A program made the position numbers and the translations under genes. From Paraspadella gotoi (lineage: Eukaryota; Animalia; Chaetognatha), in assembly GCA_051294375.1 (NCBI GenBank), contig CM119270.1, positions 16,557,693-16,621,304 on the forward strand: a stretch of 63,612 bases of DNA, in the 5' to 3' direction. The notes under the pieces are model-generated. The model was not told where the DNA came from. It was given only the letters and a program-made list of their open reading frames with translations, and made no database searches. How positions within the stretch are numbered: position 1 is the first letter of the stretch; the number at the start of each line of letters is the position of its first letter. Below are positions 1 through 63,612 of this stretch, piece by piece.

Positions 1-1014
1 ACTCGGCGATGATAGTAATGGCATGAAAATGGTTTTATTTTCTAATAATGAGACGAGTAGAATTTACAATATCTTTTAGCCATCGACCGAACAAATTTTC
101 TTTTTGTTTCTTTTTTTTTCTTTTTAAATTTTTCTTTTTTTATTTCGAATCTGGTGACGGAGTAAGCCGAAAATAAAACTTAATCTCTCTCAATGATCTA
201 TGATTTTTCTCGTCGTCAGCTCGTCATAATAGCGATGGGTGTAAAGCGATTATTTTTGAAACATTACAATTTCACCTAGTATTTAGCATAAAATACCCTT
301 TTGAATAATTGTAAATATATGGTAAATATATATACTAAGCATATTTTTTTTTAGGTTANNNNNNNNNNNNNNNNNNNNNNNNNNNNNNNNNNNNNNNNNN
401 NNNNNNNNNNNNNNNNNNNNNNNNNNNNNNNNNNNNNNNNNNNNNNNNNNNNNNNNNNNNNNNNNNNNNNNNNNNNNNNNNNNNNNNNNNNNNNNNNNNN
501 NNNNNNNNNNNNNNNNNNNNNNNNNNNNNNNNNNNNNNNNNNNNNNNNNNNNNNNNNNNNNNNNNNNNNNNNNNNNNNNNNNNNNNNCGAAATTCTTGAG
601 TCATTAAATACAAAGTCGACCATTTTTATTTTTTTGGAACCGAATTTTAAGTCGTATTTAATTGTGAAAAGGGAAGAAGCTTCATTATCTCGGTGCGTCT
701 TTGAAACTAATCAAGCAATTCACGGACAAAATTAATTAAAACTTCTGGTGTCATTTCTAAGCGAATCGAACAAAATCGGAACAAAAAAAAACTAACATAA
801 TCAAGGAACTAAAAAAAATGGCTTTTCATCGTCGAGCGGCTTTTGTAAGTAAAATGTTTTTTTTTTAAATTGTTGTCATAATTGTTTATTCTATAAATAA
901 ATTATTAATTGAATGTTTGAAACAATCGATATGGAATGAAGCCAATTAATTTTAATATCTTACAAAACTTAGACTTACCCTCTCACTTACCCTCACTCAC
1001 TTTCTCATCCTCAG

Positions 1015-1110
1015 AACGAAATGAAACATTCTATGAAAGAGCAAGAGCTTCACGCTCGCGCCGGAAACGCTCTCGCTCACGGAAACCTCGTGAGAGCCGT
1101 CAAGCTCGAG
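1015..1110 (+). CDS. Internal coding exon of an unidentified His-rich protein (NEMKHSMKEQELHARAGNALAHGNLVRAVKLE)
   Basis: Pyrimidine tract plus CAG acceptor ending at 1014 and GAG|gtgagt donor at 1111. The exon is 96 nt, phase 0-0, open, GC-richer than its flanks, and splices in frame to 1307. Confidence 0.65.
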
Positions 1111-1306
1111 GTGAGTTCCTTGTGAACTGATGTCACGTTAAAATGTTAGATGAAGTAACGTATAAACCGAGTTTGTTTATAATTTTTTTCCCTACTTGTT
1201 GTTTATTTCATTGGTAATCACCGCTAATTTCACTCGTGATAATCGTCACGTGAATTTTCACTATATTTCACAATCACGATTTGTTCACTCGTTCACTTCA
1301 CTTCAG

Positions 1307-1477
1307 GCGAAGGCGGCGAAGGAGGGATTCAAAGCGGATCGCGCTCACGACCGAGCCGTCGGAGGATTTCATCATCATCATCATCCTCAGCATCATCATC
1401 ACGGGCCTCACTTTCCCCATCACCATCATCGTGACGGGCCTCACTTTCCCCATCACCATCATCATTATCCTGGTTAG
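1307..1477 (+). CDS. Coding exon with His-rich repeats (AKAAKEGFKADRAHDRAVGGFHHHHHPQHHHHGPHFPHHHHRDGPHFPHHHHHYPG*), either terminal or spliced at 1472
   Basis: ttcacttcag acceptor ending at 1306, in frame with exon 1015-1110 across a 196-nt GT-AG intron. Duplicated GPHFPHHHH unit. TAG stop at 1475-1477 overlaps a possible G|gttagt donor. Confidence 0.65.
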   Translation, partial: AKAAKEGFKADRAHDRAVGGFHHHHHPQHHHHGPHFPHHHHRDGPHFPHHHHHYPG

Positions 1478-4400
1478 TTACTGTTAAAAGATTCTTTCTA
1501 CTTTTAAGGAGACGAAAATCCAGAAATATCCATTCAAAAATTTGATAAAATAAGAATAATAATAATGAAAAAAAAAAGATATACAGTATTATAAATAATA
1601 TATTAAAATATAATAAAATAAATATAATATTATAAATAATAACCCTCTCCCATTAATAATATAATATTTTCATTTTTAGATTATTAAAAACCAAAATTAA
1701 TAAAAAATAATAATAATAATAATTTTTCTTAAAAAATATAGAATTTGTAATAAATAATTTTATTTTATTATTATAAAATCTAAGACTTAAAATAGTGAAA
1801 CAAGTAATTTTGCAATTTTCATAAATAAAATAAAGAACGAAATAAAATATGAAATAAAAATACTTTATAATGTTACAAATAAAACGAACAAACAAATACA
1901 GAATATGACAANNNNNNNNNNNNNNNNNNNNNNNNNNNNNNNNNNNNNNNNNNNNNNNNNNNNNNNNNNNNNNNNNNNNNNNNNNNNNNNNNNNNNNNNN
2001 NNNNNNNNNNNNNNNNNNNNNNNNNNNNNNNNNNNNNNNNNNNNNNNNNNNNNNNNNNNNNNNNNNNNNNNNNNNNNNNNNNNNNNNNNNNNNNNNNNNN
2101 NNNNNNNNNNNNNNNNNNNNNNNNNNNNNNNNNNNNNNNNNNNNNNNNNNNNNNNNNNNNNNNNNNNNNNNNNNNNNNNNNNNNNNNNNNNNNNNNNNNN
2201 NNNNNNNNNNNNNNNNNNNNNNNNNNNNNNNNNNNNNNNNNNNNNAGAACGAATTCGGCGAACGGATATAGCGAACAAATATGACGAAACGAGTCGAAGG
2301 TTCGCTGTTCATAATTCAAGAGAGGCAAAAGGCATCCAAAATTCGGCATTGTAAATTGACTTGGACACGTCGTTTTTTTTACAAAATTCTGACGATTTTT
2401 TAAAAAATTTACTTGGTCTCTTTGTACGTATATATTTGTATTTTTTAACTTGAATTACACGGATTAACAGATTTAACGAAATAGTTAACGAATACATCAT
2501 GCCTTAGAATTTATTTTTCAACAAAATATGACTGCGAGTCGCAGTCTGCGACGAATTTTTCGAGTTAGAAACTGGGAAATTATCTTTTGTTTTTTTCTTA
2601 ATAGATCTCTGCAGCTTCACTAGACGGCTCTAAGTGTTTCAGATGGCATTGAAAGATTTAATTTATAAACAAATGAACCGCGTTAAGACTTATTTTTTTT
2701 TTGGTTAAATTTGCAGTACTTATAAAAAATGTATAGTTAGCCATAATGTATAAAAAAATGTAAGGATAATGCGTTAAACTGGCGGTCGAAAACCGATAAC
2801 TGATTTTCATCATCTAATGTTGAGAATAATATGGAGAGAATAAGGGAGCTCCGAACCCCTGCGATAAGAATTGTTTAAAGTCTCTTGCTGCCCCGGGCGA
2901 GGGTGGGGGGGGGCGGGTTGTGAAAAAAGTTTTGAAAGAGTAAAAAAGGGGAAAGGGAGAGCGGGGAAAACGCCAGAAGGAAATTGGGCCACTGATGCGT
3001 CACCCAAGAAAATGTTTAAAAGTCAAAAGTCCTCATTAGCAGAGAAAAACTGTGAAATCTGAACTGGAAAGAGAGAGAGAGAGAGAGAGAGACCGGAGGG
3101 TGAGATGGAGACATGAAAGCGATAATTGATCTGCCGAACAAGGAGCAGATTTTAATGAGGCACTTGTCTCGTCTCTCGCTCTTCCGGTCGCGTCCCTTTA
3201 TCTTTTCTTTTAAATAAAGTTTACCTAATTCATTTTGTAGTTCATCAAGTGAAAGGAATTTTTTTTTTGGGGGGGGGGAGTTTGTGAAAAATGCACAAAC
3301 ATTTGGTGAAAAGTCTCTGGTCTCCATTTGTTTGAGGGACTTTTTTTTGGAATATGCCTGAGGAAAGAGAAAGGGTGAAACAGAGAGAGAGAGAGAGAGT
3401 TTTTAAGCGGATAATTGACCTATTTTACGCCTAACATGCGGACCATTTTTTCTCATAGTTGTCTTCTCAATACGAACCTCTGTTATCGCCTATAGCGCAC
3501 CATAATCTAGAATCTACACAAACTTTATATCGTATATATACGTTCCGTTATAATTTAAAACAAACCTAAAAATAACGAATAGATATAATATATAAAAGCG
3601 TTCACGGACAAAAGAAATATTCGAGACGAGGAAGTTAAATACGGTCAACACAGATGGCAAAGACGCACGCGGCGCTCGGGTTGCCATTCTCTGCGAACGG
3701 CAAAACGCCACACGCCGACAAGGGACGTTCCCCGCGGCGACCGAGAGACGAACAGACGTCGCCGATTTAGGTCCAATTAAATCGCAGGACTCTTTCACAT
3801 TCCACTTTCAATTCCACTTTCACCACTCTTCCTCGTTCCCCTCCCTCCGTTCTTTCTCTTCCCCCTTTCTTCCCCTCCTCCGCTTTTTGCGTCAATTCTG
3901 CGCCAACCCCCCCCCTCGCGCCACCGCATTGTGCCTCGTTGTCTCTCGTACGCCGCGCGATGCCAATTATCACTTAAATTCGGAAGAAAAAAAAAAAAGA
4001 AAAAGGACGGAGAAAATGGCCGCTAGAAAAGAAAAAAAAACAGAGTCATAATAAATAAACTTTTTTGGAGGAAAAAAAAAAAAGAGGAACCATTATGGAC
4101 AGCATTTGCCGCGGACTGAGGTCCGGGAAAACTGGGGTTGGAAAGGGTACAGGGGGCGGGAAGTGGAAAATGGGGGTGAATGTAGTTTGGCGGTTGAATA
4201 AAAGTGATGTCAATCGTCAGGAATCGCTTCCCCCGGGAGGGCGCGTGCTGGGGGCGGCCCTGCGGCGGTGGCTTCCGCGGGGCGGCCCCGAGGGGCAGGC
4301 AAATCCTTACCGCCTAGGGCGGCCCCCTGTAAGCCTCTTTTTTTGAGCCCCAAGGGGCCACTCCAGGGGGGATCCCCCCTGCGGGCTAGAAAAACCTTTC

Positions 4401-4619
4401 CCCCGGGCTACCCCCAGGGGGATGGATTCCTGCCCCTGGAACGGTCTCTCTCCCTCTATCTCTCTTTCCTTTCTACTCTCTCTTTTCTCTCTCCCCTCTC
4501 TTTCTTTTCTTAACTATTTCTATTTTCATCTTTTCATGTATAATAAAATATAAAAAATAAAAATAAATTATTTTTCACGTTCAATTAATCAATCAATGAA
4601 CCAATTAGCTGCCCACCAA

Positions 4620-5150
4620 TACCAACTTGCATATTTTGGTCACCTTGCATAATTTAGTCAAATGACATTAATTTGGTCAACTGACAAAATTTGCGTCAAC
4701 TGATATAATTTAATCACTTTTAAAATTTGGTAAACTTTTATAATTTGGTTAACTTTCATTAATTTGGTAATTTTTTTTATAATTTAGTTAACTTGCTTAA
4801 TTTGTAAACCTTCTAATTTGCTAAACTTTTATATTTGGTAAACTTTAATTAATTTGGGTAACTTTTTTATGATTTGGTAAACTTTCATATTTGATAAACT
4901 TTCATAGGTTTAATTCAATTTCATTATTCAATCAACTCGCCATAATTTGGTTCAACTTGCATAATATGGTCAATTTGGCCTAGATTTTGGTTCAAACTTG
5001 GTCATAAATTGGTCAACTGTATAAATTGGTTAATTTGCTTAATTAGTCACAGTCATAATTTGGTCAAACTTGCATTAATTTGGTCAACCTAGATAATTTG
5101 GAAACTTGGATAATTTGGTTTAAATTAATTAATTTGGTCAACAATCAACT
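4620..5150. repeat. ~18-bp minisatellite (ATAATTTGGTCAACTTGC-like) inside the hAT-like element
   Basis: Many degenerate taatttggt(c/a)aactt units; the mirror copy is at about 48570-49200. Confidence 0.85.
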
Positions 5151-5328
5151 TAACAATTAGCTAATTATAATTTCATTCAATAGAAATTAAAAAAAGATGA
5201 GAAAAAGAGTGCAAAAAAATTTTTTTAATAATGTTCAAGTAAAAGTAAACTTTTGTTTCCATTAAAACTTCCGACTTTCACTTGCATACTTTTCTTCCAC
5301 ACACAAAATTTTTTCTTAATTCATTTAT

Positions 5329-5756
5329 GAATTGGTACAACCAATTATAAAAATTATCCATTCATTTAATTAAATAAAGCTTATCTTTGACCCCTGACTT
5401 TGGACAGGCTTTGGTCGCGTTTAAGGCCTCCATCAACTCTTTACAAAGATAATTGACATTAGCAGGTCCCTGCAAGCCTTCAAACAGACTCTCTCACAAG
5501 TCCGTTTATTCACTCCAGAGTACCTGGCTTCCCTATCAATTGAAGTGGAAAATATTTTCAAAAGAATGTTTCAATTGTATGAAAAAGACCACTCCCTTAA
5601 GTATTAGATCGGGAAATACTTATTGTACTCCGCACTAGCATCAAAATACAAGGAGGCTAAATTTTATTGAAATTGGTACAACCAATATAAAATTATCCAT
5701 TCATTTAATAAATAAGCTATCTTGCCCCTACTTTTTGGACAGGCTTTGGTGGTTTA
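5329..5756 (-). mobile_element. Twister-containing short retroelement, 1.25-mer (period about 341 nt)
   Basis: ttggtacaacc recurs at 5332 and 5673. Flanked by tttatgaa (5324-5331 and 5753-5760). Absent from the matching position of the second hAT-like copy. Homologous to 10098-10302, 52428-52730 and 55258-55549. Confidence 0.8.
5382..5451 (-). ncRNA. Putative P5-type twister ribozyme (indel-noisy copy)
   Basis: Minus strand reads GAUGG AGGCCU UAA ... AC CAAAG CCUG UCCAAAGU CAGG, enclosed by an AUCUU(U)G/CAA(A)GAU stem. Confidence 0.6.
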
Positions 5757-7737
5757 TGAAATTTTAAATAATTAGGAATAAGGAGTAGGGATGGTTTTAA
5801 TTTTTTAATTAAACTTATAAAAAATTAATTAAATAAAAAATATTAATTGATAATTAATTATATCAGTTTTTAAGTTCTGCTCCCATATTAGCATAAACTC
5901 CAATTTATTCGTGATTAAATAAATGGATTGATAAAAATTTTATGTGTGGGTAGAAAAGTATCAAGCTTGTGGGGAAAATTTGGGAGCTAGATATAAAGTT
6001 TTTGCTCACTCTCTCTCTCAAATCGTCAGCCTCTACTTAACAACGTGAGTTCATTCTTAAGCAATCTTACAAACTTATGATTATTAATTACCAAATCTTA
6101 TATTAAAAAAAATGTTGATTGTTACGATGTTAGAACTCATTTAATGTTGCATGAATAGTTTTTATCTGTTTTTTTGGGGGGACTCCATAACTGCATTTAA
6201 GGGAGGTCTGTCAGTGTCAACTGCTATTATTTGTTTGGTGATTTATTTAATTTCTTTTTAAAAATCAAAATTATGAATATTTTTCTTAAAAAATTATGTC
6301 TCTCTCTATCATGTCAGTCTCATCAAGTATATCATCCAAACAAAAAAGAAAGAAAAAAAAAGAAAAAAAAAAAGAAAAAAGATAAAAAAATAAAACAATG
6401 ACTGATTAGCTTTTTACCATAAATTTTCCTTGTGCTACCTCCTTACATTGTTTGTTAAAACTTGTTTCTATATCTTTTAACTTGAAATAAAATAATTGCG
6501 CGTATAAAAAATACAAATATTTATAATTTTTAGATAAAATAATGGAATAAATTGAGTTAACAATAATTTGAAAAATGTATTTATTTAATTCAGTTACATA
6601 AAACAAGTCTTGAAGAGAGAGAAAAAAAGAGAGAGAGAAAAAAAGAAAGAGAATGAGAAAAAGAAGAGAGAAAAAAAAGAGAGAGAGAAAAACAAAAGAG
6701 AAAGAGAAGAGAGAGTAACAGACAGGAAAAAATATTTTCAGATATGATAAATAATCAAAAAGTATATTTTCTCATCTAAACTTTGCTCTCTCTTTAAACT
6801 CGCCCCTGGGGGAGCATTTTTTGCTCCCCAAGGGGTTACCCCCAGGGGCAGACTTTTTTTGCCCATGCGGGGCTAAGCATTTAGGGGCGCCCTAAGTAGA
6901 CCCAAATGTTGCGCGCCCCATGGGGGAACCCCCCTGGGCGGCCCCCCTGAGGCAATCAGAGGGGCGCCCCTCAATGACCATTTTGCTGCTCCCCCTGAAC
7001 AGTCTGCCCCCTGGGGCCGCCCTAGAGCCGCCCCGTGGGGCGGAGGATTTTTGGGAGATGACATATCTTCAAAGTTGAAATGAAATGAAGTGAGTGAATG
7101 AGTACAAACCGGTGTCGGGGTTGGGGTGGGGTTGGAAATCAGATTGTAATGATGTTTTTTTTAATAGTGGAAAGTTCTAAATCTTTTAAATCTCGAGTCA
7201 TGCGTTATTTTTTTTTAAATAATATTCAAATAATGAATTTCCTATGCCATTTCGGAAATAATTAATTGGTAAGGATCATCCGCTCAAAGCCGTGAAAGCT
7301 CAAGTGATTCTGTGGAACGATCGAAAATCGACAAAATTTGATCCTTGAGGAACAAAAACAATTTGACAACGTGGCGAAGAAAAGCGTGACGAGCGTTACA
7401 GAGTTTGACAAGCGTGACGTTATAGTGAAGAGAAAGGGACCGAATAATTTCTTAAAAAGCAATTTGAAATAAATACGTTCGCCGAAGAATTAGATTAGGT
7501 TAAGTTAATATTGATCTTGTTAATATTGGTAATTTGGTAGAACATAAAAAAAAATTCAGTATTTTTGTAGTCATAATGTAAAACTGCCGATAAATTTTAT
7601 CTGTAAATTGATTTATTAAATCGGCGGACATAAGCTAAGCAAGGAATTTAAGAAAATAAATAAAAATGGTGGGCTTTTTTTAAAATAAACGCTACACCGA
7701 AAAATAGAAGGAAGCTTTTACCACCAATTACCAGCCA

Positions 7738-7772
<35 letters not shown>

Positions 7773-7774
7773 CA

Positions 7775-7805
<31 letters not shown>

Positions 7806-7930
7806 GCTCTCTCTTTCTTTTTTTTTCGTCTATCAGCTATCCTAATGGAATAACGATAGCTCGAAGGCCTGTTCTAGATTTCTCTCGCTTTAAACTGATA
7901 ATAACAAACGTTAAAACGCTCTATCTTTCT

Positions 7931-7983
<53 letters not shown>

Positions 7984-8516
7984 TCTCTCTCCTCTCTCTC
8001 TTTTCTTTCTCCGCGAGCGAGAGAGATAGAGATAGCGTCGAAAGCGACTAGCGTTGGGCAATAATCAATCCGCCTAAATATTTATTCAGGATCGAATAAA
8101 AAAAAGCCCAACCGAAAATCCGCCATGAGTCCATTTCTTCTGAGAAGAAAAGAATTTTTGAGAAAAAAACGTAAAATTATTTTTTTTTAAAATAATTTTT
8201 TTGGAGAAAAGGGTGAAAGCATTTGTAGTGCAGATAATTTCACAAAGAAAGCGATGGCCTAATGATTTTTACAGTTTCCAAATCTGCTTTAAAAAAAAAA
8301 GACACGACTGATTTGTTTAATTGCATTCCATACATTGAATATTCTATCGGCACCAGATTTTATATCAGGCACATTTATATCTACGTTCAATCGCCTACAA
8401 CGTAATCCTCACGCGCTACCCTGTAATACAATATCTTCGCACTCATTGGGAACATACTTTAAAGTTCTGCGGAGGATTAAATACATAATCTCGTGTTGTT
8501 CTTATCATCGGATACG

Positions 8517-8566
<50 letters not shown>

Positions 8567-9466
8567 GCGGTAGATATCCAGATATGTTTATTCAAATCTT
8601 CACCGTTGATCAACTCCTCGTTTTGATGCGCATATTATCCAAACATTTTTTATCATTTTTTATCATTTTATCATCCACCTTTTTCCACATCGACACAAGA
8701 TAGCGCGGAATTCGATTTTCGTGTTTTTTTATTTTTTTTTGGTCAGACGGTGGGAGAAAAACAATAAGACTATGTGAAAAAAATTATTACAAATAAATAC
8801 TTTATCCCGGAGAAAAAAACCTTTTCATTTAGCATCTAAGGGTTGACTGTAAAACAATTTTAAGTACGGCGTACTTTAGACATTTTCCCTAACCATCGTC
8901 TGAAAATAGTTTGGCCATTTTTTTTAAAATCCATTTTCACCTCCATTTTTTTATTCCTGTTTTTCTTTCTGGGGTCAGAATGAGATTCGAGGGACGGAAA
9001 TTCGATGCCCATCCATTGGGCGTCGACTTGTATTTCTAAATAAATTCCAGGATTTTGAGAAATTAAAAAGAAAAACGAATTTATTGAGACCAGAAAAGAA
9101 AAAGAAGGAAAAAAATGCGAGGAGGTAAAATGAGAAGCATTGAGCTTATAAAAGACTCTCCAGTTTATATTGCGTTTAAGACATTTCTGTCGATGTATTT
9201 GCTCAAATACGTTTAGCTGTTGTTACCGTTACACTAATAAATCGAGGTTGGAATTAACCGATGCATTTGTAATCAAGTTGATTTAAATTATTTTCATTTT
9301 AAGTTACATTTTTGTTTAAATTTTGATTTAAATAATAAGTTTTGTCTCGAACGCATTGTTGATTAATCACCGGTCCTTATATCTTTCACGCTTGCAAGTC
9401 CTTTGCCATCAACGGGGCGCCACTCCACAACTATCCACCTCCCGCCTAAAAATCAAAACAAAAGGA

Positions 9467-9530
<64 letters not shown>

Positions 9531-9646
9531 TCTTTATCACTCCCTCTCACTTCTTTCTCCCTTTCTATCACTCCACTCTAGACTAAAACTTCCTGCCTAT
9601 AAGGAAAGACTTCCAACCAATACTTCCTTCCATTTACCTACCCCCT

Positions 9647-9723
<77 letters not shown>

Positions 9724-10097
9724 TTCCCCAAGAAGATTTCCTTTCTCCAATTCCAGTAGCGCCTCCCCTTCGCCGCATGAGGTATCGAAATCCTTAATCC
9801 CTTCTCTTCTTCTTCCTCTTCTTCCTCCTCCTCTTCCTCCTCCTCCTCCCCTCCCCGCATGTGGCATTGAAAATGCAAAACCCGTCGATAATATTTATAA
9901 ACCAGCGGGAACCTTCATACCTTCTCTCGTTGGTGGGTTTAAATTCCGGCGAATCATTTTTCAAAAGCTGATTCGGTTTTACTTTAAAATTGAAATTCTT
10001 TAAAAAAGGGCAAGGAACGAAATCGAAATTGTTAAACTATTACCGAAAAAAACTTTTTACTCTACTCCATATCCTATTATATCTAGCTATTAAATCG

Positions 10098-10302
10098 TAT
10101 ACCACTTCATGGATAGGGAAGCCAGGTGCTCTGGGAGTGAATAAACGAGACTGTGAGAGAGTCTTGGTTGAAAGCTTGCAGGGACCTGCTATGTCATTTT
10201 CTCGTAAGAGTGATGGTGGCCTGAAACCACCCAAGCCTGTCCAAGATAACTTAGCCTTACTTATTAAATGAATTGATAATTTGGTTGAACCAATTTCATA
10301 AA
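10098..10302 (+). mobile_element. 5'-truncated copy of the twister-containing repeat; ribozyme broken by a ~12-nt deletion in L4/P4
   Basis: Reverse complement of the 52.4-kb copy. Reads gagtgatggtggcctgaaaccacccaagcctgtccaa|gata and ends ccaatttcataa. Confidence 0.8.
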
Positions 10303-10712
10303 ACAATTTCGAAAAACATAAATAATTCATTTTTCTTTTACGGTTTTCTACGAAGGTAACAAAAAAAATACCACAAGCTTATCTCAAGGTACANNNNNNN
10401 NNNNNNNNNNNNNNTAAGTTACGCGGAAGTAGGATTTTTTTTTGCTAAAAGGTTGGATGATTTTGATTAAAAATATCATCTTGATTTTTTCGTTAAAAAT
10501 GGCTGAAAAAAAATAATATGGAAGAAGATTGTATTTAATTACGCGGACGTGTTACGTATTACATAAAATTCGATTGCAAGTAACTCATTCTTTCATGTTT
10601 ACAACTAGAATCAACGATTCCCTGTTTCATTTTCCCCTCAACAAAAAAAAAATAAAACCCAATTTTCCCCACGAAACCAAAGAGGGCGCGAGCGTTCGCG
10701 AAGTTCGTGCGT

Positions 10713-10852
10713 CGCGTGCGTCAACGTCACGACACGTGCGACCCTTAACGGACACGCGTCGTTCCGCTTTCGTGCGGACGAGTTGGAAATTAGTGCTTAC
10801 AAGTGCAGAACAGAGGAAGTTGCACGTGCAACGAGGAAAATATGCACGTGCA
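10713..10852. promoter_or_regulatory. Cluster of bHLH sites (CACGTG x3, CACGCG x2) plus an Ets-like AGGAAGT; candidate enhancer
   Basis: cgcgtg 10713, cacgtg 10733, cacgcg 10753, aggaagt 10814, ttgcacgtgcaa 10820-10831, tgcacgtgca 10843-10852. Confidence 0.3.
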
Positions 10853-10964
10853 AAATTTGGTCGATCGCGCGCGGATCTTTCATTGTTTATTTTTTGCGAG
10901 CGGGTTTTTTTTGTTTTGTTATTTGGCCGAATGCTCGTGCGAAGTGGGAGAGAACTCAACTTTG

Positions 10965-11045
<81 letters not shown>

Positions 11046-14000
11046 TAAATTTCTATTATTCATTTGTCCCAAGAAATGTCGAGGTTGTCATCGTCATCTC
11101 TGACGCATCATTTTTTATTTTCGTCGTCGTCGTCGTCGTCTTCGTCGTCGTCGTCAGCAACATTTCTTTTTTTTTTCGTCGTGATTCTATTCAACTCCAA
11201 AACGGTCCAAAACTGTACCATCAAATTGAGAAGAAAAAAATATCTAGAGAGAAGAGAGAGGAGAGAGAAAGAGAGGAGAGAAGAGAGAGAGAGAGAAGAG
11301 ATGAGAAGAGGCAAAAAGAAACATTTGTTCATTCGGCAAATCGCGCAGATCTTTTTTTCTCTCTGTCTTTATTTCCAATGTAATTGATGTTTTAATGTTT
11401 AGNNNNNNNNNNNNNNNNNNNNNNNNNNNNNNNNNNNNNNNNNNNNNNNNNNNNNNNNNNNNNNNNNNNNNNNNNNNNNNNNNNNNNNNNNNNNNNNNNN
11501 NNNNNNNNNNNNNNNNNNNNNNNNNNNNNNNNNNNNNNNNNNNNNNNNNNNNNNNNNNNNNNNNNNNNNNNNNNNNNNNNNNNNNNNNNNNNNNNNNNNN
11601 NNNNNNNNNNNNNNNNNNNNNNNNNNNNNNNNNNNNNNNNNNNNNNNNNNNNNNNNNNNNNNNNNNNNNNNNNNNNNNNNNNNNNNNNNNNNNNNNNNNA
11701 ATAGCGTGAAATCGAAAATTGGAGCCTCGAAGAAAAAAAGAATGAGAGAAATTAACTGACGTCGCCTGACTCGAGTGATAAATAATGACGAGGATCGACA
11801 GATATTGACGGCAAACGACAACGAGGTTCAACAATTAGACAATCTTGGCCGAAAAGGGCGTTCGTTAAAGATATCCGAATGGGAGTTGGACAAGTTAAAA
11901 GCAGGGCGAGGGTAGAGAATATACCGTAAATGTTTCCAACAAATTTACACAGGAAAACAATGAAATTAAAACCCTTTATTGTACGAATTCGCATTGCATC
12001 ACAAACTAATTAAACCCAGAATGTTACGGAAAAATATGTGTTTGGATAATTATAGTTATAATTATAATTATAGTACCAAACTAACTCGTTTTAAGTTCAA
12101 AAATTGTGAGAAAAACTCTCTCTGTCCAAATGAAGAAGGCTCATTGAAATCTACGTACCTGCTAATACTATTACATAAACGTTATAAAAATGATATACAG
12201 TAAAAGAATTACGAGTGTAATCAAATCTTTTTGTATCGGTCCAGATTGAAGTCCCTGTATTATTCTTTGTTTTCGTTCTTCCAGTTTCCGATTCCATTCG
12301 GTTCCTAACTCACCCTCCACCCCCCCATCTTCCTCATCCTTTCCCACTTCATCCTCTTCCTCCTCCTCTTCCTCCTCTTCCTCCTATTCCTCCTCTTCCT
12401 CCTCCTCCTCCTCCTCCTCCTCCACCCCCAACCGTTTCTTCAAAACAGATTTTCCCCAAATTTACTTCTCATCGAAGATTTTCTCATTTTTTTCCCGGAA
12501 TTCGGAAGGACCTCTGACGGAGAGTAAGAAAACGACGACAATGAAGATGACGACGACGACGATGAAGATGACGAAGACGACGTCGATGATGAAANNNNNN
12601 NNNNNNNNNNNNNNNNNNNNNNNNNNNNNNNNNNNNNNNNNNNNNNNNNNNNNNNNNNNNNNNNNNNNNNNNNNNNNNNNNNNNNNNNNNNNNNNNNNNN
12701 NNNNNNNNNNNNNNNNNNNNNNNNNNNNNNNNNNNNNNNNNNNNNNNNNNNNNNNNNNNNNNNNNNNNNNNNNNNNNNNNNNNNNNNNNNNNNNNNNNNN
12801 NNNNNNNNNNNNNNNNNNNNNNNNNNNNNNNNNNNNNNNNNNNNNNNNNNNNNNNNNNNNNNNNNNNNNNNNNNNNNNNNNNNNNNNNNNNNNNNNNNNN
12901 NNNNNNNNNNNNNNNNNNNNNNNNNNNNNNNNNNNNNNNNNNNNNNNNNNNNNNNNNNNNNNNNNNNNNNNNNNNNNNNNNNNNNNNNNNNNNNNNNNNN
13001 NNNNNNNNNNNNNNNNNNNNNNNNNNNNNNNNNNNNNNNNNNNNNNNNNNNNNNNNNNNNNNNNNNNNNNNNNNNNNNNNNNNNNNNNNNNNNNNNNNNN
13101 NNNNNNNNNNNNNNNNNNNNNNNNNNNNNNNNNNNNNNNNNNNNNNNNNNNNNNNNNNNNNNNNNNNNNNNNNNNNNNNNNNNNNNNNNNNNNNNNNNNN
13201 NNNNNNNNNNNNNNNNNNNNNNNNNNNNNNNNNNNCTTTAAACCAATTACCGTCTCCACTCCCCTCTATTTTCTCTGAGGTCAGTCCAACCTCCTTTTTC
13301 TCTTCGAGCGATCGAATCGACTTCTTGACCACACCATTTCTGCCCTTTTCCTCTTTCTCCGTGATTCCCGGTCTCCCCAGCTTTTTTTTTACTTTGCCCT
13401 CTGNNNNNNNNNNNNNNNNNNNNNNNNNNNNNNNNNNNNNNNNNNNNNNNNNNNNNNNNNNNNNNNNNNNNNNNNNNNNNNNNNNNNNNNNNNNNNNNNN
13501 NNNNNNNNNNNNNNNNNNNNNNNNNNNNNNNNNNNNNNNNNNNNNNNNNNNNNNNNNNNNNNNNNNNNNNNNNNNNNNNNNNNNNNNNNNNNNNNNNNNN
13601 NNNNNNNNNNNNNNNNNNNNNNNNNNNNNNNNNNNNNNGGAAAAAGTTAGAAAGAGATGAAAAAGAAGACAAGACGTAGAAAAAAAAGGAAAGGGGGTAG
13701 AAGGAAAAAGGAAGACGAGGAAAAGATGAAACTACAAAGGAAAAGGAAAAAGAGAGAAAAGGGAAAAGTGGAAATAAAAGAAAATGGAAGACGAAAGATG
13801 GGAAGAGGTGGGTACAATTTGACGAGGGAGTTTCGGTGCGAAAGAGAAAAATGAAAGGAGGTTAAGTAGCAACAACAACAACAACAATCGCTACAACAAC
13901 AACGCAGCAGGTACCATTTTTGATTCTTTACCCCCACGGGGATTCGGTAACCACAGTCGAAGTACCTTTCACGTAATCAGGTCGTTACGTCTTTTTTTTT

Positions 14001-14839
14001 GCTCCGGTTAAATGGAAAGAAAAGACAATTGAAGATTTTTTCAGGGATTAACTACTATATTTCTCACCTTTGGTGAGTAATAAACCTGTTAATTTGTCTA
14101 ACCTTTATTATTTATATCGTCTTCACCGAATCGCAAGCTTTTTTTTCCTCGAATCGAATCAATTAAGTCGTATTTTCGCGGGATCTTTTGTTTGTTTATT
14201 CAAAGCAGCTGCTTTCGCCGCCGCCGGCGTCGGCGCTGAGGTGGCCACTCCCGTAAACATTGCGCAACGGATGACGACGATGATGATGATGATGATGAAT
14301 ATGATGATGATGATGCAGCAAATAAAACGACGTAGACGACGACGATAACAACGTCGTCTTCTCAAACCACGTGGAGTCATGGACAGACGTCAGACGTCGT
14401 CCTATGGTCATTTGATTGACTCTCTTTCTCTCTCACGAACTCTCTCTCTCTTTATTTCTCTTTGTCTCTTTCGGATCAATGAAGCGACCATTTATATAAT
14501 TCAGAAAGTAAAGAAGCAAAATCTTTAGATTTAAAACATCTTCGAATGTGATAATAAATAAATTAAGGCCTTAAATTTTGAAGCCAGTGATGCTATCGCA
14601 TTCGTCTATAACCAGATGACCTTTTTCCTCCCCAATTTGGACATCAAAAAAAATTTATTAATCAAAATATAGACATCGAGTTCTATGAAACGGAGAAAAA
14701 TCATGTACCTCATTCGTTAACAATGCGAACTCCGGATTCGTAATTCAAAGGCCGATAAATCAAAAACAGAGTTTCATTCTTCAAATTTTCGTCTCGATGT
14801 TGATATTAGATTCCCTTTTTTTTTGTCCGCCTTGCCTTT

Positions 14840-14877
<38 letters not shown>

Positions 14878-15055
14878 CTCTCTTCTCTCTGCTCTCTCTC
14901 TCTCTCTCTCTCCTCTTTTAAAGCGTTTCCCCCCTTCTCAACTTGGACCATATGGTCTGCCCCGCCATTTCGTCCACTTCATTACCATTAGTCGGGGGGG
15001 TCCCATATTTCAGAGAGGCACCGCTTTTTAATTCTCTCTCTCTTCTCCCCCCTCT

Positions 15056-15089
<34 letters not shown>

Positions 15090-15954
15090 TTTGCTTCTGT
15101 CTGGAGATTGGCATCACCAAAACCTCATTTACAATCATTTCGGTCTTTCGTCGACCAATTTTCATGGTGACGAGCTTATCACTGAATCTCCCTCGAACAG
15201 GCAAAAATCAACTCTTTTGCGTATGACAACATTAACAAAAGTCTTACTTGTTCCAAAACATTTTTGAAATAGTTTTTTGTTTTTTTTGATAGATTGATAG
15301 AAAAAACACTTGATATTAAGGCCTTTGGCACAGAAGCAACATCTCCTATATTTTGGGGATTTACCATTAACCCAGCTATTTTCCCTTTTTTTAACTCGAC
15401 AAAGACGTTTACTAACATTGAGAGCAAAGAATCTCACTCTGGAACGTTACAATTTTGACCTCTTTAATACTCGAAATCTCACCACTCCTTGTGCACCCCT
15501 TCGTCAGCCCACCCCCCACTCCCCTCAACTCCTTACGTCACTTGTCTGTCCAGCGTCAACCCCCGTGGGGAACCCTCCCCCCTCGTTTCCCTGGGGGGAC
15601 TCGTTTTTCGCCCCCGCGTTTATCCCCCCAGGGGTCAACGTCGCTGCTCTTACGCGAATCAGGAAAAAAAAAGGAAAAGAATTAAAATAAGAAAGAAAAA
15701 AGAAAGAGAAAAAAAAAGCCGCAGCCTTTTGTTAAACTCGTCTAATTTATCGGCGGCCCCCCGCTCGTCTCTGGCCCAACGGGGTGGCGATCGACCGGGC
15801 AAACCGAGCGCCCGACGCCGGCACGGGGCCGTGAAGCGGCGCTCGAGCGGTCGACGGCAGCGGCGGCGGCGGCGGCGGCGGCGGTAACACGCCGAGAGAG
15901 AAAGGACACGGATAGTGAGTGAATCATTGAAAAAAAGCTGTCATGACGTGTACG

Positions 15955-15991
<37 letters not shown>

Positions 15992-18622
15992 AGTAGAGAG
16001 AGAGAGAGGAAGAGAAGAGAGATAGAGAATGAGAGAAGAGAGTAGAGCATCATGGCTATACTCGAAGCCTTCGAAAACAGCCGCAGCCTCCGGGAGCAGA
16101 CCGCGCGGCCGCCCCGGATTCGGGTGTGCTCCCCTGTCTCTCGACTTTTTGTCGCTCGGCTATTTCTTTAACTCCTCTTCCTCTTCCTTCTCCTTATCTC
16201 CCGATCCGCGCGGCACTGCAAAAGTTCGAATCCGAATCGTAGCTGCAGCGCGGATCTTATCTTCTCTTCTCTCTCCTCATATACCTCGTCTACCGCCGAG
16301 GCTCTCTCTCTGCCTTCCGAGGCGGATCGATCATAGGTTCGCGCGGAATCCGGGGAGTTCTTTTAAAGAGATTAAGGCCTTTTTGAAAGTATACATTATT
16401 GTAGGGTTTCATTGTCAAAAAAAAAAGAAAGAAAAATACAAAGCAAGACAGAGAAAGAACGATTGAGAGAGAATAGAAATGAAATAGAGAGGCGGAAAAA
16501 AATTAAAAATTTAGTTCAACAATTTTTTTTAATATTAAGATTTTTAGCTTTAAATAATTAATATTAATAAAAGAAGATATACACTTAACAATCTAATGAT
16601 AATATGCTGAAAAACAATTGAAAAATTGATGAATAAGGATAAAAATGATCGAAAATGAGCTATTGATATATTATTTTATTTGCATTTTTTGGTTACGCGA
16701 GGACGTATGAGAGTAAAGATTAGAAAAATTTAGAATCAAGTAGAAATATAAAATTTGAGCATTGCAGCTGTGAATATTTTTAGAATAATTTTTTTTTAGT
16801 TTTTCAGCAATTGTTTCGCATAGCCATATTTAAACATTGTTAAATTGTCAAAAATTTTAAAATATTTTTTTCTTACTTTTAAAAGTCAGATGTTAAATTT
16901 CTCCTATTAATTTAAATTTAATTCAATTGACTAAATATCAAATTTTCCAAAAATAAGTCTTTAGCAAGTTTTTTTTAAGCTTGCTCTTTTGTTCTCATAG
17001 ACAAGCTTCCCTTAGTGCTCCGTACAGTTTGAGTGTAGGAGGGTCGCCTTAGGCTTTCAGTGTAGTTATCCAGGAGTGTTAGCGAAACGTTGAAACAGAA
17101 GCCCGTCAGACATTTGTCTGAGAATCCTAAGAACTATCTACTACAACTGACTTTACTACTACTTACCTAACTACTACTTTAAGTTAAATGTGAAATTCAG
17201 AACCATTATTCACTCTTCTACGCTTAATTACGTACAGATATAATTTTTCTTTGTGTTACTATTGCCATGAATATATAAGTGTGAGGGGATAATCTTCTGT
17301 AGTTACCTGTTATCCATAGAAGTATTTAAATTGTTGGCTCTTTTAACTCGAACATGTGGCATATCTGACATCATTTTTACTCAATTCTTAATAATGTCTT
17401 TAGTCTATTATCTTTCTCTCGCGCCCCGAAATTGAGGGTCCTTTGAATATTGAGCATCAACTGTATTGATTTCTGTTACCTTTTTTAATATTTTCACAGA
17501 CTATTCAACAATCAATTAAAAACTTAGAGTTAATTTTAAAAAAATCATAGTATTGCTAAACAATTTTTAACTCCTCATGTGTCAGCTCTACAAAGTGGTT
17601 ATAGGAACTTATATTTTTTTAATTCCTTAGTTACTTTTTAACTTCTGAAAAGTTATATAAATAAATAATTTCTTTTTATACAAATGTCAAAAATCCAATT
17701 TTGTTTTTTTTGAAACATTTTCCTTAATTTAGAACTATATTGCTTGTTGGATCAGCTTGGATTTATTTGTTATTATTTTCTTGTTTTGTGTTTCACTCGG
17801 TGATTATTTTCAATGAAAGCCTGTTCTATTTTTACTACAAAATTCATTATATTTTTCGGTCCCTATAGAGAAAAAATAAAATTTTGTTGAAGAAGTACTT
17901 GAATACTTGCTAATCCCTTAAAAGAGAATGTCCGTTATTAAAGTAGTATTGGAAATATATTAAGCTTATTAAAAAAATATTCAAGTTTATATATATATAT
18001 ATATATATAATGTCTATAAGAGGAAGAAGTAGGGGAAATGACCAAAATAATACATTAATAAGAAAAATAAAGGATTATGTAAGTATGTAGCGAGTACTCG
18101 GACAAGAGCAAGGAAGAGAGTAAGGAATGAATGAGAGAGAGATGAAGAAAGATAAAGATGAGTATATCCTGGCCTAGGTTCACCGGTAAAAAGAAGAGAA
18201 AATCTCCTGCCGATCCGAGCGGAAGAGAAGTATATATCCGGAAGGAGAAGTGAGTTCGATAGGCAGTCCTCGCCGCGCCTCTGTCTACCTCGGTCTTCTC
18301 CGTCTCTCTCGTAGTCATGTATATCTCAGAGATGAGAGTGAGCGAGTATATCGGCAGATCTCGTGAAATAATAACTTATATCCTAATATGTGGTCTCAAT
18401 AAGGATAATATATGTATAGATATATATGAGATGAGTGGAGAGAGGAGAGAAATGAGTGAATGTATATATACGTATCAACTGATATTATATTTTTTATTAC
18501 CTCATATAATTATATATATATGCTCCCGTATATTTAGCACACATGACTTATCGAGTGGACGTATATCTAACTCTGTGCGTCTTCTGCGCTCGCTGTTNNN
18601 NNNNNNNNNNNNNNNNNNNNNN

Positions 18623-18715
18623 TCTCCCAGAATAGCATTTGGGTGGTTGGCCGTTGTGAAGATGTTTTCCCTCATTTGGCCGAGACGTTTTGGCCGCTTT
18701 CTTTCTTCTTCTGCC

Positions 18716-18753
<38 letters not shown>

Positions 18754-19060
18754 TTCCCTTCGTCCGAGTCTTTTCTTCAGATCCTTAATGGGGTCGGGAT
18801 TAACCTTTCGGAAGAGAACGAGTTTCGTTCCCAAAGACTTTATCTCCTTCGTTCGCATGAGATATGCAACAGGAGTTTTAGCGCGCCATCTCTGAGCGCA
18901 AGTGTCTCTCGCTCCTTTGCATGTATTTCGGGGCGTAATTGTTTCTTGCCCCTTTGGTCGTATTTCCGAGCGCAGGTGTTGCTCGCCACTTTGATCGCAT
19001 CTCTGAGCAAGTGTCTCTCGCCATTTGGTCGCATCTCTGTGCGCAAGGTGTTACGTACAT
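18623..19060 (-). pseudogene. Frameshifted coding-like fragment: five 36-nt (12-aa) repeats followed by unique sequence and an acidic tract
   Basis: Units translate as KG(E/K)(R/Q/K)(H/Q)LR(S/P)E(M/I)(R/H)x and lead via single-base indels into KTPVAYLMRTKEIKSLGTKLVLFRKVNPDPIKDLKKRLGRREDDDD. Confidence 0.35.
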
Positions 19061-19400
19061 AGAATAGTGAGATTCTGAGAAATCGTTGCTCACATTTTAA
19101 GCGGCAAAGGATTATTGCATAAATTAAATATAATTTTAACATATTTTAACGTAATGAAAGATGTAAACGAAAAACAGTTTGGTTCGCACGCAAAACAAAA
19201 GGAACACACGCAGTTCGCACGCACGGGGCTGAAAAGTCGACAGAGACAGCGTTTACAGTCACGGACAAATTATTGACGTTTTTACTAGGAAAAGCATCAA
19301 TTACGTGACGTCAGAGAAGAGGAGAGGAAATTGTCATGTCGTCGCCGTCGTCGTCGTCGTCTGCTTCGTCGTGGCCGGCGTCGTCGGGCTTGTCTCTCTT

Positions 19401-19435
<35 letters not shown>

Positions 19436-19523
19436 ATTGAAGGCGTCGACTTTTAAGACTCGGTCATCAATTTGGAAGTTGGGAGCTCGTCGCCGCAGAG
19501 GGTAACAATTTGCGCAGAGGGAG

Positions 19524-19564
<41 letters not shown>

Positions 19565-21253
19565 TAATTTTTTACAGATTTCTGAAAAGGAATACTATTT
19601 GTTAAATTAGATAAGGTCAAAGTTTTTTTAATTGTTATTAATCCTGGCGCTCGTTATGAAATAAGAATTAAATTGTTTATAAATCTATTTAGTAATTATT
19701 TAATTAAACAAATGATTAATACCTTAATTCATTCTCCTCATGCGGAACATCTTTTCATTCCTCAGAAATCTCTCAGAAGCCTCGACACGAACTCACCCTT
19801 CTCATCCCTTACTTACTCTCCCTTACTCCTTACTTACCCCTTACTCCTTACTTACCCCTAACTCACCCCTATCCCAATCCAAGGATGAAATGTTTCATCG
19901 TTCGATTCCATTTTTATCGCTTCCGACGGAAAGAGAGAATTCCACGATTCCATTCTCCCCCCCCAAATAAAACCCCAAAAAAGGGGGGATTCCATTTTGT
20001 CGAGATCTAAGCACCATATTTGGCGTCGTAAATGGCGTCATTTCGGTTTCACGTGGGTCGTAAAAAAAGGGAGATTCCAATTCCTTGACTCGACTTTTTT
20101 TTCTTTTTTCTTTCCTCCATTTTGGGTTTTTTTTTTCTTTCTCATCATTCAGTTTCTCCCTTTAAAGTTTATATTTCATTTTATATACAAGAAAAAAACT
20201 AAAAACATTNNNNNNNNNNNNNNNNNNNNNNNNNNNNNNNNNNNNNNNNNNNNNNNNNNNNNNNNNNNNNNNNNNNNNNNNNNNNNNNNNNNNNNNNNNN
20301 NNNNNNNNNNNNNNNNNNNNNNNNNNNNNNNNNNNNNNNNNNNNNNNNNNNNNNNNNNNNNNNNNNNNNNNNNNNNNNNNNNNNNNNNNNNNNNNNNNNN
20401 NNNNNNNNNNNNNNNNNNNNNNNNNNNNNNNNNNNNNNNNNNNNNNNNNNNNNNNNNNNNNNNNNNNNNNNNNNNNNNNNNNNNNNNNNNNNNNNNNNNN
20501 NNNNNNNNNNNNNNNNNNNNNNNNNNNNNNNNNNNNNNNNNNNNNNNNNNNNNNNNNNNNNNNNNNNNNNNNNNNNNNNNNNNNNNNNNNNNNNNNNNNN
20601 NNNNNNNNNNNNNNNNNNNNNNNNNNNNNNNNNNNNNNNNNNNNNNNNNNNNNNNNNNNNNNNNNNNNNNNNNNNNNNNNNNNNNGGGCGGCGCCGTGGC
20701 GCGCCGCTTTATAATTCCGCCGGCGCCGTCATATTTTACTGTTGGCGACGCAAAGGATTTCGTAGTCTTCGTCGACGTCATCGTCGCGGTTTTATTATCG
20801 TCATCTTCGTCGTCAGTCGACGACATTATCCAACTTGTTCTAATCTATAGGAATCCTATTTACTTAGGAAGCCATACAAATTGTTATCAATGTTTAAAAT
20901 ATTATCATCAAAATTAGAAACAAGTTTAAATTCACGATTTTTTAAAAATATTCTAATTAAAAACAATACGACTGTCTAAATCTCTTTAATTACATCAAGG
21001 ATTGTCGTCAGTAGTCAGTAGGGCGCTGCGACTCGTCGCTTCGAACAAAAGGCAAAAAGTGATAAAAANNNNNNNNNNNNNNNNNNNNNNNNNNNNNNNN
21101 NNNNNNNNNNNNNNNNNNNNNNNNNNNNNNNNNNNNNNNNNNNNNNNNNNNNNNNNNNNNNNNNNNNNNNNNNNNNNNNNNNNNNNNNNNNNNNNNNNNN
21201 NNNNNNNNNNNNNNNNNNNNNNNNNNNNNNNNNNNNNNNNNNNNNNNNNNNNN

Positions 21254-21408
21254 CGCTCCGACCTCCTGCCTCACTCTGAATCTTTCTGTCCCTCTCTTGC
21301 TCTGTCTGTCTTTTTCATCTTCCATAGGGTCTCCTGCCGGCGGCTTTTTTTTTTTTCTGTCTGTCTGTTTTCTCCTCAGAATTTAGAGATTTCTCATTTT
21401 TGTCTTTC

Positions 21409-21466
<58 letters not shown>

Positions 21467-22894
21467 CTCTCTCTCGTCTCTTCTTCTGCGTCTCGCGCGA
21501 GTGTTTCAAGCATCGGTTTCATTACAGTGTTTCGTTCTTCCCGCCGGGCAGGAGACCCTATGAAGATGAAAAAAGACAGACAGAGCAAGAGAGGACAGGA
21601 AAGATTCAGAGTGAGGCAGGAGGTCGGAGCGGTAGGGCGCTGCGACTCGTCGTTCGAACAAAAGGCGCCAAAGTTGATAAAAAAGCGGGGTATCTCTCTC
21701 TTTTTGNNNNNNNNNNNNNNNNNNNNNNNNNAGAAAGAAAGAAAGAAAGAAAGAAAGAAAGGAAGAAAAAAGAGAAAACAAAATGATAAAAAAACAGAAA
21801 TAAAAGAAACAGAGAAAAACAGAAAGCTGGCGAGAAACAACGACACTTATTTTTTTTCATTTAAATAACAAGATTATTTAAAAAAAAGGAGAGGAAAAGA
21901 GAAAGAAATAGCGGGAGAAAAGAAAAAAGAGAGAGAGAGAGAGTGAGAGCACTAAACGTCCGCTTACAACGGAAGTATCTGTCCACCCTTTTGATGAAAA
22001 AGAGTTGGGAATGACAAGGAAGGAAAATTGGGGATTGTCATAGTTTATATGGAAAAATAAAAAAAGAGAAAAGTGTTGTGTTTACGATAAGATGGAAAAG
22101 AACACGCAGGGCTCGTTGGCGCGCCGCTTTGATCTCATTAAAAAGGAATAAAATGGGGTCGACAGACATTGCTATCAAATATGCATAGATACGACGCCGC
22201 CAAAGAGACGCAATCCTCTTTTTATTGATAAATAATATTTTTTTTCTCACCTCGTTTTAATTTTAATGTTTCTCTTTTCTTTCTTTATTAGGTTCGATAA
22301 AGTTGTTCGAAAGAATTACATATGCGTATTTGTCATCGTTAATTCTTGGCCAAAATGGTATCGTTATCAAAAGATAATGCTTTTTTTTTGTGGGATTAAA
22401 CGCTGCCGAAAGGTTATTATGAAAAATCATTGCGAATTGAAGATTTATTTTTTAGTTTTCAAAATTTTAAAGAGTTTGTACAATGTACATTAATAGGCAT
22501 GTTCGTCAAAATTAAACGACGTGAAATGATTTGACAATGTTAAGAAAGCAAAAAAAAAAACATTTTCATAATTGTACATCCGAAAATTATGAAAGAAAAA
22601 AAAGGAAACAGAGAAAACGAAAAGAAAATCAAGTTTGGAAAAAAGAGAGAAAAAAAATTGACAAAGAAAAAAGTAAAAGGAATCATTTTCTGAGGATTTT
22701 GAACAGTGAAAATTTGTGAACATAAAAACACTAATCAAGTCCGATCCTCTCTTTGCGGCGTGTGATAAAATGTGATAAAGTCACAATGGAACTGAACAGT
22801 TATCGTGAGATCAAAAGGAAAAAAAAAAGCGGAGGACGGATCCGCGAAAAAAAGATCGTCACTGGATTTTAGTGATCGTAAAACAGTCGTTGTT

Positions 22895-22927
<33 letters not shown>

Positions 22928-23294
22928 TCTTGAATTGAATGCAACCGGGGTCATTTCTTCGAACACCTGCCACAATAGTTTTATTGCACAATGGAAGTTC
23001 TTTCTTTCAGAGACAAACTCGAAATTCCAGCCTTTGCTCCCGGGGAAAATTTGGCCATAATTACTCTTTATTCTATCGCTCTTTTCTTTATTTTCTTTCT
23101 TTCTTTCTTTCTTCTTCTTTCTTTCTTCTTTCTTCTTTCTTTCTTTCTTTCTTTCTTTCTTCTTTCTTTCTTCTTTCTTTCTTCTTTCTTTTTCTTTCTT
23201 TCTTTTCTTTCTTTCTTCTCTTTCTATGTATTCTTACTGCTCTTTTTACTCTTAAAATTCTAACTTTTCTTAACGTCTTTCCTACCTTCTCTCT

Positions 23295-23342
<48 letters not shown>

Positions 23343-24712
23343 TCTCTCTCTCTCTCTCTCTCTCCCCCCTTAGTCATCAACGTTCTTTCTTTTCAAAAAA
23401 ATATGTCCCCACCCGATCGATTTTATTTCTCGTTCGACGCCGGTCATTAATTTACGAAATTCTCCGAAACGACGACGACGACGGACGACGACGACGCGAC
23501 TAGACGACACGAGACGACGACACACGCCCAGACAATTTTACGTTCACTAATCCCAGCGATCTTTTTTTCGCGGATCCGTCCTCCGCTTTTTTTTTCCTTT
23601 TGATCTCACGATAACTGTTCAGTTCCATTGTGACCTTTTATTACACATTTTATACAACGCCGCAAAGAGAGGATCGGACTTGATTAGTGTTTTTATGTTT
23701 CACAATTTTCACTGTTCAAAATCCTCAGAAAATGATTCCTTTACTTTTTCTTTGTCAATTTTTTTTTCTCTCTTTTTTCCAAAACTTGATTTCTTTCGTT
23801 TTCTCTGTTTCCTTTTTTTTCTTTCATAATTTCGGATGTACAATTATGAAAATGTTTTTTTTTTTGCTTTCTTAACATTGTCAACCATTTCACGTCGTTT
23901 AATTTGACGAACATGCCTATTAATGTACATTGTACAAACTCTTTAAAATTTTGAAAACTAAAAAATAAATCTCAATTCGCAATGATTTTTCATAATAACC
24001 TTTCGGCAGCGTTTAATCCCACAAAAAAAAAGCATTATCTTTTGATAACGTACCATTTTGGCCAAGAATTAACGATGAAAATACGCATATGTAATTCTTT
24101 CGAACAACTTATCGAACTAATAAAGAAAGAAAAGAGAAACATTAAAATTAAAACCGAGTGAGAAAAAAAAATATTATTTATCATAAAAAGAGGATTGCGT
24201 CTCTTTGGCGCGTCCGTTCTATGCATTATTTGATAGCAATGTCTGTCGACCCCATTTATTCCTTTTTAATGAGATCAAAGCGGCGCAGCCAACGAGCCTG
24301 CGTGTTCTTTTCCATCTTATCGTAAACACAACACTTTTTCTCTTTTTTTTATTTTTCCAATATAACACATCCCCATTTTCCTCCTTGTCATTCCAATCTT
24401 TTTCATCAAAGGGTGGACAGATACTTCCGTTGTAAGCGGACGTTCAGTGCTCTCACTCTCTCTCTCTCTCTTTTTTCTTTCTCCCGCTATTTCTTTCTCT
24501 TTTCTCTCCTTTTTTTTAAATAATCGTGTTATTTAAATGAAAAAAAGATAGTTCGTTGTTTCTCGCCAGCTTTCTGTTTTCTCTGTTTCTTTTATTTCGT
24601 TTTTTTATCATTTTGTTTTCTCTTTTTTCTTCCTTTTTTCTTTCTTTCTTTTTTCTTTCTTTTTTTTTTATTCGTCTGTCTGTTTTTCTTCATCAATTTA
24701 AATTTCTCATTT

Positions 24713-24750
<38 letters not shown>

Positions 24751-24995
24751 CTCTCTCTCTCGTCTCTCTTCTTCTCTTCTTCTCTCTCTCTTCTCTGCGT
24801 CTCGCGGCGAAGTGTTTTCAACATCGGTTTCATTGACAGTTTGTTTCGTCTTCCCGCCGGCAGGAGACCCTATGGAAGATGAAAAAGAAGACAGAGCAAG
24901 AGAGGACGAAAAGATTCAGAGTGAGGCAGGAGTCGGAGGCGGTAGGGCGCTGCGACTCGTCGCTTCGAACAAAAGGCAAAAAGTGATAAAAACGT
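21254..24995. repeat. Complex inverted/direct duplication, probably an assembly artefact
   Basis: About 21732-22925 is the reverse complement of about 23466-24660; 21345-21683 is directly repeated at 24660-24992; 21254-21343 is inverted at 21541-21631. 25-N gaps at 21707 and 24996. Confidence 0.8.
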
Positions 24996-25338
24996 NNNNN
25001 NNNNNNNNNNNNNNNNNNNNGACAATACCAAAAATTCCTTTTTCAAAACGAACCTCAACAATCAGGTCGTCAGAAGTCAAAACCTACCCGAAATACCAGA
25101 AGATTAACTTTCTCTCATTTTTTTTATTTTCAATTGACCCAGTCAATCTCTGGAAATCCTTTTCCTTACCCAGCCTGCCGACTCGCCTCTCCTGACCCTC
25201 CGCATGAACCCACCCAACCCGGTGCCTCACCTCCCATGACCTCCTCGACGAAACCCACCCCAGGATCCTCCGCCCAACTCGCCGGTCGACTCTCCCTTCA
25301 AACCTTATCTCTCTCATCTCCTTTTGACGTTCATTTTA

Positions 25339-25451
<113 letters not shown>

Positions 25452-26260
25452 GCTGAAAAGATAGAGACGGAGACGGTTTTAAAAGTCAATGGGCCCAGTG
25501 ATTACGGTTCCATCCGAGACTTTCTCGTCCTAAAAACTTCGACTTCGTATTGAAGTTAATCTCCTTTTAATTTTGAGAGAAAACCGTAAAAGTCATCGTC
25601 GTCGTCGTCGTCGTCGTCGTCGTCTTCGATGCTATTATATCGTCATCGGCGTCATCTTCGTCTTCCATGTCTTTTTCGTCTCTTGTTGTCGTTGTTATAC
25701 TCTCGCTGAATCGAGTCTCGTAGGATTAATTATTTCCGAGTTTGCTTACATTCACCGCCGCCTTGGTTGAAGCGTTTTGTATTATATATTATTATATATA
25801 ATAGCATTATATATTATATCGCGTCGTCAAGGCAACATCACCGACATTTCGGATGCACCGGCGCCGTCAAGGCCCCGCTCCGGCATCCCCGCGTTTTTGC
25901 ATGGGACTCTACAAGACTTCGCTAGAGGAACATTATATCGCAGGAGACTCAGCCTCACCTAAAGTAAAATCGAATCGGAGGATCGGGTAAACTCCGCAGA
26001 ATCGGAATCACTGGTTTGTGATCGGTCGAGGAAGAACCCGTGGCTTTGCCTTTGCCTGTACCTGTGCCTGTGCCTGTGCCTGTGCCTTTGCCTGTGCCTT
26101 TGCCTTTGTCTTTAGGGACCACACATTTGTGGGCGTCTGTTATCGGTTTATAATGTGATATAATGTTTGTGTCGTACAGATTATTTTTACTCTTGCATTT
26201 TCGTGATGTACTTTTTGTTTTCGTCTTTTGTTTTTATTAGTGTCTATATATGTTTACTAA

Positions 26261-26866
26261 GGCGTAGTAAAATTCCTAAATACAACTTTAATTAAAATTC
26301 TAAAAGTGAGGAACGAACAACATTATACTAATGAACATTTATGTAATAAAAAAATTTAGAATAATATTTACAATTTACGCAGTAGGCCATATTTATACTA
26401 GTACTAAACCAATAAATGTTAAAATTTCAAAACAGTTTTTTTAAAGATTTTTTTGCAGATATTGATTCGTCATAAAAAGTTGATAAAAAGAAATATAACT
26501 CTTTTTGAAAAATTCCTTTATTAAGTGAGTCAAAAATTAGAAAAAGCTATATTTTAAGCTGAAAATTAACTTTTTATATATTAAATATAGTTTTTTTAAT
26601 TTTGAACCCACTTAATGAAAGAATTTTTAAAAATAATTTATATTTTCTTTTATCAACTTTTGATAAGGAATTCAAATCTGCAATCAAAATTAAGAAAAGC
26701 CTATTTTGAAATTTTTCGATTTTATAAGGATAGTACTATATAAAAATATAGCCTACTGCGAAAATTAAAAAACATAAAATTATTTTTTTTTACAAATTAA
26801 TGTTCACTGATGGTATGTTGTTCATAATTGACTTTTAGAATTTTCGTATGCAACTTTCACTAGGCC
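26261..26866. mobile_element. Foldback/MITE: ~600-bp imperfect palindrome with Kolobok-like (TTAA)GG...CC(TTAA) ends
   Basis: Mirror pairs: aaattctaaaagt/acttttagaattt, gaacaacat/atgttgttc, cgcagtaggc/gcctactgcg, aaaagttgataaaa/ttttatcaactttt, attaagtg/cacttaat. Ends ctaa|ggcgtagt and actaggcc|ttaa. Confidence 0.75.
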
Positions 26867-27508
26867 TTAATGTTTATGTATATATGCGTATGTGTGTATA
26901 TATAATGTTGATGTTAGTTTTTTATTTCTATTATTAGCATTGTGGTCCCTCTGCCCTTTACTCTAACACGTTATATTCATACATTATTGGGTACACATGT
27001 TCTCCACTTATAACGTTTTTATAAAGTTTTATAACGTTTTCGTTTTCGTTTTTACCTTTTATTTTAGAAAGGTTATTATTTCGCAAATTACAGTTTAACA
27101 TTTTGTTCACGTTTATTATGTGTTATATGTTATATGTTTTGATGTTAGTATTTTTTTTATATTTTTGTGATCAGTGTAATTTTTATTTGTTTAATGTTTT
27201 CCAGTCTTTTTATGCTGTTATTGATACCGTTTTTGTTATTAATAAAAAAATTGTACAATGTGCAATTGTGCATCTTTGCATACTCCCTTCCCTCGAGAGA
27301 AAATTTGCCTTAAATTCCTGCTCATTAGGAAGGTTTGAGTTCTAAGGAAATATTTTACGTTAAAGTTGATATACTGTATGCTTTACAGGGCTCATCCTCC
27401 TGATTAATGTACAATCATAACGTAACTGTTAAAAATTTCACTTAACTCGTCCGTGACGTTTTAATCCCATCTCAACACGCTCGTCGCGTCTCTAACCCGC
27501 CGGAGTTT

Positions 27509-27544
<36 letters not shown>

Positions 27545-27771
27545 CTCTCCGTCGCCAATCTTCAAATGAAGGAATTTTATTGTTCCTCTTTTCATAAAAA
27601 CTTCACTCTCGGTTTTAAAAATGTCCGCTTGTCTTCGTCGGTTTCTTCTTTCGCCGACAAATTTGGTTTTTCTTCGATCTTTTTAAAGTCGTCGCCTTTT
27701 TGATCCAAAGATTCTATGATTGTTTGCTTTAATAGGGTGGCTACTTTTATATATTTTATCTCTATTTCTGT

Positions 27772-27835
<64 letters not shown>

Positions 27836-28882
27836 TTATCTTTCTTTTTTCTTTTTTAATATTTCCATTTCTTTTTCTCTTTCAGTATCACTTTCTATCT
27901 ATTCTTCTTTCTTTTTTTTCTTTTTTCTCTTTCTTTCTTTCTTTCCTTTCCTCTTTCTTTTTCATTCTGTCTTCTTTTCATAACCATTTTTTCTATAATC
28001 TTTTTCTTTCTATATTTTTTTTCTCGCCAATTTGTCCACTCTACCATCATTTCTCACATTCTCTACCTTCACAACAACGCGACAGTCTCGACCGGCTTCT
28101 CAAACTTCAAATCTCCTCCTCCCGGTGACTATTTTCATGACGCTGAATACAAGAACGCCATCTCCACGCCGCGCTCGGCATGTGGCGTCGAGAGCGAGGA
28201 TGTGACGCGATTAAAGGGCGACGATGACAACGACAAACACGACGACGACCACGACGACGGTGTCAGCGACGACCACGACGAAGACGACGACGACGACCAG
28301 AAACTCAGCTGGACGAAAGAAAAAAAGGGAGAGGAAAAATAATTATGACGACGACAACGACGACGACGACGATCAAAAAAGGTGAACGACAACAAAGTAA
28401 CATTTTTGATACACCTAATTAAACGTTTAACCGCGGTTTTCAGTCAAGAGTTGACTGGTAGCTAAGCTTGCTTTCCATGGTCACTGTTTTAAATTGTCTT
28501 TTCTTTCCTTTTTGGCCAAAGAATAAAAAAAAATTGAAACCACATTATTTTCACGAAAAAGTTTTCAATAATGACCAATAAATATATTTATCAAATATAA
28601 AAGCAAGTTTCATGTTACGCTTACCATATGACTTACCGAAAATGAAAATTATGAAAACAATGAAGAGAACGACGACGACGACGACGACGACGACTGTCAG
28701 GTTGACGACAACATGAGCGACCCAAACGAATGACGGGAAAAATTGAGCCGCAGAGGAAATTGACCGAAAGAAAAAAAGAAACCATGTTTGAATTCCACCA
28801 ATTGTTTTTTCCCCTGTGGAGTAGTGAAGGGAGGAGGAGAGAAGAGAGAGAGAGAGAGAGACGAGAGAAGAGAGGAGAGAGA

Positions 28883-28930
<48 letters not shown>

Positions 28931-28995
28931 AGAGAAGAGGAATAGCAAGGGATGATGGTGAAGACCTTTAGAGAGAGAGAGAAGGAGGAGAGAGA

Positions 28996-29038
<43 letters not shown>

Positions 29039-29386
29039 TGAGTGAGAGAGACGCAGTGAATGGGGGCTGTCGTGAAAGAGTGAGAAGTGAAGATGGTGTT
29101 TTGAAAGAGAAAGGGAACGCTCGAAGTCGTGATGGAGTTGGGGAATATATTTCGATGGATTTGAAAATGAGAAAGAAAAAACGAAAATAAAATAATCCCA
29201 TTGTTACAAGAAAAACGATGAAAGGCAAAGAAAAGGTTTAAGAAAAGAGGCGAAGTCTGATCAATTGACTTATTTTGGTTTAAGAAATTAATTAATTGAA
29301 ACAAAAGAACGAATTAAGGTGGACGACGTGATGTTAATGAAAAAGAGGAAAAACAATCAAAAAGAACTCTTTTTTTCCCTTTTAGT

Positions 29387-29422
<36 letters not shown>

Positions 29423-29528
29423 TTTTCTTCCATGCTGGTTCATGACGACGGGAGGCGTCGACGTCAGAAAAATTTTGAGACATTCAGGAATTTCGACGCG
29501 AAATTGTGGGATATATTTTTTCATTCAT

Positions 29529-29599
<71 letters not shown>

Positions 29600-31442
29600 G
29601 TCTTTCTTTCTTTCTTTCTGTCTTTCTTTCTTTCTTTCTTTCTCCCTTTTTTTCTTTCTTTCTCTAGTTTCACTGTCGCTTTTTTATTTTCATTTTATTT
29701 TATTATCTTCTATATAGTTTTTTTATTTTCTTAATTTCTAGTTCCCTCATAAAAATTCAAGTCTTTTTTATGTCATTCTCCCGTTTTTAATTGGATTCTC
29801 TCCTCGGATTCCCGACCAAAAAAAATCTTCACTAAATTTATCGTGGTTGTCCTTTTTTCTGATTTCGTGTTCTTCCCTTCTCACAACTTCCTTAATTGCT
29901 GGTTTTCCTTTTTTTTTCTCTTTTTTTTTTTCAAGAAAGCGGCAAATAAATTCGTAGAAATTAGATTCATTGGCAATTTCTTAGGGAGGCTTGTCTGTAC
30001 ATTCATTCGATTTGTTAATTGTATTTCATTAATTTGAAACTGTAGTAGGGCCCTAAATGTTTCTTTTTCGAGGATAAAAAACTCTCGATTTCTAGTTGCT
30101 TCAAAAAACGAGCGGACAAATCCGATGGTTGGCAATTTGCTATTGCGGATGCTCTTAATTATTTAAAATTAATCAAAATAAATGTTTAAATAACTGAAGA
30201 AAAAAATAAAAGTACACAAAAGTGATAAAAAAAACATGAAGTAACTCATGTTTTAAGTCAACTTTTATTATTTTAAGTTTTAAATTGTCAACTTTAATGT
30301 CTTTAATACTTTTCTGACTATTGCTATATGCAAATGTATTTAAGATTAAAACTCAGAAAAAAAATATCGAATAGAAGAAGAAAGTCGAGGAAGAAAACTA
30401 ACATACAATTTTTCTTATTTTATTCATGGTCTAACCCTGTCCCAGATTTAACCTTTAATAATACCTGGTTAAACTTTAGACTTTTACGGACTTATTAGTC
30501 GAGATTCTCATTGGCGCTTTCGTCGCCGCCGCCACCGCCGCCGCAGCCGCCGCAGCCGCCGCAGCCGCCGACTTCTCGACCTTGGTAAGTCTCTCTCCAA
30601 CGCCGCCGGAGAAAGACGATCGCCCATGACTCACCCGCCGATTTTACGGTGAGGTTCTTGACGCGGCGACACAAAAGTGGGAAGAAAGAAATGAGGAAAT
30701 TCGATTTTTAATGACCTCAACTTTTTTCTCTCTCTCGAGGGGTTGAGAAGGGGTCGAGAGGGAGTCGAAGGGTGTCTTAGAGGGGCGCGGAAGGGGGAGG
30801 TAATCATTCACGACGGGTGATTCTTTGATTAGACTGATTTTTAGGTAAGGACGAGTCGATCATCGAACGCGGCTCGGGTAAGTCAAGATCAGAAATGAGG
30901 AATTTAGTTTTGAAGTTGAGGAAGGAAGATAATTCTGGATTTTGACGTGGTTTACAATACGTATATTACAATACAATACAATACTATACAAGTCCCGGTG
31001 ATATCTCCTGCATTTACAAACATAAGAATAAAAGAAGATTGATTGATCTTTTAGTTTTTCCTTTTAGTTCAAATTTTGAAAAAAAAAACTTTCAACCATA
31101 GCCTATGGCATAGAGAGAGATGATTGATATGTTTTATCAACGGAATTTCCAATCGATTGCCATCTCAGTCTAAAATATGGAACGAGAATTAAGAGAATTT
31201 AAATGGTTATTTATGTTTATTTTGTTTGTTTACCTTTAGAGCAACCAATATGATATAATTACAAACATTTATTTGCTTAAAAGCAACCAAACGACGTTGC
31301 CACCTCAGAGATCAGATATGGAAAAAGTTAAAAATAAATAAATAAACCAAAAAAACGACGATGAAAAGAAAATGTTTTCGGTACAAGATGATTATCTCGG
31401 GAAAGCGCGACTTTATCGAAACCGATCTCTCTCTCCGGCGAG

Positions 31443-36145
<4,703 letters not shown>

Positions 36146-36209
36146 ACTTCTCCGCTCTCTAACCGTCGAATGGTTTTCTCTATTTCGTTTTAAAAGAGAG
36201 AGAGAGAAG

Positions 36210-36273
<64 letters not shown>

Positions 36274-36417
36274 GAACAACCCTGTAGCCACGAATCTCCG
36301 TCGAGAATCGGATAATCAGCCTGTAATCGGCGTCGACAACACGGAGAACCCATTTCGCGGTAAAAGGCAGAAAAGAAACGATAGAGAGAGATGAGAGAGA
36401 GAGAGAAGAGAGAGAAG

Positions 36418-36463
<46 letters not shown>

Positions 36464-36636
36464 GAGAGAGAGGGGGCTTTCCAGTCCATGAGGGAAAAAG
36501 GTTGTTCTATATTGGATGAGACGCAATGAAGCTGGAGGGAATGGGAAGAGAAAAGGAGGAGGAGGAGGAGGAGGAGCAAGATCAACTAAAATTGGTTGTT
36601 TTTCGTCCGAAGCATCGAAAAAAAATATTGAACGAA

Positions 36637-36672
<36 letters not shown>

Positions 36673-37671
36673 AACGACGACGAAACAAAGAAAATGAAGA
36701 AAAGTTGATCTCCAAGAAAAAGATATATAAAATTTATTCTTAGCAGAATTTCAATTTTGTATTATCAATAGTTAGATTGTATAGAGTTTTCAAAACAAAT
36801 TAATCATTTCGAGTAACGGATTAGCGACTTCGTCGAACCACAGCCGCTGTCAAGATGTTTGGGAAAAACACAACTCGAAGACAACATAATTATGTGCCTG
36901 TCATCAACCTCAACACATATCCACCAATATCAGATGCTTCATAAAGAGCCACTTTCGTAATTACTTTTGCTTAGCTGTTTCAGTTGTTCAAACCGAATCT
37001 AAACGAAAAAAAACACCGACTCTTGCTGCGAAAGTGACTGCATACAAAATTCGCGTTTCTTTCAACGATTTTCGTTGCTAAGAAACGAGACTCTCTCATC
37101 GCAACAAGAAGAGAAGAGAAGAGAGAGGAGCTAAATCGAAGGGGAAGGGAGACTGGAGATGGGGGCAATTTGAAAAGGAGAAAGGTTGGCGACGAGAAAG
37201 AGGAAAGGATAAGAAACAGAAATGGAACGAGAGAAAGTAGGTGTTTGAGAGAAAATGGGGGTTTCATGGAAATGTGAGAAAAAAGGGGTTTTGTAAGAAA
37301 GTGGGGAAAAAGAGGAAAATTTAAGGAAAAGGTTATATTAAAAAAAAATTGACTTTTAATCATTGTTTCTCGGGGTCACAATGATTTCCTTTTTCTATTT
37401 AGAATTAAAAACAAATCATTTTCGTCTTTTTCTCTTCGAAGTCCTCATCCTTTTTTATTTCCTAACCTCCATTATTCTTTCTTTAAATTTAACTTTTTTT
37501 TTCCACGATAGATTCAAAGCAGCGTCATCAAGACTCTTGCGTATAAATTCAAGGAATAAAATTTATTTTCAATTAATGTCTCTTTTCTAGTAAATCCACC
37601 GTCTACAACTTGACATTCTCGGCGTCAACACTTTCGTCGAATTCAATCGAATTGTTTCGTTGTCAAATTCT

Positions 37672-37702
<31 letters not shown>

Positions 37703-37950
37703 TGCGGTTTCTTGAAAAACGCCAATTACTTGTTTTCTCCTCCCGAAATAAGAATCGACGGGATTTTCTCGGGGGTCGATTTCGTCGTCGTCGTCGTCGT
37801 CGTCGTCGTCTTCATCGGCTTCGTCCTCCTCATCGCTGCTTCGACCGAAAGATTCTCCCGATTTCTTCTCTCTCCTCTTCCTCTTCCTCCTCCCATTGAT
37901 TCTCTCGTTGAATCTTTTCCCCCGTCGAAATATAGAAACCGAACGAACCG

Positions 37951-37982
<32 letters not shown>

Positions 37983-38019
37983 GGTCGTTTTTTCTTGCGT
38001 TGGAACCCCGTTACGTCGA

Positions 38020-38056
<37 letters not shown>

Positions 38057-38311
38057 ATAAATAGACTCGCGTCTCCCACTTCCCTTCACTTCTCCCGTTT
38101 TTCGCGATTTTTTTTTCACGAAAATTCGAAAAATTAATTCTAAAACAGATTTTTTTTTACCACGAAATAAAAATTTCGACTTTCAAATTTCTCGTCATTA
38201 ATATTAATCTCCGCCACAACAAACATTCGACGATTAATCACGAGATTGAACTAAATATTTCTAGAAACGAGAGACATCGTCTCTATCTCCATCTTCGTCT
38301 CCATCTCGCTC

Positions 38312-38410
38312 ATTGGCGCGACCGAGACTCCATCTTTTTTTTTCCGTCTCGCTCTCTCACTTTCTCCGATTTTCCCCCAAATAAATCGCCAATCTTCGAT
38401 CGATATAAAA
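38312..38410 (+). promoter_or_regulatory. Candidate Fezf core promoter (CCAAT boxes and TATAAAA)
   Basis: attgg at 38312, ccaat at 38389, TATAAAA at 38404-38410, about 95 nt upstream of the ATG. Motif evidence only. Confidence 0.3.
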
Positions 38411-38429
38411 CTCACCACAGAAAACTTAA

Positions 38430-41800
<3,371 letters not shown>

Positions 41801-42117
41801 GAAGATTTGATTTGATTGATTGAATGATTGATTGATTGATGGATTTGCTTGATTGATTTGCTTGATTGACTTGCTTGGATATCTCCCCTTCATTTTTCGC
41901 AAACCCTTTCTGCCCTTTCTACCGTTAACTTATGTAAATATTTTTTTTTCCACCGAATTTTACCACGATGCTGACTGCGTTAGTAACTGAGACGCCATTT
42001 AATTATCCATTTTTTTATTTTATTATCATTTAACTATTTGTTAAGCCGAATATTTATTAAAAGTTGCGTCGGTGATCCCGATCCTTCTTTCTCATTTTTC
42101 AAAAGGCGTCGATCTTA

Positions 42118-42191
<74 letters not shown>

Positions 42192-42236
42192 ATCTCTCTC
42201 TTCTCTCTCACACACACAAAAAAAAATTAATTCGGC

Positions 42237-42242
42237 AATAAA
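42237..42242 (+). terminator. Candidate Fezf polyadenylation signal AATAAA
   Basis: First canonical AATAAA seen after the stop codon, about 440 nt downstream. Confidence 0.4.
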
Positions 42243-43073
42243 CGCAATAGTTCGTATGTCAACATCTGTGATTTTCGTGAAGTAAAATTATAAACTCGAA
42301 TTAAGAATTTGTTAACTATTTCCTCGCCCACTGTTTCGAATTGATTAATTAGATTAGCGTTATTTATATATTATTCCCCATTCCTCTCCCCACTAATTGA
42401 AAAAAAAACGCTCTTTCTCCCCCTCCCACGGAAATGTAGTTAATTATATTTCTCTGTCCCTTTGTCAATGGTTAAATTGTAAATTGACCCGGATGGCATA
42501 TTATTTTGACTTGGACCCTTTCGCCAAACGAATAAGATTATTATTCTGCACATTTGTCTTTATTATTTAATAGCTTTTGTAGATATTTGATTATTGATAC
42601 GTGTTCGCCATAAAATTACGGAGTCATGCAATCTGATGAATACAGTCAATACATTTTGAATTATGATACAAAAAGTGTTTTACTAAATCTCTGACACAGC
42701 TGACAGCCTGATTAGTTATACGATTCGTATCTTTTGTGAGTTAGATTTTCTTGGTTACATTTCTAAAAAATAATCAACGGCTGAATAAGTGTTTGGTCTG
42801 TTCGTACATATAAAATTATTTACTTGATAGATTGCTCCGAGTAATTAAAAATCGTTTGAGATTTAGTATCAATAAAGATGTCAGAGGGAGAGACGGACGG
42901 ACGGATACTGATCTTTTGCATGTCGGACTCTGTGATGTTTAAAACTCGGAAACCCAAAAAAAAAGAAGTTTGAGAGTAAAAAAGAATAAAATGTTTAGAA
43001 TTCTTATCGTTTGATAAGAAAAAGCTAATGGAAGCTTTTCTCTCGTTGGATTGCAAAAGTCTTCTCTCTCTCT

Positions 43074-43152
<79 letters not shown>

Positions 43153-43237
43153 AGCAATGGATTTCGTTCCTTCTTCCGATGATGAATGTTTTTTCGTAGC
43201 TTCGTCCTTCACGACGTCACGCGAGGACGCGAACGAC

Positions 43238-43275
<38 letters not shown>

Positions 43276-43406
43276 GAGCGAGGTGTGAGGATAACTGGGG
43301 CAAGCAATAGTGCGAAAGCGCGAGAGCGAGTCAGAGTGAGAGCGAGAGAGGGAGAACGTTCACGAGAGAGGTGAGAGTGAATCACTCTCGTTTGGTGGGG
43401 CGAGAG

Positions 43407-43479
<73 letters not shown>

Positions 43480-44593
43480 GAGAGAGAGAGAGAGGGAGAG
43501 AGAGAGAGAGACGATTAGCTTTTCAAGGGTGGTTCCAAGGTGAGCATCAAAGCTTTAAAACTTCTTGAAAAAAAGATTTTAGTATTTTCCTTGCATAACT
43601 CTTAGCTTTTCACTTTAAGTGTAGTCGAGTATTAATTAGTATTACTAATTTTACTATGCCAAATACTATGCCAAATACTATGCCAGAGTTTCTACGTCGA
43701 TAGAAAATTTGGAAGGATGATTCACACTGTGATGACGTGAGGCGACCGGACGTCTTTTGTTTTCTTTATGTTGTTTATGTTTTGTTACCTCGTTTGTCCT
43801 CTCGCTCTCGCTCTCTCTCTCTCTGTCTCACTTCCGGTTTAAGGAACTCGACCGCCTTCTCGTCTGCGTCATTTTTATTTACGTCGACGGTTCACTTTTT
43901 GTTTGTGGAACCAAACGAGAACAAGGAAAAAGCAACTCTNNNNNNNNNNNNNNNNNNNNNNNNNNNNNNNNNNNNNNNNNNNNNNNNNNNNNNNNNNNNN
44001 NNNNNNNNNNNNNNNNNNNNNNNNNNNNNNNNNNNNNNNNNNNNNNNNNNNNNNNNNNNNNNNNNNNNNNNNNNNNNNNNNNNNNNNNNNNNNNNNNNNN
44101 NNNNNNNNNNNNNNNNNNNNNNNNNNNNNNNNNNNNNNNNNNNNNNNNNNNNNNNNNNNNNNNNNNNNNNNNNNNNNNNNNNNNNNNNNNNNNNNNNNNN
44201 NNNNNNNNNNNNNNNNNNNNCAAGTGAACCTGCAGCTATGGAACCGTGAAACTCTTTTATCCCGTCTGAGCGAGACTTCACCACGGTTTCACTCGGTAAG
44301 AATCTTTATTGTTCTTCTGTTTTGGTGAAAGAAAGAAAGAACGTTTGAATATGTTATTGTTTACCTTTTTTCTTTACGCTCACAGAAAAAATCTTTTCAC
44401 CCANNNNNNNNNNNNNNNNNNNNNNNNNNNNNNNNNNNNNNNNNNNNNNNNNNNNNNNNNNNNNNNNNNNNNNNNNNNNNNNNNNNNNNNNNNNNNNNNN
44501 NNNNNNNNNNNNNNNNNNNNNNNNNNNNNNNNNNNNNNNNNNNNNNNNNNNNNNNNNNNNNNNNNNNNNNNNNNNNNNNNNNNNNNNNNNNNN

Positions 44594-44624
<31 letters not shown>

Positions 44625-46808
44625 GGATCAGCGTGAACCGGCTAAACGGATAGGAGAGCTCACAGTTAAGATGTAAATCTCTTGAGGAGTGAATTTTGTT
44701 TTTGCGATTTCGAAACTTGAGAAGATGATCTGCGAAAATCTGCTTCACCCCTTGAGCCTTCGCCATTCACCATTCACCCCAATCACCATAGACCATTTCT
44801 TAACTCGGTTCATCCTTCTTAAATTTCACCACATCTTTCACCTCCCCCCCACCTAACATCAACCACCCCCAAGCCTCGTTCCCTCTTTCCACTCCGCCCA
44901 CGCTAATCCCAACCCAACGAAAAATATTTTATTCCCACGCGCTACCCTCATTTCGTCGGTTTTAAAACCGACTGCAGTATAAAACACACGTTTCCAAAGC
45001 CCAAAAAGAAAAAAGCCGTCAAAAACGCTTAATCTTAATGAAAAAAATATACTTTATCTCGCTCTCTCTCTCTCTCTCAATCTTTCTACTAGCAAAATCA
45101 ATCTCACATCTCTCTCTTACTCTCTCTACTCAAATCTCTCTCATACTTCTCGTCTCTCTCTCTCCTCTCTCTCGATCCCGAAACCGTCTCAGGTGCCAAC
45201 ATTTCGCATAACGGAAGGAAGACGAGAGAGGAAAAAAACAAAAAGGAAACTAGGATTTGGCCACCGCAGGAGTTTTCGGAATAAAGAGACGATGTGGTTG
45301 GAAAATTAAGGAAAAGGAAGAAATGAGAGATCAACATATTGAGAAGAGAACTTAAGCCAGTGGTAAAACAGGTTGGGTGAAGGTAAGGGTATGGATAAAC
45401 ATATGGGTAAGATACAGCGGAAAATCTCGATGGATCCTTAAAATTGCTCTTTCTACTAAATTTTGGTTATGGTTTTTATGGGAAAAAAACAAAAAACGTT
45501 TTCTTTTTCACGTCTTTTTAAGGCGCTCAATAGTGAGTGTCCGCCCACCCAATCAAACTAACTCTTCTCTCTCTCTCTCTCTCTCTCTCATCCCTCTCTC
45601 CTCCTCGTCTCTCTCTCCTCTCTCTCAATCTCTCTACTCTCTACTCTCTCTCATAAATCACTCGGCACCACGACAGCGGAATTCCGCACTGCTGACGACT
45701 TTGAAACTTGGAGCGGAAAAAAATATACGAGTCAGTATATATCGGAGATGTGGTTGGGGTGGAGGTTTCAGGTCATGATTTTAGGGACGAAGATATTGGC
45801 AAATCGAAGTCAAGAATCTCTGTGAGATTCGAAGAACTTGAATGAAAAACTTTTTGCCTCATACGGGGGAAAGTCGTTTTTAAGTTTACACATACGAGTT
45901 TTTTAAATTATACGAGATTCGGTTGTTTTAACCCTAAATATTGTTTTTGTTGATCCTCTCTCGGATCATTTTTTTTTTCGGGAATTTGTACATTAAAAAA
46001 TTATGATTCTTTTACTTTGTACAACGAGGGATGCGTCATAGCCTATTTAATAATATTTGAAGGAAATAATTATCAAAGCCTTTTCTTCGTTTTACTATCC
46101 TGTCAAAACATTTCGTACCTATTTTTGTGTTTTCCGATTTTGATCCGTAATTGTTATCGAGGAAAGTCGTGCGTTCGTCGTCGTCGTCGTCGTTTCGTCG
46201 TCTTTCTTCTCGCGGAATGATCATGTTTAACTGTTTTCGATATATATTGAACGTTTAATCTCTTAATGGAAAGGAGAATAAAGAGGAGGAGGAGTGAAGG
46301 GAAAGGAGAAGAGCGCGAGAAACAAGAAAAATCACAGAGTCAAAGTCAAATTAGGAATGAAAAGGGACGAGTTAGGAGAAAAAAAAGTACTATTAAACAT
46401 TTAAATAAACAGGGCAAAATTACGTTTTTTAAATATTTATACTATTTTTTTTAGTAAAATTGGCTGTTGAGAGGTTTAATTCATTGCCCTATTGAGGTTC
46501 GTTAACGTAAAAAAAAAAAAGACATCCCTTTTCGTCTCCAAAAAAAAAAAATCTTTAACTTCACATTTGTGATGCAATGAATTTTCTTTGGAAAGTCTTT
46601 CATTTCCACTCTTTTCGTCCAGTGAAAAGAGAAGGTGAGAAATGAACAAGAGATGAAAGTTGTTAAAAATATATTAAAGATTAATTCAATGTTTAGAAAT
46701 ATATAAAGGATAGATTTAAAAATACATAGTCTGAAGATTTATTTATTTATTAATAAAAAAGCCTCTAAACAACTTGAAAGGAAACCTTTAGAGTAACCCA
46801 CGCTCAAC

Positions 46809-49800
46809 CGAGATTATGTCACTCTCCCCAAATCCTCCGCCCCGCGGCGGCCGCTTCTAGGGGCGGCCCCAGGGGGCAGGGACTATTCCAGGGGGAGCAG
46901 CGCCAAAATGGTCCATTAAGAGGTGGGCGCCTCCCTCTAGGATTGGCCTCCAGGGAGGACCCGCCCCAGGAGGAGGGTTCCTCCCCCCTGGGCGGCCAAC
47001 ATTTTGGGTCTATTTAGGGGCCCCCTTAATGCCTTAAGCCCCCTCGGGGACCAAAAAAAAGTCTGGCCCCCTGGAGGGTAAAACCCCCTTGTAGGGAGCA
47101 AAAAAACTTCTCCCCCAGGGCAGCGAGGTTAAAAGAGAGGCCAAGTTTCTAGATGAGAATCAAATATTACTTTCTGAACGATGGTTTAATTATATCTTGA
47201 GAAATATTTCTCCCTGTCTGCTTATCTCTCTTTCTTCTTTCCCTTTCTTTTTTTTTTTCTCCTCTCTCTTTTTCTCTCTTCTCTCTTTTTTCTTACACAT
47301 TCACTTCTTTCTTTTTTTTCTCTTCCTCTTCTTTTTTTCTCGTCTCTATAGAATTCTTTTTTGTTCTCTCTCTCTATTCAAGACTTGTTTTTATGGTTTA
47401 AAAGAAATTTAAAATATACCATATTTTTTTCAAAATTATTGTTTAACATACATTATATTTCCATTATCTTTATCGAAAAAAATTATAATATTTGTATTTT
47501 TATAACCAAATTATTTTTATTCAGTTAAACAAAAAGATATAGAAAAACAATTTTTAGCAAAACAAAGATATGAATAAGGACGTAGCAAACCACACAAAAT
47601 TTAGCATGGAGAGTTAAAAAAAAGCTAATCGAGTCATTATGTACTTACTTTTTTTGAGTCTTTTTTTAGATCTTATCTTTTTTTTATAATTTTTTTTTCT
47701 TTTTCTAGTATTTTGTTGAGGTAATATGGACATGACTTGAACGTAGACGTGATAGGAGAGTTTAATTTTATTTTATTAAAAAATTATTTCATATTTGATT
47801 TTTTTAAAAAAAAAATTAAAATAAAATCACCAAAAAACAAAATAATGAGGCAAGCTGGACTGACAAGACCTACTTAGATGAATTATGGAAGTCCCACCCA
47901 AAAAAAAAACAATAAAAAAACATATTTCATCAACTTAAGACGACGTTCTACATCGTAAAATAAAAATTTTATTTGTAACATTTAAGGGAATTGGTAATTT
48001 AATAATCGTCAGTTTGTTAGATTGCTTAAAGAGAGAATGAACTCACGTTGTTAGTTTAAGAGGCTGACGAATTTGAGAGAATAGAAGAAGAGTGAGCAAA
48101 AACTATATAAATCTAGCTCAATCAACATATACTTTTCTACCCACACACAAAATTTATTAATTCCAAACAGATCACATACTATTTTAAATCACGAATAAAT
48201 TAGAGAGTTTAATGAGACTAATATAGGGATGACTTTAAAAGACCTATAGAATAATTAAATTAAAATATAATTCAAATTAAAAAATAATATTTAATAAAAA
48301 TATATTTATTATAAGTGAATTTAAAAAAAATTTTAACCATCCCTACTCTATTATTCTATAAAATTTATTTTAAGATAAAATTTTGTTGTGTGGGTTTAGG
48401 AAAAATAAAAGTGGAGTTTTAATGGAAAAAAAAAAAAAGATTAACCTTTTACATTGAACATTATTTAAAAAAAATTTCTTTTTTGACTCTTAATTTCTCT
48501 CTTCTTTTTTTTTATTATTTCTATCGGATTAATATTAAATTAATTAATTAGATAATTGTTTTTGAAGTTTGATTGTTGACCAAAATTATATAAGTTTGAC
48601 CAAATTATCCCAAGTTTCCAAAATTATCTAAGTTGAACCAAATTATGCAAGTTTGACCAAATTATGACTGTTGAACTAAAAATTAAGCAAAATTAACAAT
48701 TGTTATACCAGATTGAGACTAATTTATGCCAAGATTTGACAAATCTAATTGAAAAATTAGAGACACAAAAATAAATTACAAGTTTTGACCACAAATTATG
48801 CGAGATTAGGGATAATTTATATAATGGCAAATTAGAGAGAAAAATAATTTAAAATTTAAAATTATGAAAAAAAGAGAGAAAATATTATATTACCAAATAA
48901 ATGAAAGTTTTACCCAAAATTATATAGAAAAAGTTATATCAAATTATTAAAGTATTATTAACCAAATTATTTTAAAGTTTAGCCAATTATGAAGTATTAA
49001 CCAAATAAGCAAAGAGAATAATAAAACTAAAATTATTAAAAAAAAATATAAACAAAATAATATGAAAAGATTTATCCCCAAAATTCATAAAAGTTTACCA
49101 AATTTTAAAAGTAGTATTAATTTATATCAGTTTGACCAATTATGTCAGTTGACAAAAAAATTAAATGAGTCCAAAATGAAAAAACTAAATTATGCAAGGT
49201 GAACAAAAGTATAATGACAACGTAAGGAAATAATTGAGATGCAGGCTATTTGGTTTAATTGAATAGATTAAAATTGAAAGTGAAAATATTATTTTATTTA
49301 ATATATTATTTTATTGTAATATTGAAAAGATGAAAAATATAGAAAAATAAGATAGAGAAAAACGGAAGAGAGAAAGAAAAAAGAAGAAGAAAGAAGAAAA
49401 GGAAAAAGAGAAGAAGAAGTAGAGGGAGATCGAGAAGAGATAAGAGAGGGATAGAAAAGAGCAGAACCGTTACCAGGTAAGAGAGACAAGACGAAAAAAA
49501 TACCATCCCCAAACATAAAAAAAAGAAAAAGAAAGAAGAAAAAAGACACACAACAAAGAGGAGGAAACAAGGATTTTTGTATTACTAAGACCCTGAAAAG
49601 CAGAGAGAAGAAAAAATATCACACACACAATAAGAGAGAGGAGAAAGAAAAAAAGATAAGATGCACCCCTTGGCGAGGCTCCCCAAAAAAAAGAGAGCGC
49701 TACAGGGTAGAGCGCGCCGCCCACTAGGCAAAAACCAACAAACAAACACGACAACGGGATTAAGGAATTTGCCTGCCTCGGGGCGGCCCCGGGGCTAACT

Positions 49801-49867
49801 CCGCGGGGCCGCCCCCAGCACCGCCCCCCGGGGGAAAGCGATTTCTGATAAGGATCGACATCACTTG
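46809..49867 (-). mobile_element. Non-autonomous hAT-like DNA transposon, copy 2 (indel-noisy)
   Basis: Reverse complement of 4202-7070 without the nested insertion. Target duplication cgctcaa(c) at 46801-46808 and from 49868; ends cgagattatgtc ... gacatcacttg. Confidence 0.8.
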
Positions 49868-50514
49868 CGCTCAAAACCCCAGAAAAATTGGCTTATTTTT
49901 ATAATCCAACTTTCCGAAGTTTCGACCCTTTAACGAAAGTCTTCCCTTTAGTCGTTTTAAAAATAATCATAAACCAAAAAAACTTAAAAAACATCCACAA
50001 AAAAAAAATAAGCATTAACTAACCAAAAATTACGAAGAAAATTGCAAATTGTTATATTTTACGAAAGGAACGCTCTGATTGTGTTTACAATAACATTAAA
50101 ATCATATACCTCCCCACCCTCCCCGGGCAAAGACAAAGCATTCCCTCTAACCCACCCGCATTCTCTTCTTTCCAATCCTTTTCCCCATATTTTCCCTCCC
50201 CCCCTTTGGCCCCCCCCCCTCTCCTCTCTCTCTTCCGTCTCTTGAAAAGGAAAAACAGTTTTGAGGAAAAAAAGAGTCGCACATAGAATTGACGGCTTCC
50301 TATATTACTGGCGCAAATTTTCAGAGAGGGGAAAAAAGATGAGAGGAGAGAAGAGGGAGGGACAGAGACAAAAAGAGAAACAAAAAAAAAAAAAAACACA
50401 AAAACAAGCACCCANNNNNNNNNNNNNNNNNNNNNNNNNNNNNNNNNNNNNNNNNNNNNNNNNNNNNNNNNNNNNNNNNNNNNNNNNNNNNNNNNNNNNN
50501 NNNNNNNNNNNNNN

Positions 50515-50903
50515 ATTTGTGATGCATGAATTTCTTTGAAGTCTTTCATTCACTATTTTCGTCCGTGAAAAGAGAGTAGAAATGAACAAGAGATGAAGTT
50601 GTTAGAAATATATAAAGATTAATCAATGTTAGAAATATATAAAGATAAAAATACTAAAGTCTGAAGATTATTTTTTATTAATAAAAGAAACCTTTAGAGT
50701 AACCACGCTCACCCCAGAAAATTGCTTATTTCTTATATCCAACTCCGAGTTTCAACTTTAACGAAAGTTTCCTTAGTTGTTAAATATATAACCAAAAAAC
50801 TTAAACATCACAAAAAAATAAGCATAAACTAAAAAATTACGAGAATTTGCAATTTATATACGAAAGAACGCCTGTGTGTTACAATAACATTAAAATATAA
50901 CCT
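50515..50903. other. Empty-site version of the 46.8-kb insertion locus
   Basis: 50515-50705 matches about 46565-46800 and 50712-50903 matches about 49877-50112, joined through a single cgctca at 50706-50711. Confidence 0.85.
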
Positions 50904-51986
50904 NNNNNNNNNNNNNNNNNNNNNNNNNNNNNNNNNNNNNNNNNNNNNNNNNNNNNNNNNNNNNNNNNNNNNNNNNNNNNNNNNNNNNNNNNNNNNNNNN
51001 NNNNNNNNNNNNNNNNNNNNNNNNNNNNNNNNNNNNNNNNNNNNNNNNNNNNNNNNNNNNNNNNNNNNNNNNNNNNNNNNNNNNNNNNNNNNNNNNNNNN
51101 NNNNNNNNNNNNNNNNNNNNNNNNNNNNNNNNNNNNNNNNNNNNNNNNNAGAGAGAGAGAGAGAGTAAAAGGCGAAGCGAGGATGGGAAAAGTGACGCAC
51201 GGAAGAACATCAACGGTGAAAATCCGGCGAAAGGAGGGAACACACTGGGTTTTAGTCTCGACACACCGGGTCTTAACCGGGGTTAGGATTTTTGGTTGGA
51301 TCTTGGCGTATTGGGATATTTCTTGAAAAGGCAGAATATCTATTGCAGTCTCGTTTATTAAATGAATTGATTATCTTTTCATTGGTCATACTAGTTTTAT
51401 TGCCAGTTCAAAATGAATTTATAAAAAAATTTAAATTGGTTTTACTAAGCAAGCAAGATATTGAACGATTAATTTTCATATTTTATATATTTCTATTTCA
51501 TATATAATTCATGTAAACCCGACGACGCCACCGACAACGAAAGAGACAAAATGTAGAATGCAACGACAAATATAAGAACAACAACAACAACAACGAAGAG
51601 GTTCTTGATTTTTTTTTTTTNNNNNNNNNNNNNNNNNNNNNNNNNNNNNNNNNNNNNNNNNNNNNNNNNNNNNNNNNNNNNNNNNNNNNNNNNNNNNNNN
51701 NNNNNNNNNNNNNNNNNNNNNNNNNNNNNNNNNNNNNNNNNNNNNNNNNNNNNNNNNNNNNNNNNNNNNNNNNNNNNNNNNNNNNNNNNNNNNNNNNNNN
51801 NNNNNNNNNNNNNNNNNNNNNNNNNNNNNNNNNNNNNNNNNNNNNNNNNNNNNNNNNNNNNNNNNNNNNNNNNNNNNNNNNNNNNNNNNNNNNNNNNNNN
51901 NNNNNNNNNNNNNNNNNNNNNNNNNNNNNNNNNNNNNNNNNNNNNNNNNNNNNNNNNNNNNNNNNNNNNNNNNNNNNNNNAGAGAA

Positions 51987-52017
<31 letters not shown>

Positions 52018-52427
52018 ACACGAAAAGTGCTTTCCATCATTTTGTCGAGTGACGAAAAACTCAATCCTTAACTGCTGAGCGTTCAGTTCTGTTTTCATTC
52101 ATTTGATTTCTTAAAAATATTTTTAATCGATTCCCAAAATCTTATTTACATATTGTAGTATTTATTGGCGGCGAGGTGTTTTTTATTTAAAATATATTTT
52201 GCAAAAGTAGTAAACTAAAAATTTGAAGGATTTTTATAAGTTTACAAGTATTTAATTTTGTTCATGTTTCTTTTTTTTTTACTTTCGGGGATGACTCCGT
52301 TTATGACTAGCTCATGGATGGCGTGCGACGTGAATTACAACTTATAGCACAGTATTAATACGTCATTTTAGTCATTACGTGTCATTATGTAATTTTCGGT
52401 CATTATAGTCAATACGTTAATATGTCA

Positions 52428-52730
52428 TTATGAAATTGGTACAACCAATATAAAAATTATCCATTCATTTAATAAATAAGCTATCTTGCCCCTGACTTTG
52501 GACAGGCTTTGGTGGTGTAAGGCCTCCATCACTCTTACAAGATAATGACAAAGCAGATCCCTGCAAGCTTTCAATCAAGACTCTCTCACAGTCCCGTTTA
52601 TTCACTCCCAGAGTACCTGGCTTCCCTATCAATGAAGTGGTATAATGTTTCAAAGAATGTTTCAATAGTATGAAAAGACCACTATACAATATATACTATA
52701 TTGTATTCCGCACTAGCATCAAAATACAAG
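52428..52730 (-). mobile_element. Near-full copy of the twister-containing short retroelement
   Basis: High similarity to 5329-5652; shares the end ttatgaaattggtacaacc. Confidence 0.85.
52482..52544 (-). ncRNA. Putative P5-type twister ribozyme (cleanest copy; the A8 equivalent is C here)
   Basis: UAUCUUG UAAGAGU GAUGG AGGCCU UAC ACC AC CAAAG CCUG UCCAAAGU CAGG GG CAAGAUA; P5, P4, T1 (CCA/UGG) and T2 (AC/GU) all pair. Confidence 0.65.
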
Positions 52731-53050
52731 TGATTTTTGGTCATTTTAGTCATTACGTCATTATGTTTTTTATGTCAATTTATGTCATGTAATTTTTGAT
52801 CATTTCAGTTATTACGTCATTATGTCTTTTAAGTCATTTTATGTCATGTCATTTTGGGTCATTTTAGTGACTACGTCATTATGTCTTTTACGTCATTTTA
52901 TGTCATTATATCATTTTGGATTCTCTGTTTTAATTATTTTATTAAATAAAAAAAAATGATGGGCAATAGTGTCATCATGAGTGAATGTCACATGTCATCA
53001 TTGTCATCATGTGTCATAATTCGTCCTGTAATTTGACGTGGGAGGAAATG

Positions 53051-53094
<44 letters not shown>

Positions 53095-53652
53095 GATAGA
53101 CCAAATTATTTTCTTCGCTTTTTCGAATTTTCTTTTTTTTTAAATTAAATTAAAGTTTTGTGCTTCGAAAAAAATATTAATATTAAAATTTTTTTTTAAA
53201 ATTTAAAAAAAAATTAAAAAATAAATAAACGAGTTGTTGTTGATACCATTTATACCATTACTGTTATTGTATTGTGTTAATATCGTTTTTGATATTAATA
53301 AAAACTAGTTGCATTAATTGTTACTTGTCTGTTCCGGTTTTCTGTTGTTGAGGAGGAATTTTGGGTTGCGAATCCCNNNNNNNNNNNNNNNNNNNNNNNN
53401 NNNNNNGTTTGTTTCAGATTTTTTTCCTTTCCACAGGAAGAACGAATATAAAGAAGCAAAAGAAGAACAAAGATTTGAAAACAAAGTTTTATTTTTATTA
53501 GGGGAATCAGTTTCTGAAAATCAAACAAGGCTTAAAGTAATATTAAAAATTACATTAAGAATAATAAAGAAGATAATAGAGAAAAAAAAGAAAGTTATAT
53601 AAAATGAGATAAAGGAAATAAGAAACAATGGAGAGAAAGAAAGAAAAAAATA

Positions 53653-53708
<56 letters not shown>

Positions 53709-53843
53709 AAACAAAAAATAAAGAAATGAAAGAAAAAAAGAAAAAATAAAAAAATAAAAAATAAAGAAATTAAAGAAAGAAAGAAAGAAAGAAAGAAAAA
53801 AGAAAGAAAGAAAGCAAGCAAAAACTAAAGAAAGAAAGAATAA

Positions 53844-53915
<72 letters not shown>

Positions 53916-54281
53916 AATAAAAGAATGGCAAGTGAAAGAAGGCCATAAATAAAACCCGTAAAGAAAGGCGCATCACCAGCCGACGCCTCTCAATTCTTCA
54001 AAATAAAACCGAGATTATTCCATTCATATTCATTATTCCATCTTTCACCTTTTTTTTCACATTTTCTTTTGTCTTTCCATTTCATCTTTCATTGTCTTCT
54101 TTCCCTTCATTCGCCTTTCCGACTTCATTGAATGAAGTAAAAGAATGAAAAGATAGGCTTCTTCGTGAAAAGAGAGGAAGGGAGAAGAAAAGAATGAAAA
54201 GGGAGGAAAAAGAAAAGAAAGGCGACGAACTAAATAAAGAAGAGAAAAAGAAAAGAACGAGAGAGAAAAGGCAAGGACCGT

Positions 54282-54348
<67 letters not shown>

Positions 54349-55257
54349 ACAAAAGACTGTCCTTGTCGACGGTTGGTCCGTCAGGAATTGGCATAAGTCA
54401 GGCGGTTGACGAAGACAATACCCCAATGGCGGACAAACGGCGGTGAACTTGAAAAAATTATAAGATTTGAGGAAAAAGTTGGATTGCAGTGGGCGGGGGC
54501 AGTTGAGAGGTGGAACAACCGGGCTGAGGATGAAATGTGGAGAAGAGGCGAGCGTGAATTGTTGAAAATGAAGAGCTGGTTGGAGATGTAAATATCTTAG
54601 CTTATTGTATAATCTTACTAAACAAAAATAGCTTAATAATACCCTAGAAGACTCTGAAGAAGCTGAAAATATGAAAAAAAAGGGTTGTTGATCAGGTCTC
54701 GTTGTGGATAAGGCAATAAGTGGGCTGAAGACTACTATCCTTAACTCGCCAGAAATGTAACGGGTCCTTAATTTGGGAAGAGGCTAAGTGGTTTTCTCGG
54801 TTCTCTATGAGAGTTCAGGCCCGGCTTCCCGCGTCCCCTTTGGATATCGTTTCCGCCACCTGAAGTTTAGCCCAAGGGTCACAACCGCAGGTGCGGTGAT
54901 CATAGGCGAGCGTGAACTTACCGACTACATTACAGTGAAAGAGAGAAAAGAAGTAAGCTCCAACCTCCCGTCCATATCCCGTCCGACGGCACAGGCGCCG
55001 AGGAGAAAATTGACCCGATAGAAGTCTGGTCTCCTCGGTTCTTCTGCTTTGTCCGGGCAGTGTAAGGTCAAGTCCGTGGGGACGGACCGGTACGTGATAT
55101 AGCTGGGACATACAATAGATAAGGCCTTGGTAAGTCGCCTTGGTAAGTAAGGCCTTGGTAAGTCGCCTCAATTCATTTTTTATGAGTTTCTGTATATTTG
55201 ACTCCATTTCACGTCAATTCTCAGCAATTTTAAAATTAATTTGAGATTTGAAAAAAG

Positions 55258-55549
55258 TTATGAAATTAGTACAACCAATATAAAAATTATTTATTTATTT
55301 ATTAAATAATCTATCTTGCCCCCGGACTTTGGACACAGGTTATGTCATCATTCTTGAAGGATAATACCATCGCAGGATCCCGCGTGCTTTCAATCAAGAC
55401 TCTCTCACAGTCTCGTTTATTCACTCCCAGAGCTTCCCTATCGTGTTCCCTATCTAAAGTGGTTTAATATTTCAACGAAAGTATCAATTGTATAAAAGGA
55501 CCACATCATTAAGTATTACATCGGGAAATACTATATTGTACTACGCACT
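55258..55549 (-). mobile_element. Older, diverged copy of the twister-containing repeat (ribozyme core decayed)
   Basis: ttatgaaattagtacaacc start, caagactctctcacagtctcgtttattcactcccagag core, tcgggaaatactatattgtact end. Confidence 0.8.
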
Positions 55550-56014
55550 CAATCCCGGATGTTATTATTTTTATATTTTATATTTTTATTGTTTTTAATG
55601 ATTTGGCTTCGTTTCTTTCCGTTAAACCGTCACAGATTTGAAAATATCTCCTCAAAAATTCATATTTTTTTACGATTTTCACGCATAGTTTTCACTGCCA
55701 CTTTTTTATTGCCAATTCTTCATCGCCCCTTCGCCTCATTTCCTCTGAATTTAATTTCCTTAATTAATTCATTCGATGCGTTTTTTTTTCGTTGTTTTTC
55801 AGACGTCGTCGCCGTCGCCGTCGCCGTCGCCTTATGCCGAGGATATTTCGCCATTGTCTCGAGTCTTTACCATTCCGGTTCCATTGCCATTCCGGTTCCA
55901 TTTTGCCATTTGCCATTTCCCGGCCTTTACGCCGCCGTCGGTTCGCCATTCGGCCACCATACGTCGGCCACTCCTTCGCCACGGGCAGCGGAGAGAGAGA
56001 GAGAGATGAGAGAT

Positions 56015-56045
<31 letters not shown>

Positions 56046-56203
56046 AGAGGAGAGGAGAGGAGATGGAGAGAGAGAGAGGAGGGGGGGGCCATACGTTGAA
56101 CCACTCCTCCGACGGCGGTCGACTCTCGAGAGGCGGCTCGCCGCTAATTGAGTCCGCACACACAGATGGGGGCCTTTAACGGGAGGGGGTGAAAAGCGGG
56201 TGG

Positions 56204-56285
<82 letters not shown>

Positions 56286-57410
56286 CTCTCTTCCATTCCT
56301 TTAACGGCCTTTAAGGGCGCCCCCCTTCCCTACCCCACCTCCTCTCCCCCACCCCCTACCCCCTTCCACCTCCGCCCTCCATCCAGATTCCGCTCATTTT
56401 CAATGAATAGCGTCGCCGCAGAAAACACCATGGCCCGAAATCGAGGAAGCCGCTAACCCCTCCTCTTTTTTTATCGTCGTCGTCGTCGTCGTGGATCGTC
56501 GTCGTCGTCGTCGTCGTCGTCATCAACGGGAGAAGAACAAATATCGTAAAGCGGAAGGTTTTTTTTCTTTTTCTTTTTTCTTTTTTTTTTTTCTTGGCGT
56601 CGAGTTGTGACGGAATTAAAGGAATTGGGGGGGGAAAAGCAGGGTAAGAAGGGCGGAAGGGGTCAATCGAGTATGGGGGGTGTAATTTGGAGGAAGGTAG
56701 GGGGGAGAATAATTAGGGTTATGAGAAGGGGGTTCACGTGAGCAGAAAACGGAATTGTGGGCGAAAAAAGGAAAGAGGAAATGGAAAATAATGGAAAAAT
56801 GCTGGGACGACGATTCTGCAGGTAATGAAGAACAAAAGACGGAAATGTTTGAAATTGATCTCTCTCGAATTGTGCCATTATTTTTATCTATCTATCTAAT
56901 AGATATCTATATACCTATCTCTCTATCTATCTATTTATCTCTCTATCTATCTTTCTAATATATCCTATTGTCTGTCTAACAATTTTTTTATTCCATTTAT
57001 GTACTGACGATGTTTGATCTCAAACGAAAGAGATTTTTTATCATCGTTCCTCAAGAATAATTAATGATAATCACCATCGATTCAGTTTCACTTTGTGATC
57101 CTCTTCATCGATCACCAAAGAGGACTTTTTGTTCGATCGTTTCCCCTGGTGATGATCACTCGAAATCGAATCGAATCTCGATCGTGAAAAGATTAAGATG
57201 AAGTTCTTGGCCCGAATTCCCCCGTCTCGATTATAGACCGCCGTCTCGGCAGGGAATCGGCAAGACCACGACAGTGTCCCGGCATGATTCCGACAACTTC
57301 ACAGCATGCCATCGGCATGGCGTCGCGGTATGGCGCCCCGGCAGGGTGGCTAATTCATCTTTATTGGCTTTTGTAATGATTGGCGATTCATTTCGTGGCG
57401 ACATCATTCA

Positions 57411-57562
57411 TGGTGGCTTTTCTTTTCATGGTGCCGAAGATCCAAGGTGGCGGAGATCCATAGTGGCATTCCTTTCACGGTGCCAGAGATCCAAGGTGGC
57501 GGAGATCCATAGTGGCATTTCTTTTCACGGTGCCAGAGATCCAAGGTGGCGGAGATCCATAG
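57411..57562. repeat. 3 x ~50-bp tandem repeat
   Basis: Unit tagtggcatttcttttcacggtgccagagatccaaggtggcggagatcca. Confidence 0.9.
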
Positions 57563-58904
57563 CGGGTGGGCAGGAAAAAAAAATAGCGTACCTCGCAAGG
57601 TCGACGGCGATTTGCATCTCAATCAGGAATCAAAGAGAAATGAGGGAAGACGAGAGATGGAGATGGGGTTAGGGGGGAAGTGAGGTAGAGGAGAGAGGGG
57701 AAAGAAAAAGGGAGAGAGAGGAGGGGATAAAAATGGGGCAAAGAGGGATAGAAGAGTATGATGGAGGGAGAGAGGGAAAGATGAGAGAGGGTAGAGGGAT
57801 GGTTAGGCGATTTAGCGGTTGATTTTGTCGCCATAGCAACGGAGGGAGAACGATTTAAAGGGGGGGATGAGAGGGAAGGGGAGGAGGTTAAAACGTTTCG
57901 TTTCGTTTTTGTTTGTTTTCGGTTTTGTTTGCTTTTTTTTTTCGCTCGAAGGGTTTTTTGCAATTTGCGAGGTTATTAGCAGGCTACGTAATTTACCTTA
58001 TGCGAATGTATTGGAAATAACTTTTTTTTTCTAAAAATTCCAACTATGTTGATACATACGTCTACAGCCAAATTGATACTATAAATTCTTTCCTTTTATT
58101 TTCCAAAACCCTATTCCTTTTTTTTCCCATTTTCTATCCCTTCCTCCTCTTTTCTTTTCCTTCCTCCTCCTTCATCCTCCTTCCTCCTCCTTCTTCCTCC
58201 TTCCTCTTCCTTCCTCCTCCTTCCAGCCAAACCGCTCCGCCATCGCGTTCAAACCTCAAACATCTAAATCGAATACATATCCATGGAAACGGGGAGTTGT
58301 TTAAACACTCGAGTCGTCACGTGATTAGATCCCCCGTTAGCCCCCCCGTCACCTCCAACCCCTTCTCACCCCTTTCCCCCTTCACCACCGCCCCCCCTTT
58401 AATCTCGCCTCACCCAACAAGGCGTCGCCACGCGAGGATCGCGTCGCCGAAAGTAATCCAAACGTCTGCCGCTAATTTTCTAATTTCGTTTTTTTTTCTT
58501 GCGCTAATCGGTTTCTCAGATACGAATGGCCAAGTTTTCGAGAGTTCCCTCTTTTTTTAATTGATTAGCGCCTAAGGTCGTCGTCGTTGTCGTTGTTGTT
58601 GTATGTACTTCTTGGTAATTGTCGTACTTGCCGTTTTATGCTTCATGTTGCGAAATTAGACTTTTTTGTTCATCGAAAAACTTTTGTCATTAATATATTT
58701 CCTAATTTATTACATGGATGTATATTTCTTCGCTTCATTTCAAATATTAGTATTTCATCGTATGGTTTATCATGTGGTTTTAAATGTTTTTAATTTTTAG
58801 GTCGTTTTTCTCGTCGTCGTTGTCGTCATCGTTTTTTTTTTTCGGTCGCCCGCGACAGAAAATTTTTTGGTCGCGATCGATTAGACGTCCATTTAAGTAG
58901 CGCC

Positions 58905-58997
<93 letters not shown>

Positions 58998-60314
58998 AGA
59001 AGGAGAAGAGAGAGAGAGAAGCGGGCGTTAAATTAGCGGCAATTTTTTAACGTTCGTCCATTTGCGAAAGTCGGTGACTGAGTTGCTCCGTTTGAGTCAA
59101 ACATTTTCTTTTGCGCAAAAACGAAAAACGAGAAACGAACGAAAGGAAACGAAAAGCGTTAGTCATTGCGACGGTTGCGCGCGCATCGTGCACGCAGCGA
59201 CGTGCACTCTTTTTGCGCGCAATATTTTTAACTGTGATATAATTTTTAAAAAAGCTGAAAAGCATAAATGCCATGCAGACATTTTTCAAGGAGTATACAC
59301 AATATATAATATAGATGTAAGGCGATTAATTGAATCAAATCACTACACCTAATTTCACGAACGAATAACACGCAAATGATTCTTTCACTGTGCTGCGTGC
59401 GCTTTAACGATTCAGCACAGCACCGCACAGCACACAGCGCAGCAATGTTTACAGTCTTTTATTTTCCTCTCTTCGTCCGATTATCTTCTTCGGCATCATT
59501 ATCTCTTTCTTTTCTCTTTTCGTTTGCTTCGTCGAGGGATCGGAGATCGGAGATCGGGGATCGGGGATCGGGGATCGGGGATGCCTTTTCCCCTTCAGGC
59601 CATTTTCTATCTCGTCTTGCTCAGTCCTGACTTCCCTTTTCACCATTACCTCACCCTCTTTTCACAATTACCTCATCTTCATTTCACCATTACCCTTTCC
59701 CTCATCGCCTTTTCAATGTTTTTCCTTTTTTCTTCTCAAATCCCGCATCGCATTATCTCCCTCCTCCCTCCCTCCCTCCCTTTCTCTCTCCCTCCCTCCC
59801 TCCCTCCCTCCCTTTCTTTCTCCCTCTCTCCCTCCCTCCCTCCCTCCCTTTCTCCTCCTTATTCTTTAAACAAAAAGAAAGTTTAATCACAATATTAAAC
59901 AAAATCATATCAGCTCATTTTTTTCTGTCTCACATTTCGCCCCGCTCAACCCCGTAACGTCTATCTTTAACTTTACCGTCTCTCTTCCTTTCCCTATCTG
60001 TCTCTTTCCCCTTCCCCGTCTGTCATCTTCCCCTTCCTCCCTCTTTTCCTTTCTCCATCCACCTTTCTCTTTCTCCCCTTTCCTTCTTCTTCCCCTTTCC
60101 ACATCCCTCTTCCTATTTTTCTTCATCACTCCCCCCTTTCTCCATCACCCCCTCTCTTTCCCCCATCACCCCACTCCATCCAGACCGCGTTTTCCATTTT
60201 AATGTTCTCTTTGTTGCGGCGTCGATGTTTTTTGTTAACCACAAAAAAAATGTTGTTCCATCCAACGCGAGGGGAATTTTTTTAGACGAGCGCATTTGAT
60301 GCGGGGCGGAACCG

Positions 60315-60620
60315 GTTGCGTGGCAGAGACTGCAACGTTAGAGTGGCAGAGACGGCGCCCTTAGCGTGGAAGATTCAGAGTCGTTAGCGTTGCAGAGCCT
60401 GCAATGTTTACGTAGCAGATGCAGCGCCGTTAGACAAAAATATGTGGCACCGTTAGCCGGGATTTGGAGTCGTTAGCGTGGCGGCGCCATTAGTATGGCA
60501 GGGACGACGCTGTTAGCATGGCAGATGCGGCGCCATTAGTGGGGCAAAGGCAGCGCTCTCAGCGTGGCAACGGCGGCGCCGGCAGCGTGGCAGAGATTCT
60601 ACCGTGAGCGTAGCTGGGCG
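60315..60620. repeat. Degenerate ~23-bp GC-rich minisatellite
   Basis: Repeated gttagcgtggcagagacggcgcc-like units. Confidence 0.75.
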
Positions 60621-61032
60621 CCGAATATTCGTTTGGTGTCTAAATGTAGCGAGGCTAATTCAATCGAGGAATAATCTCCGCTGAAATTACTTTTAAATAT
60701 CTAATTATATTCACCGTGGTTTAGTTCATATTTAAGTAAACTTCGAAATAGGGCAATCGTCCTTTGACCAAAAAGATTTGTCATTTTGGTCCGGAAATGG
60801 TTAAAAATCTCACTCGTGACCTCAACCGCCTCACAGCTTCACAGCTTCACAGCCTCACGATCTCACTCTATGAATTCGGTGATATTCGTTTTCCTGTGAG
60901 TCGGACTTTTTCGTCTCTGACCCAAATCAATCATTGATTCTGTCAGAGAAAGAAATTAATTTCATATTCATGGTGAATAATTCTTGGCTTTCGAAGGGAA
61001 AATATATAAGAGACGGTGGGATCGGAGACGTG

Positions 61033-61079
<47 letters not shown>

Positions 61080-61585
61080 GAGAGGGAGAGAGAGAGAGAA
61101 GAAGGAGAGGAGAGACGTGAGAGAGAGAGAGAGAGAGAGACGCTTTTTCTCCTCTCCTCCCTTCCCTCTCGCCCTCTCTTCCCTTTAATCTCAAGCGACA
61201 GATAACTTTCCAATTTCTTTTAATTTTTTTCTTTTGCTTCAACTTACCGTAGATTGAGGGATCACTCAATATTAAGTTTAACGAAATAAGTAGATAACGA
61301 TTTCCTAATTCGAATAAATCATTGATAAATTTTACAACCTTCGGCTAAAGAGAAAATTATTCCAATCGAAGCAAAAAAATACACATGTATTATCATTTAC
61401 GTAAAAACTGAGTGAAAAATCTGTATTTTAATCACATGAACTGTCAACGAAAATAACTTCAACTTCATATCGCAAAAAAAAACAAACAAACGAACCAACG
61501 AAACTACAAAACGAAACAACAAAAACGAAAACGAAAACAACGTCGTCGATTATCTCGTCACAAAAAAAAACATTGATCGCGTCCG

Positions 61586-61615
61586 CACGTGACGGGAATC
61601 ACGGACGGACGACGC

Positions 61616-61663
<48 letters not shown>

Positions 61664-61772
61664 ACAAGAAAAACGCGCGACCGCGGAGACCCGACCCACC
61701 GTCGAAGGCGTCGACGCTTCGTACACGTGACTTATGTTGCGACGCACGTGACTGATTGGCGCGGCGCACGCG
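61586..61772. promoter_or_regulatory. Three CACGTGAC E-boxes, a reverse CCAAT and a CACGCG; candidate promoter or enhancer
   Basis: cacgtgac at 61586, 61724 and 61745; ctgattggc at 61752; cacgcg at 61767. Confidence 0.3.
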
Positions 61773-62155
61773 TTCGCTTCGATTATGAGGTCGCGATTAT
61801 GGGGAGATAATTATGAGGACGAGTTGTGTGAGGTTGGAGGGAGGACGAGAGAAAGATTTATGAAAAAAAGTGAGATTGGGTGATATGAGATGGGATGAAA
61901 TGACAAAAGGATATGGTAGGTGTTGAGATGAGATGAGATGAGATGAGATGAGATGAGATGAGATGAAACAAGATGAGATTTAATCTTTCGTCTTTCATCT
62001 CTCATCTCCCTTCTCCCATCTCTCGTCTCTCATCTCCCTTCTCTCAACTCCCGTTTCCCATCTCCCGTCTCCCATCTCCCGTCTCCCATCTCCCATCTCC
62101 TGTCCCCTTATTTCAATCCTCTTGATTCAAATTCAAACGACGCACGACGCCGAAA

Positions 62156-62191
<36 letters not shown>

Positions 62192-62878
62192 TGATGCCAA
62201 CGGCTTACGATTCTCCTACCAACGACGCCGTCTTTCGGCGTCAAGGGCGCCATAAGAGCCATGAGTGCCGCGGCGACGCGTGATTCGTCGCCAGGGCCGC
62301 CGCCGCCGCCGCTTTTCCTCGCGTGGCCTTCTTTGTCCCCGACCGTCGTCCCGGAAGTGGAGCTCGCGGCGCTGGCAACGAGATGGCGCCGGCACGAGGA
62401 AAGCGATGGCAACGCTGTAGAGAGCAAAGGGATGCCAAGCGGTCGGTGCCAAGTTTGGTGGCGTCGTCGTCGTCATGGAAGCGGGATTGGAAATGTTGTC
62501 GTTGGCAAGGGTGAGTAATTGAGGAGGAACGAGGGAGAGAGAAGGAGGAAGAGAAGGAGGAGGGGAGGGGGTGAGAGGAAGAGAGGAAGAAAGGGAAGAA
62601 AAGATTAAGAAAGAGAGAAGGGGGGTAGGAAAACTGAGTAAAGGAGTTGGTGAAACAAGTAAAATAGATGAAATTATTGTATTAGACGACAAAAAGACAA
62701 ATGTAATAACAGCGAAAACGTAATTCGCGGCGAGAAAAGTCGTTACGCACCAATTTTAAAAGTTTATTCACTGTGGGGCGAGCACACCGCGGTTGAAACG
62801 ACTCTCGGTTGCCACGGAAACCAATTTGGCCCCCGAAGCCAAAAATCTCTATTGTTTACCGCCGAGCGTGAAGAGGAG

Positions 62879-62913
<35 letters not shown>

Positions 62914-63117
62914 GGATGAGGAGGAGGAGTGAAGAGAGGTTCATGGTGCGATGATCGCTAATTCCATGGTGTCACGACGCTGCGATTCCAAAGGCGACTC
63001 GAGATTTCACGATTCACAAATTCACGGATTTACGCGGCGACGACAGGAAGAGTGAGATTGAGATGGAGTAGATGGAGATCGATATGAGGGGGGAGAGAGA
63101 GAAAGAGAGAGAGAGAG

Positions 63118-63197
<80 letters not shown>

Positions 63198-63578
63198 TAG
63201 AGAATTGTTTACCCGATTATGGTTCATATTTTTGCAGAAACATGATGTTTCAGAACTTAGGATAAGAATGATGAGTAAGTAAAAATGTAAATGAAAAATA
63301 TTACAAATATGCTGTGGCTGTAGTTTAATGCGTAAAAACTTTTTAACACCGAAATATTGCAAATGTCGTATTTTTTGAAATTAAAAATAGGTTTTATGTA
63401 GTCTTTAAACTCAGGCGAAAGGGAAGTAAAGAAAATAGAAAAGAGAAAATAGAAAATAGAAAAAGGGAAAAGGGAAAATAGAAAAGAGAAAAAAGGAAAA
63501 TTCAAAAGGGAAAAGGGAAAAGGAAAAGCAAAAGGGAAAAAAGGCGACGAAACTGAAACACAACCGAAATGCCGGCTA

Positions 63579-63612
<34 letters not shown>

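What the first reader, a model, noticed from the sequence alone, without database searches (positions are those of the whole stretch)
5324..5763. 1.25-mer insertion starting at the predicted twister cut site: a possible twister-based retrozyme
Seen: one full ~341-nt unit (5332-5672) plus a head-to-tail partial unit (5673-5756). On the ribozyme (minus) strand, homology to the family begins at 5753-5756, and the predicted scissile bond lies between 5756 and 5755 (U|AAACCACCAAAG). The insertion is bracketed by tttatgaa(a)tt. Established: partial tandem terminal repeats and ribozyme-defined RNA ends characterise Penelope-like pLTRs and animal non-LTR retrozymes (short monomers, often circular RNAs), which to my knowledge are described with hammerhead ribozymes. 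Inference: this is a non-coding retroelement whose RNA is processed by twister and copied by a reverse transcriptase supplied in trans.
Basis: partly seen in the sequence, partly recalled or inferred. Interest (0 to 1): 0.88.

Follow-up and report, generated by a model that had tools for sequence, protein, structure and literature searches.

The report
Twister-bearing retrozyme-like animal repeat
This is one copy of an abundant, roughly 330-base non-coding repeat in an animal genome that carries a predicted twister self-cutting RNA fold where known animal retrozymes carry a hammerhead, and it is likely copied by a Penelope-like retroelement, though cutting, RNA circles and the partner are untested.

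Summary
A ~339-nt unit (5325-5663; about 330 nt once read errors are removed) is followed head-to-tail by a 93-nt partial unit. On the minus strand the partial begins at 5753-5756, around a predicted twister cut (5756|5755). The family is high-copy, non-coding, with one fixed 3' end; its tandem junction is in contigs of 4 of 4 runs, so it is not a gap-filling invention. The fold is a type-P5 twister: Rfam 20.4 bits, below cut-off; strict core 0 of 3000 shuffles. It has a bulged P2 and, in place of P1, a loopless palindrome that likely needs a dimer. By eye, the same design sits near the 3' end of 6 of 53 published Naiad Penelope-like consensus ends, a clade reported to lack canonical hammerheads. 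Best reading: a non-autonomous, Penelope-mobilised retrozyme-like element using twister. Cleavage, circles and the partner are untested.

The parts
5325..5663 (-). Full monomer of the repeat (copy A), error-rich; about 330 nt in the family
   Evidence: reads
5664..5756 (-). Partial upstream unit: predicted cut site to fixed 3' end (91 nt in clean copy B)
5393..5444 (-). Type-P5 twister-like fold of the full unit: P2 3' strand, catalytic-position G 5434 and A 5433, T1 strand 5432-5430, palindrome 5429-5424, cut 5423|5422, T2 5415-5414, P4 5408-5405 with 5396-5393, L4 5404-5397
   Evidence: Rfam RF02684 20.4 bits, E 0.14; coordinates; descriptor
5424..5429 (-). Loopless palindrome AGGCCU in place of stem P1; predicted dimer helix
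   Evidence: sequence; duplex -9.1 kcal/mol; cofold
5755..5756 (-). Predicted scissile U|A of the partial unit; insertion's 5' breakpoint lies at 5753-5756
5653..5663 (-). Head-to-tail junction spacer, absent from copies B, C, D but present in read contigs
   Evidence: tables 7 and 8
5330..5346 (-). 7-bp terminal hairpin just inside the fixed 3' end; candidate RT start signal (inferred)
5753..5763 (+). 11-nt copy of the family terminus at the 5' junction (target duplication with homology, or template switch)
52428..52730 (-). Copy B: clean, nearly one unit, in a satellite; private A-to-C change two bases after the cut; cut 52519|52518
10092..10303 (+). Copy C: 5'-truncated, same 3' end, decayed P4
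55258..55549 (-). Copy D: 5'-truncated, same 3' end, twister partly deleted
35458..35563 (+). Copy F: old internal fragment
   Evidence: nhmmer E 1e-11

Best explanation
This is a non-coding, high-copy ~330-nt repeat with a fixed 3' end and a head-to-tail junction, likely a non-autonomous retrozyme-like element mobilised by a Penelope-like (probably Naiad-type) reverse transcriptase, that carries a predicted type-P5 twister in place of the usual hammerhead. Inferred cycle: tandem or read-through transcripts cover the unit on the minus strand. The twister's P1 is a loopless palindrome, so one copy would cut poorly while two copies would pair through it and cut, as dimeric type I hammerheads do. 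The RT would start inside the RNA at the hairpin 91 nt downstream of the cut, prime on AT-rich DNA, and mostly read through an uncut or religated twister, stopping at variable points. Copy A likely came from a longer-than-unit RNA whose 5' end was made by cleavage, giving 1.25 units. Shown: repeat anatomy, polarity, junction, core base-pairing pattern. Inferred: cleavage, dimer, circles, RT start, partner.
For: Fixed 3' end in 4 of 4 near-complete window copies with differing 5' ends and 70-87% AT flanks. Hundreds of contigs leave the family into unlike, AT-rich sequence at that end (259 at 5668 in X2, 71 in X5, 34 in X8). Eight listed contigs in 4 of 4 runs reach from <=5593 to >=5689 across the junction. 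Twister-P5 is the best Rfam hit, on the strand whose 3' end is fixed; E 0.14 over 4227 families, about 3e-5 per family by my arithmetic. A strict core descriptor is met by the unit and by 0 of 3000 shuffles, a middle one by 50 of 3000. Against the Schistosoma table, T1, T2 and P4 each differ by a pair-preserving double change. By eye, 6 of 53 displayed Naiad consensus 3' ends (Mgal, Bpla, Mphi, Scon, Mmer, Mley) hold a P5 twister-like fold with a loopless palindrome after the T1 strand. Mgal and Bpla have the same P4, loop end and T2 as here; Mgal, Bpla and Mphi have the same 3-against-4 bulged P2 with different paired letters. The one core position varying in >=5% of depth (52533, run X2) is the predicted bulge. 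In the anole Penelope element the RT starts internally in a stem-loop 85-92 nt past the hammerhead cut, on AT-rich DNA, mostly on uncut RNA (PMC11167929); here cut to end is 91 nt. No RT, endonuclease or transposase domain in 223 window ORFs.
Against: Rfam score is far below the gathering cut-off (20.4 vs 37.6), there is no gathering hit in the window, and copy B gives no twister hit at E<=10. P2 has only two contiguous pairs: a 3-pair descriptor fails on the real unit, and a loose descriptor matches 884 of 3000 shuffles. The nested part of the active fold scores +0.8 against an MFE of -8.2 kcal/mol, pseudoknots not modelled. No depth step at the cut. The breakpoint is 1 of 4 copies, and TTTA microhomology could place it there 1 time in 3-5. 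No array of two or more full units was seen. The Naiad link rests on fold design read by eye; flanking sequence shows no evident homology, the Naiad folds are longer between the T1 strand and the cut, and Naiad targets are often (TA)n, which these flanks are not. The anole distance is a single example.
Confidence: 0.6

Rival explanations
1. Same retroposon family, but the twister is an inactive relic. Copies come from uncut read-through RNA, and copy A's 5' end sits at the cut only because TTTA there matched the target.
For: Weak P2 and sub-threshold score. No depth step and 3 of 4 copies read through. Only 3 TTTA sites in copy B's unit. Cleavage was dispensable in vitro for the anole element, and 8 of 9 Xenopus retrozyme dimers did not cleave.
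Against: The core shows no variant >=5% over 52490-52532 in three runs (not significant alone, about 2 expected by my estimate). The bulged P2 and palindrome recur in Naiad ends with pair-preserving changes. 62 loose-end contigs lose family likeness near the cut.
Confidence: 0.2
2. Most copies are 5'-truncated terminal-repeat (pLTR) stubs of an autonomous twister-bearing Penelope-like element, and the 330-nt tandem unit is a minor deletion derivative with no RNA cycle of its own.
For: Depth declines towards the 5' side. One 1,920-nt contig of depth 257 in X8, where most listed contigs have depth 3-50, joins the family at 5515-5618 (record 27). Most Penelope insertions are 5'-truncated.
Against: Copies A, B and D span nearly the whole 330-nt unit with no coding remnant. 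The short junction is in all four runs.
Confidence: 0.1
3. The 1.25-unit layout at this locus is an assembly product: a join of two loci or a chimeric long read.
For: The region is error-rich, the window has many N gaps, and no listed contig bridges the unique flanks.
Against: The junction spacer is absent from copies B, C and D yet present in independent contigs. Extra bases extend into both flanks, as expected of one spanning read (inference).
Confidence: 0.05
4. A DNA rolling-circle or cut-and-paste element (Helitron/Helentron-like or MITE), or an RTE/Perere-3-type SINE, with an incidental twister.
For: Tandem junctions and terminal hairpins occur in rolling-circle elements (recalled). The read junction has a GC hairpin followed by CTGA on the + strand. 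Twisters are known at RTE 5' ends with the TSD next to the cut.
Against: No TIR, no TC start, and four different right-hand ends. No B box or credible tRNA head. The twister is P5 type and near the 3' end, not P1 type at the 5' end; there is no 3' microsatellite tail.
Confidence: 0.05

Closest known systems
Metazoan non-LTR retrozymes (Cervera and de la Pena 2020, PMC7229834; bioRxiv 10.64898/2026.07.22.740005)
   Same: Non-coding unit of 150-450 bp, GC below 45-50% (36% here), ribozyme inside the unit, head-to-tail junction, many dispersed monomers, proposed Penelope partner.
   Different: Defined by a type I hammerhead; none here. Neither paper reports a natural twister retrozyme. No multimer and no circular RNA shown here.
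Penelope-like element pLTRs with minimal or dimeric hammerheads (PMC4209133; anole element PMC11167929)
   Same: Partial tandem layout, palindromic minimal helix next to the cut, internal fixed end about 90 nt past the cut in a stem-loop, AT-rich targets, 5' truncation.
   Different: Twister not hammerhead; no ORF; no 30-40 nt tail or inverted copy demonstrated.
Naiad Penelope-like elements (Craig et al. 2021, PMC8557442)
   Same: By eye, 6 of 53 displayed consensus 3' ends carry a P5 twister-like fold with loopless palindrome; two share P4, loop end and T2 with this family.
   Different: Naiads are autonomous, 3.4-4.4 kb. Their folds have a longer segment before the cut, the five bivalve ones have a P3 stem, and three counted ones lie about 160-170 nt from the end. 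The paper's main text does not mention twister.
Perere-3 T-variant twisters of Schistosoma mansoni (Liu et al. 2021, PMC8501958)
   Same: Twister in a retroelement; insertion 5' end and target duplication next to the AA of the cut; poor P1 tolerated.
   Different: P1-type twister at the 5' end of an autonomous APE-RT element with GTAA tail; here P5 type near the 3' end of a non-coding tandem unit.
Twister ribozyme type P5 (Rfam RF02684)
   Same: U|AA, catalytic-position GA, T1, T2, P4 and L4 in P5 order.
   Different: No intramolecular P1, bulged P2, score 17 bits under the cut-off.

Membership tests
Twister ribozyme, type P5 | U|AA cut motif and G-A opposite it | tested here: met
   Read majority restores UAA at 52517-52519 in >99% of depth; coordinates
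Twister ribozyme, type P5 | Double pseudoknot T1 and T2 with loop L4, stem P4 | tested here: met
   T1 3 WC pairs, T2 2, P4 4; strict descriptor 0 of 3000 shuffles
Twister ribozyme, type P5 | Stem P2 of about 4 pairs | tested here: inconclusive
   Two contiguous pairs plus one past a bulge; 3-pair test fails; same bulge by eye in 3 Naiad ends
Twister ribozyme, type P5 | Intramolecular stem P1 | tested here: not met
   Loopless 6-nt palindrome; P1 is reported dispensable or weakly needed
Twister ribozyme, type P5 | Rfam gathering score | tested here: not met
   20.4 vs 37.6 on the error-rich copy; no hit on copy B
Twister ribozyme, type P5 | Self-cleavage | not testable with these tools
   bench assay needed
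Non-LTR retrozyme | Non-coding 150-450 bp unit, low GC | tested here: met
   about 330 nt, GC 0.36; no Pfam hit
Non-LTR retrozyme | Type I hammerhead in each unit | tested here: not met
   no CUGANGA..GAAA on either strand, one mismatch allowed; no Rfam hammerhead hit
Non-LTR retrozyme | Tandem copies (dimers to multimers) | tested here: inconclusive
   junction in 4 of 4 runs; no array of two full units seen
Non-LTR retrozyme | Linear and circular monomer RNAs | not testable with these tools
   only contigs available; none on record as RNA
Penelope-like element derivative | Partial tandem, fixed 3' end, 5' truncation, AT-rich targets | tested here: met
Penelope-like element derivative | Sequence shared with the end of an autonomous RT/GIY-YIG element of the host | not testable with these tools
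   no genome held; none in window; five exact motifs give no Naiad match in the Craig supplement
RTE/Perere-3 type | P1-type twister at the 5' end and short tandem 3' tail | tested here: not met
Helitron or MITE | TC..CTRR ends or terminal inverted repeats on both sides | tested here: not met
   four different right-hand ends, no TIR
tRNA-derived SINE | Pol III A and B boxes in a tRNA-like head | tested here: not met
   no B box on the minus strand of any copy

The most novel reading that the evidence does not exclude
A natural twister retrozyme: a ~330-nt non-autonomous satellite of twister-bearing Naiad Penelope-like elements whose palindromic P1 makes the ribozyme cut only as a dimer, so multimers are processed to monomers while monomeric circles stay intact. 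Twister and hammerhead would then be interchangeable parts, convergent on the same dimer switch and the same position upstream of the RT start.
Probability: 0.35. Interest if true: 0.8.

Novelty: new variant of a known kind. Interest (0 to 1): 0.62.

Why it matters
Animal retrozymes and Penelope terminal repeats are described with hammerheads, and the published genomic role for twister is the 5' end of RTE-type elements. A short tandem family with a P5 twister, sharing its design with Naiad 3' ends, would extend the retrozyme class to a second ribozyme and suggest what some Naiads lacking canonical hammerheads use instead. It gives a small construct for testing whether a twister can be dimer-gated and whether cleavage matters for Penelope-type mobilisation, which is still open. 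It also shows that such twisters fall below the Rfam cut-off and are likely under-counted.

Tried and rejected
No genome was held, so no genome-wide breakpoint census. Exact-motif scans: viral contigs 0 and 0; prokaryote genomes 0; metagenomes 9 loci, none sharing more than 22 nt with copy B, judged chance. No RNA holder listed; X8 is only guessed to be RNA and says nothing on expression. A first loose twister descriptor was unspecific (8 real hits, 1-7 per shuffle) and was dropped. A 48-codon open frame ending at the terminal TAA has no Pfam hit; its 3 library hits are tandem-repeat translations with summed weak scores, rejected. The X2 joint 5319-5790 is not an empty allele, since it drops flank bases. 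Relaxed ARAGORN gave 105 noise calls. The neighbouring Fez gene shows an animal host but no narrower taxon. Short loop motifs in the Craig supplement found nothing useful; reading record ends did. A literature search returned mostly unrelated papers. Searches of earlier scan findings by place and sequence were empty.

Full report
Setting. The window is microsatellite-rich animal DNA with 20 N gaps and a Fez-family zinc-finger gene at 38430-41800. No genome is held, so family-level evidence comes from window copies and from contigs of public runs with coded names.

The observation. The full unit (5325-5663) and the partial unit (5664-5756) are there. On the minus strand the partial starts at 5753-5756 and the predicted scissile bond is 5756|5755. 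The full unit is insertion-rich: 15 extra and 3 missing bases against copy B with 5 mismatches, and reads omit these bases, also in both flanks. I estimate the true monomer at about 330 nt. The bracket TTTATGAAATT is the family's own terminus, so only its right-hand copy (5753-5763) is informative. Its 7 bases past the twister have a local chance of about 4e-4, which points to a homologous target that was duplicated, or to a template switch back to the start.

The family. nhmmer gives 7 hits at 6 loci in the window. Copies A, B, C and D share the minus-strand 3' end and differ at the 5' end; flanks are 70-87% AT against 61% for the window. On 248 nt of copy B, 19,760, 3,277 and 1,062 contigs were laid from three runs of three studies; this shows abundance but is not a copy number. 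Hundreds of contigs leave the family at the fixed end into unlike sequence (259 in X2, 71 in X5, 34 in X8 at 5668). Eight listed contigs in 4 of 4 runs reach from 5593 or less to 5689 or more, and loose ends at 5655 and 5668 show the junction spacer; only the longest records are listed, and they extend 26-29 nt past the start of the second unit. The junction is therefore a family feature. No listed contig bridges the unique flanks of locus A, so this locus itself is unconfirmed. None of 223 ORFs scanned (222 filtered stop-to-stop frames of 55 aa or more, plus one 48-aa frame) has an RT, endonuclease or transposase domain.

The ribozyme. Rfam has no gathering hit in the window. At relaxed threshold the best hit near the finding is Twister-P5 at 5393-5437 minus, 20.4 bits against 37.6, E 0.14 over 4227 families; twister was the prior hypothesis, and per family that is about 3e-5 (my arithmetic). 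Copy B, with a private change in the UAA, gives no hit; reads show the UAA letter there in over 99% of depth. With five read-majority corrections applied in the script, the unit meets a strict descriptor (WC pairs: P4 4, T1 3, T2 2, P2 2) that 0 of 3000 shuffles meet. A middle version is met by 50 and a loose one by 884, and a version needing three contiguous P2 pairs fails on the real unit. The strict version was written after seeing the sequence. Against the Schistosoma table, T1, T2 and P4 each carry a pair-preserving double change. Two oddities remain: P2 has 3 bases against 4 with a bulge, and P1 is the loopless palindrome AGGCCU, which pairs well between two molecules (-9.1 kcal/mol). 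The nested part of the active monomer fold is unfavourable (+0.8 against -8.2; pseudoknots not modelled). Type I hammerheads have a 1-2 bp helix III with a palindromic loop and cut as dimers (PMC4209133); I infer the same switch here.

Link to Naiads. Earlier AI notes reported twister-like folds in Naiad repeats of other genomes. I checked this in the supplement of PMC8557442, whose text says Naiads lack canonical hammerheads and never mentions twister. Reading by eye the last 300-350 nt of 53 Naiad consensus records, six (Mgal, Bpla, Mphi, Scon, Mmer, Mley) hold a P5 twister-like fold with a loopless palindrome after the T1 strand. Mgal and Bpla have the same P4, loop end and T2 as this family; Mgal, Bpla and Mphi have the same bulged P2 with different paired letters and bulge bases. 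The only core position varying in 5% or more of depth here is that bulge (52533 in X2). The other 47 ends showed no such fold to me; this was not a computed search. Differences: a longer pre-cut segment, a P3 stem in the five bivalve folds, a greater distance to the end, and no evident homology outside the fold.

The 5' end. Chance alone puts a breakpoint in a 4-nt window about 1.2% of the time, about 5% for any of four copies. But if TTTA microhomology chose the site, there are only 3 such sites in copy B's unit and 5 in unit A. B, C and D read through the cut. Depth after/before the cut is 1.00, 1.09 and 0.84, with no step. The top loose-end places on that side are 52504, 52508 and 52650 in X2 and 52508 in X5; the 40 + 22 contigs at 52508 resemble the family to about 52519-52520 and then turn AT-rich, a weak hint biased by clipping and towards old copies. 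A family-wide peak is not shown.

Mechanism. In the anole Penelope element the RT starts inside the RNA, in a stem-loop 111-118 nt into the ORF with the hammerhead cut at 26, i.e. 85-92 nt apart, on AT-rich DNA and mostly on uncut RNA (PMC11167929). Here the fixed end is 91 nt past the cut, beside a 7-bp hairpin, and the unit continues past it at the junction. Animal retrozymes are proposed to be non-autonomous Penelope derivatives. I therefore favour a Penelope-mobilised, retrozyme-like element with a dimer-gated twister (0.6), over an inactive relic (0.2), pLTR stubs (0.1), a local assembly product (0.05) and other classes (0.05). It works like a non-LTR retrozyme but fails the hammerhead criterion, so I file it as a variant, not a member.

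Novelty. Searches pairing twister with retrozyme, retrotransposon, Penelope, tandem repeat/palindrome, RTE and SINE/dimeric, and Naiad with ribozyme, listed no paper describing a natural twister retrozyme or a twister in a Penelope repeat; I judged most by title and abstract start. In print are Perere-3 twisters, a note on truncated twisters at RTE 5' ends, and tandem ribozyme pairs including twister in totiviruses. The library lacks most subscription papers, including the original twister paper (recalled only), whose alignments might hold this family; bioRxiv supplements were closed.

What I saw of each paper. PMC7229834: passages and Discussion. PMC7761336, PMC5680766, PMC6765202, PMC6154101, PMC10085705, PMC13725137: passages. 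PMC8501958: abstract, sections 17, 19, 21 and part 1 of 18. bioRxiv 10.64898/2026.07.22.740005: parts 1-3 of 5 and a term search. PMC11167929: parts 1-2 of 4. PMC4209133: part 1 of 4. PMC8557442: passages and supplement excerpts. Helitron and SINE end rules and long-read error patterns are recalled.

Noticed in passing
run X8, table 8 record 27 (matches window 5515-5618): A 1,920-nt contig of depth 257 (most listed X8 contigs 3-50) joins the family on its 5' side with 1.8 kb of other sequence; candidate autonomous partner or another repeat.
   Followed up: no
PMC8557442 supplement, ends of Naiad_CGi, Sglo, Olur, Tgra, Pmar, Skow, Pfla, Chem-2 records: A second conserved, often palindrome-bearing fold, neither hammerhead nor twister by eye, recurs near these Naiad 3' ends; possibly another self-cleaving class.
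   Followed up: no
window 5318-5333: The left flank is a perfect 7-nt inverted copy of the element's terminus, 2 nt away; with the 11-nt repeat on the right, both junctions echo the terminus.
   Followed up: partly
window 52431-52574 minus: A 48-codon open frame runs through the twister and stops exactly at the terminal TAA of copy B; no Pfam hit, only repeat-protein noise in the library.
   Followed up: yes
window 51349-51400: A fragment shares the family's 3' terminal 50 nt (nhmmer E 0.003) but has different upstream sequence; perhaps a second family with the same end signal.
   Followed up: partly
window 52300-52920: Copy B sits in a 59-bp satellite; B and D stop 14 and about 35 nt short of one full unit, at either side of a GC hairpin loop near the junction.
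   Followed up: partly
window 38430-41800: Fez/earmuff-family C2H2 zinc-finger gene with several exons.
   Followed up: partly
window 31442-31583 and 35020-35161: A 142-nt, 99% inverted pair 3.4 kb apart, one arm beside a 25-N gap; young element or assembly product.
   Followed up: no
protein P0123: A leafhopper predicted protein made of a 56-residue tandem unit begins each unit like the frame through this twister; DNA not available, probably chance.
   Followed up: partly

What the first reader, a model, noticed from the sequence alone, without database searches (positions are those of the whole stretch)
52482..52544. Circularly permuted (P5-type) twister ribozyme fold inside a dispersed ~330-nt repeat
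Seen: the minus strand reads UAUCUUG-UAAGAGU-GAUGG-AGGCCU-U|A(A/C)-ACC-AC-CAAAG-CCUG-UCCAAAGU-CAGG-GG-CAAGAUA. Established: the rice twister core has P4 CCGG/CCGG closing the 8-nt loop UCCCAAGC, pseudoknot T1 (CCC with the GGG of GAGGG), T2 (GC/GC), a C-G pair closing a triloop, catalytic G and A residues, and cleaves at U|A. Here P4 is CCUG/CAGG, the loop is UCCAAAGU, T1 becomes CCA/UGG, T2 becomes AC/GU, and C-AAA-G is kept. That is three independent compensatory changes. A 7-bp stem closes the domain at the P5 position. Atypical features are a nearly absent P1 (6-nt AGGCCU loop) and a weak P2 (2 bp plus a mismatch or bulge). The copies at 5.4, 5.75 and 10.2 kb keep the AA after the cut site. 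Catalytic activity is inferred, not shown.
Basis: partly seen in the sequence, partly recalled or inferred. Interest (0 to 1): 0.92.

Follow-up and report, generated by a model that had tools for sequence, protein, structure and literature searches.

The report
Twister ribozyme in mini Penelope-like retroelement
A 63-base stretch inside a very abundant, roughly 326-base non-coding repeat of an animal genome has the core of a twister self-cutting RNA; the repeat is likely a small jumping element copied by a Penelope-type enzyme, and its ribozyme is predicted to fold properly when two copies pair, though cutting is untested.

Summary
The minus strand at 52544-52482 has the twister core in P5 order. 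Twister-P5 is the top Rfam hit but misses the curated cut-off (20.8 vs 37.6 bits). A twister descriptor never matched in 20,000 shuffles. Each core difference from rice is tolerated in published mutagenesis and recurs, paired, in phage twisters. This copy carries a private A8-to-C change and is probably dead; 99% of read depth has A.

New here: the motif sits about 90 bases from the fixed 3' end of a ~326-base non-coding repeat with variable 5' ends, head-to-tail joins and no poly(A), a Penelope/retrozyme layout with a twister where a hammerhead normally sits. The 'missing' P1 is a perfect 6-base palindrome in exact P1 register; two copies are predicted to share it as a strand-swapped dimer, as Penelope hammerheads do. 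Five of 11 published Naiad ends that I read carry a similar P5 twister, each with a palindrome after the T1 strand.

Against: no cleavage or RNA data, no autonomous partner found, insertion 5' ends are not seen piling up at the cut, and the dimer energy gain is not significant against shuffles.

The parts
52428..52730 (-). Near-unit-length copy (303 bases) of the ~326-base repeat, inserted in an AT-rich minisatellite
52482..52544 (-). Twister-type domain in P5 order, closed by a 7-bp P5 stem
52526..52530 (-). General-base G (52530), conserved A and T1 strand
   Evidence: role from PMC5408937 and PMC9901934 passages
52520..52525 (-). Perfect 6-base palindrome in P1 register with no loop; predicted shared P1 of a dimer
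52518..52519 (-). Predicted cut site, U52519 | A52518
   Evidence: inferred from the twister consensus
52517..52517 (-). Private C in this copy; 99% of laid depth reads A (position 8). A8C has relative activity 0.07 in the rice ribozyme
52491..52513 (-). T2 strand, C-G pair with triloop, P4 and L4 carrying the T1 and T2 partners
52428..52449 (-). Fixed 3' end of the family, just after a 6-bp hairpin; no poly(A) or simple-repeat tail
5325..5652 (-). Full unit of a 1.3-unit partial tandem; twister core with indels in P5 and P2
5653..5756 (-). Partial upstream unit and head-to-tail joint; its 5' end lies within 0-3 bases of the predicted cut
10098..10301 (+). 5'-truncated copy, ribozyme broken in L4/P4
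55258..55549 (-). Older near-full copy, ribozyme core deleted
35472..35556 (+). Decayed fragment of the family

Best explanation
This is a twister-type RNA core in P5 order inside a ~326-base, very abundant non-coding repeat of an animal genome; the repeat is likely a non-autonomous Penelope-type retroelement (a retrozyme with a twister in place of the hammerhead, probably served by a Naiad-type enzyme), and its ribozyme is predicted to fold and cut when two copies on one transcript swap strands and share the palindromic P1. Shown: the core, the palindrome in register, the fixed 3' end, variable 5' ends, head-to-tail joins, no coding homology. Inferred steps: (1) transcription through a tandem; (2) two ribozymes pair through the palindrome and each cuts at U|A; (3) the unit-length RNA, with 5'-OH and cyclic-phosphate ends, would be joined into a circle by a host ligase; (4) alone, in a circle or a single copy, the ribozyme would be mostly off, because half of the palindrome pairs with the P4 strand; (5) a Penelope-type reverse transcriptase would start at a fixed internal point about 90 bases past the cut, primed at AT-rich DNA, giving 5'-truncated, near-unit and longer-than-unit insertions. 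My odds per step: real twister descent 0.95; the family's majority form cuts in some context 0.75; Penelope-type mobilisation 0.7; dimer dependence 0.5; circular intermediate 0.45. The copy at 52.5 kb itself is probably dead (A8C).
For: Core: Twister-P5 top of 4227 families; descriptor 0 of 20,000 shuffles. Rice double-mutant activities, counted by me from the matrix in the supplement of PMC5113685: G13A/C31U 0.89, C27A/G47U 0.83, G22U/C33A 0.93, C9A/G44U 0.63, A10C/U43G 0.64, U18A 0.95. Metagenome scan with a pattern that left out the T1 strand: 3 of 5 distinct hits with a perfect P4 have that strand 11-12 bases downstream (P1 order), against 1 of 64 others, at 5 bases. Viral scan with T1 and T2 partners left free: Watson-Crick T1 in 6 of 7 perfect-P4 hits vs 9 of 31 others, same for T2 (Fisher p 0.0096 each); five of these score 44.7-55.5 bits on twister-P1. 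Element: 24,519 of 7,042,937 contigs of run X1 lie on it; 726 contigs in four listed rows leave it at 52428-52433 into unlike AT-rich flanks, likewise in X5 and X9; depth falls toward the 5' side; 26 contigs and 3 of 12 listed joints show the head-to-tail join; 3 of 15 listed joints change strand. These are the Penelope/Naiad traits in PMC8557442 section 6. Cut-to-3'-end distance is 91 bases; in the anole Penelope element the hammerhead cut and the RT start are 85-92 bases apart by my subtraction. Dimer: P4 probability 0.14 as monomer vs 0.98-0.99 in an unconstrained two-copy fold with trans P1 and trans P5, while nine phage/metagenome twisters have P4 at 0.61-1.0 as monomers; Penelope hammerheads use a palindromic short helix the same way. 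Naiad link: 5 of 11 Naiad consensus ends read by eye in the supplement of PMC8557442 carry a P5-order twister without canonical P1, each with a different 6-12-base palindrome within 2 bases of the T1 strand; three have the same 3-pair P2 with the bulge at the same place and the same T2, two the same P4. The two commonest variants inside the domain, after 52517, fall on the P2 bulge (10.8%) and the P4-P5 linker (15.5%).
Against: No cleavage, RNA or circle data. Rfam gathering score not reached. The 63-mer folds no better than shuffles (z -0.52); the circular unit is only modestly stable (z -2.3 and -1.6). Dimer gain of -12.3 kcal/mol is reached by 48 of 500 shuffles; dimer P4 falls to 0.23 in one of three sequence windows; 125 of 156 non-palindromic orders of the hexamer also give dimer P4 above 0.8; 39 of 180 orders suppress monomer P4 as much as the native one. 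A palindrome is expected in 24 of 180 orders of these letters and in 982 of 59,101 window hexamers. P1 is dispensable in vitro, so a monomer may cut. The two 5' breakpoints listed for X1 were 52504 and 52508, not the cut at 52518 (429 rows not shown). No reverse-transcriptase partner was found: none in 29 of the window's 121 long frames scanned, no high-agreement loose end pointing to one. In the Naiad ends a second segment lies between palindrome and cut, so the register differs and their longer palindromes could be plain hairpins; 6 of 11 ends showed no twister in the ~450 characters displayed.
Confidence: 0.55

Rival explanations
1. Same element, but the twister cuts as a monomer without P1 (mini-twister behaviour); the palindrome is incidental or only damps the rate.
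For: P1 is dispensable and P2 bulges are tolerated; palindrome chance is 13% given the letters; ViennaRNA cannot score the two pseudoknots that would favour the native fold.
Against: Monomer P4 probability 0.14 vs 0.61-1.0 in nine comparison twisters; exact register with zero loop; palindromes at the like place in 5 of 5 Naiad twisters read; most insertions contain the uncut site.
Confidence: 0.2
2. The twister is a vestige inherited from a Naiad-type terminal repeat; it no longer cuts, and the element spreads from uncut RNA.
For: In the anole element hammerhead cleavage was not needed for insertion in vitro; 5' ends were not seen at the cut; all window copies are damaged.
Against: The majority form keeps every catalytic and pseudoknot position; one of five visible 5' ends in the window lies within 3 bases of the cut.
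Confidence: 0.15
3. The ribozyme is real but the element is moved by a LINE (as Perere-3/RTE, where the twister makes the 5' end) or by a rolling-circle DNA transposase (Helitron, Replitron; recalled traits).
For: Twisters are known at RTE 5' ends; the 5.75-kb end sits at the cut with an 11-base flank that repeats the 3' junction; tandems and a terminal hairpin also fit rolling-circle elements.
Against: The ribozyme is near the 3' end and internal in most copies; no poly(A) or simple-repeat tail; a DNA transposon has no use for a ribozyme on the strand whose 3' end is fixed.
Confidence: 0.07
4. Chance resemblance within an ordinary repeat.
For: Below Rfam cut-off; E of about 6 if scaled to all families over the whole window (my arithmetic); no folding signal.
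Against: 0 of 20,000 descriptor matches; the same paired variants in phage twisters and in Naiad ends.
Confidence: 0.03

Closest known systems
Twister ribozyme, type P5 (Rfam RF02684, clan CL00120; review PMC5408937)
   Same: P5 order, P4, T1, T2, catalytic G and A, U|A site
   Different: No intramolecular P1 (6-base palindrome instead), 3-pair bulged P2, A-U pairs in T1 and T2, score below cut-off
Metazoan non-LTR retrozymes (PMC7229834; bioRxiv 10.64898/2026.07.22.740005)
   Same: Non-coding unit of 150-400 bases, GC 36%, monomers and head-to-tail joins, one ribozyme per unit
   Different: Twister, not a type I hammerhead; circular RNA not shown
Minimal hammerheads in Penelope pLTRs (PMC4209133; review PMC6765202)
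   Same: Ribozyme near the 3' end with a short palindromic helix that needs a second copy
   Different: Different ribozyme class; no ORF here
Naiad Penelope-like elements (PMC8557442)
   Same: 5' truncation, partial tandems, inverted joints, very high copy number, no hammerhead; five bivalve consensus ends carry a similar P5 twister (my reading of File S5)
   Different: No RT or endonuclease; those twisters have a P3 stem and a longer P1 segment; no alignment-level link tested
Twister T-variants of Schistosoma Perere-3 (PMC8501958)
   Same: Twister with degenerate P1 in an animal retroelement
   Different: Those are P1 type at the 5' end of an autonomous LINE and define the insertion's 5' end

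Membership tests
Twister P5 (RF02684) | Termini in stem P5 | tested here: met
   7-bp P5, pair probabilities 0.66-1.0
Twister P5 (RF02684) | P4 with 8-base L4 | tested here: met
   monomer probability only 0.14
Twister P5 (RF02684) | Pseudoknot T1 (3 pairs plus A-A) | tested here: met
Twister P5 (RF02684) | Pseudoknot T2 (2 pairs) | tested here: met
Twister P5 (RF02684) | Conserved G (base), A at the cut and the next A | tested here: met
   Met in the family majority; this copy has C for the second A
Twister P5 (RF02684) | Stem P2 | tested here: inconclusive
   3 pairs with a bulge; not predicted by ViennaRNA; same bulge in three Naiad twisters
Twister P5 (RF02684) | Intramolecular stem P1 | tested here: not met
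   Zero-loop palindrome; possible only between two copies. Filed as a variant, not a canonical member
Twister P5 (RF02684) | Rfam gathering score 37.6 | tested here: not met
   20.8 bits; textbook-like phage P1 twisters also miss their cut-off
Twister P5 (RF02684) | Site-specific self-cleavage | not testable with these tools
   needs in vitro assay
Non-LTR retrozyme | Type I hammerhead in each unit | tested here: not met
   No hammerhead core on either strand of two copies; none in Rfam scans
Non-LTR retrozyme | Short non-coding low-GC unit found head to tail | tested here: met
Non-LTR retrozyme | Abundant circular RNA | not testable with these tools
   No RNA holder on record
Penelope-like element (Naiad) | RT plus GIY-YIG ORF | tested here: not met
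   No Pfam hit or homolog for the one long frame; at most a non-autonomous derivative
Penelope-like element (Naiad) | 5' truncation, partial tandems, inverted joints | tested here: met
Penelope-like element (Naiad) | Shared 3' end with an autonomous partner | not testable with these tools
   No genome held
Penelope-like element (Naiad) | 30-40-base tail; (TA)n targets | tested here: inconclusive
   Flanks AT-rich, not (TA)n in the window; no second fixed 3' end seen in listed rows
Perere-3/RTE T-variant | Ribozyme at the 5' end, cut defines insertion start | tested here: not met
   Ribozyme 91 bases from the 3' end; cut not among listed 5' breakpoints
Solo LTR | Two fixed ends with 4-6-base target duplication | tested here: not met
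   TG and CA ends exist but no duplication at 52.5 kb; the 52730 end leads into the next unit

The most novel reading that the evidence does not exclude
The first natural twister that works as an obligate strand-swapped dimer, driving a twister-based animal retrozyme: tandem transcripts are cut to unit length and circularised, single copies stay uncut and serve as templates for a Naiad reverse transcriptase. Hammerhead and twister would then have converged on the same palindrome switch in Penelope-type elements, and the reported lack of a ribozyme in Naiads would be a change of ribozyme class.
Probability: 0.3. Interest if true: 0.87.

Novelty: new variant of a known kind. Interest (0 to 1): 0.72.

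Why it matters
All described animal retrozymes and Penelope ends use hammerheads, and Naiads were reported to lack them (PMC8557442). A twister in that slot shows that the element needs self-cleavage and not a given ribozyme class, and it makes the open question of what Penelope ribozymes do testable with a fast, well-mapped ribozyme in a 63-base construct. A dimer-dependent twister would be new ribozyme behaviour. The family also escapes Rfam cut-offs while being very abundant, so animal twisters are probably under-counted. In my 10 paper searches no listed paper described a twister in a Penelope element or retrozyme, or a natural twister dimer; the library lacks most subscription papers, including the original twister paper.

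Tried and rejected
No genome held, so no genome-wide copy alignment or R-scape test. No RNA holder listed; run X9 is only guessed to be RNA. Runs of other labelled organisms or small share (X10, X12, X13) gave 1, 3 and 1 contigs, not used as evidence. P5-order patterns in viral contigs: 3 hits without P4, judged chance, and 0 hits. GTDB scan: 103 stretches, 102 distinct, 1 with a perfect P4 and that one fails T2. Rfam on six metagenome loci found no twister at E up to 1; L117 and L021/L019 were missed or weak. A 76-codon open frame across the ribozyme and a YIG-like word after it suggested an endonuclease remnant: no Pfam hit, no homolog, two repeat-protein hits judged artefacts of summed weak repeats. 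The empty paralogous site at 48.4 kb is too diverged to fix the target duplication. No tRNA in the window. A first search for the host taxon with a low-complexity part of the Fez protein found nothing; the zinc fingers place it only among animals. Pair counts on alignment A2 are partly circular, since the rows were picked for a perfect P4. Motif searches of the Naiad supplement with this family's own loop letters found no twister; the hits came from reading record ends. The paper on dimeric Penelope hammerheads (PMC5785218) is not held; I rely on a review and PMC4209133. Look-ups in earlier findings by sequence and place were empty.

Full report
Observation. The window is animal DNA: it holds a Fez-family zinc-finger gene whose fingers match animal Fez proteins at 87-95%. 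Six pieces of the repeat lie in the window. No genome is held.

Is it more than chance? Rfam gives nothing at gathering level and no twister on 501 bases; on 96 bases Twister-P5 is the best of 4227 families at 20.8 bits, E 0.009, against a cut-off of 37.6. That region was chosen after the fact, and the model does not score the pseudoknots or the P5 stem. A descriptor demanding P4, both pseudoknots, the catalytic G and A and P5 order matched only the 52.5 and 5.4-kb copies, 0 of 20,000 shuffles of the element and 0 of 30 block shuffles of the window. Plain folding energy gives no signal (z -0.52).

Are the variant pairs compatible with function? In the rice mutant matrix (supplement of PMC5113685, columns counted by me) every paired difference keeps activity: 0.89 for the T2 swap, 0.83 for T1, 0.93 for P4, 0.63 and 0.64 for P2, 0.95 for the triloop change; A8C drops to 0.07. 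This copy has C at position 8, but 99% of laid depth has A, so the copy is probably dead and the family is not. The one-base shortening of P2 is not in that matrix; passages of PMC11662667 say bulges and deletions in P1 and P2 are tolerated, in P1-type twisters only. The same variants occur in nature. A metagenome pattern without the T1 strand gave 85 stretches, 69 distinct; 3 of the 5 with a perfect P4 have the T1 strand 11-12 bases downstream and a closing P1 region, against 1 of 64 others. A viral pattern with the T1 and T2 partners free gave 48 stretches, 38 distinct; 6 of 7 perfect-P4 hits pair in T1 and in T2, against 9 of 31. Five score 44.7-55.5 bits on twister-P1, still under that cut-off of 67.2. 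A GTDB scan gave only chance hits.

What is the repeat? In run X1, 24,519 of 7,042,937 contigs lie on it; X5 and X9, from two other studies of the same coded organism, agree. Contigs leave the element at 52428-52433 into unlike AT-rich flanks (726 in the four X1 rows listed), so that end is fixed; depth falls toward 52730, so the other end varies. This makes the ribozyme strand the sense strand of a 5'-truncating element. At 52730 the sequence runs through about 10 bases into the start of the next unit (26 contigs; 3 of 12 listed joints), the same join as at 5.65 kb. Three of 15 listed joints change strand. There is no poly(A), no tRNA, no hammerhead core and no coding homology. These are the traits given for Penelope and Naiad insertions (PMC8557442 section 6 and passages) and for animal retrozymes (passages of PMC7229834 and PMC7761336, first fifth and passages of bioRxiv 10.64898/2026.07.22.740005). 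The cut lies 91 bases from the fixed end; in the anole element the hammerhead cut and RT start are 85-92 bases apart (first half of PMC11167929), which may be coincidence.

Does the cut define insertion starts, as in Perere-3 (passages of PMC8501958)? One of five visible 5' ends in the window, at 5.75 kb, lies within 3 bases of the cut. But the two 5' breakpoints listed for X1 were 52504 and 52508, with 45 and 46 contigs; the cut was not listed and 429 rows were hidden. Most copies contain the uncut site. So the Perere-3 model does not fit, and templates were mostly uncut or rejoined RNA.

The missing P1. The six bases between the T1 strand and the cut nucleotide are a perfect palindrome in exact P1 register with no loop. 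One molecule cannot close it; two can share it. As a monomer, half the palindrome pairs with the P4 strand and P4 has probability 0.14, while nine comparison twisters have 0.61-1.0. Folded freely as two copies, the RNA forms a 6-pair trans P1, trans P5 and both P4 stems at 0.98-0.99 in two of three sequence windows and 0.23 in the third. Controls are sobering: 48 of 500 shuffles gain as much energy on dimerising, 24 of 180 orders of these letters are palindromes, and most non-palindromic orders also allow P4 in a dimer. P1 is also dispensable in vitro (passages of PMC5408937). The case for the dimer therefore rests on register, precedent and recurrence. Precedent: Penelope hammerheads have a short palindromic helix and cut as dimers (passages of PMC6765202 and PMC4209133).

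Recurrence and the Naiad link. I had raised Naiad before the look-up; two earlier scan notes reporting P5 twisters in Naiad ends led me to read the published consensi. Of 54 Naiad families listed I saw the last ~450 characters of 11, naming each by its place in the metadata order. Five, all bivalve (Mgal, Bpla, Mphi, Scon, Mmer), carry a P5-order twister with covarying P5, P2, T2 and P4 and no canonical P1; each has a different perfect palindrome of 6-12 bases within 2 bases of the T1 strand. Three have the same 3-pair P2 with the bulge at the same place and the same T2 as the window family, and two the same P4. This was read by eye, not aligned. They differ in having a P3 stem and a second segment before the cut, and their longer palindromes could be hairpins. 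Six ends showed no twister. No autonomous partner was found for the window family.

Verdict. It works like a twister and very likely descends from one, but fails two membership tests (intramolecular P1, Rfam cut-off), so I file it as a variant. The element works like a non-LTR retrozyme but has no hammerhead. The best reading is a Penelope-served mini-element with a dimer-switched twister (0.55). None of the 10 paper searches listed this pairing; one search listed 19 papers and none held both twister and Naiad. Eckert 2023 passages do not mention palindromic or dimeric twisters; the 2026 ribozyme preprint and the eLife mutagenesis paper were seen as passages only; PMC5680766 as passages; PMC5113685 main text in full. 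The original twister paper and its alignments are not held, so some animal P5 twisters of this kind may already be listed there; supplements of the two bioRxiv preprints were not available, and those of PMC11662667 were not read. Traits of Helitrons and Replitrons are recalled, seen only in search listings.

Noticed in passing
window 38430-41800 (+): Fez-family zinc-finger gene in at least two long exons; fingers 87-95% identical to animal Fez proteins.
   Followed up: partly
window 4202-7065 and 46815-49866: Two diverged, oppositely oriented copies of a ~2.9-kb repeat with GC-rich ends and an internal 18-19-base satellite; the twister tandem is inserted in the first and absent from the second.
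   Followed up: partly
window 21018-24992 and 31436-36144: Near-identical inverted and direct duplications next to N gaps; may be assembly artefacts.
   Followed up: no
L100, L102, L130 at 289-340 (+); L113, L133 at 297-348 (-); L117 near 293-345 (+): Six P1-type twisters in phage contigs, all under the Rfam cut-off or missed; L117 has the same core variants as the window family.
   Followed up: partly
L019 near 1060-1135 (-), L049 near 2135-2195 (+), L021 near 895-955 (+): Three metagenome P1-type twister candidates with short P2; L019 ends at the start of an ORF that looks like a single-strand binding protein (label recalled, not tested), L049 lies between phage-like genes.
   Followed up: partly
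PMC8557442 File S5, records before the headers Naiad_Sglo and Naiad_Mcor: Two oyster-group Naiad ends share a different conserved GC-rich motif with a 10-base palindrome at about the same place; not a twister or hammerhead by eye, possibly another self-cleaving fold.
   Followed up: no
window 52462-52481 with about 52617-52640 (-): A long imperfect helix is predicted to bracket the ribozyme domain within the unit.
   Followed up: no
window 52504-52508: The best-supported listed 5' breakpoints of the family lie 10 and 14 bases past the predicted cut, at the 5' edge of P4; unexplained.
   Followed up: no
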